A DNA stretch of 64,000 nucleotides from Mustelus asterias. Lineage: Eukaryota. The stretch lies in the NCBI RefSeq assembly GCF_964213995.1, contig NW_027590293.1:62001-126000 (forward strand), given 5' to 3'. Positions 1-64,000 of the stretch are shown here, piece after piece. How positions within the stretch are numbered: position 1 is the first letter of the stretch; the number at the start of each line of letters is the position of its first letter. The translations under genes were made by a program, and so were the position numbers. Below the pieces are notes generated by a model. It was given only the letters and a program-made list of their open reading frames with translations. It was not told the DNA's origin and did not search any database.

Positions 1-272
1 GTAAACCCTTTCAGCATTCACTCTGTCAAGCACCCTCAGAATCTCATATGTTTCAGTAAGATCTCATCTCATTGATCTAAAATCCAATGAGCAGAGGGTG
101 TACCCTGCCTAACCTTTCCTCATAAAACAGACCCCTTCATGCCCAAAATCAGCGAGTGAACCTTGTCTGAATTGCTTCCAATGTAAGTATATTCCATCTT
201 AAGTAATCTTATGCGAGAAAACAGGAGGGGAGAATGTTATGGATTTATATTCAGGACTGACAAATGACTGTT

Positions 273-622
273 GGGGGTGACACAGTGGTTAGCACTTCTG
301 TCTCATAGCGCCAGAGACCCGGTTCAATTCCAGCCTCGGGTGATTGTCTGTATGGAGTTTGCACATTCTCCCTCTGTCCATGTGGGTTTCCTCTGGGTGC
401 TCTGGTTTCCTCCCACACTCCAAAGATGTGCAGGTTAGGTTGATCGACAGTGCTAAATTGTCCCTTTGTGTCCCAAGATGAGGGGGAAGGAAAGGGGAGG
501 ATTAGTGATGTACGTATATCAGGTTACAGGGATAGGGCCTGAGTAAAGGTGCTCTGTTAGAAACTTGGTGCAGACTCAATGGCCTAAAAGGCCTCCTTCT
601 GCACTACAGAAATTCTGTGATT
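273..622 (+). mobile_element. HE1/V-SINE-type tRNA-derived SINE
   Basis: tRNA head (cagtggttagcac, ggttcaattcc), V-domain core (tgtgtggagtttgcacattctcc...) and CR1-like tail. Confidence 0.85.
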
Positions 623-1014
623 TTGGAATCTCCTTGGTTAGAAGAAGAGGTTTTTCAAGCAATCTCAAACCCCCAAAAAATGTGTATCTCTTAATTTCAA
701 GCCACAATTAACACATGACTCTTGTAATCTTTTGCAGGGAGTTAGAATATTTGAAGATTGCAATTTTTCTCTGATTCCAGTGCTTCTGACATCTTTCCAG
801 CCGCAGGTTTTAAATTAGAAAACAGTGAAATTGTTTCAGAGGTGAGTATTGTTGAACATTTACCTATAATTTTGAATTTTCGTGCTGTGCTCTGTTATCT
901 GTACTCTGGTTCCACGTCTCTGGGGCTGGTGTGACTCCGTTACTGTGGATCTGAATCCATGTCCATCCATTGCTTTGTTTCAGCTCTGCCCTCCCTGATC
1001 ACCTCTCTGTCATT

Positions 1015-1415
1015 GTCAGTTCAGAGAAGGATCTGCAGGCTGATACCTGGGATGAAGGTGTTGTTCTGTGAGGAAAGGTTGGGCCTGTACTGACTGGAGT
1101 TTAGAGGTGACCATAGTATTGACATCAGATTGTGAGGTAGTGATTAGTATAGATGAAGAGAGGATGTTTCCAATGTTGGGGATTCCAGAATTAGTCGGCA
1201 GATTGTCAAAATAAAGGCTCCCCCATTTCTGATGGCGATGAGGAGAAATGTCTTCCCTCAGAGGGCCGTTAGTCTTTGCAATTCTCTTCCCCAAAGAGCA
1301 GTGGAGGCTGCATCATTAAATATACTCAAAATACAGAGATTTTTGATCGAAAAGGGAGTCAAGGGTGACAGGAAGAAAAGTGGAGTTAAGATCACAATCA
1401 GATCAGCCATGACCT
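1015..1415 (+). mobile_element. Old CR1 3' fragment (similar pieces at 1-200, 3345-3750, 11848-12145, 14165-14530, 30110-30400, 48148-48420)
   Basis: MRRNVFPQRAVSLCNSLPQRAVEA-type C-terminal motif. Confidence 0.7.
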
Positions 1416-1421
1416 TGATGG

Positions 1422-1860
1422 GGAGACGATGGCCTTGTGGTATTATTGCTGGACTATTAATTCAGAAACTCAGCTAATGTTCTGGGGAACCGGGTTTGAA
1501 TCCTGTCATAGAATCATAGAAATCCTACAGTACAGAAGGAGGCCATTCAGCCCATCGAGTCTGCACCGACAACAATCCCACCCCATAGCAGCTGGCGGAA
1601 TTTGAATTCAATTAAAAATATCTGGAATTAAGAAATTACTGATGACCATGAAACCCTTGTCGATTGTCGGAAAAACCTATCTGGTTCACTGATGTCCTTC
1701 AGGGAATGAAATCTGCCATCCTTAACTGGTCTGGCCTTCATGTGACTCCAAAGCCACCACAATGTGGTTGACTCTCAACTGCCCTTCAAGGGCAACGAGG
1801 GATGGGTAATAAATGCTGGCCAGCCAGCAACATCCATGTCCCATGAATTAATTTTTAAAA
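1422..1860 (+). mobile_element. Second tRNA-derived SINE family (also 2848-3229 and 8100-8478, both on -)
   Basis: tRNA-like head (gggtttgaatcc) and a shared body ggttcact..gaaatctgcc..catgtgactcca..aataaatgctggcc in three copies. Confidence 0.7.
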
Positions 1861-1983
1861 TTCAATTGAGCAGCTTGGTGGGCTGAATTTCTAACTATTT
1901 CTTATGATCTGTCAGGAACATGAAATGGTGAGTGTCGATCAGCATTAATTAGCACCTTCAGGAGAATTGGGTAGTTTATATTA

Positions 1984-2313
1984 TAGAACTCATAGAAACC
2001 CTACAGTGCAGAAGGAGGCCATTCGGCCCATCGAGTCTGCACCGACCACAATCCCACCCAGGCCCTACTCCCACATATTTACCCGCTAATCCACGCATCT
2101 CAGAACTCTAAGGGGCAATTTTTAACCTGGCCAATCAACCTAACCCGCACATCTTTGGACTGTGGGAGGAAACCGGAGCACCCGGAGGAAACCCACGCAG
2201 ACACGAGGAGAATGTGCAAAACTCCACACAGACAGTGACCCGAGCCGGGAATCGAACCCGGGACCCTGGAGCTGTGAAGCAGCAGTGCTAACCACTGTGC
2301 TACCGTGCCGCCC
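1984..2313 (-). mobile_element. HE1/V-SINE
   Basis: Full-length copy, near-identical to the copies at 13111 and 51933. Confidence 0.9.
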
Positions 2314-4530
2314 CTAAAGTTTAAAGTTTATTTATTAGTCACAAGTAAGGCTTATATTAACACTGCAATTTCTCTTAAAGACATTGAGATCCTTTGCTCC
2401 CTCAGCTTGACACATTGATTTGTCTGGCTAAAAAGTCCCTTTCCTAATGTTCACAATTAAAGGGCTGGTTTCCCCAGGAGATGGCTGACATTTAAAAGGA
2501 CAATAAATTAATATAGGGCAGAGATATGCTTAGTGTTGTTATATTGTAGATTTGGTATATTATTTATGGTTCTGTAACAAAGTACATTTATTATTATTTC
2601 TCGTTTTGTAATGTAACACTGAAGCTATGTTATATATTTCCACTCATCGAGTCATTACAGCGCAGAAGGAGTCCATTCAGTAACTCGAATCCGTGCCGAC
2701 TCTCTGTAGAACAATCCAGTCAGTCCCATTCCCTTTCTCTATTCCCTTTCCCCTGCGAGTTTATTTCCTTCATGTGCCCATCTAATTTCTGAAATATATT
2801 AAAGGGGACAGTAAACTAATATCGGACAGAGACATGTCTGATGTTGTTTTTTATTCATCCTTGGGACACGGGCATTGCCGGCTGGGCCAGCATTTATCAC
2901 CCATCCCTAATTCCCCTTGAACTGAATGGCTCGCTGGGCCATTTTAGAAGCTGGCTGAGAGTCAACCACATTGCTGTGGCTCTGGAGTCACATGTAGGCC
3001 AGACTGGGTAAGGACGGCAGATTTCCTTCCCTAAAGCACATTAATGAACCAGACGGGTTTTTTGGTCAATCGACAATGGTTTCATGGTCATCAGTAGATT
3101 CTTAATTCTAGATTTTGTTTTTAAATTCAAATTCCACCATTTGCCGTGGCAGGATTCGAACCTGGGTCCCCATTAGCTAAGTTTCTGGATTAATAGTCTA
3201 GTGATAATACCACGAGGCTTTCAGCTCCCCTGTTGTTATATGGTACAGATTAGATATATTATTTATAGCTCTGTAATAAAATACACTTATTATATCTGGC
3301 TGTGTAATTTTGGACTGCAGCTATATTATATATTTCCAACAATCTCTTCCCTCAGAGAATTGTTAGTATCTAGATTTCTCTTCCATAGGGACCAGTGGAG
3401 GGATTGAATATATTCAAGGATGAGTTGGACAGTTTGTGAATGACAAGGGAGTCAATAATTATTGGGAACAGGCTGGAAAATGGAGAGAAAGCTCAGATGA
3501 GGAAGGATTTCTTCACTCAAGGATGTGGTGATGTTTTGGATTCTCTACCCCAGAGGACGATAGAGCCTCAGTCATCAAGAATTTTCAAGAGAGGGATTGA
3601 TAGGTTTCTAGATATTGAAGATATCGATGGATATGGGGGACAGTGTGGGGAAAATAATGCAGAGGTAGATCAACCAATAATCTCAATGAATGGTTGAGCA
3701 GACTCGATGGGCCGAATGCTGACTGCAGCTCCAATTTGTTCTGATTTCTGTGCTGGACAGGAAGCAGTGAGCATGGATCTGTCAATCAGCCTGAATCAGC
3801 ACCTTCAGGAGAATTGGGAGGGTGAATATTAGATGCAGCAGAGTGAGAATGGAGGGAGAGTGTGTGGGATGGAGGTTCATGGCTTTTGGGGAATGGGAGA
3901 GGAAAGAACGTTCATTAGAATCATAGAATTGCTGCATCTTATCAACCGTCCCTGAGCCTTCACAATGAATCCCACTTCTGAGGACACCCTTATCTCTGAC
4001 TTGTCTGTACTGCTGGCAGTCTCACAAAGCAGCTGCCTGTGTGCTGATACGGGAGGCCCAGCTGGGCAGGTTTAATGCTCCATGACTGTGTCTTTAATGA
4101 ATGTTCCATGAACTAGAAATGTAGATTTGAATTTCGATCATATTCTAAATTGCAATGTTTTTTTCTAAATTGACTTACAGGATATTAGACAAGGAGAAAT
4201 CAGACAGAAATCTCCAACATCACATCGAGATCTGACAGAGTGACTCGACTTCTTGGGACCTGAATATCATCGACCTTTGAATCTAGCAGGAGAAATGCTT
4301 GTTTGGCCTCTTGGCTTCAAAAGATTGTAAACATCACTGTGACTAGAAATGCACTGAGATACACACACCCGAGTGAGAGTGTTCCAGTGCACTGAGTGTG
4401 GAAAGAGCTTTAACCAGTTACACAGCCTGAAAATACATCGCAGCATTCACAGTGGGGAGAGACTGTACCCGTGTTCTGTGTGAGATTTAACTGATTGTTT
4501 AACTTGGAGAGTCACAAGGACACCCGCACC

Positions 4531-6198
<1,668 letters not shown>

Positions 6199-6280
6199 TA
6201 CAGTTCTGGGATTATTCTTGTGAATCTTTCTTGCCCCTTCTCCAGTGCCTCTGTTTCCTTTTTCTAAATGGAGATCACAA

Positions 6281-7440
6281 ATAGAACGTAGAACAGTACA
6301 GCTCAGGAACAGACCCTTCAGCCCACCATGTTGTGTCGAACATGATGTCAAATTAAACTATTCCTTTCTGCCTGCCCTTGGTCCATATTCCTCTATTCCT
6401 TGCATATTCATGTGCTTATTTAAAACCCCCTTAAATGCCCCTATCGTATCTGCCTCCACCACCATTCCTAGCAGCGCATTCCAGACACCTACCACTCTCT
6501 GTGTAAAAAACCTTACCTCTCACATCTCCTTTGAACTTTCCCCGTCTCACCTTAAGTGCATGCTCCCTGGTATTAGACATATCAACTCTGGGGAAAAGAT
6601 TCTATGTCTCTCATTTTATAGACTGCTATCAGGTCTCCCCTCACCCTCCACCGCTATCGAGAAAACAACCCTCATTTGTCAGTCGCTCACAGCCTCCAAT
6701 CCAGGCAGCATCCTGGGAAACCTCTTCTGCACCTTCATCAAAGCCTCTGCATCCTTTCTGTAATGTGGTGACCAGAATTGAGCGCAATATTCGAAGTGCA
6801 GCCCAAACAAAGTTTTATAAAGCTGCAACATGGCATGCTGACTCTTGTACTCAATAAAGGCAAGCATGCCATATGCCTTCTTTACCGACTAAATATTTGT
6901 GTGGCTAATTTCAGGAAGCTATGGACTTGAACCCCAAGATCCCCCTGTACATTAACTGTATACTTATCCTTAATATTTGATCTCCCAAAGTGCAGCACCT
7001 CACACTTGCCCGGATTAAAATCCATCTGCCATTTCTCCGCTCATATCTGCAGCTGATCTACATCCCACTGTAACCTTTCACAACCTTCTACATTATCTAC
7101 AACTCCATCTAGTTTTGTGACATCTGCCAGCTTGCTAACCCACCCATCCACGTTTTCATCCAAGTCATTTATATATATCACAAACAGCGCAGGTCCCAGT
7201 ACGGATCCCTGCAGAACACCACGAGTCATGGACCTCCAGTCAGAAAAACACCCTCCACCACTACTCTCTGACTTCTATGGGCAAGTCAATTCTGAATCCA
7301 AGCGGCCAAGTGACCGTGAATCCCATGCATCTTAATCTTCTGGATGAGCCGACCATGAGGGACCTTGTCGAAAGCCTTACGAAAATCCATGTACACAACA
7401 TCCACTGCTCTACCCTCATCGATCACCTTCATCACCCCCT
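6281..7440 (-). mobile_element. CR1 3' fragment
   Basis: GVLQGSVLGP and EYCAQFWSPHYRKD; typical 3' UTR. Confidence 0.85.
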
Positions 7441-9900
7441 CGATGAAATCGATCCAGTCAGTAAGATGTTGACGGTGCTCCCACTGCAGTCCTGTGATGA
7501 AAATATAGACTGGTTGGTGAAATGTAGATAACAGGTAGAATTGATATCTAATGAGGACTTTATACTTTAGAATTGAATACAGGGCTCATTGTTACTAACG
7601 GGGAAAGAAGGGTTAAAACCCTTCCCCAGAAACCTTTTCACACACACGTGTACATCTCTGAATCTGACACACACCAAATGGAACGTTACACAAGGGACTG
7701 GAATTCACTGGAATTTCTTAACAACCTTTCAATAGAAATGTCCTGGTACCGACCGTGACAAAGGACACAACAGATAGCAAGAACCAGGAGGAACCTTTAA
7801 CCCAGAGAATGTTAATAACCTTGTTCAGGACACCGGTGCCAGGCACAGGAGGATCCCAGGAAAAATGGGACATTTAATTTCTGTGTTTCACAATTCTAAA
7901 TGACTGATTCTTTAACATAGGAATGTTTAAAAACAGCATTGTGATATTCCAAGGTCAACTGTGTCTGGGAAAGGGGCACACTGATGTGTTTTTATTTTAA
8001 ACAGGAGGATCCATTGAAAAGCAGCTCTGGGCGATACGAGCACCTCCTGACCTACTTTCAATTCATTTCAAATCACCCATCACTTTCCCTGGAATATTCT
8101 TTATTCTTTCCTGGGATGTGGACACTGCTGGCAAAGCCCCAGCACACGTTGCTCATCTCCGAATTGCCCCTGAACGGAGTGACTTGCTCGGCCATTTCAG
8201 AGGGGCAGTTAAGATTCACCCACATCGCTGTGTGGGTCTGGATTCACATGTAGGCCAGACCGGGTAAGGATTGCAGATTTCCCTCCCTAATAGGGAGCAT
8301 GAAGAGGGTGAACTGGACGGGTTTTTACAACAGTCGATAGTTTCATGGTCACCGTTTCTGACACTAACTTTATATAATTCCAGATTGATTCACTGAATCC
8401 AATCCCACCAGCTGCCTGTCCCCAGATCCTTTGCTGGGTCTCTGCATTACTCGGCCAGCGACATTCCCACCACCTCCCCCTGAGTGGAATATTCCACACA
8501 ACCCTTAGTTAAACAGGAAGGAGAAAAGAGAAAGGCTTTGACCTTTGGATGACGTCGCCACAGACTCAAGAAACCTTAAAGCTGACCATTCTGTTAAAAA
8601 TTAAAAAACTTTATTTTTTTATAACACAGAGTAAGAAACAGGTGAAAAGTAACGATGGACGTTCCGACTGACATCAGAAACATTGATTGACCGGATAAAC
8701 ACTCACTACATCACAGAGCGATCCTCAACCATTAAAGAATTGACCCACAATAAGGAATGAGAGAGCCTTATAAAAAGGGGCAGGAGTTTACACAGAGAGG
8801 TGACACCCACAGCTGCTCAGGATGATGGAATTCAGTTCAGGAAGGGGATAAAGTGAGAAGCTTTTGTGATTCAAGACAGAAGTATTGAACAATCTGGAAT
8901 CAGTGCTTCTCGAGCTTGCTGACTCGCCGAACAATTCAATTAATCTCATCATAAAAACCCCCAGTGTAAATAACATGGATTTGACTGGCAAATGGTGAAG
9001 TGTTGCTTTCGACCCACAAGTTTCAACTTCCCATTTGAGCCTGGGACACCTTTCTGTCTCTGTTGCTCGTGTCAATGACAGCCAGGCGACGGAGCTGAAG
9101 GCTGAATTTAGCTGAGAATAATGGTGCCTGCGCCCCAGTTGGAAAACTGCCCTGGGCGTCGCAATAATACAGAGACAGGAAGGTACTGGAGTGGGAAATG
9201 GGCCTCCAACCAATCAGGACATGGGAGGGGGTGACTGGGGCTGATGGTGACGTGACCCCCGGGGTTCAGTGTCCCTGTGTCCAAAGCGGGGAGTCACAGG
9301 AACAGGGGACAGAGCAGCTGAAGAGAAACCATTTGTGTCCAGAACATTGTGAACATCCTTTTGCTCTGGTTGTCTTTGATCCTCAAGTCATTTTCTGTTT
9401 GTTTTAACCATGTTCTGTTTCATTAATAAACTTTTATCAGTAAAAATATTTGATTTTTCTGGACATTTCCTGCTGAGATTGATGCACTTTCGGGAAAGTG
9501 GGTGAGAGGGGTTGGCAGGCTCTTTAACATGCTGGGCTTTCAAGAGAGCTGTTAAAGATGCTCTCTCTCTGATCCCTCACTCAACTTCACTCCGTTATTT
9601 TCCAGTTCTGTTCTGGTCCCGCCTGGGGTAACATCTACTCAATCTTTCTTTCTTCTGAAGGAGCGCTGTGAGTTCTAGGTTACTCGTACATAAGGACAGA
9701 TGCTTCAAGCAACAGGTCAAGCATGGATGTAAAAGATTCTCCAGCTCTCTCTTTACCCCTATCCAAGTTGTGGACAGTTCTTACTCAGTATTATTTCCCC
9801 CAAGCCCTTAATTGTCCCAATCTATAATATTATTCATTTTACTGTAATTTTCCTCACTTTGTGAGCATGTGCAGTGTGTTTAATTGGATCCTGATTGTTT

Positions 9901-10244
9901 TAGAAATCATAGAAACCCTACAGTACAGAAAGAGGCCATTCGGCCCATCGAGTCCGCACCGACCACAATCCCACCCAGGCCCTACCCCCATATCCCTACA
10001 TATTTTACCCACTAATCCCTCTAATCTACGCATCCCAGGACACTAAGGGGCAATTTTATCATGGCCAATCAACCTAACCCGCACATCTTTGGACTGTGGG
10101 AGGAAACCGGAGCACCCGGAGGAAACCCACGCAGACACGAGGAGAATGTGCAAACTCCACACAGACAGTGACCCGAGCCGGGAATCGACCCAGGTCCCTG
10201 GAGCTGTGAAGCAGCAGTGCTAACCACTGTGTTACCGTGCCGCC
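9901..10244 (-). mobile_element. HE1/V-SINE
   Basis: Same consensus. Confidence 0.9.
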
Positions 10245-10539
10245 AGTGAACTCAGTTTCTCTCTGGAGTGTGTGTCAGTGCCTTGATGATGTCACAATGA
10301 TGTCACAATCCCCTGGCCACATTAACCATTTCATCTCCTGCTGTGTCTCAAGTAGCTGTGTGTGTTTGGGACCCGCTCTTCACTCCAACTCACCATGAAT
10401 TTAGGCTTGTTATTTTTCACATGTAACAAATCACATCTGTACACTCACTCCGGTATCCCAAAATCATGTCACACATTCTTAACTCTCAGATGTGCTGACG
10501 AAAAGATCAAAGTGAGTGTCTGTCTTTCTTATCTCCCCC

Positions 10540-11701
10540 TGTTATGGTCTGATATTTCATGCAGTGACCGGGCTTTCAAATGTGGATTTCTTTAAAACAA
10601 AGTTCATGGATGTCGGAGTGTTTCACAGACCAAGTATTATGCTGGCCTTCACTGATTTACAACTCCGCTAATACATAGAACAATATGGTGGCACGGTAGC
10701 ACAGTGGTTAGCACTGCTGCCTCACAGCACCAGGGATCCAGGTTTGATTCCTGGCTTGGGTCACTGTCTGTGTGGAGTTTGCACATTCTCCCCGTGTCTG
10801 CGTTGGTTTCCTCCGGGTGCTCCGGTTTCCTCCCGCAATCCAAAGATGTGTGGGTTGGGTTGATTGGCCATGCGTAATTGACCCTAGTTTCTGGGGGATT
10901 AGCAGGGTGAACAGGTGGGGTTACGGAGAAAGGCTGGGATTATTGTCAGTGCAGGCTCGATAGGCTGAATGGCCTCTTTCTGTACTGTTGGGATTCTATT
11001 CTATGAATATAATGAAGCAATATAATGGGCATCTTGTTTATTTTGAGCCTGGGCTAATACAGTGACCTGGAGTTTTATGATCCTTTTGGAATTGTTGGGT
11101 GGAGCCTGATTGAAAGGTCAGTGCTGTCTTTGGACAGTTTTTTTTAACAGGAGAAAGTTTTAGTTTCATTTTGTCACAAGCTGTCTGGACTGCAGACTGA
11201 AAGCAGTGTTTGTCGTCTCTCTCTCTAGAGTGAAGATTCCGCTGCCTGAGAGTTGCCAGCTGGAAGATAGAAGCAAGCAGTCTCTCTCTCTCTCGATGCT
11301 GGAAGTTCCAGGACAGGGAAGGCATAGTTTGAATTCAACATTTTAAGCGCTAATTCACAGCAGGTGTTAAAAAGCTGCCAAATCCAGCATCACGTGAGCA
11401 TACCTGCTTTCTGTGCAAAGCCTGGAATATATTTGTAGGGATTATTTGATTTGGAACACCAAGCTGTACTGATTGATATAAGAAAGATCATGGTTGTTTT
11501 TTATTGCAATTGGTAAAAGTTATGCTATTTTTTCTAATTATATTTTAACTGTGTTCTTAAATTAACTTTGTTTGATAAAAGCTTCCTAGTGGGTCACTTG
11601 AATCGTACCTGGAGTGAAACATCTTACACTCACTCGAGTGCAAATCTTATGGCTAGGCTGACTTTGTAAAACACCTTGGATTTCTGACCTGGATCATAAC
11701 A
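10540..11701 (+). mobile_element. Possible LTR interrupted by a SINE
   Basis: TGTTATG...CATAACA inverted termini; no TSD seen. Confidence 0.35.
10687..11005 (+). mobile_element. HE1/V-SINE
   Basis: Same consensus. Confidence 0.88.
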
Positions 11702-12400
11702 CATTTCACCCACACCCAAGGTGAGTTATTCAAATTCCTTTTTTGTCCAGGACAATATGTTCACAATATTTTTAAAACAGAAATTCGACCTCCACATTTG
11801 ATTTCAGGTATTAACATATTCTGTTAGTTTGTTCTTTATTGTTGATGTCAGGCTGGGGTTGTTCCTCTTGGAGCAAAGGAGGTTGAGGGGAGATTTGATA
11901 GAGGTGGACAAGATTCTGACAGGTTTAGATAAGGTGGACAAAGAAAAGCTGTTCCCATTAGCTGATGGGACAAGGACGAGGGGGACATAGATTTAAGGTT
12001 TTGGGTCAGAGATGCAGTGGAGGGGATGTGATAAAGAATATTTTGATGCAGTGAATGGTAATGACCTGGAACTCACTCCCTACGAGGGTGGAGGAAGTGG
12101 AGACAATAAACAATTACAAAGGAAATTGGATGGACATTTGGGAGGGTTTCAAACAGAAATGCTGACTAAATATCTCTGAACTTCCTCACACCCTGTCACT
12201 CTGTGATCCTTGTGAAATTTAAAATCAGGTATTCGCAACAAGACTCAAAGAGCATCAGCCCACTGGAGGCAAAGTCATGAGACCGGCCAGTCCAGCAGAA
12301 AGAAACCCTCTGACTCTCCCCATTGGCCAAGAATGAACAAAATGCAGTCCCGGATGTAATTGAGAGCAGAAACAATAACAGCAGAATCTAATCCCCATAT

Positions 12401-13075
12401 TCACTTGTGAACTTGTTGGTGCGTCCGCAGGGTGGATGAATCACAGAATCCCTTCCCACACTGAGAGCAGGTGAACGGTCTCTCCCCGGTGTGAACTCGC
12501 TGGTGTGATTGCAGGGTGGATAACCGAGTGAATCCCTTCCCACACACGGGGCAGTTGAATGGCCTCTCTCCAGAGTGTACTCGCTGGTGTCTCCGCAGAT
12601 TAGTTAACTGAGTGAATTCCTTTCCACACTGAGAGCAGGTGAATGGCCTCTCCCCAGTGTGAACTCGCTGGTGTGCCCGTAGATGAGATAACTGAGTGAA
12701 TCTTTTGCCACATGCAGAGCAGCTGAATGGCCGCTCTCCTGTGTGAACACGCTGGTGTTTCTGTAGGTTGGATGACTTACTGAATCCCTTCCCACACTGA
12801 CAGCAAGTGAATGGCCTCTCCCCAGTGTGAACTCGCTGGTGTGTCTGCAGGCTTGATATCTGAGTAAATCCCTTCCCACACTGACAGCAGGTGAATGCAC
12901 TCTCACCAGTGTGAACTTGCTTGTGTCTCTGCAGAGTGGATGAATCAGTGAATCCCTTCCCACACACCCAGCAGGTGAACGGCCTCTCCCCAGTGTGGCT
13001 GCGCCGATGAGCTTCCAGTAGAGAGGGCGCTTTGTATCTCTTCCCACAGTCCTCACATTTCCATGGTTTTTCCAT
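12401..13075 (-). CDS. C2H2 ZNF protein Z2 (8 fingers, 224 aa)
   Basis: Open ORF MEKPWKC...HQQVHK with canonical linkers; a SINE is inserted in the 5' part of the exon. Confidence 0.88.
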
Positions 13076-13110
13076 ATTGTCGGTCTCCTCGTATCATTGC
13101 AGGTCAATCA

Positions 13111-13455
13111 GGGCGGCACGGTAGCACAGTGGTTAGCACTGCTGCTTCACAGCTCCAGGGTCCCAGGTTCGATTCCCGGCTCGGGTCACTGTCTGTGTGG
13201 AGTTTGCACATTCTCCTCGTGTCTGCGTGGGTTTCCTCCAGGTGCTCCGGTTTCCTCCCACAGTCCAAAGATGTGCGGGTTAGGTTGATTGGCCAGGTTA
13301 AAAAATTGCCCCTTAGAGTCCTGGGATGTGTAGGTTAGAGGGATTAGCGGGTAAAATATGTGGGGGTAGGGCCTGGGTGGGATTGTGGTCGGTGCAGACT
13401 CGATGGGCCGAATGGCCTCCTTCTGCACTGTAGGGTTTCTATGATTTCTATGATT
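13111..13455 (+). mobile_element. HE1/V-SINE inserted in the 5' part of the Z2 exon
   Basis: Full-length with a (tctatgatt) tail; interrupts a fossil finger. Confidence 0.9.
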
Positions 13456-15336
13456 TGAAGCCTTGTCCACACAGAGAACACGGGTACAGTCTCTCCCCAC
13501 TGTGAATGCTGCAATGTTTTTTTCAGGCTATGTAACTGGTTAAAGCTCTTTCCACTGTTAGTGCACTGGAACACTCTCAGTCGGGTGTGTGTTTGTGTCC
13601 TGGTGTTTTTCCAGTCACACTGCTGCTTAAAATCTTGCAGTGGACAGACCGGTCAAACATTTCTCCTTCCCATTCAGAGGCTGAGGATATTTAGTATCCA
13701 AGGAATCGAGTGACTCTGTCAGATCGAGATGTGATAGTTAAGATTTATCAGTGTGATTCCTCTTCTAATATCCTGTAAAAACAATTTACAAAATTCATCA
13801 CAGTCAGTACAGGATAGAAATTCAGAACAGAGAATTCTAGTTTCTATGGAACATTCTTTCCTCTCTAATTCCCCAAAAGCTGTGAATCTCCATCCCACAC
13901 ACTCTCCCTCCATTCTCACTCTGCTGTATCTAATATTCACCCTCCCAATTCTCCTGAAGGTGCTGATTGAGGCTGATTGACAGATCCATGCTCACTGCTT
14001 CCTGTCCTGGACACAGAGAGCTGAAAATCTCCATGCAGACTGCCAGTCTAACAGAAATATGGCTACATTCTCAACTAAGAATGTTTTAAATGGATTGTAT
14101 CAGTTAGTGAAGATACAGGGGGGTTGTGACTGATGATGATATTGAACTTGCTGCCAACGTGGGTGATCATAGAGTTTTACAGCATGGAAAGAGGCCCTTC
14201 GGCCCATCGTGTTTGTGCTGGCCATCAAGGACCGTTCTATTCTAATCCCATTTTCCACACTTGATGTGTAATCTTGCATGCTATGGCATTGCAAGAGCTT
14301 ATCTAAATTCTTCTTAAATGTTATGATGATTCCCACCTCTACCACCCTTTCAGGCAGTGAGTTCCAGATTCCCACCACCGTCTGAGTGAAAAAGCTTTCC
14401 CTCCCATCTTCTATAAACCTCCTGCCCCTCAACTTAAATCCAGGCCCCTGGTTATTGACCCCTCTACTAAAGAGAAAAGTTCCTTCCTGTCCCCCCTATC
14501 TGTGCCCCTCAGAATTTTATACACCTCAATGTTAGGCTGGATAACTTGGGGTTGTTCTCCTTGGAGCAAAGTAGATTGATAGAGGTGTACAAGGGTACAT
14601 GGAGGTGTCAAAGTTTACATGCTCTGTTTACACGTGTACAAGCTCTGACTATGGGTTATCCAGTCTCGAAACGTTGGTTCTATTCTCTCTCCACAGATGA
14701 TGTCAGATCTGCTGAGATTTTCCAGCATTTTCTGTTTTTATTTCCCTTTCTTTTTCCTTCTCTGCCACCGCTCTGCCCCATCAATAAGACATTGGGACTC
14801 AGAGGGTTGATGCAGTTTGATGGACAAGTTGTCTCCATTCTGAACACTGGGGAACAAGCTCCTCCCACTCATTGACAACATTGCCCTCTACAAACATGGC
14901 GGCCGCACGTGCGCACTGCTTCATATTGCCCCCAATAAAGATGGCGAACGTTAACCCGAAACGAACATGAGGAACTGCAGGCCTGCTCGGTACAAACTGG
15001 GTCCGGGAAGTTCTCTTCCGCATTTTGCGACTCTCACAAGATGCTTACGCAGCGTTTCCACCCACCTGGACGATCCATTGCTCTCTCCGTACCGCCAATC
15101 ACCTCGAACAGATTTCCGAGCCCAAAATAAAAACCGTTTTCCATCGCCATTACTCACACTGCGCATGCTCGAGTCAAAGTTGGCCCCGCCCCTCGTTCGC
15201 TCCTATTGGTGGAGGACCAACCGCTCCAGATCGGTCCTCCAGCTCTGCCCCCTCTTCCCATTGGTCCACGCTGCCGTCAATCAGCCGGGCATTGTGACGG
15301 TGACTTGCTGCTTGTCCAATAATCACAGTGACAGAG

Positions 15337-16393
15337 TCTCAGTGTAACAATGACACACACAGACTCCAATACAATCAGAGTGGGGATGGAGCACAGAGAC
15401 AACACAGCAAAGCACTGACTTACTCTGAGTGTAACAATGACACACACAGGCTCCAATACAATCAGAGTGGGGATGGAGCACAGAGACAACACGGCAAAGC
15501 ACTGACTTACTCTGAGTGTAACAATGACACACACAGGCTCCAATACAGTCAGAGTGGGGATGGAGCACAGAGACAACACAGCAAAGCACTGACTTACTCT
15601 CAGTGTAACAATGACACACACAGACTCCAATACAGTCAGAGTGGGGATGGAGCACAGAGACAACACAGCAAAGCACTGACTTACTCTGAGTGTAACAATG
15701 ACACACACAGGCTCCAATACAATCAGAGTGGGGATGGAGCACAGAGACAACACAGCAAAGCACTGACTGACTCTGAGTGTAACAATGACACACACAGGCT
15801 CCAATACAATCAGAGTGGGGATGGAGCACAGAGACAACACAGCAAAGCACTGACTTACTCTGAGTGTAACAATGACACACACAGGCTCCAATACAATCAG
15901 AGTGGGGATGGAGCACATAGACAACACAGCAAAGCACTGACTTACTCTGAGTGTAACAATGACACACACAGACTCCAATACAATCAGAGTGGGGATGGAG
16001 CACAGAGACAACACAGCAAAGCACTGACTTACTCTGAGTGTAACAATGACACACACAGGCTCCAATACAATCAGAGTGGGGATGGAGCACAGAGACAACA
16101 CAGCAAAGCACTGACTTACTCTGAGTGTAACAATGACACACACAGGCTCCAATACAATCAGAGTGGGGATGGAGCACAGAGACAACACAGCAAAGCACTG
16201 ACTTACTCTCAGTGTAACAGTGACACACACAGGCTCCAATACAATCAGAGTGGGGATGGAGCACAGAGACAACACAGCAAAGCACTGACTTACTCTGAGT
16301 GTAACAATGACACACACAGGCTCCAATACAATCAGAGTGGGGATGGAGCACAGAGACAACACAGCAAAGCACTGACTTACTCTCAGTGTAACA
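15337..16393. repeat. 87-bp minisatellite, 12 copies plus a partial
   Basis: Unit starts at 15337, 15424 ... 16381; units are near-identical. Confidence 0.97.
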
Positions 16394-19300
16394 AATACAA
16401 TGTTTGTTCAAATAATAAGAGTCACGTTGCAGTATGTTAGCGAACACAGCATTAGATCCAATGTAATGGTAATACAGTCAGTATCTAGTGCACCAGAACC
16501 AAAGTTTAAGTTTCATTTGATAGTGTGAGTGAGTCATGGTCTATTGAGATAATGTATTTAGATTCCGGTGTGTGTTACTCTGCCACTGTCAGTATCAGAC
16601 AATAACCTGTCTGTTATTCCAATTCTGCTGTATTTTACATTCTGCTGTATTTCTGCTGTACTTTAACCTGGTGTTGTTAAAACTCTTACTGTATTTTACA
16701 ACTGCAGCTCCTGGGGCTGATTGGAGTCTGGTATAATCATCACAAAGGTTGGTTTCAGTGTCTCTGAGGTCATTTTAACTGCAGGTAATCTGACAAGGGA
16801 GACAAGAGGCCCAACAAACATTTGATTACAATAGGAGGACAAGGTGTAAGGGAGCAATGATATTTTAAGGTGTCTGTGTTATGGTGAGTGTCACTGGGAG
16901 GTGAGTGATAAAATAGAAGTGGAAACATCACGACAGATACATGTGACTGACTCGGCCTGACTGAGAGCTGTTATAGTCAAGGCGAGAATAATGAGGACAT
17001 GGCGAACTCCAGGGATTTCTGCAGTTCTCAAGTTACACACAGGAAACAGATGTGACAGCTCATCAAACCCAATGGTTTAATCTTCTGTTTGAGACACATT
17101 ATGACCGAAAAGATCAAACATTAAAACCTTAGGAGAGAAACATTCAGAATGTCACAAAGATGAGTGAACTGTCCAATTAATCCCATTCACCAGAACTCTG
17201 CCAATTTACCTTCTACACGTATTTATCCAATTCCCTTTGAAAGTTACTATTAAACCTGCTTCTAGCACCTGTCAGTTTGCGCATTCCAGATCATATCAAG
17301 TTATTGTGTGAAAAATTCTCCTTATCACCCCCTCCAGTTCTGTTGTCAATTATGTTAAATCTCTGTATCCTCTGCTCACAGACCCTCCTGCACCTGGGAA
17401 ATAGATTCTCTCCATCTTCCTGCTCCTGGGAGATAATTTCTCTCCATTGACACTATCATAAATCATTTGTCATTTTAAACATCTCTATTAAATCGCCCCA
17501 TCACATTCCCCAATCTAAGATGGATAACCCATGTTTTTCCTGCCCTGAAGAATTATATGGACTCAAAATGTTAACTGTTTCTCTCTGAACAGATGCCGCC
17601 GGATCTGCCGGGTTTTTCTGCTTTTCACCCTGTTTTTCCTTCTATAATCAATCAGAAACTCTTCATGATTTTGAACATCTCGATTAAATAGGAACACACA
17701 GAGCCTGAGAAAGATACAGAGCAAAGGAGAGACAGAAAGACTGAGAGAAAAATTGAGAAAGATTTTAAAAAGCAGAAAGTTGAGGTGGTCAAAGATAAAA
17801 GCTGAGAATCAGAGGAAACAAGCAATACAGAGAGAATGATATACAATATAAGGGAGCAGGCTATCAGTTCCCAGCTATGGGGAGCAGACGGAACTCAGTA
17901 ACTGATCCACAGACACAGCTGGTTATATCTGCGAATGGAAACTCTGAACAGAAATAACTGGCTCATTTGTAAATGTCACCACAATGTGACCTGTGTGACT
18001 CTGCCCTGACTCTGTGGACAGATAAAGGCCGCATTGACAGATGTTCTCACCAGATTGTGGTTCCTGGATTTATTTTCTGCTCAGAAGTGAGATGTGCGTT
18101 TTTGAACCGGCAGCAGAGAAGTTGTGTTACCTGAGAATGAAACAGCCGGTGTCAGTTTGATGTTATCACCGTGAACAGTCTTCCTGCCTGTGAGGGTGAA
18201 CTCACTCTGACAGCATCAAGAACAACCACACAGATTGCTGCCGGTCTCCACATTACATTCAGCTCCATTCCCATTTTAAACAATGAAGAAAGGAGATTAT
18301 TTGGATTTTTAACACATTCACTGAATTGGGAGATGGACTGAGGGTCATCACTGGGAGAAATGAGGAGGAATTAGAGAACAAATAAGTTTTCCCAAAGAGG
18401 GTTCTTAGAAAAGAGGAGATTTAAAGTGAGTGAGGGCCTGTCAGAGGAAGTGGGAGAGAGAAACAGAGAGGATTGAATCTTCATCAATTAGATGTTTTCT
18501 CAGACAGCAAAGAGAGATGAAGTTTGTTTGTGCTTTTTCAGAGAGAGGTAATGAGAGAGAGAAAACAATGAATAAGTTTAAGCAGATCTGAAATAGGAAG
18601 GTTAAATGAGTGAGTGTTTGAAAGAAAGGTAGAGAGACATTAAGTGATGAACACAGTATCTGAGAGGAGAGAGGTTAAGTGAATGTGAGAGAGGAGCGAG
18701 GTTATAGAGTGTAAGAGAGGTGGAAGGTGAGGTAAGTGTGAGTGAATGCCTGGAGAGAAAGAGCGATGTTCAGTGAGTGTTAGAGAGATGAGAGAGGTTA
18801 AGTGATTGAGTTTCTGAGGGAGAGGAGATGCTAAGTGAATGAATGTCTGAGAGGAGAGCAGGTTCACACCCAGGGGTCACTGAGAATGATCAAAATAAGG
18901 AGATCACCCAAAAAACTACCAACAGGAAACTTCAGCTGAACACATCACTCATTCTTAAATGGTCAGTCAGGGCTCTGTTGCTGCTCAGCTTCTCTCTGTT
19001 CTGTTTATAATGGTTAAAGGCTGATAGGAGTGAGGTTTATTTGAAAGGATAGTGTATGGGAAGCACACATCAACAAAACTGAGAATTTTTGGATACACAC
19101 TGCAGCTCCTTCTCTATCTGGGAATCAAATTGTTGTCTCATTGTCCCAGCAGTTAACAGGCTCCTTTGAACGTCTCCAGCTGCTACTTTAATGCAGACTT
19201 CAACCAATTTATTTGAAGCCAGTTTCTGTTCAATAAACCAGGACTGATGCACACACACATTAAAATGTTTTAGACTTTTTTTCATTCTCAGTCTGGAAAC

Positions 19301-19959
19301 CTAAACCTGCCGTTTCACTCTCAGTCAGGAATAGATCCCAGTTTTACACCAATCTTTGACAGCATGTTTCCAGCATTCACCATTGTTCTTCCTGACTCGA
19401 AACACAGTTGTAAAGGAGCTTCTTTTCCGTGTCTAGGAGGTCTGAACCATGGAAAAGAATGACTGGGACACATTTCTTACACACCTCAGGATTCACCCAC
19501 ACGGGGACTTTGCTGTCAGTGAAAAGTGACGAAAAAGACCAAAGTGCTGTTTGTCCCTCTCAGCGAGACCCTGAAGGACTGGGTCAAGAATGAAGTTCTG
19601 TTCCTACTGTATGATCCTCCCTCAGATTGCCCTTTCTGAGCTCCAGCCTGGTGACGTTAAACACTCAAATGGAAAAGTCAAAAATCTACAACAATGATTC
19701 AATCAAATGTCTATTTCACATTTATTCAGAATATCAAACCTCAACAGAAGAAAAAAATCAGAGAGAAGATGATTCAGACCTGGATATGATTAACAGCATC
19801 AATAAGTGTAGAATCCAAACCTGGCAGTCGTTTGTGAACTCGCCGGTGTGTTAGCAGGTGGGATGACTGAATAAATCCCTTTCCACAGACATTACAGGTG
19901 AACGGCCTCTCCCCAGTGTGAACTCGCTGGTGATTCAATAGGTTGGGTGAAAGAGTGAA

Positions 19960-21003
19960 TCACTTCCCACACACGGAGCAAGTGAATGGCCTCTCCTCAC
20001 TGTGAACCTGCTGGTGTGTCAGGAGATTGTATGAACGGGTGAATCCCTTCCCACATTCAGAGCAGGTGAATGGTCGATCTCCTGTATGGAGTTGCTGGTG
20101 TATCAGAAGGTTGAGTGAATTAATGAATCCCTTCCCACAGTCTGAGCAGGTGAATGGCCTCTCCCCAGTGTGAATTCTCTGGTGGTTCAATAGGGCAGAT
20201 GGACGGCTGAATCCCTTCCCACACACACAGCAGGTGAAGGGCCTCTCCCCAGTGTGAATTCTCTGGTGGTTCAATAGGGCAGATGGACGGCTGAATCCCT
20301 TCCCACACACACAGCAGGTGAAGGGCCTCTCCCCAGTGTGAATTCTCTGGTGGTTCAGTAGGGCAGATGGACGGCTGAATCCCTTCCCACACACACAGCA
20401 GGTGAAGGGCCTCTCCCCAGTGTGAATCCTCTGGTGGTTCAGTAGGGCAGATGGACGGCTGAATCCCTTCCCACACACACAGCAGGTGAATGGCCTCTCC
20501 CCAGTGTGAGTATATTGGTGCATTAACAGATCCTTTTTGTTTTTAAAACTCTTCTCATAGTCAGAACAATTAAAAAGTTTGTCAGAGTGAACAAGTTGAT
20601 GTGTCTGCAGGTGGGATGACTGAATGAATCCTTTCCCACACACAGAGCAGGTGAACAGTCTCTCCCCAGTATGAATGCATTGGTGTGTCAGCAGATCTTT
20701 TGTGCATTTAAAACTCTTCCCACAGTCAGAACATGTAAACAGTCTCTCATCAGTGTGAACAAGTTGGTGTGTCACAATGTGGGATGAGTGAGTGAATCCC
20801 TTCCCACACACAGGGCAGGTGAACAGCCTCTCCCCAGTGTGAACCCGTTGGTGTGTCAGAAGGTTGTATGAATGGGTGAATCCCTTCCCACAAACAGAGC
20901 AGGTGAACGGTCTCTCCCCAGTGTGACTACACCAATGAACTTCCTGTTGTGATGGGAAACCGAATCCTTTCCCGCAGTCCACACATTTCCACGGTTTCTC
21001 CAT
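19960..21003 (-). CDS. C2H2 ZNF Z3 (12 fingers, one degenerate, premature stop); paralog of Z7
   Basis: ORF from the ATG at 21003. GGA>TGA at 19960-19962 cuts off the last two fingers and the tail, which remain readable to ~19774. Finger 6 has C>Y. Confidence 0.8.
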   Translation of the reverse strand: MEKPWKCVDCGKGFGFPSQQEVHWCSHTGERPFTCSVCGKGFTHSYNLLTHQRVHTGERLFTCPVCGKGFTHSSHIVTHQLVHTDERLFTCSDCGKSFKCTKDLLTHQCIHTGERLFTCSVCGKGFIQSSHLQTHQLVHSDKLFNCSDYEKSFKNKKDLLMHQYTHTGERPFTCCVCGKGFSRPSALLNHQRIHTGERPFTCCVCGKGFSRPSALLNHQRIHTGERPFTCCVCGKGFSRPSALLNHQRIHTGERPFTCCVCGKGFSRPSALLNHQRIHTGERPFTCSDCGKGFINSLNLLIHQQLHTGDRPFTCSECGKGFTRSYNLLTHQQVHSEERPFTCSVCGK

Positions 21004-22373
21004 GGTGCTGGTGCCCTTGTTTCTCCAGGTTGGATGATCAGTTGAAACCTCGTCCACACACACAACATACATGTAGTTTCACCCTGCTGTGAACTGTGTG
21101 ATGTTCTTTCAGACTGTGGACTGGTTAAAGCTCTTTCCACAGTCAGTTCACTGGAACACTCTCAATCGGGTGTGTGTTTGTTCCAATGCTTTTCCGGTCA
21201 CACTGATGTTTAAAATCTTTGCCGACAGACAGAAGAGTCAAACATTTCTCCTCCCATATTCAAAGACCAATGATATTCAGCTCCGAAGGAACTGAATGAC
21301 TTTGCCAGTCATGATGTTCGGTTTGAGTTTTCTGTCTGCGAATCCTCCACTTCCAATATCCTGTAAAAAAAAATTTGGAAAAGTCATCACCGTCAGTCCG
21401 GGATAGAAATTCTGAACAGACAATTCTAGATTCTCTGGAACATTTTTTCCTCTCTTGTTCCCCAAAATCTGTAAATCCCCGTCCCACACACTCTCTCTCT
21501 CTCTCCTCCCTGGGCTTAAACCCATCTCACCATCTGCATCATTTCTTTCCCCCACTCCCAGTTTTCTCCCTCCCTCTCCTCTGTCTGGGTTCAGTTCTCC
21601 AGCTGCTGTCTGCAGACTGACAATAAAACAAATGGGTCTTATTGGGGGTGTTGGGTCTCCAGCGGGTGTTTGTGAATCCTCCCCGCCCACCTCCCAGGGT
21701 TCCCTTCCTTCCCAGAGATCAGAGTCCTCATTGATTTGAGGCCAAAGTGTAACCTCTTATTTATTGTCCCCCTCCCCCATCCTCTGATGTGAACCATCCT
21801 CCAGTGGCTGAGCCAGGATGGGGCCGTTAACCTGGGCCTGTTCCCGGGAGGGAGGGAGGGAGAAGCCCCGCAGCTGCAAACCAGGGAGCTGACAATGATT
21901 CTGAAGGGTTTGCGGATCCACAAAGTGTTTCCAAATCCTCCCAGCCACCGCCTAACGCTGACTCCGCTTCTCCGGGACAAACAAGCGCCAAGGACAGCAA
22001 TGACACTGCGCATGCTCCACATCACAATGCCCGGGGACTGATTGACGGCAGCTCTGGACCAATAGGAAGAGGGGGCGGGGCTGGAGGACCGAGCTGGAGC
22101 GGCTGGTCCTCCAACCAATCGGAGTGAATGAGGGGCGGGACCTGAAACATGCGCAGTGCGAGTAATGGCGACGGACGGCCGGTTTTTATGTGGAAGCGAG
22201 AATCAATACGAGGTAGAGGGCGGCGCGCGGGTAATGATAAATGTGGCGGGTGGGTGGAGAGGCTTTGTAAACATGTTGTTCAAACCCAACCCCCGGAAAT
22301 GAACTTCCGGGTCCCCCCCTTTGTGCCAAATGGAGCGGCAGCTTGTAGTGTTAGACCCGAGCTGACTGCCGCC

Positions 22374-22636
22374 TGTGGTAAACCACTGTTAAGCTTATTG
22401 CCTGTGTGTGTGTGTGTGTGTGACATGTCTGGGCATGCCCCTGCCAGCCCTGCATGAGACTCCTTCCCCCCCCCCCCCCCCCGGTCCAGGTATGAAGGTG
22501 ACTGCTCCCCACCCTCCTGCCTCAGTTGCTGGACCAGTTCATCAGCATGGGTGTGTGCTCCAAGTCTTTTGCGAATAAAAGCCGATTTGTTCTTGCAAAC
22601 AAACTAGTCTTTACTTGATTGATAGATAATGCATCA
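22374..22636 (+). mobile_element. Solo LTR (263 bp) with 5-bp TSD CCGCC
   Basis: TG...CA ends and an internal AATAAA; TSD at 22369-22373 and 22637-22641; empty paralogous site at ~55961-55980. Confidence 0.85.
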
Positions 22637-22686
22637 CCGCCATTGAGGCTGCATGTGGGAGGCCGGCAGGGATTGTGATCGGGGAG

Positions 22687-22825
22687 TGATGTCACAATGG
22701 AATGGGTGAGGGTGTGACGTCACAATGGAATGGGTGAGGGTGTGACGTCACAATGGAATGGGTGAGAGTGTGAGGTCACAATGGAATGGGTGAGAGTGTG
22801 AGGTCACAATGGAATGGGTGAGGGT
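22687..22825 (+). repeat. 28-bp tandem repeat x5 containing a CRE palindrome
   Basis: tgacgtcacaatggaatgggtgagggtg units. Confidence 0.92.
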
Positions 22826-22849
22826 TCCAAATTCGCCTGACTTCGGTCA

Positions 22850-25800
22850 TTGCCAAGATTTTCGAGTCCATTATTAAAGCTGAGATCGCAGAGTACTTGG
22901 AAGTGCAGGATAAAGTAGGACTGAGTCAGCACGGCTTTGTCAAGGGGAGGTCATGTCTGACAAATCTGTTAGAGTTCTTTGAGGAGCTTTTGATTTGATT
23001 TGATTTATTATTGTTGCATGTATTAACATACAGTGAAAAGTATTGTTTCTTGTGCGCTATACAGAGAAAACATACCATTCATAGAGAAGGAAATGAGAGA
23101 GTGCAGAATGTAGTGTTACAGTCAGAGCGAGAGTGTAGAGAAAGATCAACTGAATGCAAGGTAAGTCCATTCAAAAGACTGACAGCAGCAGAGAAGAAGC
23201 TGTTCTTGAGTCGGTTGGTACGTGACCTCAGACTTTTGTATCTTTATCCCGAGGGAAGAAGGTGGAAGAGAGAATGTCGGGGTGCTTGGGGTCCTTAATT
23301 ATGCTGGCTGCTTTGCCGAGGCAGCGGGAAGTGTAGACAGAGTCAATGGATGGGAGGCTGGTTCGCATGATGGATTGGGCTACATTCACAACCTTTTGTA
23401 GATCCTTGCAGTCTTGGGCAGAGCAGGAGCCATACCAAGCTGTGCTACAACCAGAAAGAATGCTTTCTATGGTGCATTTGTAAAGGTTGGTGAGAGTCGT
23501 AGCTGACATGCTAAATTTCCTTAGTCTACTGAGAAAGTAGAGGCGTTGGTGAGCTTTCGTAACAAGAGTGTCGACATGGGGAGACCAGGACAGGTTTTTG
23601 GTGATCTGGATACCTAAAAACCTGAAGCTCTCGACCCTTTCTACTTCGTCCCCATTGATGTCGACATGGGCATGTTCTTCTTTATGCTTCCTGAAGTCGA
23701 TGACAATCTCCTTTGTTTTGTTGACATTGAGGGAGGGATTATTGTTGCCGCACCAGTTCACCAGGTTCTCTGTCTCATTCCTGTACTCTGTCTCATCATT
23801 GTTTGAAATCCGACCCAGTACTGGGGTGTCGTCAGCAAACTTGAAAATCGAATTGGAGGGAAATTTAGCCGCACAGTCATAGGTGTATAAGAGTATAATA
23901 GGGGGCTGAGAACACAGCCTTGTGGGGCACCGGTGTTGAGGATGATCGTGGAGGAGGTGTTGTTGCCTATCCATACTGTTTGTGGTCTGTGAGTTAGGAA
24001 GTTCAGGATCCAGTTGCAGAGGGAGGTGCTGAGACCCAGGCCACGGAGTTTGGAGATGAGTTTCGTGGGGCTAATAGTGTTGAAGGCTGAGCTGCAGTCA
24101 ACAAATAGGAGTCTGACATAGGAGTCCTTGTTATCTAGCTGTTCCAAGGTTGAGTACAGGGCCAGGGAAATGGCGCCTGCTGTGGACCTGTTGCGGCGGC
24201 AGGCAAACTGTAGTGGACCCAGATCGTCCGGGAGGCTGGAATTGATTCGTACCGTGACAAACCTTTCGAAGCACTTCATCATGATGGATGTCAGAGCCAC
24301 CGGCCGATAGTCATTAAGGCACGCTGCTTTGTTTTTCTTAGGTACCAGGATGATGGTCATCTTTCTTGAAGCAGATACGGACCTCAGATTGTTGTAAAGA
24401 GAGGTTGAAGATGTCTGTGAATACCTCTGCCAGCTAATCTGCACAGGATCTGAATGCACATCCGGGTATCCCATCCGGGCCAGTTGCTTTCTGTGGGTTG
24501 ACCTTCAAGAAAGCTGCTCTGACATCTGCAATAGAGACCCCAGATACAGGTTCATCCAGGGCTTCCAGGGGGAGAGCATGCTCTCGCTGACCTCTTGCTC
24601 AAAACAAATGCATTGAGCTCATCAGGGAGAGGTGTGTTGGAGAGCCGGCGATTTTACATGCCTTCACCTTGTAGCCTGTTATGTTTTGCAGACCTTGCCA
24701 TAGTCAGCGGGGGTTGGTGTGGCGAGCCTGAGACTCTAGCTTGATCCGGTATTGTCTTTTGGCATCTTTGATGGATCTCCTTAGATCATATCTGGTAACA
24801 AAGAAGTTAGATAAAGGAGAACTAGTGGACCTGATTTATTTAGATTTCCAGAAGGCCTTTGACAAGGTGCTGCAGGGGAAACTGTTAAATAAGTTAAGTG
24901 CCCATGGTGTTAAGGGTAAGATCCTGGCATGGATAGAGGATTGGCTGGCAGAAGGCAGAGAGTGGGGCTAAAGGGGTCTTTCTCAGGATGGCAGCCGGTG
25001 ACCAGTGGTGTGCCTCAGGGTTCAGTGCTGGGACCACAACTTTTCACAATATACATTAACGATTTGGAGGAAGGAACTGAAGGCACTGTTGCTAAGTTTG
25101 CAGATGATACAAAGATATATAGAGGGAGAGGTAGTATCGAGGAAGCAGGGGGGCGGCAGAAGGACTTGGGACAGGTTAGGAGAGTGGGCAAAGAAGTGGC
25201 AGATGGAATACAAAGTGGAAAAGTGTGAGGTTATGCACTTTGGAAGGAGGAATGGAGACAACAAGTATTTTCTAAATGGGGAAATGCTGAGGAAATCAGA
25301 AACACAAAGGGACCTTGAAGTCATTGTTCAAGATTCTTTTAAAGTTAACGTGCAGGTTCAGTCGGCAGTTAGGAAGGCAAATGCAATGTTAGCATTCATG
25401 TCGATAGGCCTAGAATACAAGAGCAGGGATATATTTCTGAGGCTGCGTAAGGCTCTGGTCAGCCCCCATTTGGACTATTGTGAGCAGTTTTGGTCCCGAT
25501 ATCTAAGGAAGGATGTGCTGGCTTTGGAAAAGGTCCAGAGGAGGTTCACAAGAATGATCCCTGGAATGAAGAGCTTGTCCTATGAGGAACAGTTCAGACT
25601 CTGGGTCTGTACTCATTGGAGTTTATAAGGATGAGGGGGGATCTTATTGAAACTTACAGGATACTGCGAGGCCTGGATAGAGTGGATGTGGAGAGAATGT
25701 TTCCACAAGTAGGAACAGCTAGAAATAGAGGGCACAACCTCAGACTAAAGGGACGATCCTTTAAAACAGAGAGGAGGAGGAATTTCTTCAGCCAGAGAGT

Positions 25801-26020
25801 GGTGAATCTGTGGAACTCTTTGCCACAGAAGGCTGTGGAGGTCAGGACATTGAGTGTCTTTAAGACAGAGATAGATAGGTTCTTGATTAATGAGGGGATC
25901 AGGGGTTATGGGGAAAAGGCAGGAGAATGGGGATGAGAAAAATATCAGCCATGATTGAATGGCGGAGCAGACTCGATGGGCCGAGTGGCCTAATTCTGTT
26001 ACTGTGTCTTATGGTCTTAT
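22850..26020 (+). mobile_element. CR1 LINE (RT to 3' end), split by the Rex1 insertion
   Basis: ...CLTNLLEFFEE | VTKKLDKGELVDLIYLDFQKAFDKV is continuous across the insertion; (cttatggt)-type tail. Confidence 0.85.
22987..24794 (-). mobile_element. Rex1/Babar-type LINE fragment inserted into a CR1
   Basis: RT motifs ([54 protein letters not shown]) and an (AATCA)n tail at 22990-23005. Confidence 0.8.
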
Positions 26021-26576
26021 GAGTTGAGACTGGGGTGGTGTCGGACGATGTCACTGAGGTGGAAATAGGCAGTCTTGATGATGATGTGGCTGGAAGCTCA
26101 TCCTGGAGTGAAATATTTCACCATGGTTGTGAACAGCCTGGTTCCGGCTCCGACAGGGAGTGGAGTTTGGCGTGGGGACTGAAGACAATGGGTTCAGACT
26201 TCCCAGTATTTATATGGAAAACATTTCTGTTCTCTTAGTCCTGGATGGCAGGCAAGTCAGGATGGTATGTGGGTTGGAGGGGAACTTGGAGCTGATGGTG
26301 CTAACCACTGTGCCACCGTGCCGCAGAATGCTAAATGGAATGAGAGAGAGAGAGTGTATGTGTGAGGGGCGTGGGTGGAGATTTAAAGAATGTTCCATAG
26401 AAACTACAATTGTCTGTTTTGAATTTCTATCATGTGCTGACAGTGATGATTTTTGTAAACTGCTTTCAGTGGATATTGGAAGGAGAGGTTTTGACTGGAA
26501 AAGCACTGAGATTCTCACACCCGTATCAGAGTGTTCCAGTGCACTGATTGTGGAGAGACACAAGGACTCCGACACC

Positions 26577-26725
26577 ATGGAGAAACCATGGAAATGTGGA
26601 GACTGTGGGAAGGGATTCAGAGCCCCATCTGGGGTGGAATCTCATCGACGCAGTCACACCGGGGAGAGACCGTTCATATGCTCCACTTGTGGGAAGGGAT
26701 TCAATCATTCATCGAATCTGCTGAG
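26577..26725 (+). pseudogene. ZNF fragment Z4 (about 1.5 fingers) truncated by a (GA)n tract
   Basis: [49 protein letters not shown], then a GA repeat. Confidence 0.8.
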
Positions 26726-26773
26726 AGAGAGAGAGAGAGAAAGATTGAGAGAGAAAGAATCCAACCCCTGCAA

Positions 26774-27344
26774 TCACTTGTGAACTTGTTGGTGTCGCTG
26801 CAGGTTGGATGACCGATTGAATCCATTTCCCACACACGGAGCAGGTGAACGGTCTGTCCCCGGTGTGAACTCGCTGGTGTCTCTGCCACGTGGATGACCT
26901 CCTAAACCTCTTTGTGCAGTGAGAGCAGCTAACCAGTCTCTCGTCAGTGTGAATGGGTTGGTGGACCATCAGTTCTCGAGAGCTTTTGAAGCCACTCCCA
27001 CAGTCTTGGGTGTGAGTGACCTTGTGGCTCAACAGGTTGGGCAACTGAGTGAATCCCTTCCCACACACACAGCAGGTGAACGGTCTCTCCCCGGTGTGAA
27101 TGCGCTGGTCGGTCAGCAGATTGTTTAACCGAGTGAATCCTTTCCCACACACAGAGCAGGTGAATGGCCTCTCCCCAGTGTGAACTCCCTGGTGTGTTTG
27201 TAAATGGGATAACTGAGTGAATCTCTTCCCACACACACAGCAGGTGAATGGTCTCTCTCCAGTGTGACTGCGCCGATGAGTTTCCAGTGCAGATGGGAAC
27301 CTGAATCCTTTCCCACAGTCCCCACATTTACACAATTTCTCCAT
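26774..27344 (-). pseudogene. ZNF Z5, degenerate (internal deletion and late frameshift)
   Basis: MEKLCKCGDC start; the HTQDCGSG junction lacks a linker and Cys; H>D in one finger; frameshift at ~26825. Confidence 0.8.
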
Positions 27345-28498
27345 GGTGCGAGTGTCCTTGTGACTCTCCAAGCTTGACAATCAGTTCAGTTACAACAAAA
27401 CATGGGTGCAGTCTCTCTGCTGCAATGTATTTTCAGGCTGTTTAACTGGTTAAAGTTCTTTCCACAGTCACTCAGGTGTGTTCATGTTTCAGTGTGTGTG
27501 TGTCTCGGTGCTTTTCCAGTCACACTGATGTTTAAAATCTCCTGAAGCAGACAGAGCAGAGAAACATTTCCATTCTAGATTCAAAGCTCGATGATATTCA
27601 GGTCCCAATGAACTGAGTGACTATGTTAGATTTTGATGTGAGGTTTGGTTTAATATTCGTCTTTAAATCTTCACCTTCTGATATCCTGCAAAAGGAATTT
27701 ACAAACATCATCAGTGTCAGCACAGGATAGAAATTCAGAACAGACAATTCTAATTTCCAATGAACATTCTTTCCTCTCTCATCCCCAAAGCTGTGAATCT
27801 CGATCCCACACACTCTCCCTCCATTCTCACTCTGCTGTATCTAATATTCACCCTCCCAATTCTCCTGAAGGTACTGATTGAGGCTGATTGACAGATCCAT
27901 GCTCACTGCTTCCTGTCCACCACACACAAATCATAAGAAACAGGAGCTGCGGTTGGCCATTCAGCCCATCGAACTGCCTCAACCATTCATTGAGAATTGG
28001 CTGATCTACCGCAGCATCATTTCCCACGCTATCCCCCCAATAGAGAGAGAATAGAGCCAATGTTTCGAGTCTGGAGGGAGGAAAGAATGTTCCATAGAAA
28101 TTAGAATTGTCTGTTCTGAATTTCTATCCTGCACTGACACTGATGACCTCTGCAAACTTGTTTTACAGGAAATTGAAAGAGGAATCACAGACCGAAATCT
28201 CAGACGTTGTGTCTAGATCTGACAGAGTCATATTCCTCGGGACCTGAATATCATCGGCCTTTAAATCAAGGAGAAATGGTTGTCCGGTCTGGTGACTTGA
28301 AAAGATTTCAAACATCAGTGTGACTGGAAAAGTGCCAACACGCTGCAACACTGGAGTGAGTGTGTTCTAGTGCATTGACTCAAGAGCTTTAACCAGTTAC
28401 ACAGCAATAAATATCACACCATTCACAGCGGGGGTGGGGGGACTGTTCTGTGTGTGGACGAGTGTTCAACTGAAGAGAAAGGAAAGAACACCTGCACC

Positions 28499-29845
28499 AT
28501 GGAGAAACCATGGAAATGTGGGGACTGTGGGAAGAGATACAGAGCCCCATCAGAGCTGGAAGATCATCGGCACAGCCACACTGGGGAGAGACCATTTACT
28601 TGCTCTCAGTGTGGGGAGGGATTCACTCGGGTATCCCAGCTGCAGAGACACCAGCGAGCTCACACTGGGGAGAGGCCCTTCACTTGCTCTCAGTGTGGGA
28701 AGGGATTCACTCGGTCATCCAGCCTGCAGGCACACCAGCGAGTTCACACTGGGGAGAGACCGTTCACCTGCTCTCAGTGTGAGAAGGGGTTCAGTCAATT
28801 GGCTAACCTGCAGAGACACCAGCGAGTTCACACTGGGGAGAGGCCGTTCACCTGCTCTCAGTGTGAGAAAGGGTTCAGTCATTTAGCTAACCTGCAGAGA
28901 CACCAGCGAGTTCACACAGGGGAGAGACCTTTCACCTGCTTTCAGTGTGGGAAGGGATTCACTGATTTATCCACCCTGCGGAGACACCAGCGAGTTCACA
29001 CTGGGGAGTGGCCGTTCACCTGCTCTATGTGTGGGAAGGGGTTCAGTCAATTAGCTGAGCTGCAGACGCACCAGCGAGTTCACACTGGGGAGAGACCATT
29101 CACCTGCTCTCAGTGTGAGAAGGGGTTCACTGATTTATTCACCCTGCGGACTCACCAGCGAGTTCACACTGGGGAGTGGCCGTTCACCTGCTCTGAGTGT
29201 GAGAAGGGGTTCAGTCAATTATCTAACCTGCAGAAGCACCAGCGAATTCACACTGGGGAGAGACCGTTCACCTGCTCTCATTGTGGGAAGGGATTCACTG
29301 ATTTATCCACTCTGCGGAGACACCAGCGAGTTCACACTGGGGAGTGGCCTTTCACCTGCTCTATGTGTGGGAAGGGGTTCAGTCAATTAGCTAAGCTGGA
29401 GACCCACCAGCGAATTCACACTGGGGAGAGACCGTTCACCTGCTCTCAGTGTGGGAAGGGATTCACTGATTTATTCACCCTGCGGACTCACCAGCGAGTT
29501 CACACTGGGGAGTGGCCGTTCACCTGCTCTCAGTGTGAGAAGGGGTTCAGTCAATTATCTAACCTGCAGAAGCACCAGCGAGTTCACACTGGGGAGAGAC
29601 CGTTCACCTGCTCTCAGTGCGGGAAGGGGTTCAGTCAATTATCTAACCTGCAGACGCACCAGCGCCTTCATACTGGGGAGAGACCGTTCACCTGCTCTCA
29701 GTGTGGGAAGGGGTTCAGTCAATTATCCACCCTGCGGACACACCAGCGAGTTCACACTGGGGAGAGACCATTCACCTGCTCTCAGTGTGGGAAGGGTTTC
29801 AGAGTTTCATCCGCCCTGCTGAGACACCAAAATGCTCATGAGTGA
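28499..29845 (+). CDS. C2H2 ZNF Z6 (16 fingers, 448 aa)
   Basis: Uninterrupted ORF from accATGG with 16 x 28-aa fingers. Confidence 0.92.
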
Positions 29846-31147
29846 TTCCAGGGGTTGGATTCTGCTGTTATTGTTTCTGCTCTCAATTACATCCAGGACT
29901 GCATTTTGTTCATTCTCACAGTTGGTCAATGGGGAGGGTCGGAGGGTTTCTTTCTGCTGGACTGGCCGGTCTCATGACTTTGCCTCCAGTGGGCTGATGC
30001 TCTTTGAGTCTTGTTGCGAATACCTGGTTTCAGATTTCACACGGATCACAGAGTGACAGGGTGTTAGGAAGTTCAGAGATTTTTAGTCAGCATTTCTGTT
30101 TGAAACTCCCCCAGATGCCCATCCAATTTCCTTTGTAATTGTTTATTGTCTCCACTTCCTCCACCCTCGTAGGCAGCAAGTTCCAGGTCATTACCATTCA
30201 CTGCATCAAAATATTCTTCCTCACATCCCCCCTTCCTCTCTGACCCAAAACCATAAATCTGTGTCCCCCTCGTCCTTCTCTCGTCAGCTAATGGGAACAG
30301 CTTTTCTTTGTCCATCTTATCTAAACCTGTCAGAATCTTGTCCACCTCTATCAAATCTACCCTCAACCTCCTTGCTCCAAGGGGAACAACCCTAGCCTGA
30401 CATTGACAATAAAGAACAAACTAACAGAATATGTTAATACCTGAAATCAAATGGGAATGTTTAATTTCTGTTTTAAAGAAATCATGAATATATTGTCCCG
30501 TACAATAAAGGGATTTGAATAACTCAGCTTGAGTGCAGTTGAATGAAATGTCTCAATCGCGTATCCACCCACAGTCGAGAGGAAGTGTGGAATGTGTAGC
30601 TGGAAATCCCTCCCTAACAGCACTGTGGGTGTACTTACACCTTCGGCATTATAGCAGTTCAGGAAGGCAGTGTTGGCGCTGATCGTGGCCGAGGCAGCTA
30701 CATACAGCCACATATTCTGTTATAACTGAAGGACTGCAGATTAAATGTGCGGCATTATGGGACTGGACTATCTTGACCACATTCCTGTGACTGCTCAGTT
30801 TCTGCAATCATGAACCATTAAAGCTGCTTAGCAGGGTCCTGACAGAGGACCTGGTGAGAATATTTACTCAGAATGAGTTAGAATGAAACTTATTCCAGGA
30901 CCGGCTGGTGTTCAGTGGCTGAGATTCCCGAATCTGTAAAAAGGGGGTCTGACCAGTGGTAGGTAGTCCGGTAAGAAGCGTTCTCATGCATTATTTAAAT
31001 TATTTTATCATGAAGTTGTGATCAGAACTGTGAGGGACTTGTAACCCAATAGTTGTTGAATTGACGGTAAACTCCAAGTAGCACTGGACTGAAAAGGGGG
31101 TCTGACCAAGAAGTGAAGTGATCTCAGGCATTGTTTAAATTACATCA

Positions 31148-31601
31148 TCATTGGCCAACTTCCCCTTTGTGATGTCACAATGGAGTCCTGCCTGAATCAG
31201 CCAATAGGAATCACTCTGCTCCGCGGTGACGTCTCTGGGTTCCAGTGCTCAGGCCTGGGCGCGCGGACCCGGGAGCCCCGCCCCCACCCATTGTTCCCCT
31301 CCCCCTGCACCTCATCGAGCCAAGGTTTCCAGGCAACCGGCTGGCGGCTCCGGCCAGAGCGAGAAGCTGCTCGGTGATCTCCCCCTCCCCCCGGCCCGGG
31401 ACTGCGCAGGTCCAAGGGAGGGGGAAGCTGCGAATTGCAGGGCAGATCCTGCCCCCTGACCTTCTGAGGTGTTGATTAATAGGAAGAGTTGAAGGACCGG
31501 AAGGACTCTGGTCCTTCAGCTGATCAGAGCGCGGGCTTTGCGTGAATGAAGATTGAGCTTCAGACAGACTGAAACTTCCTCCTGTCTCCAACATCAGAGA
31601 G
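31148..31601. promoter_or_regulatory. CpG-rich promoter-like region related to 50410-50520
   Basis: 31148-31212 is the reverse complement of 50411-50475, and 31555-31601 matches 50473-50517 directly. CCAAT, CRE-like and GC boxes are present. Confidence 0.55.
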
Positions 31602-31604
31602 GTT

Positions 31605-31677
31605 GTTTCTGTAGTGAAGTGGTTGTCACGTTTGCCTGACACGCGAAAGGTCCCCGGGTCAGAACCGGGCAGGAATG
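31605..31677 (+). tRNA. tRNA-Val-derived copy, anticodon GAC, probable pseudogene
   Basis: Aligns over 73 nt to vertebrate tRNA-Val (GTTTCCGTAGTGTAGTGGTTATCACG...). Stems pair, but the T-loop/B-box reads GGGTCAGAACC and there is no clear poly-T terminator. Confidence 0.75.
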
Positions 31678-32504
31678 TTAATTTGTTAATTCCAGCATCT
31701 GAAAGTGGGAAGGGGGAGGAAGGTGAGCTGTTGCCTGCCTGCCTGCTGTCCGGCCTGCCTGCCGTCTGGCCTGCCTGTCTTCCGTCCGTCCGCCCACTGG
31801 AGGGTGCTCTCTCCCTGGAGGGAGAGAGGACACGGAGTGACTTTCTTTCTTTTTTCTTTCCATCTATGGGAGGGAGGACTGCACGTTTCAACATCGAGGG
31901 ACTGAGTGGTTGGGCTGGTGCCCTCATCATCAGAAGGTCGGTGCCTGAAAGGGATGGGGGGGTGAAGTAAATTCAGACTGTTTTTTCCATCTGCGGGCGG
32001 GCGGGCGGGCGGGCGAAGACACCCCGGACTTGAACTGTTTGCGCCCAAAAGGGCTGGAGGAGTAAAGTCCCCCACCCACTGCTGCTGCCCCCAACACCGG
32101 CACCCCCTCCCCTCTTTCCCCCTGACTGGGGCACCGGCCCCCCTCCGTGCCTTGTCCCTCGTCCTCCCTCCTGCTCCTCCGACCTCCTCTCTCGCTCCGG
32201 GGAGAGAGCACCTAGATCCCCATCCACCTACCCTACCCTCCCTTATTTTTCCCTCCTCTTATACGCCCTGCCGTGGCAGAGCCTTCTCGGCCCACCTATG
32301 CGGGCGTGGCGGCTGCCAGAGCCCCCGCCGCTCCCAAGGCCCTGCCGTCTTTTTCGTTGCTCACGCGGCAGCTCGGGGTGAAGTGCTACGCCCACCCCGA
32401 CATGTCCATCGAGGCCTGTGTCAAGGCAATGGCTGGGGTTGTCGGCCCCTCAGCCATTGTCGCGGCCTCTAAGATGTACGGCCGGGCCGTATTCTTTTTG
32501 AAGG
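31678..32504 (+). mobile_element. Tx1-clade non-LTR retrotransposon, 5' UTR and ORF1 N-terminus (truncated)
   Basis: PTYAGVAAA...LTRQLGVKC...IEACVKAMAGVVGPSAIVAASKMYGRAVFF closely resembles Xenopus Tx1 ORF1p. The 5' boundary is uncertain. Confidence 0.8.
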
Positions 32505-32800
32505 CCACCCACCCGCCACATTTATCATTCCCCGCGCGCCGCCCTCTACCTTGTATTGTTCTCGCTTCCAAGTTGAAACCGTCCGTCCGCCGCCGCCATT
32601 ACCCGCACTGCGCATGCTTCAGGTCCCGCCCCTCATTCACTCCGATTGGTTGGAGGACCAGCCGCTCCCGCTCGGTCCTCCAGTCCCGCCCCCTCTTCCT
32701 ATTGGTCCGGAGCTGGCGTCAATCAGCTCCCGGGCATTGTGATGTGGAGCATGCGCAGTGTCATTGTTGGCCTTGGCGCTTGTTTGTCCCGGAGAAGCGG
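32505..32800 (+). promoter_or_regulatory. ZNF CpG promoter module (paralogs at 15100-15300 +, 21960-22370 -, 55925-56323 +)
   Basis: CpG-rich, with NRF1-like TGCGCATG, GC boxes, two ATTGG (CCAAT) boxes and YY1-like CGCCAT; conserved in four copies upstream of ZNF genes. Confidence 0.75.
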
Positions 32801-33749
32801 AGTCAGCGTTAGGCGGTGGCTGGGAGGATTTGGAAACACTTTGTGGATCCGCAAACCCTTCAGAATCATTGTCAGCTCCCTGGTTTGCAGCTGCGGGGCT
32901 TCTCCCTCCCTCCCGGGAACAGGCCCAGGTTAACGGCCCCATCCTGGCTCAGCCACTGGAGGATGGTTCACATCAGAGGATGGGGGAGGGGGACAATAAA
33001 TAAGAGGTTACACTTTGGCCTCAAATCAATGAGGACTCTGATCTCTGGGAAGGAAGGAAACCCTGGGAGGTGGGCGGGGAGGATTCACAAACACCCGCTG
33101 GAGGCCCCAACACCCCCAATAAGACCCATTGGTTTTATTGTCAGTCTGCAGACAGGAGCTGGAGAACTGAACCCAGACAGAGTAGAGGGAGGGAGAAAAC
33201 TGGGAGTGGAGGAAAGAAATGGTAGAGATGGGTTTGGATTTCAGCCCAGGGAAGAGGGAGAGTGTGTGGGACGGAGATTTACAGATTTGGGGGAACAAGA
33301 GAGGAAAAAATGTTCCAGACGAACTAGAATTGTCTGTTCAGAGTTTGTATCGTGTTCTGACAGTGATGACTTTTCTAAACTGTTTTTACAGGATATTGGA
33401 AGTGAAAGATTGGCAGACAGAAAATTCAAACCGGACATCACATCTGACAAAGTCATTCAGTTCCTTCGGAGCTGAATATCATTGGTCTTTGAATATAGAA
33501 AGAGAAATATTTGTCTGTTCTGCCTGTGGGCAAAGAAATTAAACATCACTGTGACTGGAAAAGCATCGAGACAAACACACACCCGAGTGAGAGTGTTCCA
33601 GTGAACTGAATGTGGAAAGAGCTTTAACCAGTTACACAGCCTGAAAAAACATCACAGTTCACAGCAGGGTGAAACTACGTGTATGTTGTGTGTGTGGATG
33701 AGGCTTGAACTGATCATCCAACCTGGAGAAACACAAGGACACCCGCACC

Positions 33750-34730
33750 ATGGAGAAACCGTGGAAATGTGTGGATTGTGGGAAGGGATTCGGTTTCCCA
33801 TCACAACTGGAAGTTCATCGGCGCAGTCACACTGGGGAGAGACCGTTCACCTGCTCCGTCTGTGGGAAGGGATTCACCCATTCATACAACCTTCTGACTC
33901 ACCAACGGGTTCACACTGGGGAGAGGCCGTTCACCTGTCCTGTGTGTGGGAAGGGATTCACTCGCTCATCCCACATTGTGACACACCAACTTGTTCACAC
34001 TGATGAGAGAATGTTTACATGTTCTGACTGTGAGAAGAGTTTTAAATGCAAAAAGGATCTGCTGACACACCAACGAATTCACACTGGGGAGAGACCGTTC
34101 ACCTGCTCTGTGTGTGGGAAAGGATTCATTCAGTCATCCCACTTGCAGACACATCAACTTGTTCACTCTGATAACAAACTTTTTAATTGTTCCCACTGTG
34201 CGAAGAGCTTTAAAAATAAAAAGGATCTGCTAACGCACCAATATGCTCACACTGGGGAGAGGCCATTCACCTGCTGTGTGTGTGGGAAGGGATTCAGCCG
34301 TCCATCTGCCCTATTGAACCACCAGAGAATTCACACTGGGGAGAGGCCCTTCACCTGCTCAGACTGTGGGAAGGGATTCACTCGTTCATCCAACTTATTG
34401 AATCACCAGCGAGTTCACACTGGGGAGAGGCCGTTCACCTGCTCTGTGTGTGGGAAGGGATTCAGTCAGTCATCCAACCTGCTGACACACCAGAAAGTTC
34501 ACAGTGCGGAGAGGCCACTTACCTGCTCTGTCTGTGGGAAGGGATTTTCTCATTTATCTTATCTTCTGAAACACCAGCGAGTTCACACTGGGGAGAGGCC
34601 GTTCACCTGTAATGTCTGTGGAAAGGGATTTATTCAGTCATCCCACCTGCTAACACACCAGCGAGTTCACAAACGACTGCAAGGTTTGGATTCTACTCTT
34701 AATGATGCTGTTAATCATATCCAGGACTGA
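33750..34730 (+). CDS. C2H2 ZNF Z7 (11 fingers plus an 18-aa C-terminal tail)
   Basis: Intact 326-aa ORF with an upstream CpG promoter module and a splice acceptor at 33390-33391. Confidence 0.92.
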
Positions 34731-35376
34731 ATCGTGTTCACTCTGACAGTCTTCATCCGTTGAGGTTTAATATTCTGAATAAATATGAAATAGACCAGCT
34801 TTGTTTTTTAAAATTGTTGTAGATTTTTGTCTTTCCCACCTGACTGTTTAACATCACCAGGCTGGAGCTCAGAAAAGACAATCGGGGGTGGATCATATGG
34901 CAAACAGGACGCAGTCCTTCAGGGTCACAGAGGGACAAACAGCACTTTGCTCTTCCTCGTCTCTCTTCACGACAGCAAAGTACCCGTGTGGTTTAATCCT
35001 GAGATGTGCAAGAATCTCAGTCACTCCCTTCTATGTTTCAGCGCTCCTAGACCAGGAACAGAAGTTCCTTTACAACTGTGTTTAGAGTCAGGAAGAACAA
35101 CAGTGAATGCTGGAAGCATGCTGCTAAATCAGAGATTGGTGCAAAACTGGGATCTGTTCCTGACTGAGAGTGAAATGGCAGGATTAGATTTCCAGACTGA
35201 AAATGCAGAAAAGTCTAAAATATTTTAATGTGTTTGTGTGTCAGTGCCAGTTTATTGAACAGAAACCAGCTCAAAATAAATTGGTTAAAGTCTGCATTAA
35301 AGTAGCAGCTGGAGAGTTCAAAGGAACCTGTTATCTGCTGGGACAATTAGACAACAATTTGATTCCCACTGAGACC

Positions 35377-35415
35377 CACAGTGAATGAGGCTCCCGCGGG
35401 CCTCATACAAAAAGT
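35377..35415 (+). other. Orphan 23-RSS with an 8-nt V-end remnant (35369-35376)
   Basis: Perfect CACAGTG + 23 nt + ACAAAAAGT. The preceding CTGAGACC matches the intact V end CTGAGCCC at 7/8. Confidence 0.85.
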
Positions 35416-35799
35416 GACGCAGACGTTTCAGGGTCAGAGAAAAAGAGTCGGATCTCAACGAAAATGCGCAGGAAATGAAGGCCACAATACAGCCCCAGCT
35501 GAATAATATTCCCCCACTGAGCTCAGCCATTGTCAGTGTTGTGAAATGTCACATTTGCCATCCTATTATTCCCGGATCAAATCCAACCATTCTCCGATCC
35601 CATCCGCACAAAATCTGCAGATTACCCCGGGTGAATAACTTCCTTAATCTGTACTTAGAAAAATTCTGGATTCGGTGCCTATCTGCCCGGCGACACATTT
35701 TAAAAGTGATCTATTATCAAATGCAGCCTCAGAATTGTTCCATTTTCAAGTCCGTGGAGCAGAAATAATAACTGATTGAAATCAGAGCTTTTCTATTTG

Positions 35800-36260
35800 G
35801 GGAATAGAGGGGTACAGTGAAGATTTACTATGCTGATTCCTGGGATGGCAGCTCTGTCATATGAGGAGAGATTAAATCCGTTAGGATTATATTCACTGCG
35901 GTTTCGAATAGTGAGAGGGGGTCTCATAGAAACTTATAAAATTCTAACAGGGTTCGACAGGGTAGATCCAGAAGACTGTTCCCAATGGTGGAATCCAGAA
36001 CCATGGGTCATCTTTTGAAGATAAGGGAAAAACTGAGGTGAAGGGAAATTCTTTCATCCAGAGAGTGTTGAATGTATGGAATTCAATACCACCGAATGTA
36101 GTTGAGGCCAAAACGTTGTCTGATTTCAAGAAGAAATTTGATATAGCTCTTGGGGCTAAAGGGGTCGAGGGGGAAGGAGGATCAGGATATTGAATTCCAT
36201 GATCAGCTATGATTACGATGAATGGCGGAGAAGGCTCCTGCTTCTAGTTTCTATGTTATG
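35800..36260 (+). mobile_element. CR1 3' fragment
   Basis: LSYEERL..LGLYSL..RGGLIETYKI. Confidence 0.75.
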
Positions 36261-36384
36261 AGTCCGTGAAATATTTCCTGGTGCAGAGTTGAGTGACTAC
36301 TTATCCCCGGTATACTTACAGCACTAACTATTAATTATGTTGAGTCCTGGATGCTACTCATTAATCCCTGTACGTTAGGCTGCT

Positions 36385-36689
36385 GAATCATTGAATCCCG
36401 ACAATGCAGGATGGAGCCTGTCCCGACAACAATCCCACCCAGGCCCTATCCCCGTAACCCACATATTTACCCTGCTATCCCCTGACACTTAGGGTAATTT
36501 TGCGTGGCCAATCCAGCAAACCTGCACAGTTTAGGAATGTGGAGGGAAACTGGAGCACCTGAGGAAACCCACGCAGACACGGTGAGAAAGTGCAAACTCC
36601 ACAGAGACAGTGACCCGAGGCTGGAATCGAACCCGTGTCCCTGGGGCTGTGAGGCAACAATGCGAACCACTGCGCCACCGTGTCACCCA
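36385..36689 (-). mobile_element. HE1/V-SINE (diverged)
   Basis: Same consensus. Confidence 0.8.
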
Positions 36690-36915
36690 TAAATGATTAA
36701 ATTAGAAAAAAGGATCTGCCTTAAGAAAGATTGATGGACTGAGTTCTGAGGAAAGCGAGTTAACCAGTTAATGAGACAGAATAAGTGATGATGTGGGAGA
36801 GAGCAGAGAGAGAGCAAAGACTTTAGAAATAAGTTTACGGCCAGGGAAGGAATGTGATTGGAAAGTGCCAGCTATATTAAATCATTAACTAACAGTGATT
36901 GGTTCACTGGTTACG

Positions 36916-37237
36916 GGGCGGCATGATGCCACAATGGTCAGCGCTGCTGTCTCACAGTGTCAGGGACCCGGGTTCAATTCCGGCTTCGGATCACTTTCTG
37001 TCTGAGTTTGCATGTTCTCCCAGTGTCTACGTGGGTCCCCTTCGGGTTCTCCTGTTTCCTCCCACAGTCCAAAGATGTGCAGGTTAGGTTGATTGGCCAT
37101 GCTAAATTGACCCGAGCGTCAGGGGATACGCAGGGTAAATACATGGAGTTGCGGGAGTGGAGCCTGGGTGGTATTGTGACCGGTATAGACTCGATGGGGC
37201 GAATGGCCTCCTTCTGCACTGCAGGGATTTTATGATT
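36916..37237 (+). mobile_element. HE1/V-SINE abutting the V promoter
   Basis: Same consensus; ends a few bp before the CRE palindrome. Confidence 0.85.
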
Positions 37238-37240
37238 CGC

Positions 37241-37346
37241 AGCTGACGTCAGCTCAGGGAGATGAGCCAATCGCAGCACTGAGAAACGCCTCCCTGTTTC
37301 TGAATACTTGAAGCTGCCTCTGATCTGAGTTCACTCTGTGATATAA
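37241..37346 (+). promoter_or_regulatory. V-segment promoter: CRE palindrome, CCAAT, TATA-like
   Basis: AGCTGACGTCAGCT (37241-37254), CCAAT (37267) and ATATAA (37341), 60-165 bp upstream of the leader ATG. CRE elements are characteristic of TCR V promoters. Confidence 0.7.
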
Positions 37347-37404
37347 GACTAGAGGCAGCAACTTATTGTAAACATTGTCGCTGCTTACTGTCCAATCAGG
37401 AACC

Positions 37405-37842
37405 ATGTATCTCCTGTGTGCTTTACTGATAACAATGACCACGCTGCCCGGTGAGTCTGAGCTCAGATCCTCAGTGTGTGTTTCATGGGTTATATTTGTT
37501 CACAGATTTCTCACACATTCTACATTTTGTTGCAGGAATCAATGGCCAAGATTCAGTTTCCCAGGACCCGGCTGAATTAACGGTTCAGGAAGGATTGAAC
37601 GTAATAGTGAATTGTAATTACACAACAACGGATGCTTTTCCAAATCTCTTCTGGTACATCCAGTATCCCGGGGAAGCTCCGAGATATTTACTGCAGAAAT
37701 ATAGCACGGGGGGCGGAGAAAAGTCTCCAGATTTCCCTGACCGGTTTTCTGCTGATTTGGACAAGGACAAGAAAACAGTTCCTTTAAATATCACTGGGGT
37801 CCATGTCTCTGACTCTGCCGTGTATCACTGTGCGCTGAGCCC
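37405..37842 (+). CDS. T-cell receptor alpha/delta-type V gene segment (leader exon 37405-37450, intron 37451-37535, V exon 37536-37842)
   Basis: 46-nt hydrophobic leader exon MYLLCALLITMTTLP-G with gtgagt donor and ttgcag acceptor. The Ig V fold has CNY, LFWYIQYPGEAP, RFS and DSAVYHCALS, followed by an RSS. Confidence 0.93.
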
Positions 37843-37881
37843 CACACTGCTACAGAGGCGCAGTGAGCCCGTACAAAAACC
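37843..37881 (+). other. Recombination signal sequence, 23-bp spacer
   Basis: CACACTG + 23 nt (ctacagaggcgcagtgagcccgt) + perfect nonamer ACAAAAACC, directly after the V exon. Confidence 0.93.
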
Positions 37882-38077
37882 TGCAAAGGCACTCTCACCT
37901 CCTCTCACTGAATCAGATCTGTGACCTGGATTGTGAACTGTTAATACAAACAGAACAATTGTATAACGAAGAGTTAGTCCGAATGTTCTCATTCCATGGT
38001 GCTGAATGTGCCATTCTTGTTTAAACACTCTGCAATGCTGAGACTGGGAGAAGTGAACAACAGGGGGCAGCATTGCA

Positions 38078-39170
38078 GCTTCCATTTTACTATTATTCCT
38101 TCCAAAGTGGATAAGCTCACACTTACCAACGCTATACTCCATCTGCCAGATCCTCGCCCACTCACTTAGCCTATCCAAATCTCTCTGCAGACTTACCGCA
38201 TCCTCCACGCAATTCACTTTCCCACTCATCTTTGTGTCATCCGCAAACTTTGTTACCCAACACTCGGTCCCCTCCTCCAGATCGTCTATGCATATGGTAA
38301 ATACTTGAGGCCCCGGCACCAATCCCTGTGGCACGCCACTAGTCACCAACTGCCAACCAGAAAAGCACCCATTTATTCCAACTCTCTGCTTCCTGTTAGA
38401 TAGCCAATCCCCAATCCACGCTAACACTTTACCCCTAACTCCGTGCACCCTGATTTTCTGCAGCAACCTTTTGTGAGGCACCTTATCGAACGCCTTCTGG
38501 AAATCCAAAAACACCACATCCACTGGTTCCCCTCTGTCAACCGCACTCGTTACATCAACATAAAAATCCAGTAAATTTGTCAAACACGACTTTCCCTTCA
38601 TGAATCCATGCTGCGTCTGCTTGATCAAACCATTTTTTTCCAGGTGTCCTGCTATTTCTTCCTTAATGATGAATTCCAGCAATTTCCCAACTACGGACGT
38701 TAAGCTAACCGGCCTGTAGTTACCCGCCTTTTGTCTACCTCCTTTTTTAAACAGTGGCGTCACATTAGCTGTTTTCCAATCAGCCGGCACTTCCCCAGAG
38801 TCCAGCGTATTTTGATAAATTACAACCAACGCATCCTCTATTACTTCTGCCATTTCTTTCAGTCCCCTGGGATGCATTCCATCCGGGCCCGGGGACTTGT
38901 CTACCTTTAGTCCCATTAGCCTCCTAAGCACTACCTCTTTAGTAATAGTAATCATTTTAAGGACCTCATCCCCTACAGTCCCATGACCGTCAATTTTCGG
39001 TAAGCTATTTGTGTCCTCTACCGTGAAGACTGATACAAAAAACTTGTTTAAGGCCTCAGCCATTTCCTCGTTTCCCATTATTAAATCCCCCTTCTCATCT
39101 ACTAAGGGTCCAACATTTACTTTAGCTACTCTTTTCCTTTTTATATATTTGTAAAAACTTTTACTATCTC
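38078..39170 (-). mobile_element. CR1 RT fragment
   Basis: KSPGPDGMHPR, NYRPVSLTSV, FLDFQKAFDKV and KFADD. Confidence 0.9.
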
Positions 39171-39175
39171 TCTGT

Positions 39176-39277
39176 CCCCCCCCCCCCCCGGGCTTTGCCC
39201 CCCCCCCCGGGCTTTGCCCCCCCCCGGGCTTTGCCCCCCCCCCCCGGGCTTTGCCCCCCCCGGGCATTGCCCCCCCA
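39176..39277. repeat. (Cn-GGGCTTTG) x5 GC repeat
   Basis: Poly-C tracts separated by gggctttg or gggcattg. Confidence 0.9.
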
Positions 39278-39397
39278 ACCCACACATCCTGGGACACTAA
39301 GTGGCAATTGAGCATGGCCAATCAACCTAACCTGTACATCTTATAAACAGTAAGAAGTCTCACAATACCAGGTTAAAGTCCAACAGGTTTATTTGAT

Positions 39398-39436
39398 CGC
39401 ACGAGCTTTCGGAGCACTGCTCCTTCATCAGGTGAA
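39398..39436 (-). ncRNA. Minimal type I hammerhead ribozyme motif in a Penelope fragment (39345-39505)
   Basis: CAC-CUGAUGA-A-GGAGC/AGU/GCUCC-GAAA-GCUC-GUG. Confidence 0.7.
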
Positions 39437-40240
39437 TGGCCACTCACCTGATGAACCTGGTGTTGTGTGCCCACCCCAGTCCAACGCCGACATCTCCACG
39501 TCATCTTATGGACTGCAGATTGATTCTCTGTAGAATCCTGTTCTTTCTCTCTATCAACATTCCTCTGCAAGTTTTATTTCCTTCAAGTACCCATCCAATT
39601 TCATTTTGAAATGATTGAATCTTCTGTTCCACCATCCTCATAGGCAGCGAGTTCTAGATCATGTGCTCTCCCTACCTAAATATAAATCTTCCTCAAATCC
39701 CTGCTCTACCACTACTCAAGTAATGTCCTGTATGTTACACTTTTATCCAGTATTATAGACATCTGTCTGGCAGCCTGCATGGAGATTTTCAGCTCCCTGT
39801 GTCCAGGACAGGAAGCCGTGAGCATGGATCTGTCAATCAGCCTCAATCAGCACCTTCAGGAGAATTGGGAGGGTGAATATTAGATACAGCAGAGTGAGAA
39901 TTGAGGGAGAGTGTGTGGGATGGAGATTTACTGCGTTTGGGGAATGAGAGAGGAAAGAATGTTCCATAGAAACTAGAATTGTCTGTTCTGAATTTCTGTC
40001 CTGTACTGACACTGATGAATTTTGTAATCTCCTTTTGCAGGATATCAGAAGGTGGGGATTTACAGACAGAAATCTCGAATCAAACGTCACATCAACATCT
40101 GACAGACATTTGATTGATTGGGACCCGAATATCATTGGCCTTTCAATCTTGAAGGAGAAATCTTTTAATGTTCTGTCTGCGTCAGAATTTTTTATAACAT
40201 AAATGTGACTGGAAATACACCAAGACACAGACACACCTGA

Positions 40241-40348
<108 letters not shown>

Positions 40349-40362
40349 TGAGATTTAATTGA

Positions 40363-42270
<1,908 letters not shown>

Positions 42271-42619
42271 AACAAGTCCTTTCATCTTTTTTTATTCTGT
42301 CAGCATGGGAAGGGAACATCTGATAATTCCCACAGCATTTTAACCATTCTTAATGTGTTTATAATTCTAAAAGTTATAAACTTGTGTTCAAATTTACATT
42401 TCCAGCCTTTATAACATCTGTATTAATGAATCATTTATTATTTAATTGTCTCACAATTAATGCTGTCTATTTAACTAATCTGGCTGCTTTCCAATTGTGG
42501 GAACTTCAGGCTACAAAAAAGGTAGTTAGAGTCATAGAGGTTTACAGCATGGAAACAGGCCCTTCGGCCCAACTTGTCCATGCCACACAGTTTTTACCAC
42601 TAAGCTAGTCCTAATTGCC

Positions 42620-42775
42620 CTGTAATATTACTCATGATCTGTGCTTCCAAGCATTTTGAATGTGCATCTACAACAAGCAAAAACATGTGATTCATGAAAG
42701 GCCCCCCAAGGGCCACATGTAGTCTGGACCACGGCCTATCAGGCCACTCCCAAGGATGAAGTGGTAATGTACCCA
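42620..42775 (-). mobile_element. Gypsy-type integrase fragment
   Basis: LHPWEWPDRPWSRLHV..GPFMNHMFLLVVDAHSK. Confidence 0.8.
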
Positions 42776-43397
42776 GTGTGTTGGGGGGAATGAACTCAGA
42801 AGAATCATTCAACACTCAAACCTGATTCAATCGACAAACAGTTTATTGAGCTAGGCCAGCGGGGAGAAGCCACAGGGGCTGACCATGTGCAACTCCACCC
42901 AACAAAGAATATCATCAATTCTTATGCAGTTACTCAGTCCATCCCAGCTGGACACAATCCAATCAGAATGGTGATAGATTACATACATTACATATAGGTG
43001 CAATTAAATTAGTATCTGGGCATCATGGGGCTTTGTGAGCATCTCATGAACAGATAGGTGCCCCCATCATGATGTTTTCCAGACCCCCTTATCGACCATC
43101 CTTGGCGTTTTCTTTGTACATAGACTCAGTTTGAAAAGGGGTGGATTAAAAGTTCTCAAATGGATGTCAGCACCCTTCCTTTGTTTCAATCTAATGACCA
43201 CACGGTCTGGGAATCATTTCTATTTAATAATCTCTCCTTTTAAACTCTGTTCTTCAGTATCCAATTCCAGAATTTTCCTTTTCATTGTGTTAATTGTGTC
43301 AGGAATAAATCTTTGGACCTGACAGGAAGTTTAACCCAAGATCAATCCAACACAGAATTGGTCAGAATCGTTTCATATGTACCAAATTTTAAATAAC

Positions 43398-43992
43398 TGA
43401 AGGGGGCGACCTTTATGCTTAAGACGACTTTTATGCTTAATATCATGGATATTTTTACGTGTGTATATCAAATTTATTTTAAAATATTGTCAACAGTTCA
43501 CAGCAATGCGATGACTCATGGAGAGGCTCCTTGCATCCCCTAATCACTTCAGACAGCCTTAATCACTTTCGACTCCAAGCAGGGAAACACAGACAATAGC
43601 TCAACTGATTAGATTATGCAAGAAGCTCAAATCACAAAGGGAGCCCTCCAGAAACAGATCAGCCCAGGGGAAATGGGATCAGCTCCACCTATCTATAATG
43701 GCTGTTTTAATATCTCGCTATTGTGCCACTGCTTTGTGTTATGAGCAGATACTGATCATGTAACTTGTAGTAAATGATGAGCCTATTACCATATGTTTGG
43801 CACGAAGTTCAAAACCCTATAAACTGTAAAGCGCATAATAGCCAGGCAGAGCAGTTGACGAGCAGCTGTCTCTCCCCAGGCCTGCAGTTTTGTTATTTTA
43901 AACAGAGAATAAAATTTGTGTTGCCTTTTTGTACTGTACTCATGTCTGCTTGTCTTTCATGCTGGTAGGAAGTGAGAAAACTTCCCCTTACA
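43398..43992 (+). mobile_element. Solo LTR (595 bp) with 5-bp TSD ATAAC
   Basis: TGAAGGGG...CCCCTTACA termini, TATA-like at ~43819, AATAAA at 43908, ATAAC on both sides. Confidence 0.8.
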
Positions 43993-44844
43993 ATAACCAT
44001 TACAAGTTAAAAGTCTCATTTTCATGAGTGAGTTTTATCTGGATTAAAATTCCCACATGTTTAGTAAAATATCCTGGAATCCTGTCTCTGGTCAGTAAAT
44101 ATGGCTCCAGGTTCATAACTTTTGAAAAAAAAAGCTTTATTCATGACACTTCCATTTAAAAAATCTGTTTGATTTAAATCACAGACAAAAAACCTCAAAG
44201 CTTAAAGCGTTCAACCCACAAAAATCATCCACACACAAACAGAGAAACTTAGCATGTGCTTTACAATAATAACCAAAATTAATTACTTAAGCATTCTTCT
44301 GATTCTGTTTTTAAACTCCCAAAAATGCCTTTAATTAAAGACTCAAGGTAAGATTAATTCCCCAGAAAGATAAACCTTAACAAATGTAGCCCAAAACAAT
44401 GATAAAACATATCTACAAACATCCACATAAAACAAACAAAACACACAGATTCTCACAGCTCGTAAATTTCAAACAATGAATCCTCAGCATTCTCTCTCGC
44501 AGCTGTAGCTTCTTAAAGCGACAGAGCACTACAAGCTCACAACTCCTTGATTAAAATAAGATGCAAGATCCTTCATTGTAACTTAACCCTTTTTAAGCCA
44601 ACTTCCAAGGCCTGATTTTATCAGCAACATCTAATCTTTGTTAATTTAAAATCCCAAACACGTTACCACCTGCAATCTCCTTGTTCTTTATCTGGGGTTG
44701 AGGTGACAACAATATAAAATTCTCAGTTGTTCCAAATTCCTCCAGGGTATGCTTAAAATTTCCACATTTAACTGGCTCCAATAAATCCACAATTATAAAC
44801 TAAAATAGACACGAGTTTCTGGGTGATTTAAAAACAAGTTAAAA

Positions 44845-47535
44845 ACAAGATGCCATAGGAAAGATAGAACAGGAGGAAAGAAAGGAGGGGGAGTTGCACT
44901 TTTGATTCAGGAAAACATCACGGCAGTACTGAGAAGGGATATATCCGAGGGTTCGCCTACTGAGTCAAAAGGGGTGAACTGAAAAATAAGAAGGGGGAAA
45001 TCACTTTGATAGGGTTGTACTATAGGCCCCCAAATAGTCGGTGGGAAATTGAGGAGCAAATATGTAAGGAGATTACAGATAGTTCCAAGAAAAATAGGGT
45101 GGTAATAGTCGGAGATTTTAACTTTCCCAACATTGACTGGGACAGCCACAGTATTAGAGGCTTGGATGGAGAGAAATTTGTTGAGTGTATTCAGGAGGAA
45201 TTTCTCATTCAGTATGTGGATGGCCCGACTAGAGAGGGGCAAAACCTGACCTCCTCTTGGGAAATAAGGAAGGGCAGGTGATAGAAGTGTGAGTGAGGGA
45301 TCACTTTGGGACCAGTGACCATAATTCCATTAGTTTTAAGATACCTATGGAAAATGATTGGTCAGGTCCAAAAGTAAAAATTCTAAATTAGGGCAAGGCC
45401 AATGTTGATGGTATCAGGCAGGAACTTTCGACAGTTAACTGGGGGAGTCTGTGGGAAGGCAAAGGGACGTCTGGTAAGTGGGAGGCTTTCAAAAGTGTTT
45501 TAACCAGGGTTCAGGGTAAGCACATTGCTCTTAGAGTGATGGGCAAGGCTGGTAGAAGTCGGGAACCCTGGATGACTCGGGATATTGAGGCCCTCGTCAA
45601 GAAGAAGGAGGCACATGACATGCATAGGCAGCTGGGATCAAGTGGATCCCTTGAAGAGTATAGAGGGTGTAGGAGTAGAATTAAGAGAGAAATCAGGAGG
45701 GCAAAAAGGGGACACGAGATTGTTTTGGCAGATAAGGCAAAGGAGAATCCAAAGAGGTTCTATAAATACATAAAGTGCCAAAGAGTAACTAGGTAGAGAG
45801 TAGGGCCTCTGAAGGATCAACAAGGTCATCTATGTGCGGATCCACAAGAGATGGGTGAGATCATAAATGAATATTTTTCATCATTATTTATTGTTGAGAA
45901 AAGCATGGATGTTAGGGAACTTGGGGAAATAAAGTGATGTCTTGAGAAGTGTACTTATAACAGAGAAGGAGGTGCTGGAAGTCATAAAGCGCATCAAGGT
46001 AGATAAATCCCCGGGACCTGATGAAGTGTATCCCAGAACACTGTGGGAGGCTAGGGAGGAAATTGCGGGTCTCCGAGCAGAGATATTTGAATCATCGATA
46101 GTCACGGGTGAGGTACCTAAAGATTGGAGGGTGGCAAATGTGGAGCCTTTGTTTAAAAAGGGCTGCAGGGAAAAGCCTGGGAACTAAAGGGCGGTGTGAT
46201 TCACATCTGTAAGTTGTAAGAAGGTATTTGAGAGACAGGATCTACAGGCATTTGGAGACACAAGGACTGATTAGGGACGGTCAGCATGGCTTTGTGAGTG
46301 GAAAATCATGTCTCACAAATTTGATTGAGTTTTTTGAAGGGGTAACCAAGAAGGTAGATCAGGGCAGTACAGGTGATGCTGTCTACGTGGACTTTAGCAA
46401 GGCCTTTGACAAGGTACCGCAAGGTAGGTTGTTGCTTAAGGTTAAATCTAATGAAATCCAGGGTGAGTTAGCCAAATGGATACAAAATTGGCTTGATGAC
46501 AGAAGACAGGGTGGTTGTCGAAGGTTGTTTTTCAAACTGGAGCCTGTGACCAGCGGCGTGCCTGAAGGATCGGTGCTGGGTCCACTGTTATTTGTCATTT
46601 ATATTAATGATTTGGATGAGAATGTAGGAGGCATGGGTAGTACGTTTTCAGATGACACCAAAGTTGGTGGCATCGTGGACAGTGGAGAAGGCTATCTAGG
46701 ATTGTAGCGCGATCTTGATCAATTGGGCCAGTGGGCTGACGAATGGCAGATGGAGTTTAATTTAGATAAATGCGAGGTAATACATTTTGGGCGATCGAAC
46801 CAGGACAGGACTTACTCAGTTAATGGTAGGGTGTTGGGGAGAGTTACAGAACAGAAATCTAGGGGTACAGGTACATAGCTCCTTGAAAATGGAGTTGCAG
46901 GTGGACAGAGTGGTGAAGAAGGCATTCTGCATGTTGGTCAGAACATTGAATACAGGAGTTGGAATGTCTTGTTGAAGTTTTACAAGACATTGGTAAGGCC
47001 ACACTTGGAATACTGTGTACAGTTCTGGTCACCCTATTATAGAAAGGATATTATTAAACTAGAAAGACTGCAGAAAAGATTTATTAGGATGCTACCGGGA
47101 CTTGATGGTTTGAGTTATAAAGAGAGGCTGGATAGACTGGGACTTTTTTCCCTGGAATGTAAGAGGCTTAGGGGTGAACTTATAGAGGTCTATAAAATAA
47201 TGAGGGGCATAGATCAGCTAGATAGTCAATATCTTTTCCCAAGGGTAGGGGAGTCTAAAACTAGAGGGCATAGGTTTAAGGTGAGAGGGGAGAGATACAG
47301 AAGGGTCCAGAGGGGCACTTGTTTCACACAGAGGGTGGTGAGTGTCTGGAAAAAGGTGCCAGAGGTAGTAGTAGAGGCAGGTACAATTTTGTCTTTTAAA
47401 AAGCGTTTAGAGTTACATGGGTAAGATGGGTGTCGAGGGATATGGACCAAACGTGGACAATTGGGATGAGCACAGGAGTTAAAAAAGGGGCGGCATGGAC
47501 AAGTTGGGCTGAAGGGCCCGTTTCCAAGCTGGAAA
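44845..47535 (+). mobile_element. CR1 LINE, decayed EN-RT-3' end
   Basis: YRPPN, GDFNFPNIDW, KSPGPD, DFSKAFDKV and YCVQFWSP motifs in fragmented ORFs. Confidence 0.9.
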
Positions 47536-48649
47536 CCTCTATAACTCCATGACTAAATCAACTGTCTGCTGAAAGGGTTAACTTTTCTACAGAACCTAAA
47601 GGGGTGGGGAGTGAGAGAAGAAACTTGGCACACAGTTACATCACTTTACATAATTTTTAAAAACTTCTCTAACAACAAAACAAAGTTGATTTTAAACTTT
47701 ATCTATGAATTCTTTTGTTCTCTTCCTCAACCTAATTATTTTAATTTGATCAGTTTTTGTTAGGGATGGGTAACTTCTGTTCTTTATAAACTGGTTCACT
47801 CATTTTGTTAATTCTTCATGGGCTCGGAGAATCAGAACCCAGACTTTATCATCCTTATCATTTTTCTCCTTCTGCCACCACTCCCTCTGTTTTGAAGGAG
47901 GGTCATGGGGATTCCAATCAGAACTAATCATTTCATCAGAAGAGTAAAATACTGCAGATACTGGAATCTGAAACAAAAACACAAAATGCTGGAAAATCTC
48001 AGCGGGTCTGACAGCACCTGTGAAGAATGGAGCCAAAGTTTCAATACTGGATGACCCTTCATAACAACTCTTATGAAGTGTCATTCAGACTCAAAATGTT
48101 GGCTCTATTCTCTAATCATTTTATCGATACATTTCTTGTTCTTAGTTTTAGGTTTAAGGTGAGAGGGGAGAGATACAAAAGGGTCCAGAGGGGCAATTTT
48201 TCACTCAGATGGTGGTGAGTGTCTGGAACAAGTTGCCAGAGGCAGTGGTAGAGGTGGGTGCAATTCTGTCTTTTAAAAAGCATTTAGACAGTTACATGGG
48301 TAAGATGGGTATAGAGGGATATGGGCAAAATACGGGCAATTGGGACTAGCTTAGTGGTAAAAACTGAGCGGAATGGACAAGTTGGGCCGAAGGGCCTGTT
48401 TCCATGTTGTAAACCTCTATAACTTCCTAACATCCTGTCACTCTGTGATCCTTGTGAAATCTAAAAACCAGGTATTCGCAACAAGACTCAAAGAGCATCA
48501 GCCCACTGGAGGCAAAGTCATGAGACCGGCCAGTCCAGCAGAAAGAAACCCTCCGACCCTCCCCATTGACCAACTGTGAGAATGAACAAAATGCAGTCCT
48601 GGATATAATTGAGAGCAGAAACAATAACAGCAGAATCCAACCCCTGTCA

Positions 48650-49827
48650 TCACTCGTGAACTTGTTGGTGTCTCAGCAGGTGGGATGAAACTCTGAATCC
48701 CTTCCCACATTGAGAGCAGGTGAACGGCCTCTCCCCAGTGTGAACTCGCTGGTGTGTCTGCAAGTTGGATGACTGAGTGAATCCCTTCCCACACTGAGAA
48801 CAGTCGAATGGTCTCTCCCCAGTGTGAACTCGCTGGTGTCTCTGCAGGTGGGATGACTGAGTGAATCCCTTCCCACACTGAGAGCAGGTGAACGGCCTCT
48901 CCCCTGTGTGAACTCGCTGGTGTGTCCGCAGATCAGATGAGTTAGTGAATCCCTTCCCACACTGAGAACAGATGAATGGTTTCTCCCCAGTGTGAACTCG
49001 CTGGTGTATTCGCAGGCTGGATAACAGAATGAATCCCTTCCCACACTGAGAGCAGGTGAACGGCCTCTCCCCTGTGTGACGTAGCTGGTGTCTCTGCAGG
49101 TCGGCTGACTGAGTGAATCCCTTCCCACACTGAGAGCAGGTGAACGATCTCTCCCCAGTGTGAACTCGCTGGTGTGTCCGCAGGATGGATGACTGAGTGA
49201 ATCCCTTCCCACACTGAGAACAGTTGAATGGCCTCTCCCACTGTGAACTCGCTGGTGTCTCTGCAGGAGGGATGACCGAGTGAATCCCTTCCCACACTGA
49301 GAGCAGGTGAACAGCCTCTCTCCTGTGTGAACGTGCTGGTGTTTCTGCAAGCTGGAAAACTGAATGAATCCCTTCCCACACTGAGAGCAGGTGAATGGTT
49401 TCTCCCCAGTGTGAACTCGCTGGTGTATCCGCAGGCTGGATAACAGAATGAATCCCTTCCCACACTGAGAGCAGGTGAATGGCCTCTCCCCAGTGTGAAC
49501 TCGTTCATGTGTCCGCAGGGTGGATAATTGAGTGAATCCCTTCCCACACTGAGAGCAGGTGAACGGCCTCTCCCCAGTGTGAACTCGCTGGTGTCTCTGC
49601 AGGTCGGATAACTGACTGAATCCCTTCTCACATTGAGAGCAGGAAAATGGCCTCTCTCCAGTGTGAACTTGCTGGTGTCTCTGCAGGAGGGATAATCGAG
49701 TGAATCCCTTCCCACATTGAGAGCAGGTGAATGGTCTCTCCCCAGTGTGGCTGCGTCGATGAGCTTCCAGCTTAGATGGGGCTCTGTATCCCTTCCCACA
49801 GTCCCCACATTTCCATGGTTTCTCCAT
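48650..49827 (-). pseudogene. ZNF Z9 (14 fingers) with a single 1-bp frameshift after finger 7
   Basis: Two overlapping ORFs. The linker at ~49238 reads cacagtgggagag instead of cacactggggagag. This is a true frameshift or an assembly error. Confidence 0.85.
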
Positions 49828-51932
49828 GGTGCAGGTGTCCTTACCTCTCTCTTGACTGGACAATTAGTTGAAACTTCGCCCACACTCAGAACAAGATTAC
49901 AGTCTCTCCCCGCTGTGAATGGTGTGATATTTATTCAAACTGTGTAACTGGTTAAAGCTTTTTAGTCAGTGCATTGGAACACACTCACTCAAGTGTGGCA
50001 GTGTGTTGATGCTTTTTCACTCACACTGACATTTCAAATCGACAGACCGGACAATCATTTCTCCTTCTGGATTCAAAGTCCGATGATATTGAGGTCCCAA
50101 GGAATATGACTCTGTCACGTCTAGACATGACGTTTGAGATTTCGGCCTGTGATTCCTCTTTCAATATCCTGTAAAACGAGTTTACAAAAGTCATCAGTGT
50201 CAGTACAGCATAGAAATTCAGAACAGACAATTTCTATGGAACATTCTTGCCTCTCTCATTCCCCAAAAGCTGTAAATCTCCATCCCACACACTGTCTCCC
50301 CATTCTCAGCAGGTCTGGCAGCATCTGTATGGAGAGAAAAGAACAGATGTTTCAGAGCTTTGACAAAGGGTCATCTAGACAAGAAACATCAGCTCTTGAT
50401 GTAGGAAGAGAGATTCCTATTCGCTGATTCAGGCAGGCTCCATTGTGATGTCACAATGCGGAAGTTGTCCAATGAGCTTCAGATTGAAACTTCCTCCTCT
50501 GGACAACATCTGGGAGGAAATCAATGTTTCCCCCTTTCCATTTCTTTTCTCATTCTGGGGGAAATTGGGGACTTGCAGCAACTGAAGGGAATGAAGTGAA
50601 TTCGGTCTGTATATTCCACACATTTTTACTCCAGTAATGTAGACTCATCAAAGCGGGTCCAGATAAAAGCTGGAATAAGGACACTTTGCCTGAATGCACG
50701 AAGCATTCGGAACAAGGTAAATGAGTTGATGGTGCAAATCAGCACAAGTGGGTACGATCTAGTGGCCATTACAGAAACGTGGCTGAAAGGTGACCAGGAC
50801 TGGGAGATGAATATCCAGGGGTATCAGGCGTTTAGGAAGAATAGACAGGAAGGAAAAGGTGGTGGGGTCGCGCTATTAATAAGAGATAATATCAGGGTAG
50901 TACTGAGGGATGACATAGGCTCTGAGGAACAAAACGTGGAATCATTATGGGTAGAGATGAGGAATAGTAGAGGGAGAAAGACACTAGTAGGTGTGGTGTA
51001 TTGGCCCCCAAATAATAATGTTGAGGTAGGGAGGGCTATAAACAAGCAGATAAGGGATGCGTGTAAAAACGGAACGGCAATAATCATGGGGGACTTCAAC
51101 ATGCACATTGACTGGCAGACTCAAGTCGGTAAGGGTGGAATGGAGGAAGAGTTCTTAGAATGCTGTCGGGATAGTTTCCTTGAACAGCATGTTACGGAAC
51201 CGACGAGGGAACGAGCTATTTTGGATCTGGTATTGTGTAACGAGGTAGGTAGAATTAAGGATCTTATTGTGAAGGACCCTCTTGGGTCTAGTGACCACAA
51301 TATGGTCGAATTTCTGATTCAGATGGAAGAGGAGAAAGTTTGGTCCCAAACCAGTGTCCTCTGTTTGAACAGAGGGAAATATGATAGGATGAGGGATGAA
51401 TTGGCTAAGGTAGACTGGGAGAGCAGGCTGGCAGGTAGGATAGCTGAGAACAGTGGAGGATTTTTAAGGAGATCCTTTTCAGTTCTCAGCAAAAATATAT
51501 TCCAGCAAAAAACAAGGATTGTAAGAAAAGGGAGAACCAGCCGTGGATAACGAAGGAAATAAAGGAGAGTATTAAAATAAAAACAGCTGCGTACAGAGTG
51601 GCCAAAAATAGTGGAGAAACAAGTGATTGGGAAAAATTTAAGAAACAACAAAGAGAAACTAAGAAAGTGATAAAGAAAGGAAGGATAGACTATGAAGCTA
51701 GGCTAGCAATTAATATAAAAAATGATAGTAAAAGTTTTTATAAATATATAAAAAGGAATAGAGTGACGAGAGTGAATGTTGGACCCTTGGAGGATGAGAG
51801 GGGGGAGTTAATAGTGGGAAATGAGGATATGGCTGAGTCTTTAAATAAGTTTTTTGTGTCGGTCTTCACGGTGGAGGACACAAATAGTTTGCCAAATATT
51901 AACGATAGAGGGTTGGCAGCAGGAGAAATACT

Positions 51933-52273
51933 TCATAGAAATCATAGAAACCCTACAGTGCAGAAGGAGGCCATTCGGCCCATCGAGTCTGCACCGACCA
52001 CAATCCCACCCAGGCCCTACCCCCACATATTTTACCCGTTAATCCCTCTAACCTACGCATCCCAGGACTCTAAGGGACAATTTTTTTAACCTGGCCAATC
52101 AACCTAACCCGCACATCTTTGGACTGTGGGAGGAAACCGGAGCACCCGGAGGAAACCCACGCAGACACGAGGAGAATGTGCAAACTCCACACAGACAGTG
52201 ACCCGAGCCGGGAATCGAACCCGGGACCCTGGAGCTGTGAAGCAGCAGTGCTAACCACTGTGCTACCGTGCCG
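51933..52273 (-). mobile_element. HE1/V-SINE nested in a CR1
   Basis: Full-length young copy. Confidence 0.9.
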
Positions 52274-52385
52274 TATCCCATTAATACAATTAATGTTACC
52301 AGAGAGGCAGTGCTGGGTAGACTAATGGGACTGAAGGTGGACAAGTCCCCGGGTCCGGATGGAAAGCATCCCAGGGTATTGAAAG

Positions 52386-53326
52386 GAGCATTCTGGCCAA
52401 GTTTGCCGATGATACAAAGATAGGTGGAGGGGCAGGTAGTATTGAGGAGGTGGGGAGGCTGCAGAAAGATTTAGACAGTTTAGGAGAGTGGTCCAAGAAG
52501 TGGCTGATGAAATTCAACGTGGGCAAGTGCGAGGTCGTACACTTTGGAAAAAAGAATAGAGGCATGGACTATTTTCTAAACGGTGACAAAATTCATAATG
52601 CTAAAGTGCAAAGGGACTTGGGAGTCCTCGTCCAGGATTCTCTAAAGGTAAACTTGCAGGTTGAGTCCGTAATTAAGAAAGCAAATGTAATGTTGTCATT
52701 TATCTCAAGAGGCTTGGAATACAAAAGCAGGGATGTACTTCTGAGGCTTTATAAAGCACTGGTTAGGCCCCATTTGGAGTACTGTGAGCAATTTTGGGCC
52801 CCACACCTCAGGAAGGACATACTGGCACTGGAGCGGGTCCAGCGGAGATTCACACGGATGATCCCAGGAATGGTAGGCCTGACATACGATGAACGTCTGA
52901 GGATCGTGGGATTATATTCATTGGAGTTTAGGAGGTTGAGGGGAGATCTGATAGAAACTTACAAGATAATGAACGGCTTAGATAGGATGGACGTAGGGAA
53001 GTTGTTTCCATTAACAGGGGAGACTAGGACGCGGGGGCACAGCCTTAGAATAAAAGGGAGTCACTTTAGAACAGAGATGAGGAGAAATTTCTTCAGCCAG
53101 AGAGTGGTGGGTCTGTGGAATTCATTGCCACAGAGGGCTGTGGAGGCCGAGACGTTGAGCGTCTTCAAGACAGAAATTGATAAATTCTTGATTTCTCGAG
53201 GAATTAAGGGCTATGGGGAGAGAGCGGGTAAATGGAGTTGAAATCAACCATGATTGAATGGTGGAGTGGACTCGATGGGCCGAATGGCCTTACTTCCGCT
53301 CCTATGTCTTATGGTCTTATGGTCTT
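52386..53326 (+). mobile_element. 5'-truncated CR1 nested inside another CR1
   Basis: The host frame LKE|MSEVIVDAL is interrupted. The insert has its own FADD to 3' UTR and a cttatggtcttatggtctt tail. Confidence 0.85.
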
Positions 53327-54944
53327 AAATGTCAGAGGTAATAGTGGATGCGTTAGTGATTATTTATCAAAACTCGTTGCATTCTGGGGTAGTGCCGGTT
53401 GATTGGAAAACGGCTAATGTTACGCCGCTGTTTAAAAAAGGAAGGAGACAAAAGGCGGGTAACTATAGGCCGGTCAGCTTAACGTCTGTAGTAGGGAAAA
53501 TGCTGGAATCCATTATTAAAGAGGAGATAGCAGGGCATCTGGATAGAAATGGTTCGATCAATCAGACGCAGCATGGATTCATGAGGGGAAAGTCGTGCTT
53601 GACGAACATGTTGGATTTTTATGAAGATGTGACTAGGGCGGTTGATGGAGGAGAACCGGTGGATGCGGTGTTTTTGGATTTCCAAAAGGCGTTTGATAAG
53701 GTGCCCCATAAAAGGCTGCTGAAGAAGATTAGGGCACACGGAGTTGGGGGTAGTGTGTTAAAGTGGATTGGGGACTGGCTATCCGACAGGAAGCAAAGAG
53801 TCGGAATAAATGGGTGTTTTTCCGGTTGGAGGAAGGTAACTAGTGGCGTGCCGCAGGGATCGGTACTCGGGCCGCAACTGTTTACCATTTATATAGATGA
53901 TCTGGAGGAGGGGACGGAGTGTAGGGTAACGAAGTTTGCAGACGACACAAAGATAAGTGGAAAAGTGAATCGTGTGGAGGACGGAGAAGATCTGCAGAGA
54001 GATTTGGACAGGCTGAGTGAGTGGGCGAGGATATGGCAAATGGAGTATAACGTTGACAAATGCGAGGTTATACACTTGAGGAAATAATAACAAATGGGAT
54101 TACTATCTCAATGGAAACAAATTAAAACATGCTACCGTGCAAAGGGACCTGGGGGTCCTTGTGCATGAGACGCAAAAGCCCAGTCTGCAGGTACAACAGG
54201 TGATCAAGAAGGCAAATGGGATGTTGGCCTATATTGCGAAGGGGATAGAATATAAAAGCAGGGATGTCTTGATGCACCTGTACAGGGCATTGGTGAGGCC
54301 GCAGCTGGAATACTGTGTGCAGTATTGGTCCCCTTATATGAGGAAGGATATATTGGCATTGGAGGGAGTGCAGAGGAGGTTCACCAGGTTGATACCGGAG
54401 ATGAGGGGTTTGGATTATGAGGAGAGGCTGAGGAGATTGGGTTTGTACTCGTTGGAGTTTAGAAGGATGAGGGGGGATCTTATGGAGACTTATAAGATAA
54501 TGCGGGGGCTGGATAGGGTGGAGGCGGAGAGATTCTTTCCACTTAGTAAGGAAGTTAAAACTAGAGGACACAGCCTCAAAATAAAGGGGGGTCGGTTTAA
54601 GACAGAGTTGAGGAGGAACTTCTTCTCCCAGAGGGTGGTGAATCTCTGGAATTCTCTGCCCACTGAGGTGGTGGAGGCTACCTCGCTGAATAGGTTTAAA
54701 GCGCGGATGGATGGATTCCTGATCGGTAAGGGAATTAAGGGTTATGGGGATCAGGCGGGTAAGTGGTACTGATCCACGTCAGATCAGCCATGATCTTATT
54801 GAATGCCGGGCAGGCTCGAGGGGCTAGATGGCCTACTCCTGCTCCTATTTCTTATGTTCTTATTTATTTGTCTGGCAGCCTGCATGGAAATTTTCAGCTC
54901 TCTGCATCCAGGGCAAGAAGCAGTGAGCATGGATCTGTCAATCA

Positions 54945-55295
54945 CACATGAGGACGGCCTCAACCGGGATCTTGGGTTCATGTCACACTATCTGTAACCC
55001 CCACAACTTGCCTGGGCTTGCAAAATCTCACTAACTGTCCTGGCTGGAGACAATACACATCTCTTTAACCTGTGCTTCACCCTCTCTCCACTCACATTGT
55101 CTGTACCTTTAAGACTTGATTACCTGTAAAGACTCTTCCAACCATTATTTTGTAAATTGAGTTTGTGTCTCTGTGCCCTGTTTGTGAATAGAACTCCCAC
55201 TCACCTGATGAAGAGCAGCGCTCCAAAATCCTGTGGCTTATGCCACCAAATTAACCTGTTGGATTTTAACCTGGAGTTGTGACATTACTTACTGT
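54945..55295 (+). mobile_element. Penelope-like element 3' end / pseudo-LTR
   Basis: HEDGLNRDLGFMSHYL* (C-terminus of a GIY-YIG-bearing ORF) and a degenerate hammerhead at ~55200. Confidence 0.75.
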
Positions 55296-55424
55296 CTGAG
55301 GCTGAACTAGGCTGTTCACAACCAGGGTGAAATAGTTCATCCCAATATGAGCTTCCAGCCACGTCCACATCATCATCAAGACCACCTTCATTCAAAGTAA
55401 TTAATTAATTAACAGTAATGAATC

Positions 55425-55723
55425 ATAAAATACATTGTAAGAGGAGGCCATTCAGCCCATCGAGCCTGCACCGACAACAATCCCATCCAGGCCCTATCCA
55501 CATATTTACCTGTTAATCCCCCTGATACCAAGTGGCAATTTATCATGGCCAATCCGTCTAACCGGCACATCTTTGGACTGTGGAAGGAAACCGGAACACC
55601 CGGAGGAAACCCACACAGACACGGGGGGAATGTAGAAACTCTGCACAGACAGTGACCCGAGGCTGGAATTGAACCCGGGTCCCTGGCGCTGTTAGGCAGC
55701 TGCACTAACCACTGTGCCACCGG
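55425..55723 (-). mobile_element. HE1/V-SINE
   Basis: Same consensus. Confidence 0.85.
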
Positions 55724-55776
55724 GCCACATGTCAGTGCCATCGCCCGACTCCAGCCCAGTCTCAGCTCATCTGGAA

Positions 55777-55915
55777 CCCTCACCCATTCCATTGTGACAT
55801 CACACTCTCACCCATTCCATTGTGACGTCACACTCTCACCCATTCCATTGTGACATCACACTCTCACCCATTCCATTGTGACCTCACACTCCCACCCATT
55901 CCATTGTGACGTCAG
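55777..55915 (-). repeat. 28-bp CRE tandem repeat x5 (inverted paralog of 22687)
   Basis: cacccattccattgtgacgtcacactct units. Confidence 0.92.
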
Positions 55916-56324
55916 GGCTTCACTCTCCGATCACAATCCCTGCCGGCCTCCCACATGCAGCCTCAATGGCGGCAGTCAGCCCGGGTCTAACACTACAAGC
56001 TGCCGCTCCATTTGGTACAAAGGGGGGGAACCGGGAAGTTCATTTCCGGGGATTGGGTTTGAACAACATGCTTACAAAGTCTCTCCACCCACCCGCCACA
56101 TTTATCATTCCCCGCACGCCGCCCTCTACCTCGGATTGATCTCGCTTCCGAGTTAAAACCGTCCGTCCGTCGCCATTACCCGCACTGCGAATGCTTCAGG
56201 TCCCGCCCCTCCTTCACTCCGATTGGTTGGAGGACCAGCCGCTCCAGCTCGGTCCTCCAGACCCGCCCCCTCTTCCTATTGGTCCGGAGCTGCCGTCAAT
56301 CAGTCCCCGGGCATTGTGATGTGG

Positions 56325-56668
56325 TCATGATGTGGAGATGCCGGCGTTGGACTGGGGTAAACACAGTAAGAAGTTTAACAACACCTGGTTAAAGTCCAAC
56401 AGGTTTATTTGGTAGCAAAAGCCACACAAGCTTTCGAGGCTCTAAGCCCCTTCTTCAGGTGAGTGGGAATTCTGTTCACAAACAGAATTTATAAAGACAC
56501 AGACTCAATTTACATGAATAATGGTTGGAATGCGAATACTTACAACTAATCCAGTCTTTAAGAAACAAAACAATGGGAGTGGAGAGAGCATCAAGACAGG
56601 CTAAAAAGATGTGTATTGTCTCCAGACAAGACAGCCAGTGAAACTCTGCAGGTCCACGCAACTGTGGA
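56325..56668 (-). mobile_element. Penelope-like pseudo-LTR
   Basis: Homologous to 54990-55295 and 39345-39505; contains a hammerhead motif. Confidence 0.75.
56421..56467 (-). ncRNA. Minimal type I hammerhead ribozyme motif
   Basis: CAC-CUGAAGA-A-GGGGCU/UAG/AGCCUC-GAAA-GCUU-GUG. Confidence 0.7.
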
Positions 56669-57471
56669 CGCAATATTTGTAACTCCCACAATTATTTTCT
56701 GTGACTGATGATACCTTTGTGCCTGTGCAGGAGGTAATTCCGCTGCTGTTGTGGCACAAATAAAATGGAGCTTTTCCAAGGAACAGGCCGATGTTAATGG
56801 TCATTGTGGTGTTTCATTGGTGAGCAGAGCACGTGTGCCCATTGTGGTAACAACAGAGTCAGTGGGGCTGCACGGCCCCTGACTTGGACGGAAAATAATT
56901 GACTCCTTGATTGTACTCTCAATCTGCACATGGCCTGCAGGACTGAATCCAGCTGGAGGGAGAGGGAGCTGGGCTCAGAGTGGAGATGGGGCAATGAGAT
57001 TGATTTCAGCTCAGGGACAAGAGAGAGTGTGTGGGATGGGGATTACAGCTCAAGATAAATGAGACAGAGAAATGTTTCGTGGAAACTGAAATTGTCTGTT
57101 CTGAAGCAGTTTTTTAAAACTCTTTGTGCAGGGAACTAGAAGAGGAAGATTCACAGACAGGAAACTCAAACTAAACTTCAGATCAAAGTCTGACAGAGCC
57201 ATTCGATTCATCATGACCTAAATATGATTGCTTTTGACAGTGGAGGGATAAATCGTTCCCTGTTTTGTCAGTGGAAGAAAATTTCGAAATTCAATGTGAC
57301 AGAAAAAGAACTGAGACACACACATACACCCAAGTGAGAGTGCTCCAGTGAACTGACTGTGGATAGAGCTTTAACCAGTTACATAGCCTGAAAAACATCA
57401 CACCATGGTCTGTATGTGGATGAGGCTTCAACTAATCATCCAACCTGGAGAGACAGAAGGACACCAGCACC

Positions 57472-57895
57472 ATGGACAAACCGTGGAAATGTGAGGATTG
57501 TGGTAAAGGATTCAATTATCCATCCCGGTTGGAAACCCATCGACACGGTCACATTAGGGCTGGGAAAATGGAGAAACCATGGAAATGTGATGATTGTGAT
57601 AAAGGATTCAATTATCTGTACTTGCTGGAAAACCATAGACTCAGTCACACTGGAGCGAGGCCATCTGTTCTGTGTTTGGGAAAGGATTCACTATCCCACC
57701 TGCTGTTACACCAGCAAATTCACACTGAGGAGAGGCCGTTCAGCTGCTCCACCTGTGGAAAGGGGTTCTCATGTTCATCCAACCTCAGTGCACATCAGCG
57801 AGTTCACACTGGGGAGAGATTGTTCACCTGCTCCTTGTGTGGGAAGGATTTTGCTGGGCCATCCAGTCTTTGGACACAACAGTGAATTCACACAG
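57472..57895 (+). pseudogene. Degenerate ZNF Z10, truncated by a CR1 insertion
   Basis: MDKPWKC/MEKPWKC duplicated first finger, broken third finger, stop at 57885, CR1 from ~57905. Confidence 0.75.
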
Positions 57896-57904
57896 GATAT
57901 ATAT

Positions 57905-58865
57905 AATATATATAAATGATTTGGAGGAAAATGTAACTGGATTGATAGGTACGTTTGCGGACGACACAAAGGTTGGTGGATTTGCGGATAGTGATTAGGA
58001 CCATCAGAGGATACAGCAGGATATAGGCCAGTTGGAGACTTGGGTGGAGAGATGACAGATGGAGTTTAACCCGGACAAATGTGAGGTAATGCAGTTTGGA
58101 AGGTCTAATACAGATAGGAAATATACAGTAAATGGCAGAACCTTTAACAATATTGATAGGCAGAGGGATCTGGGTGTACAGGTACACAGATTACTGAAAG
58201 TGGCAATGCAGATGGAGAAGGTCATCAAGAAGGTATACGGCTTGCTTACCTTCATCGGCTGGGGCATTGAGTTTAAAATTGGCAAGCCATGTTGCAGCTT
58301 TATAGAACCTTAGTTAGGCCGCACTTGGAATATAGTGTTCAATTCTGGTCGCCACACTACCAGAAGGAAGGCTTTGGAGAGGGTCCAGAAAAGATTTACC
58401 AGGATGTTGCCTGGTATGGAGGGCATTAGCTTTGAGGAGAGGTTGGAGAAACTTGGTTTGTTCTCACTTGAGCGATGGAGGTTGAGGGGAGACCTGATAG
58501 AAGTCTACAAGATTATGAGAGGCATGGAAAGAGTGGATTGTCAGAAGCTTTTTCCCAGGGTGGAAGAGTCAATTACTGTGGGGAATAGGTTTAAGGTGCG
58601 AGGGGTAAAGTTTAAAAGAGATGTACGAGGCAGATGTTTTACACAGAGAGTGGTGGGTGCCTGGTATTCATTGCCGGGGGAGGTAGTGGAAGCAGATACG
58701 GTCTTGACTTTTAAGCGACGTCTTGACAAGTACATGAATGAGATGGGAATAGAGGGATATGGTCCCTGGGAGGGTAGTGGGTTTTAGTTAAGTCGGGCAG
58801 TATGGTCGGTGCAGGCTTGGAGGGCCGAACGGCCAGTTCCTGTGCTGCAATTTTCTTTGTTCTTA
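57905..58865 (+). mobile_element. CR1 3' fragment
   Basis: YINDL..FADDTK, MEFNPDKCEV and LRGDLIEVYK. Confidence 0.85.
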
Positions 58866-59404
58866 GTACACAGGGCCAATTTATCTTTCTAGGGGTGAGT
58901 GTGTCTGAGAGGTATGCAACTGGAAAACATTTTCCATTCACCTCCTGCATTGCTGCAGTACATATAGATATCGTTCTCACTCTGCCAGCAGGGCTGTGGG
59001 ATTAATTGGACAAATCTTAAAGACAGCCCGACTGGGCAGGATGTGCCAAGTGGTTTCCATCTGTGATGTATCATTCCATAAAACAGCATCAGGAGAAACA
59101 AAGTGCAAGAAACCAGTCTCTGTGGGACTTACCCAACCAGTGTGAGCACCTTCAGGAGAGCAGAGAGAGGAGAGGAAACCAGTGGGAAAAGTTTTTAAAA
59201 CTCGGGGTATTCCCACAGGAGAGCACTGGTTTAAATTAATTTTAGAAATAGAGAATGGCAGCGCACAAATTCCGAGGAATGCATTTTTAAAAATTAATTG
59301 ATCTTAATTGCACAAGATAATTTTCTATTATTGTCTTTGATTGACAATGACGCCATTAATTCCCAGGTGCCCCTGCGGGTGTGAAAGTGTCCTATTCATT
59401 CCAC

Positions 59405-59745
59405 AGGAGCCTATTGCGCAGGCGCGGTGCTATATCTGGAGCGTGCGCAGTGTCACTTTGCCCAGAGCCCCATGAATGCGGGAGATGCTTTTTTCAACGG
59501 GTGAGTCGGTGGGGCTGCGGGAGAAATGGAGCCGGGAGTCGGGGTAGGGCGGGAGCTCTGGCTTCACAAACACCCGCTGTAGGCCGCACGGCCCGAATAG
59601 ACCCTGCAGGTCCCGGGTTTACAGCTCCCAGGCTTTTATCCCGGGAACAGGCCCCGGTTATCGTCCGCCATCTTGTTTCAGCGGGGAAGGAGAGCGCATG
59701 CGCTGCTGTCGGTGGCGGGTCACAATGGGCGTGGTTTCAGGGGCT
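59405..59745 (+). promoter_or_regulatory. CpG-island promoter, probably of Z11
   Basis: NRF1-like GCGCAGGCGC and GCGCATGCGC, YY1-like CGCCATCTT, and GC boxes. Confidence 0.6.
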
Positions 59746-59776
59746 GGTTCAGAACCTCTGTCTTCAGAGGGACAAT

Positions 59777-60013
59777 AGAATCATAGAAACCCTACAGCAC
59801 AGAAAGAGGCCATTCGGCCCATCGAGTCTGCACCGACCACAATCCCACCCAGGCCCTACCCCCATATCCCTACATATTTTACCCGCTAATCCTTCGAATT
59901 TATGCATCCCAGGACACTAAGTGGCAATTTGTTTTAGCATAGCCAATCGACCTAACCCGCACATCTTTGGACCGTGGGAGGAAACCGGACCACCTGGAGG
60001 AAACCCACGCAGA
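59777..60013 (-). mobile_element. HE1/V-SINE, 5'-truncated and joined to the Tx1 fragment
   Basis: Tail and core are present; the head is missing. Confidence 0.85.
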
Positions 60014-60400
60014 GAGGGGTGGGTCAGGATGGCGACTTCCTCGTGAACCTGCTCCTGGGCCTGGCGAAGCGTGCCATTTATCGGTCCAGGCAGCGGGCGA
60101 TCGAGGGGGCCGTCCACCCTGACTGTCTGCCCCTCTACTGCGGCTACGTTCGTGGCCAGGTGTCACTGGAGAGGGAGCATGTGGTGTCCACGGGCGCGGT
60201 TGACGCCTTCCGCCCCCGTTGGGCACTGCAGGTGTTGGGGTGCGTTATCGACCCTAATAATCACACTTTGATTTGATGTTTTTAAGTTTCCTTTGTACTT
60301 TGATTTTTGTTCGGGCTGTTCCCCCTCCTTTTGGGGAGCTGCCCCTTTTACTTTGTCCTGATTTAACTTGAGTTTGTTTATTTGGTTTGGCCTTAAAAGA
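60014..60400 (+). mobile_element. Tx1-clade retrotransposon 3' end (ORF2 C-terminus and T-rich 3' UTR)
   Basis: DFLVNLLLGLAKRAIYRSRQ...VRGQVSLEREH...FRPRWAL...C resembles the Tx1 ORF2 C-terminus. Confidence 0.75.
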
Positions 60401-61192
60401 GGCCAACATCTGTGAGTAAAACACTTTATTTTCTCCCCCTTTCCATTTCTTTTCTCATTCTGGGGGAAATTGGGGACTTGCAGCAACTGAAGGGAAAGGA
60501 AGTGAATCCAGTCGGTATGTTCCACACATTGTTAGTCCAGTCAGATCGACATATATCTGTCTGGCAGCCTGCATGGAGATTTCCAGCTCTCTCTGTCCAG
60601 GACAGGAAGCAGTGAGCATGGATCTGTCAATCAGCACCTACAGGAGAATTGGGAGGGTGAATATTAGATACAGCAGAGTGAGAATGGAGGGAGAGTGTGT
60701 GGGATGGAGATTTGCAGCTCTTGGGGAATGAGAGTGGAAATAATGTTCCATGGAAACTCGAATTGTCTGTTCTGAATTTCTATCCTGTACTGTCAGTGAT
60801 AACCTTTGTAAACTCCTTTTACAGGATATCAGAAGTTGAGGATTTTACAGACAGAAATCTCAAACCAAACATCACATCAACATCTGACAGAGTCACTCAA
60901 TTCATCGGGACCTGAATATCTTCGGTCTTTGAATCCAGAAGGAGAAATGTTTCTCTGTTCTGTCGGCTTTAGCAGTCTTTAAACATCAGTGTGACTGGAA
61001 CAGGACTGACACACACACACACACACACACACAAAATCAACTGAGATTTTCCCATGCAGTGACTGTGGAAAGAGCTTCCCAGTTACACAGCCGTAAACAA
61101 TATTGCACCATCACAGCAGGGCACTATAATCTTGTTCTGTGTGAGACTTCAACTGATGGTCAAACCTGGAGCAACACAAGGACACCTGCAAC

Positions 61193-62035
61193 ATGGAGAA
61201 ACCGTGGAAATGTGGGGACTGTGGGAAGGGTTGCAAAACCCCCTCTGAGCTGCAAACCCATCGACGTATTCACACTGGAGAGAAGCCGTACACCTGTTCT
61301 GTGTGTGGGAAGGGATTCACTCGGTTATATCATCTGCAGCGACATCGACTGGTTCACACTGGAGAAAGAGCGTTCATCTGCTTTGAGTGTGGGAACGGAT
61401 TCGCTCATTTACCCGATCTGCAGAGACACCAGCGCGTTCACACTGGAGAGAGACCATTCACCTGCTTGGTGTGTGGGAAAGGATTTATGCAGTTATCCAA
61501 TCTGTCGAAACACAAAGTCACTCACAGCAATGAGAAACCCTTTAAATGCTCTGACTGTGGAAGTAGTTTCAAAAGCTCTCGGGAACTGATGATCCACCAG
61601 CGGATTCACACTGGGGAGAGACCGTTCAGCTGCTCTCACTGCACAAAGACATTTAGAACATCATCCCACCTGCGGGAGCACCAGCGAATTCACACCAGGG
61701 AGAGACCGTTCACCTGCTCTGTGTGTGGGAAGGGATTCACTCATTCATCCAGCCTGCTGAGTCACAATCTCACTCACACCCAGGAGAGACCCTTTAAATG
61801 CTCTGACTGTGGCAGTGGTTTCAAAAGTTCTCGGGATCTGGTTATACACCAGCGCATTCACACTGAGGAGAGACCGTTCAGCTGCTCTCACTGCACAAAG
61901 AGATTTAGAACGTCATCCAGCCTGCAGGAGCACCAGCGAGTTCACACTGGGGAGAGACCGTTCACCTGCTGTTTGTGTGGGAAGGGATTCACTCAGTCAT
62001 CCAGCCTGCGGAGACACCAGCGAGTTCACAAATGA
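61193..62035 (+). CDS. C2H2 ZNF Z11 (10 fingers, 280 aa)
   Basis: Intact ORF; shares the [15 protein letters not shown] finger types with Z1 and Z5. Confidence 0.92.
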   Translation: MEKPWKCGDCGKGCKTPSELQTHRRIHTGEKPYTCSVCGKGFTRLYHLQRHRLVHTGERAFICFECGNGFAHLPDLQRHQRVHTGERPFTCLVCGKGFMQLSNLSKHKVTHSNEKPFKCSDCGSSFKSSRELMIHQRIHTGERPFSCSHCTKTFRTSSHLREHQRIHTRERPFTCSVCGKGFTHSSSLLSHNLTHTQERPFKCSDCGSGFKSSRDLVIHQRIHTEERPFSCSHCTKRFRTSSSLQEHQRVHTGERPFTCCLCGKGFTQSSSLRRHQRVHK

Positions 62036-62444
62036 TGACAGGTGTTGGATTCTGCTGTTATTGCTGCTATTAATCACATCCAGGACTGAACCATGTTCAT
62101 TCTGACAGTTGGTGAAGTGGGAGGGTCGGACGGTTTCTTTCTGCTGGACTGGCCGGTCTCACAACTTTGCTTCCAGTGGGCTGATGCTCTTTGAGCCTGG
62201 GAGAGCACATTTCCACTGAAATGATCCACAAAAGCTGATGAAGGACATTTATTTTATCCTGGATAGTAAATAGTGTTTTTCCGACCACTACAGTTAGATC
62301 TGAAATAAATACAGAAAGGACTGGAAAAACGCAGCAGGTCTGGCAGCATCTCTGGAGAGAGAAACAGAGTTAATATTTCACACTACTGGATTGGAGTCAA
62401 TCTAGTAAATCTCCTCTGAACTGCTTCCATGGTATTTATAAAAT

Positions 62445-62770
62445 GGGACAGCACGGCAGCACAGTGGTTAGCACTGCTGCCTCACAACGCCAGGGACCCA
62501 GGTTCAATTCCAGCCTGGGTCACTGTCTGTGTGGAGTTTGTACATTCTCCCCGTGTCTGCGTGGGTTTCCTCTGGGTGCTCCGGTTTCCTCCCACAGTCC
62601 AAAGATGTGTGGGTTAGGTTGATTGGCCATGATAAATTGACCTTTAGTGTCAGGCGGACTGGCTGGAGTAAATGCATGTGGTTATGGGAATAGGGCCTGG
62701 ATGGGATGGTGTTTGGTACAGACTCGATGGACAGAACGGCCTCTGTCTGTACTGTTGGGATTCTACAATC
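62445..62770 (+). mobile_element. HE1/V-SINE
   Basis: Same consensus; absent from the paralogous site at ~41225. Confidence 0.85.
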
Positions 62771-64000
62771 CTTTGTTTAATAGGAGACAAAAACTGCAGC
62801 CACTATTCAAGATGCAGTTTCAGCAACGCCCTGTATAACTGAAGCAGAACATCTTTACTTCAATGTTCAATTTCTCTCAGAATAAAGGACTGCATTCCAT
62901 ATGTAAGAATTTTGATTTGTTTGAACTAAGATTTATGGGGTTCGCTTGTTTACAACAACCTCCCTAATCATAAATCACCCAGGTTCCAGTGACTTAACCA
63001 TTTGGCAAGAAAGAACACTTTAAATGGTGAATTCAGAAAGTTTATTCACCATTAAAAATGTAACAAGTCAGAAAGATAAAAAAGCAAAGTATCGATCAAC
63101 AGTAAAGGAGAAAGCTTAACTTTAACTTCTCTCCATCCCTCTCAGACCAGGACATGAAGTGGTGGCTCTGAAAACACGGATAACTTGTAAAATCAACAGC
63201 TCCCAATACCTCTCTGTAGGGCACAGTGGTTAGCACTGCTGCCTCACAGCACCAGGGACCTGGCTTGGGTCACTGTCTGTACAGAGTCTGCATATTCTCC
63301 CCCTGTCTGTGTGGGTTTTCTCCCACAGACCGAAGGACTTGCTGGTTAGATACATTGAGCATGCTAAATTCTCCCTCAGTTTACCCGAACAGGCGCCAGA
63401 GTGTGGTGACTGGGGGATTTTCAGAGTAACTTCATTGCAGTGTGAAAGGAAGCCGATGTGTGACACTAATAAATAAACTTAAAAACACCTTGAACTTTTA
63501 AAACTTTTGCCAAATTTGTTTCTTGAATCCCCTTTTTTATACTTTCAAAATGTAGAAAGCCCAGCTCAGCCAGTTGTTGGGAATTAGCCAATTGGTCTAT
63601 AACTTGTCAATAATGAAACTGGTTTGGTTTTTAGCTAATTGCACAAATTGTCTGAATTTTGAGACAATTCTTTCTCTCAAACGATATCTCTTAGCTTGGG
63701 GTAGCCTGAGTGTTGACCAATAATTGGTTAATATCAGTCATTCAATGTTGAGACACCTTGAACAGGAGCCAATTCATTCCCTCCAGTCAATGTTAACAAT
63801 GTTTTAAAGTTTATTTATTAATGTCACAAGTAGGCTGACATTAACACTGCAATGAAGTTACTGGGAAAATCCCTCCAGTTGCAACAATCCGGCATCTGTT
63901 CGGGTACACCGAGGGAGAATTTAGCATAGCCAATCCACCTAACCCGAATGTCCTTTGGACTTTGGGAACAAACTGGAGCACCCGGAGGAAACCCACGCAG

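Follow-up and report, generated by a model that had tools for sequence, protein, structure and literature searches.

The closest described systems are the KRAB-ZNF genes of tetrapods, the FiNZ-ZNF genes of cyprinids and the KRAB-like ZNF genes of ray-finned fish, which form clustered, rapidly duplicated zf-C2H2 arrays with fingers under purifying selection. The accessory domains of the tandem ZNF families of fish are described as N-terminal, with FiNZ and a KRAB-like domain proposed for ray-finned fish (PMC10547256, PMC11603059); the word "shark" does not occur in the main text of either paper. According to a whale shark study, cartilaginous fishes have lost KRAB-box families (PMC8455134). Two further systems concern the ends of genes: stop-codon shifts, described as adding or removing protein C-termini (PMC4494051), and programmed UGA readthrough, for which the vertebrate context is given as UGA-CUAG (10.1101/2021.04.18.440353).

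The window, the whole stretch of 64,000 nucleotides of Mustelus asterias DNA that was analysed, contains 11 C2H2 finger clusters (Z1 to Z11) with reverse-transcriptase fragments among them. Its genes share the clustered, duplicated finger arrays and the purifying selection on fingers with the families above. Those families have their accessory domain at the N-terminus; here, a minority of copies has a C-terminal tail of 18 residues as the candidate, found in the gene Z7. As in the stop-codon shifts, a point change at the stop converts 3'UTR into C-terminus or the reverse; in contrast to the cases in PMC4494051, the states differ between paralogs of a huge family and not between alleles or orthologs, and the direction of the change is only a lean. 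The best explanation, with a probability of about 0.6, is that the tail serves as a real short C-terminus of Z7 subfamily proteins, and that most copies, those with TGA, carry it as dead 3'UTR, which duplication and gene-end exchange have spread. The coordinates of the gene, its tail and the corresponding gene ends are given in the table.

Table. Features of Z7 and of the gene ends of the other copies in the window.
Feature	Position	Strand	Description
Z7 coding sequence	33750..34730	+	326 aa; 11 C2H2 fingers and 18-residue tail, without KRAB
Z7 tail	34674..34730	+	CGA (Arg, 34674-76), then 17 codons, then TGA (34728-30)
Z7 5' exon part	33393..33749	+	from a putative splice-acceptor-like site, predicted from the sequence only, to the ATG; decayed finger sequence
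Gene-end module, 81 nt	34671..34751	+	found in every subfamily; extends to 21 nt beyond the stop of the tail
Hexamer AATAAA, poly(A)-signal-like	34778..34783	+	at equal offset in Z7 and Z3 only
Z3 tail	19774..19830	-	CGA type; untranslated, since a premature TGA at 19960-19962 ends Z3 two fingers earlier
Z11 TGA-TGA and tail-like 3'UTR	62033..62089	+	similarity with other TGA copies runs to ~62200
Z8 TGA-TGA and tail-like 3'UTR	40819..40874	+	1-nt deletion
Z6 TGA and UTR	29843..29977	+	3-nt insertion, without second stop, 43-codon open frame
Z9 TGA-TGA and UTR	48518..48652	-	42-codon open frame; gene frameshifted upstream, so that TGA-TGA is not the stop of the main frame
Z2 TGA and UTR	12275..12403	-	41-codon open frame, 6-nt deletion
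Z5 TGA and 6 tail codons	26756..26776	-	then CT microsatellite
Z1 TGA and 2 tail codons	6195..6203	+	then unrelated sequence

A Pfam profile search finds PF00096 in 11 stretches of Z7 (E 4e-68), and the fingers are joined by TGERP-type linkers into a tandem zf-C2H2 array; the first residues of the open reading frame already lie within a finger. The preliminary description had called the family KRAB-less, which agrees with the present searches: KRAB is absent from the best 25 of 36 families listed for Z7 and was found in none of 13 plus-strand frames (of 15 with 25 or more codons) upstream of or overlapping the Z7 start. The gene end described for Z7, HK followed by Arg and 17 further residues, is as claimed. 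The HK gene end is kept in nine copies of the window, Z4 and Z10 being truncated and lacking it, and Z7 is the only one of the nine in which the tail is translated. A GC-rich promoter-like element at 32500-32870 lies upstream of Z7 and Z3, with look-alikes at ~22257, 56085-56324 and 15145-15297.

Other features lie between the finger clusters. A V-set segment (PF07686, E 1e-17) at 37439-37880 (+) is located between two zinc-finger genes and ends in a heptamer-23 nt-nonamer-like recombination signal; it resembles a T-cell receptor V gene. A tRNA-Val with the anticodon GAC at 31604-31678 (+) has a low Rfam score of 45 bits and may be a pseudogene or repeat-derived. A tandem array at 15337-16394 consists of 12.2 copies of an 87-bp unit with 97% matches and is open in several frames, and arrays of a related 28-bp unit lie in opposite orientation at 22682-22825 and 55779-55914.

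In seven of the nine window copies with the HK gene end, the first codon of the tail is TGA instead of CGA. The tails reported earlier for Z11, Z6, Z9 and Z2 are present as written, and the length difference of one codon (3 nt) between the subfamilies is confirmed. Z3 had been said to carry the same tail as Z7, but it differs at 4 of 57 nucleotides, three of them changing the amino acid, and is untranslated. Z8 had been named as the only frameshifted member; its 1-nt deletion is real, but it is not the sole broken tail, as Z5 passes into a microsatellite and Z1 diverges.

The gene ends are far more similar than chance would allow (blastn E values of 1e-9 to 1e-26 for Z7 against five other copies), and the homology is nested, with 81 nt in all subfamilies, ~170 nt in the TGA copies and 400 to 600 nt within subfamilies. 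Among the TGA copies the similarity continues for ~110 nt beyond the second stop. Z11 and Z6 are identical at 50/57 positions of the tail and at 81/90 positions of a stretch lying well beyond it; the corresponding values are 53/56 and 85/90 for Z11 and Z8, and 50/57 and 87/90 for Z6 and Z2. The peptide is not the conserved unit, as the conservation ignores its end. On the 5' side, decayed finger sequence (~350 nt) and 95 nt of intron sequence are likewise common to the copies, with the part corresponding to the Z7 5' exon homologous across 11 aligned copies and broken at sites that differ by copy. Since this broken relic is shared by all copies as well, shared flanks are the rule here. The TGA stops of the relic stand at shared positions, whereas its frameshifts are copy-specific, and in a gene model from Heterodontus, P0003, a similar stretch is translated as the start of the protein; family members may thus formerly have possessed a more extended N-terminal part. 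A 350-nt repeat lies within the 5' exon part of Z2 directly before the ATG, at 13130-13480 (-).

The trees of the two flanks, both unrooted and with Z4 omitted from the 5' tree and Z1, Z4, Z5 and Z10 from the 3' tree, disagree. Z2 groups with Z6 and Z9 in the 3' tree (98/99) but not in the 5' tree, and the distance between Z8 and Z11 is 0.05 at the 3' end against 0.23 at the 5' end. Z2 (12275-14050, -), Z8 and Z11 appear chimeric, the closest relatives of their 5' flanks and 3' ends being different. This discordance fits an exchange of gene ends via the finger repeats, which would be the cause of gene-end homogeneity. Exchange accounts only in part for the lower number of indels on the 3' side (3 in 170 nt, compared to 24 in 350 nt of the 5' relic; P=0.012) and for the two of three indels there that keep the frame.

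Conservation beyond the peptide could also mark a cis-acting element, in DNA or RNA, that covers 80 to 170 nt of the proximal 3'UTR and serves, for instance, mRNA stability or co-regulation; the peptide would then be a by-product of a three-base-periodic, T-rich sequence. The absence of gaps in ~90 nt past the tail among the five TGA copies, together with the lower indel number than in the 5' relic, agrees with such an element, as does the repeat-like texture of the tail: Z7 and Z11 have 9 or 10 consecutive T-ending codons, and a 3-nt slip in such a run is likely. Transcriptome-like contigs, whose RNA status is a guess, bridge the stop and the UTR. Against this, an Rfam scan of the whole window gives the tRNA as its sole match, with no SECIS and no element at the module, and folding z-scores range from -1.35 to +1.26 in seven copies, without a conserved hairpin. 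Double changes are found in 0 of 14 and 1 of 56 consensus base pairs. A module-spanning hairpin first suggested by folding collapsed once all seven copies were included. The first 81 nt between Z7 and the TGA types also diverge like the 5' flank (0.20-0.31 compared to 0.23-0.27). A cis-acting element is considered improbable, and it does not exclude a real C-terminus, with which it is compatible.

The preliminary description further proposed that the peptide was switched off by a CGA/TGA change or is reachable by UGA readthrough; in the strong form of this proposal, the peptide is maintained behind the TGA and produced by readthrough as a regulated effector. Like programmed readthrough genes, the TGA copies show a UGA stop followed by an open frame, and the frame is kept in four of the five full-length TGA tails. 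Unlike such genes, they lack the leaky UGA-CUAG context in 5 of 5 copies, the contexts starting with UGA-U or UGA-A, and frequently carry a double stop (3 of 5). The tail's own stop is lost in Z6, Z9 and Z2, so that readthrough there would add 41 to 43 residues and not 17 or 18, and the tail is destroyed in Z1, Z5 and Z8. The codon pattern is neutral. Counted from the clade node over 16 unambiguous tail codons of Z11, Z8, Z6, Z9 and Z2, 12 changes are distributed 4/4/4 over the codon positions, and 4 are synonymous compared to 2.9 expected (P=0.30, five copies); the expected coding signature downstream of the stop is thus missing. The fingers of Z7 and Z3, as a control, show a pN/pS of 0.26 and 0.35 (Fisher P=1e-4). 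An all-pairs pN/pS of 0.55 in frame 0 of the tail was set aside because it counts a single deep branch ten times. The frame of the indels offers little evidence. In the tail, one of two indels is a multiple of three, compared to 3 of the 24 indels of the 5' relic (P=0.23); with the 6-nt deletion of Z2, which lies past the usual second stop, the count rises to two of three (P=0.04). The 3-nt insertion of Z6 falls in the run of T-ending triplets and is probably an easy slip.

Contigs of four public runs, representing three organisms and three studies, were aligned to 61990-62330 with a cut-off of 80%, and 1,422, 545, 457 and 924 contigs were placed per run. Contigs similar to Z7 are ~80% like the Z11 stretch, which is at the cut-off, and those similar to Z6 are clipped at 62063, so neither type is fairly counted. 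The TGA is near-fixed among the Z11-like contigs in all four runs, and the best 40 of 164 difference rows contain no change at the TGA (62033-35) or the second stop. Across the four runs, T accounts for 30, 50, 76 and 87% of the depth at the middle base of the second codon, which means that double stops are frequent in some of them; in run X21 only 30% of the depth alters the middle base of the second TGA. The indels listed (12 of 16) all lie outside the tail, at 62116-62284, which would agree with a maintained peptide; chance alone nonetheless accounts for this placement (P=0.27, with ~7 events taken as independent), and the clipped Z6-type contigs are unscored. Readthrough in the TGA copies is unlikely by these sequence features, and a peptide maintained behind the TGA as a readthrough effector is the least credible of the readings. 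The tail behind the TGA behaves like ordinary inherited non-coding DNA and not like a hidden switch. Duplication and end-swapping will leave open frames downstream of the stop in many paralogs, and such frames do not point to readthrough.

The same contigs concern the size of the family. In run X21 the summed depth over the tail is 64,000 to 116,000, compared to 12 to 133 for eight single contigs listed; this suggests thousands of family copies, although summed depth is not a copy number. The bins at 62134-62157, past the peptide, are clearly deeper than the tail bins in two of the four runs (X21 and X6). The highly conserved UTR stretch of ~110 nt that follows the tail (within 62090-62330), gap-free in five copies, is present in contigs of the three organisms, and 13 contigs of run X6 diverge at 62112, close to the divergence point of Z7 itself.

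The evidence for a tail that once was coding lies on the deep branch that joins the Z7/Z3 and TGA nodes. Over 16 codons, 3 of 6 changes on this branch are synonymous, compared to 1.2 expected (P 0.036-0.068). With the first Leu codon included, 5 of 8 are synonymous (P 0.003-0.008), and the other two frames give P 0.74-1.0; this codon is a stop in three of the five TGA copies, which leaves its state at the node uncertain, with Z1 and run X6 favouring Leu. When the window majority takes the place of the parsimony node, P is 0.07-0.18. Within the 21 nt that follow the second stop, only one site changed on this branch, which points to conservation at the nucleotide level. The small counts suggest protein-level selection on the tail along this branch.

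The second line of evidence is the shape of the Z7 tail. Its hydrophobic moment is 0.50; 0.2% of 5,000 shuffles and 1.8% of 2,855 window peptides have a higher value. Z7 is the only one of six tails that is amphipathic along its full length, and none of the four TGA-type tails tested exceeds the background (shuffle P 0.10-0.67). An AlphaFold single-sequence model shows one helix (46-72) running from the last finger through the tail, with a mean pLDDT of 51, which is low confidence; the tail helix probably continues the helix of the last finger. The label of effector motif given to the tail earlier is that of a candidate, with the helix shape as its sole backing. The tail may resemble the short amphipathic co-regulator-binding helices of the SIN3-interaction or HLH helix 2 type. 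Pfam and PDB sequence searches did not bear this likeness out: the 20-aa tail gives no Pfam family at E<=1 and no PDB sequence at E<=10, both weak tests for so short a query.

Together, the synonymous excess and the amphipathicity of Z7 partly support the portion of the earlier proposal in which the tail once was coding, and which makes it a possible old end of the protein; the portion concerning a peptide maintained behind the TGA is not supported. The strongest competitor is an accident, in which the family always ended in HK and a stop, and a TGA-to-CGA change in the ancestor of Z7 and Z3 extended the reading frame to the next stop, adding a functionless tail whose synonymous excess and helix shape arose by chance. 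An open run of 18 codons is ordinary, because 45% of 14,614 sampled starts outside the finger arrays reach it (median 15 codons). The prevalence of TGA in the window and its near-fixation among Z11-like contigs fit such an accident, and stop loss that creates new C-termini is already described (PMC4494051). The tails of Z7 and Z3 differ by three amino-acid changes and one silent change, with a pN/pS of 0.96; three of the four differences map to the broken Z3, and the one on the Z7 branch is non-synonymous. An accident would not explain why the synonymous excess of the deep branch is confined to frame 0. The amphipathicity of Z7 after correction for six tests cuts less clearly, as P is ~0.012 by shuffles but ~0.11 by the window null. 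CpG-to-TpG change is also faster than its reverse, contrary to the direction that the accident requires. On balance, the accident is possible but unlikely.

No homolog or family was found for the tail outside the window, which is in line with an accident, although the searches are weak for 18 residues. A protein search with Z7 residues 287-326 yielded two matches among three candidates, both to fingers only. The tail alignment gave one match among 7,337 candidates and one among 1.84 billion representatives; both were rejected since they align to the UTR frame past the second stop and not to the tail. Of 8,000 proteins scored against the whole of Z7, 5,508 matched; among the 120 listed, most come from tetrapods, four are named chondrichthyan, and none ends in the tail. 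The structure-atlas search returned finger clusters, or unnamed clusters below 0.9, and no tail homolog. Five window proteins are absent from the protein collection searched. The tail DNA patterns have no matches in metagenomes, viral contigs or prokaryote genomes, eight metagenome DNA matches having been rejected as chance alignments over 20-21 nt only. No account of the tail appears among the papers listed by the literature searches.

The named relatives sharing the start motif of Z7 come from sharks and rays. They belong to the chondrichthyan "zinc finger protein 239/436/ZFP2-like" models: P0092 (Pristiophorus) opens with MEKPWKC like the window genes, P0057 (Heptranchias) shows a near-identical start and similar finger types, and P0003 has the N-terminus that resembles the 5' relic. 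In contrast to Z7, the tail is absent from the ends of these three and of three other named chondrichthyan matches.

Under the best explanation, the course of events would be as follows. A very large KRAB-less tandem C2H2 family would multiply by DNA duplication, with gene ends swapped through recombination within the finger arrays. In the subfamily of Z7 and Z3 the codon after the last finger is CGA, and most other copies have TGA there, a single base change separating the two states. The next 17 codons of Z7 would form a genuine protein ending, probably a helix, and selection at the protein level would have acted on the Z7-type ending for a large part of the period after the subfamilies diverged. 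In the TGA copies, the same DNA would be the start of an ordinary 3'UTR, inherited and homogenised, drifting without regard to codons and without useful readthrough.

The direction of the change is a lean toward loss, by CpG decay from CGA to TGA in a founder, which is slightly favoured over gain by stop loss because CGA-to-TGA decay is seen within the Z1 fingers and CpG-to-TpG is the faster mutational direction. The term "ancestral", as used for the tail before, is subject to the same lean, the trees being unrooted and without outgroup. In a wider reading, chondrichthyan tandem ZNFs ancestrally had the Z7-type tail as their C-terminal effector helix in place of KRAB, and one CpG transition removed it in a founder whose expansion gave rise to finger-only genes, probably thousands of them. 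This is doubtful and should be held as speculation. If true, a few effector-bearing ZNFs would stand among a mass of effector-less DNA binders, with the tail kept as a fossil in their 3'UTR.

The shared gene end of 80 to 170 nt offers a practical tag for counting the members of the family. The main lesson is a cautionary one, namely that open frames behind the stops of paralogs do not indicate readthrough. A C-terminal helix in one shark subfamily, if real, would be a small and directly testable candidate for the source of regulatory output in the large KRAB-less ZNF families of fish.

What the first reader, a model, noticed from the sequence alone, without database searches (positions are those of the whole stretch)
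35361..35415. Headless 23-RSS fused to the end of a duplicated ZNF gene block
Seen: the Z7 block (32505-35368) is an inverted copy of 19119-22257, and homology stops at gattccca. The next 8 nt (CTGAGACC) match the end of the intact V (CTGAGCCC). They are followed by perfect CACAGTG, exactly 23 nt and ACAAAAAGT, in the same orientation as the V RSS 2.5 kb downstream. A ZNF gene has therefore replaced a V coding region and left a consensus-heptamer RSS. Inference: RAG could join the ZNF flank to 12-RSS J/D segments, acting as a decoy or somatically moving the ZNF gene toward TCR enhancers in T cells. The break lies 8 nt inside the coding end, so it is not a clean RAG signal-end junction.
Basis: partly seen in the sequence, partly recalled or inferred. 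Interest (0 to 1): 0.85.

Follow-up and report, generated by a model that had tools for sequence, protein, structure and literature searches.

The report
Orphan RAG signal from lost V
A complete RAG recombination signal carrying only the last 8-10 bases of a T-cell-receptor V gene is fused to the tail of a duplicated zinc-finger gene in a shark genome; it is most likely an ordinary evolutionary leftover that RAG might still be able to cut.

Summary
CACAGTG (35377-35383), a 23-nt spacer and ACAAAAAGT (35407-35415) lie 8 nt past the point where the inverted ZNF copy (32505-35368 vs 22257-19119) stops matching. The 8 nt between them (CTGAGACC) match the coding end of the intact V-alpha/delta segment 2.5 kb downstream at 7 of 8. 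They also match the published V-alpha end consensus at 7 of 8, in the canonical register. Chance is excluded.

It is a V relic: the last 8-10 nt of a V plus its 23-RSS, with the V body gone from the whole 64-kb window. I could not tell whether the junction is the end of the duplication or a later deletion. RAG did not cut this RSS to make it.

The proposed function (decoy, or moving the ZNF gene to TCR enhancers) is untested. The window has no D, J or C. No listed read contig bridges the junction: contigs of two runs stop within 4 nt of it, and one carries other letters to its left. A polymorphism or mis-join is therefore not excluded.

RSSs without a coding segment are known (mouse deltaREC1-5, PMC4995090). 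The scan noted the same structure on two other pieces of this genome (unchecked). Modest interest.

The parts
19119..22257 (-). ZNF gene block, copy B, the inverted partner of 32505-35368
   Evidence: blastn (90.3% and 78.9% segments). Identity outside the finger array is 93.4% in the 5' part and 86.2% in the 3' flank.
32505..35368 (+). ZNF gene block, copy A. Its 3' flank ends at the junction.
   Evidence: The left edge at 32505 abuts a tRNA/Tx1-type insertion (tRNA at 31605-31677). A third copy at 56085-56324 shares that edge.
33750..34730 (+). ZNF open reading frame of copy A, 326 aa, 11 C2H2 fingers
   Evidence: ORF. Pfam zf-C2H2 E 4.4e-68, 11 stretches.
35367..35368 (+). CA dinucleotide that fits both the ZNF copy and a canonical V end, so the junction is ambiguous by 2 nt
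   Evidence: Copy B also ends ...gattccca. The V-alpha end consensus has C at position 5 and a free third codon position at 6 (PMC10322711 passage). The X2 contig alignment starts exactly at 35367.
35369..35376 (+). V coding-end stub CTGAGACC
   Evidence: 7 of 8 to the neighbouring V's end. 7 of 8 to CTGAGGCC, the end of the published V-alpha consensus, with T8G9 in register.
35377..35383 (+). RSS heptamer CACAGTG (consensus)
35384..35406 (+). 23-nt spacer, near-palindromic
   Evidence: DNA hairpin -7.4 kcal/mol, z -2.28, 4 of 200 shuffles fold as well. 8 of 23 identical to the V's spacer.
35407..35415 (+). RSS nonamer ACAAAAAGT, 7 of 9 to ACAAAAACC. The two differences are at positions 8-9.
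35416..35793 (.). Low-copy DNA behind the RSS with no other copy in the window; presumably the old V-to-V intergenic DNA
   Evidence: No blastn hit elsewhere in the window. Low read-contig depth (38.5-52.7 in X1, against thousands over the repeats further right). No Pfam family in its ORFs.
35794..37237 (.). Interspersed repeats between the orphan RSS and the V: repeat pieces at 35794-36143, and an inverted pair of SINE-like copies at 36411-36688 and 36916-37237
   Evidence: Many copies in the window. Very high contig depth and 'opposite strands' joints.
37405..37450 (+). Leader exon of the intact V segment (ATG to the GT donor)
   Evidence: Read from the sequence (ATG, hydrophobic leader, GTGAGT). 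This is inference; the joined leader+V was not searched.
37536..37842 (+). V exon of the intact TCR alpha/delta-type V segment
   Evidence: Pfam V-set E 1.1e-17, 64.6 bits against a cut-off of 26. It holds the only YxC V motif found in six frames.
37826..37832 (+). CACTGTG embedded in the V's Tyr-His-Cys-Ala codons. Exactly 10 nt of coding end follow it.
   Evidence: It bears only on the low-probability RAG-cut reading.
37843..37881 (+). The intact V's 23-RSS, CACACTG-23-ACAAAAACC

Best explanation
This is the fossil 3' end of a TCR alpha/delta V segment. The last 8-10 nt of coding sequence and the complete 23-RSS survive. The rest of the V was lost in a germline rearrangement that joined this point to the 3' flank of a ZNF gene copy.

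That rearrangement was either the end of the inverted ZNF duplication or a later deletion. The join has at most 2 nt of microhomology, and it was not made by RAG cutting this RSS.

The relic is carried passively in a V region that, in this shark, is interleaved with ZNF clusters.

Shown: the anatomy, the V origin of the stub, the sharp end of homology, and the absence of the V body.

Inferred: the heptamer is consensus, the spacer is 23 nt and nonamer positions 1-7 are consensus. If the site lies in cis to 12-RSS D/J segments and is accessible in thymocytes, RAG could therefore cut it. That would give a non-productive deletional joint of the deltaREC type. Nothing here indicates a selected function.
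For: - RSS anatomy and rarity.
- V stub: 7 of 8 to the neighbouring V, with a background frequency of 4e-4.
- The stub equals positions 7-14 of the V-alpha end. In zebrafish that end is published as TGTGCTCTGAGGCC before the heptamer, with the RSS at position 15 and T8G9 conserved in cartilaginous fish (PMC10322711 passages).
- It has the same strand and the same spacer class as a real V 2466 nt away, which scores Pfam V-set 1.1e-17.
- Homology to the ZNF partner ends sharply and does not resume.
- No second V fragment in the window: tblastn gives only the self hit below E 0.1, and there is 1 YxC motif in six frames.
- The region is low-copy in read contigs, so it is not part of a repeat family.
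- The spacer (8 of 23) and the 3' flank (15 of 60; 42 of 500 shuffles reach the local score) are unlike those of the neighbouring V. The relic therefore comes from a different or old V, not from a recent copy of the neighbour's RSS.
- The A and B copies are 6.6-13.8% diverged. Two nonamer mismatches and none in the heptamer are within what drift allows.
Against: - No listed contig bridges 35368/35369 (0 of 32 listed pieces; 215,288 more were not shown).
- X1 contigs that match exactly end at 35368 and restart at 35407. An X2 contig covers 35367-35661 but has 12 letters on its left that do not fit the window.
- No 31-mer or 25-mer at the junction is repeated inside the window. The breaks therefore need another copy, another haplotype or a coverage gap that I could not see.
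- The parent V was not found: phmmer of the read-through frame gave 2 irrelevant hits, and the 70-aa ORF across the junction gave none.
- The direction of the event (duplication end or later deletion) is unresolved.
- RAG usability is inferred from the consensus only; no RIC score was computed.
Confidence: 0.7

Rival explanations
1. Assembly mis-join or structural polymorphism. In the real genome, or in other haplotypes or individuals, this RSS is still attached to an intact V, and the ZNF-RSS junction is chimeric or present in only some chromosomes.
For: -: X1 contigs with 0 differences end at 35368 and restart at 35407.
- the X2 contig ends at 35364.
- another X2 contig (307 nt, 5 differences) aligns only from 35367, the first base that could be V-derived, and has 12 non-fitting letters to its left.
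- nothing inside the window explains these breaks.
Against: - The A-type ZNF flank exists in X1 with 0 differences right up to 35368.
- Bin depths over 35369-35436 in X1 exceed what the two listed contigs supply, so something else covers the gap (my own arithmetic, rough).
- The window has no N.
- Two scan notes describe the same 8-nt stub at a ZNF breakpoint on other pieces of the assembly. These are unchecked and may be the same locus.
Confidence: 0.15
2. A functional deleting element or decoy of the deltaREC/KDE type. On this reading the headless 23-RSS is kept by selection and is used by RAG to make non-coding joints that delete downstream V/D/J DNA, or that bring the ZNF gene next to the J-C region.
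For: - The heptamer is consensus, better than that of the intact V (CACACTG), and the spacer is exactly 23 nt.
- Mouse has five bona fide RSSs without a coding segment that RAG uses (PMC4995090 passages).
- Organism B, another species, holds look-alike contigs over about 35404-35512.
Against: - No D, J, C or 12-RSS in the window, and cis linkage is unknown.
- No somatic data.
- The state of the RSS is compatible with drift at the divergence of the flanking copies.
- Its origin as the debris of a rearrangement needs no function.
- Conservation of the RSS itself in organism B was not seen: no listed X6 piece covers it.
Confidence: 0.08
3. A chance cryptic RSS in ZNF-flanking DNA, unrelated to any V.
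For: Perfect heptamers are common: CACAGTG occurs 25 times on both strands of the window. Sites with 3 mismatches to the full RSS occur at about the chance rate.
Against: Heptamer, 23-nt spacer and nonamer together are expected 0.02 times per window. The canonical V coding end directly in front has a further probability of about 4e-4. The site is also on the same strand as a real V and 2.5 kb from it.
Confidence: 0.02
4. The end of a RAG-like or Transib-type transposon, or of another mobile element whose terminal repeat looks like an RSS.
For: The heptamer is at the exact start of non-homologous DNA plus 8 nt. The spacer is palindromic.
Against: - No inverted 12-RSS partner in the window: 0 exact matches, and the one 3-mismatch match lacks CAC and is on the same strand.
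- The region is low-copy in read contigs.
- No transposase-like ORF.
- The 8-nt V stub is not explained.
Confidence: 0.02

Closest known systems
deltaREC elements of the mouse and human TCR alpha/delta locus (deltaREC1-5)
   Same: A bona fide V-type 23-RSS with no associated coding segment, inside or next to TCR alpha/delta V DNA, in the orientation of the V segments. In mouse such sites join to the Trdd 12-RSS and truncate the locus (PMC4995090, passages read; PMC2198968, passages).
   Different: Use by RAG, a position upstream of D/J in cis, and conservation across species are all unknown here. This one carries a recognisable V stub and sits at a rearrangement breakpoint, which marks it as debris. 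Whether the deltaRECs began the same way I do not know.
Kappa deleting element / RS of the Ig kappa locus
   Same: An isolated heptamer-spacer-nonamer without a gene segment that serves as a recombination target. This is recalled; only reference titles were seen.
   Different: It belongs to a different locus and lineage. KDE lies downstream of C-kappa and has a defined role in locus inactivation; nothing of the kind is shown here.
Truncated V pseudogenes and relics in Ig/TCR V clusters (birth-and-death evolution)
   Same: A V segment damaged by duplication or deletion in a V cluster, with part of the segment left behind.
   Different: The cut here is extreme: only 8-10 nt of coding end remain and the RSS is intact. 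The partner is a ZNF gene flank, not another V. I read no paper that describes such a case. The listing was not followed up, so I make no claim about what is in print.
Cryptic RSSs (off-target CAC sites)
   Same: A possible RAG target outside a functional gene segment (PMC4995090 passages).
   Different: This is a full RSS of V origin with a nonamer and a correct spacer, not a bare CAC or a lone heptamer.

Membership tests
V-type 23-RSS | Heptamer starting CAC and close to CACAGTG | tested here: met
   CACAGTG, 7 of 7.
V-type 23-RSS | Spacer of 23 (+/-1) nt | tested here: met
   35384-35406 is 23 nt.
V-type 23-RSS | A-rich nonamer close to ACAAAAACC | tested here: met
   ACAAAAAGT, 7 of 9, with the A run intact.
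V-type 23-RSS | Flanks a complete V coding segment | tested here: not met
   Only 8-10 nt of V end remain. There is no V body in the window.
V-type 23-RSS | Cleaved by RAG (RIC score, substrate assay, somatic joints) | not testable with these tools
   No RIC model and no thymus data. The listed runs are contigs with no run on record as RNA.
Truncated V relic | The coding flank is V-derived and in the canonical register to the RSS | tested here: met
   CTGAGACC against CTGAGCCC of the neighbouring V: 7 of 8. Against the published CTGAGGCC: 7 of 8, with the TG at positions 8-9 and the heptamer at position 15.
Truncated V relic | A parent or sister V with the same RSS spacer and 3' flank exists | tested here: inconclusive
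   None in the window. The protein-level searches were blank. The X2 contig with a different left flank is a hint only.
deltaREC/KDE-type deleting element | A bona fide RSS not associated with a coding segment | tested here: met
deltaREC/KDE-type deleting element | Lies in cis, upstream of 12-RSS D/J partners of the same locus | tested here: inconclusive
   No J motif, no 12-RSS and no C in the 64 kb. The chromosome context was not available.
deltaREC/KDE-type deleting element | Recurrent somatic joining to those partners | not testable with these tools
deltaREC/KDE-type deleting element | Conserved between species | tested here: inconclusive
   Contigs of organism B lie on about 35404-35512 and 35617-35731, but no listed piece covers the RSS.
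RAG-like / Transib transposon end | A second, inverted end with the complementary spacer class, plus a target-site duplication | tested here: not met
   No inverted 12-RSS. The region is low-copy.

The most novel reading that the evidence does not exclude
The amputation itself may be a germline RAG event of the V-replacement type. Counting the ambiguous CA, the V-derived stub is at most 10 nt (35367-35376). That is exactly the length that lies behind the CACTGTG embedded in the Tyr-His-Cys-Ala codons of the intact neighbour (37826-37832, followed by 10 nt).

A RAG cut at such an embedded heptamer would leave this footprint attached to the 23-RSS, with 0-2 nt trimmed. Shark germ cells are reported to rearrange Ig genes (PMC2193156; title and start of abstract only).

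If this is true, and if the orphan RSS is also still used in thymocytes, a ZNF gene flank would be a somatic RAG substrate created by an earlier germline RAG accident.
Probability: 0.07. Interest if true: 0.6.

Novelty: new member of a known kind. Interest (0 to 1): 0.3.

Why it matters
If RAG uses this RSS in shark thymocytes, that would show that headless RSSs of the deltaREC kind arise simply as debris of V-cluster turnover. It would also show that a non-immune gene, a ZNF, can become the 'coding end' of a V(D)J joint. That bears on how deleting elements originate and on RAG off-target risk in a genome where V segments are interleaved with other gene families.

If it is not used, it is one more pseudogene fragment. 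Its use is then mainly as a dated marker of ZNF and V cluster rearrangement. It also warns annotators that RSS scans in this genome will pick up V-less signals.

Tried and rejected
- Chance cryptic RSS: rejected.
- Recent copy of the neighbouring V's RSS: rejected. Spacer 8 of 23, 3' flank 15 of 60, local score reached by 42 of 500 shuffles.
- Hidden homology between the two ZNF copies beyond the junction: rejected (382 of 500 shuffles reach the score).
- Transposon end: rejected.
- V body elsewhere in the window: not found. tblastn gave only the self hit, with the next best at E 0.13 over 19 aa; nucleotide search gave nothing.
- Parent V by protein look-alikes of the frame that reads through the RSS: phmmer on 1.84 billion representatives gave 2 hits, both long low-complexity proteins and irrelevant. 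The 70-aa minus-strand ORF across the junction had no candidate. Length windows and clustering make both blanks weak.
- V exon search: 1 hit of 2 candidates, P0001. It is a germline paralogue read through its own RSS and resembles the intact V, not the orphan.
- Rfam on 30000-40000: one tRNA only.
- Bacterial promoter/terminator scan on 35000-35100: irrelevant to a vertebrate locus and a wasted call.
- Literature on ZNF genes inside shark TCR V regions: searches listed nothing obvious. PMC12227049 has 0 occurrences of 'zinc finger' or 'ZNF'. I make no claim that it is not in print.
- RIC score: not computed, because no model was on hand.
- Supplementary files were not opened. The supplementary tables of PMC10322711 may hold the shark V-end consensus, which I could only take from the text (zebrafish sequence, and the statement that T8G9 is conserved in cartilaginous fish).
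- The leader and V exon were not joined for any search.

Full report
**What is there.** The window is a cluster of C2H2 zinc-finger genes. 84-nt finger repeats occur in many blocks on both strands, and the ORF at 33750-34730 has 11 fingers. A single TCR alpha/delta-type V segment sits among them.
- Leader exon: 37405-37450.
- V exon: 37536-37842, Pfam V-set E 1.1e-17.
- RSS: CACACTG-23-ACAAAAACC at 37843-37881.

Six-frame motif scans found 1 V-like YxC motif and 0 J-like motifs. tblastn with the V exon found only itself.

At 35377-35415, on the same strand and 2466 nt upstream of the V's RSS, lies CACAGTG, exactly 23 nt, then ACAAAAAGT.

**Is it more than chance?** The exact pattern CACAGTG-N23-ACAAAAA occurs once in the window. 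It is expected 0.02 times, and 2 of 100 shuffles had a match. Among 39-nt consensus matches with up to 3 mismatches (4 found, 0.93 expected), this site and the V's RSS are the two best.

The 8 nt in front of the heptamer, CTGAGACC, match the V's last 8 coding nt at 7 of 8. Only 52 of 127,984 positions in the window do as well.

They also match the V-alpha coding end given in PMC10322711. That paper gives TGTGCTCTGAGGCC up to the heptamer in zebrafish, with the RSS at position 15 from the Cys codon. It states that T8G9 is conserved in cartilaginous fish (passages read). The stub equals positions 7-14, in register. The site is therefore V-derived.

**The junction.** The block 32505-35368 is an inverted copy of 22257-19119.
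- Identity is 93.4% in the 5' part and 86.2% in the 3' flank outside the finger array.
- Homology ends at ...gattccca in both copies and does not resume. The local score of the two outer flanks is at the null, with 382 of 500 shuffles reaching it.
- 35369-35793 has no other copy in the window.
- The CA at 35367-35368 fits both the ZNF copy and a canonical V end (C5, N6). The break is therefore ambiguous by 2 nt and the V stub is 8-10 nt.

**How the junction arose: two models.**
- (a) The junction is the end of the inverted duplication, pasted into a V.
- (b) Copy A once had a flank like that of copy B, and a later deletion fused it to the V end.

Model (b) explains directly why no V body remains anywhere in the 64 kb. 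Model (a) needs an extra loss. A third ZNF copy (56085-56324, continuing at 55968-56084) shares the inner edge of the block with copy B. Copy A is interrupted there by a tRNA/Tx1-type insertion. That inner edge therefore says nothing about the event.

**Relation to the neighbouring V.** The spacer (8 of 23) and the 60 nt behind the nonamer (15 of 60) are at chance level, and 42 of 500 shuffles reach the local score of the longer flanks. By contrast P0001, a database paralogue of the intact V at 74% identity, keeps the V's RSS and its 3' flank in the read-through translation. The orphan thus comes from a different or much older V, not from a copy of the neighbour.

**Reads.** One run search and one laying were allowed. 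All four runs are Logan contigs, and none is on record as RNA. The region 35369-35730 is low-copy, whereas the repeats from 35731 on reach depths of thousands and more. The RSS therefore belongs to no repeat family.

The junction is not confirmed. Of the 32 listed pieces, 0 bridge 35368/35369 (215,288 pieces were not shown).
- In X1, the best holder and possibly the source sample, a contig with 0 differences ends at 35368 and the next starts at 35407.
- In X2, a contig ends at 35364.
- Another X2 contig, 307 nt long, aligns from 35367 to 35661 with 5 differences and has 12 letters on its left that do not fit the window.
- An X5 contig of 689 nt fits 35071-35368 with 28 differences and runs on unlike the window. 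That is what copy B would give.

No 25-mer or 31-mer at the junction is repeated within the window. The breaks therefore point to another copy, another haplotype or a coverage gap.

The X2 contig starts to fit exactly at the first base that could be V-derived. That hints that a version of this RSS with another left flank exists in the species, possibly the intact V, as an allele or a paralogue. This keeps a mis-join or a polymorphism alive as a rival (0.15).

**Context from the scan's notes (AI notes, unchecked).** V segments embedded in ZNF or tRNA clusters without D, J or C are noted on many other pieces of this genome. Two notes describe an orphan 23-RSS with an 8-nt V stub at a ZNF duplication breakpoint on other pieces (s1-892802 and s1-891891). 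They may be the same locus on alternative pieces, or paralogous copies. In X1 the contig depths over the ZNF flank and the RSS region (62.9, 41.8, 38.5) are higher than over the V (23.2). That would fit extra identical copies, but it is a rough reading.

**How it most likely works.** It is a passive relic.

From established knowledge of RSS function, the critical parts are all present: CAC and the rest of the heptamer, a 23-nt spacer and the A run of the nonamer. This is recalled; the consensus is as quoted in PMC4995090.

If the site is in cis to 12-RSS partners and accessible in thymocytes, RAG could pair it with a D-delta or J-alpha 12-RSS. The coding joint would be ZNF 3' flank-J or ZNF 3' flank-D. 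It would be non-productive and would delete the intervening DNA, including the V at 37536-37842 if the J segments lie to the right.

This is what the mouse deltaREC elements do. [quoted passage not shown]

Nothing here shows use or selection. At 7-14% divergence of the flanking copies, zero heptamer changes and two nonamer changes are unremarkable.

**A bolder reading that is not excluded.** In the intact V, CACTGTG (37826-37832) is embedded in the Tyr-His-Cys-Ala codons, and exactly 10 nt of coding end follow it. The maximal stub at the orphan is also 10 nt. A RAG cut at such an embedded heptamer would leave this footprint on the 23-RSS. The principle is that of VH replacement, which is recalled and comes from no call. 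Germline RAG activity in sharks is reported (PMC2193156; only the title and the start of the abstract were seen, in listings 25 and 46).

Against it: the partner flank in copy B shows no CAC at or near the break, the coincidence was found post hoc, and the lost V's sequence is unknown. I give it about 0.07.

**Verdict.** It is a new member of a known kind (V relics; RSSs without a coding segment). Interest is modest.

Noticed in passing
window 35368/35369 and 35406/35407: In run X1, contigs identical to the window end at 35368 and restart at 35407. The missing 38 nt are exactly the stub, the heptamer and the spacer. No 25- or 31-mer there is repeated in the window. This is unexplained; it could be another copy, another haplotype or a coverage gap.
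   Followed up: partly
window 35384-35406: The orphan RSS's spacer is a near-palindrome (ATGAGGC...GCCTCAT around CCCGCGGG). As single-stranded DNA it folds at -7.4 kcal/mol, z -2.28, and 4 of 200 shuffles fold as well. The intact V's RSS does not stand out (z -0.97).
   Followed up: partly
window 37826-37832: A perfect CACTGTG is embedded in the Tyr-His-Cys-Ala codons of the intact V, 10 nt before its own heptamer. The paralogue P0001 has the same YHCA.
   Followed up: partly
window 37825-39321 (-): A 498-aa ORF with a reverse-transcriptase domain (RVT_1, E 1.7e-29) lies on the opposite strand directly behind the V's RSS. A related copy is at 53327-54077. A LINE is inserted within about 100-250 nt of a functional-looking RSS.
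   Followed up: partly
window 15337-16394: A tandem array of an 87-nt unit: 12.2 copies, 97% matches. Its nature is unknown.
   Followed up: no
window 31605-31677: A tRNA-like sequence (Rfam tRNA, 45.1 bits) lies just left of the point (32505) where ZNF copy A loses homology to copies B and C. This agrees with the scan note on a tRNA/Tx1 insertion.
   Followed up: partly
window 36411-36688 and 36916-37237: An inverted pair of SINE-like repeats lies between the orphan RSS and the V leader, with at least ten more copies in the window. Read contigs show 'opposite strands' joints between them, as expected of a multi-copy family.
   Followed up: no
window 35240-35267: A 12-RSS-like string (GTCAGTG-12-ACAGAAACC, 3 mismatches) lies in the ZNF 3' flank 110 nt upstream of the orphan RSS. 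It lacks CAC and occurs at the chance rate (expected 1.05).
   Followed up: yes
window 34750-38000, run X1: Depths of the exact-match contigs fall from 62.9 (34750-35095) through 41.8 and 38.5 (around the RSS) to 23.2 (the V gene). This may mean extra identical copies of the ZNF flank and RSS region elsewhere in the genome.
   Followed up: no
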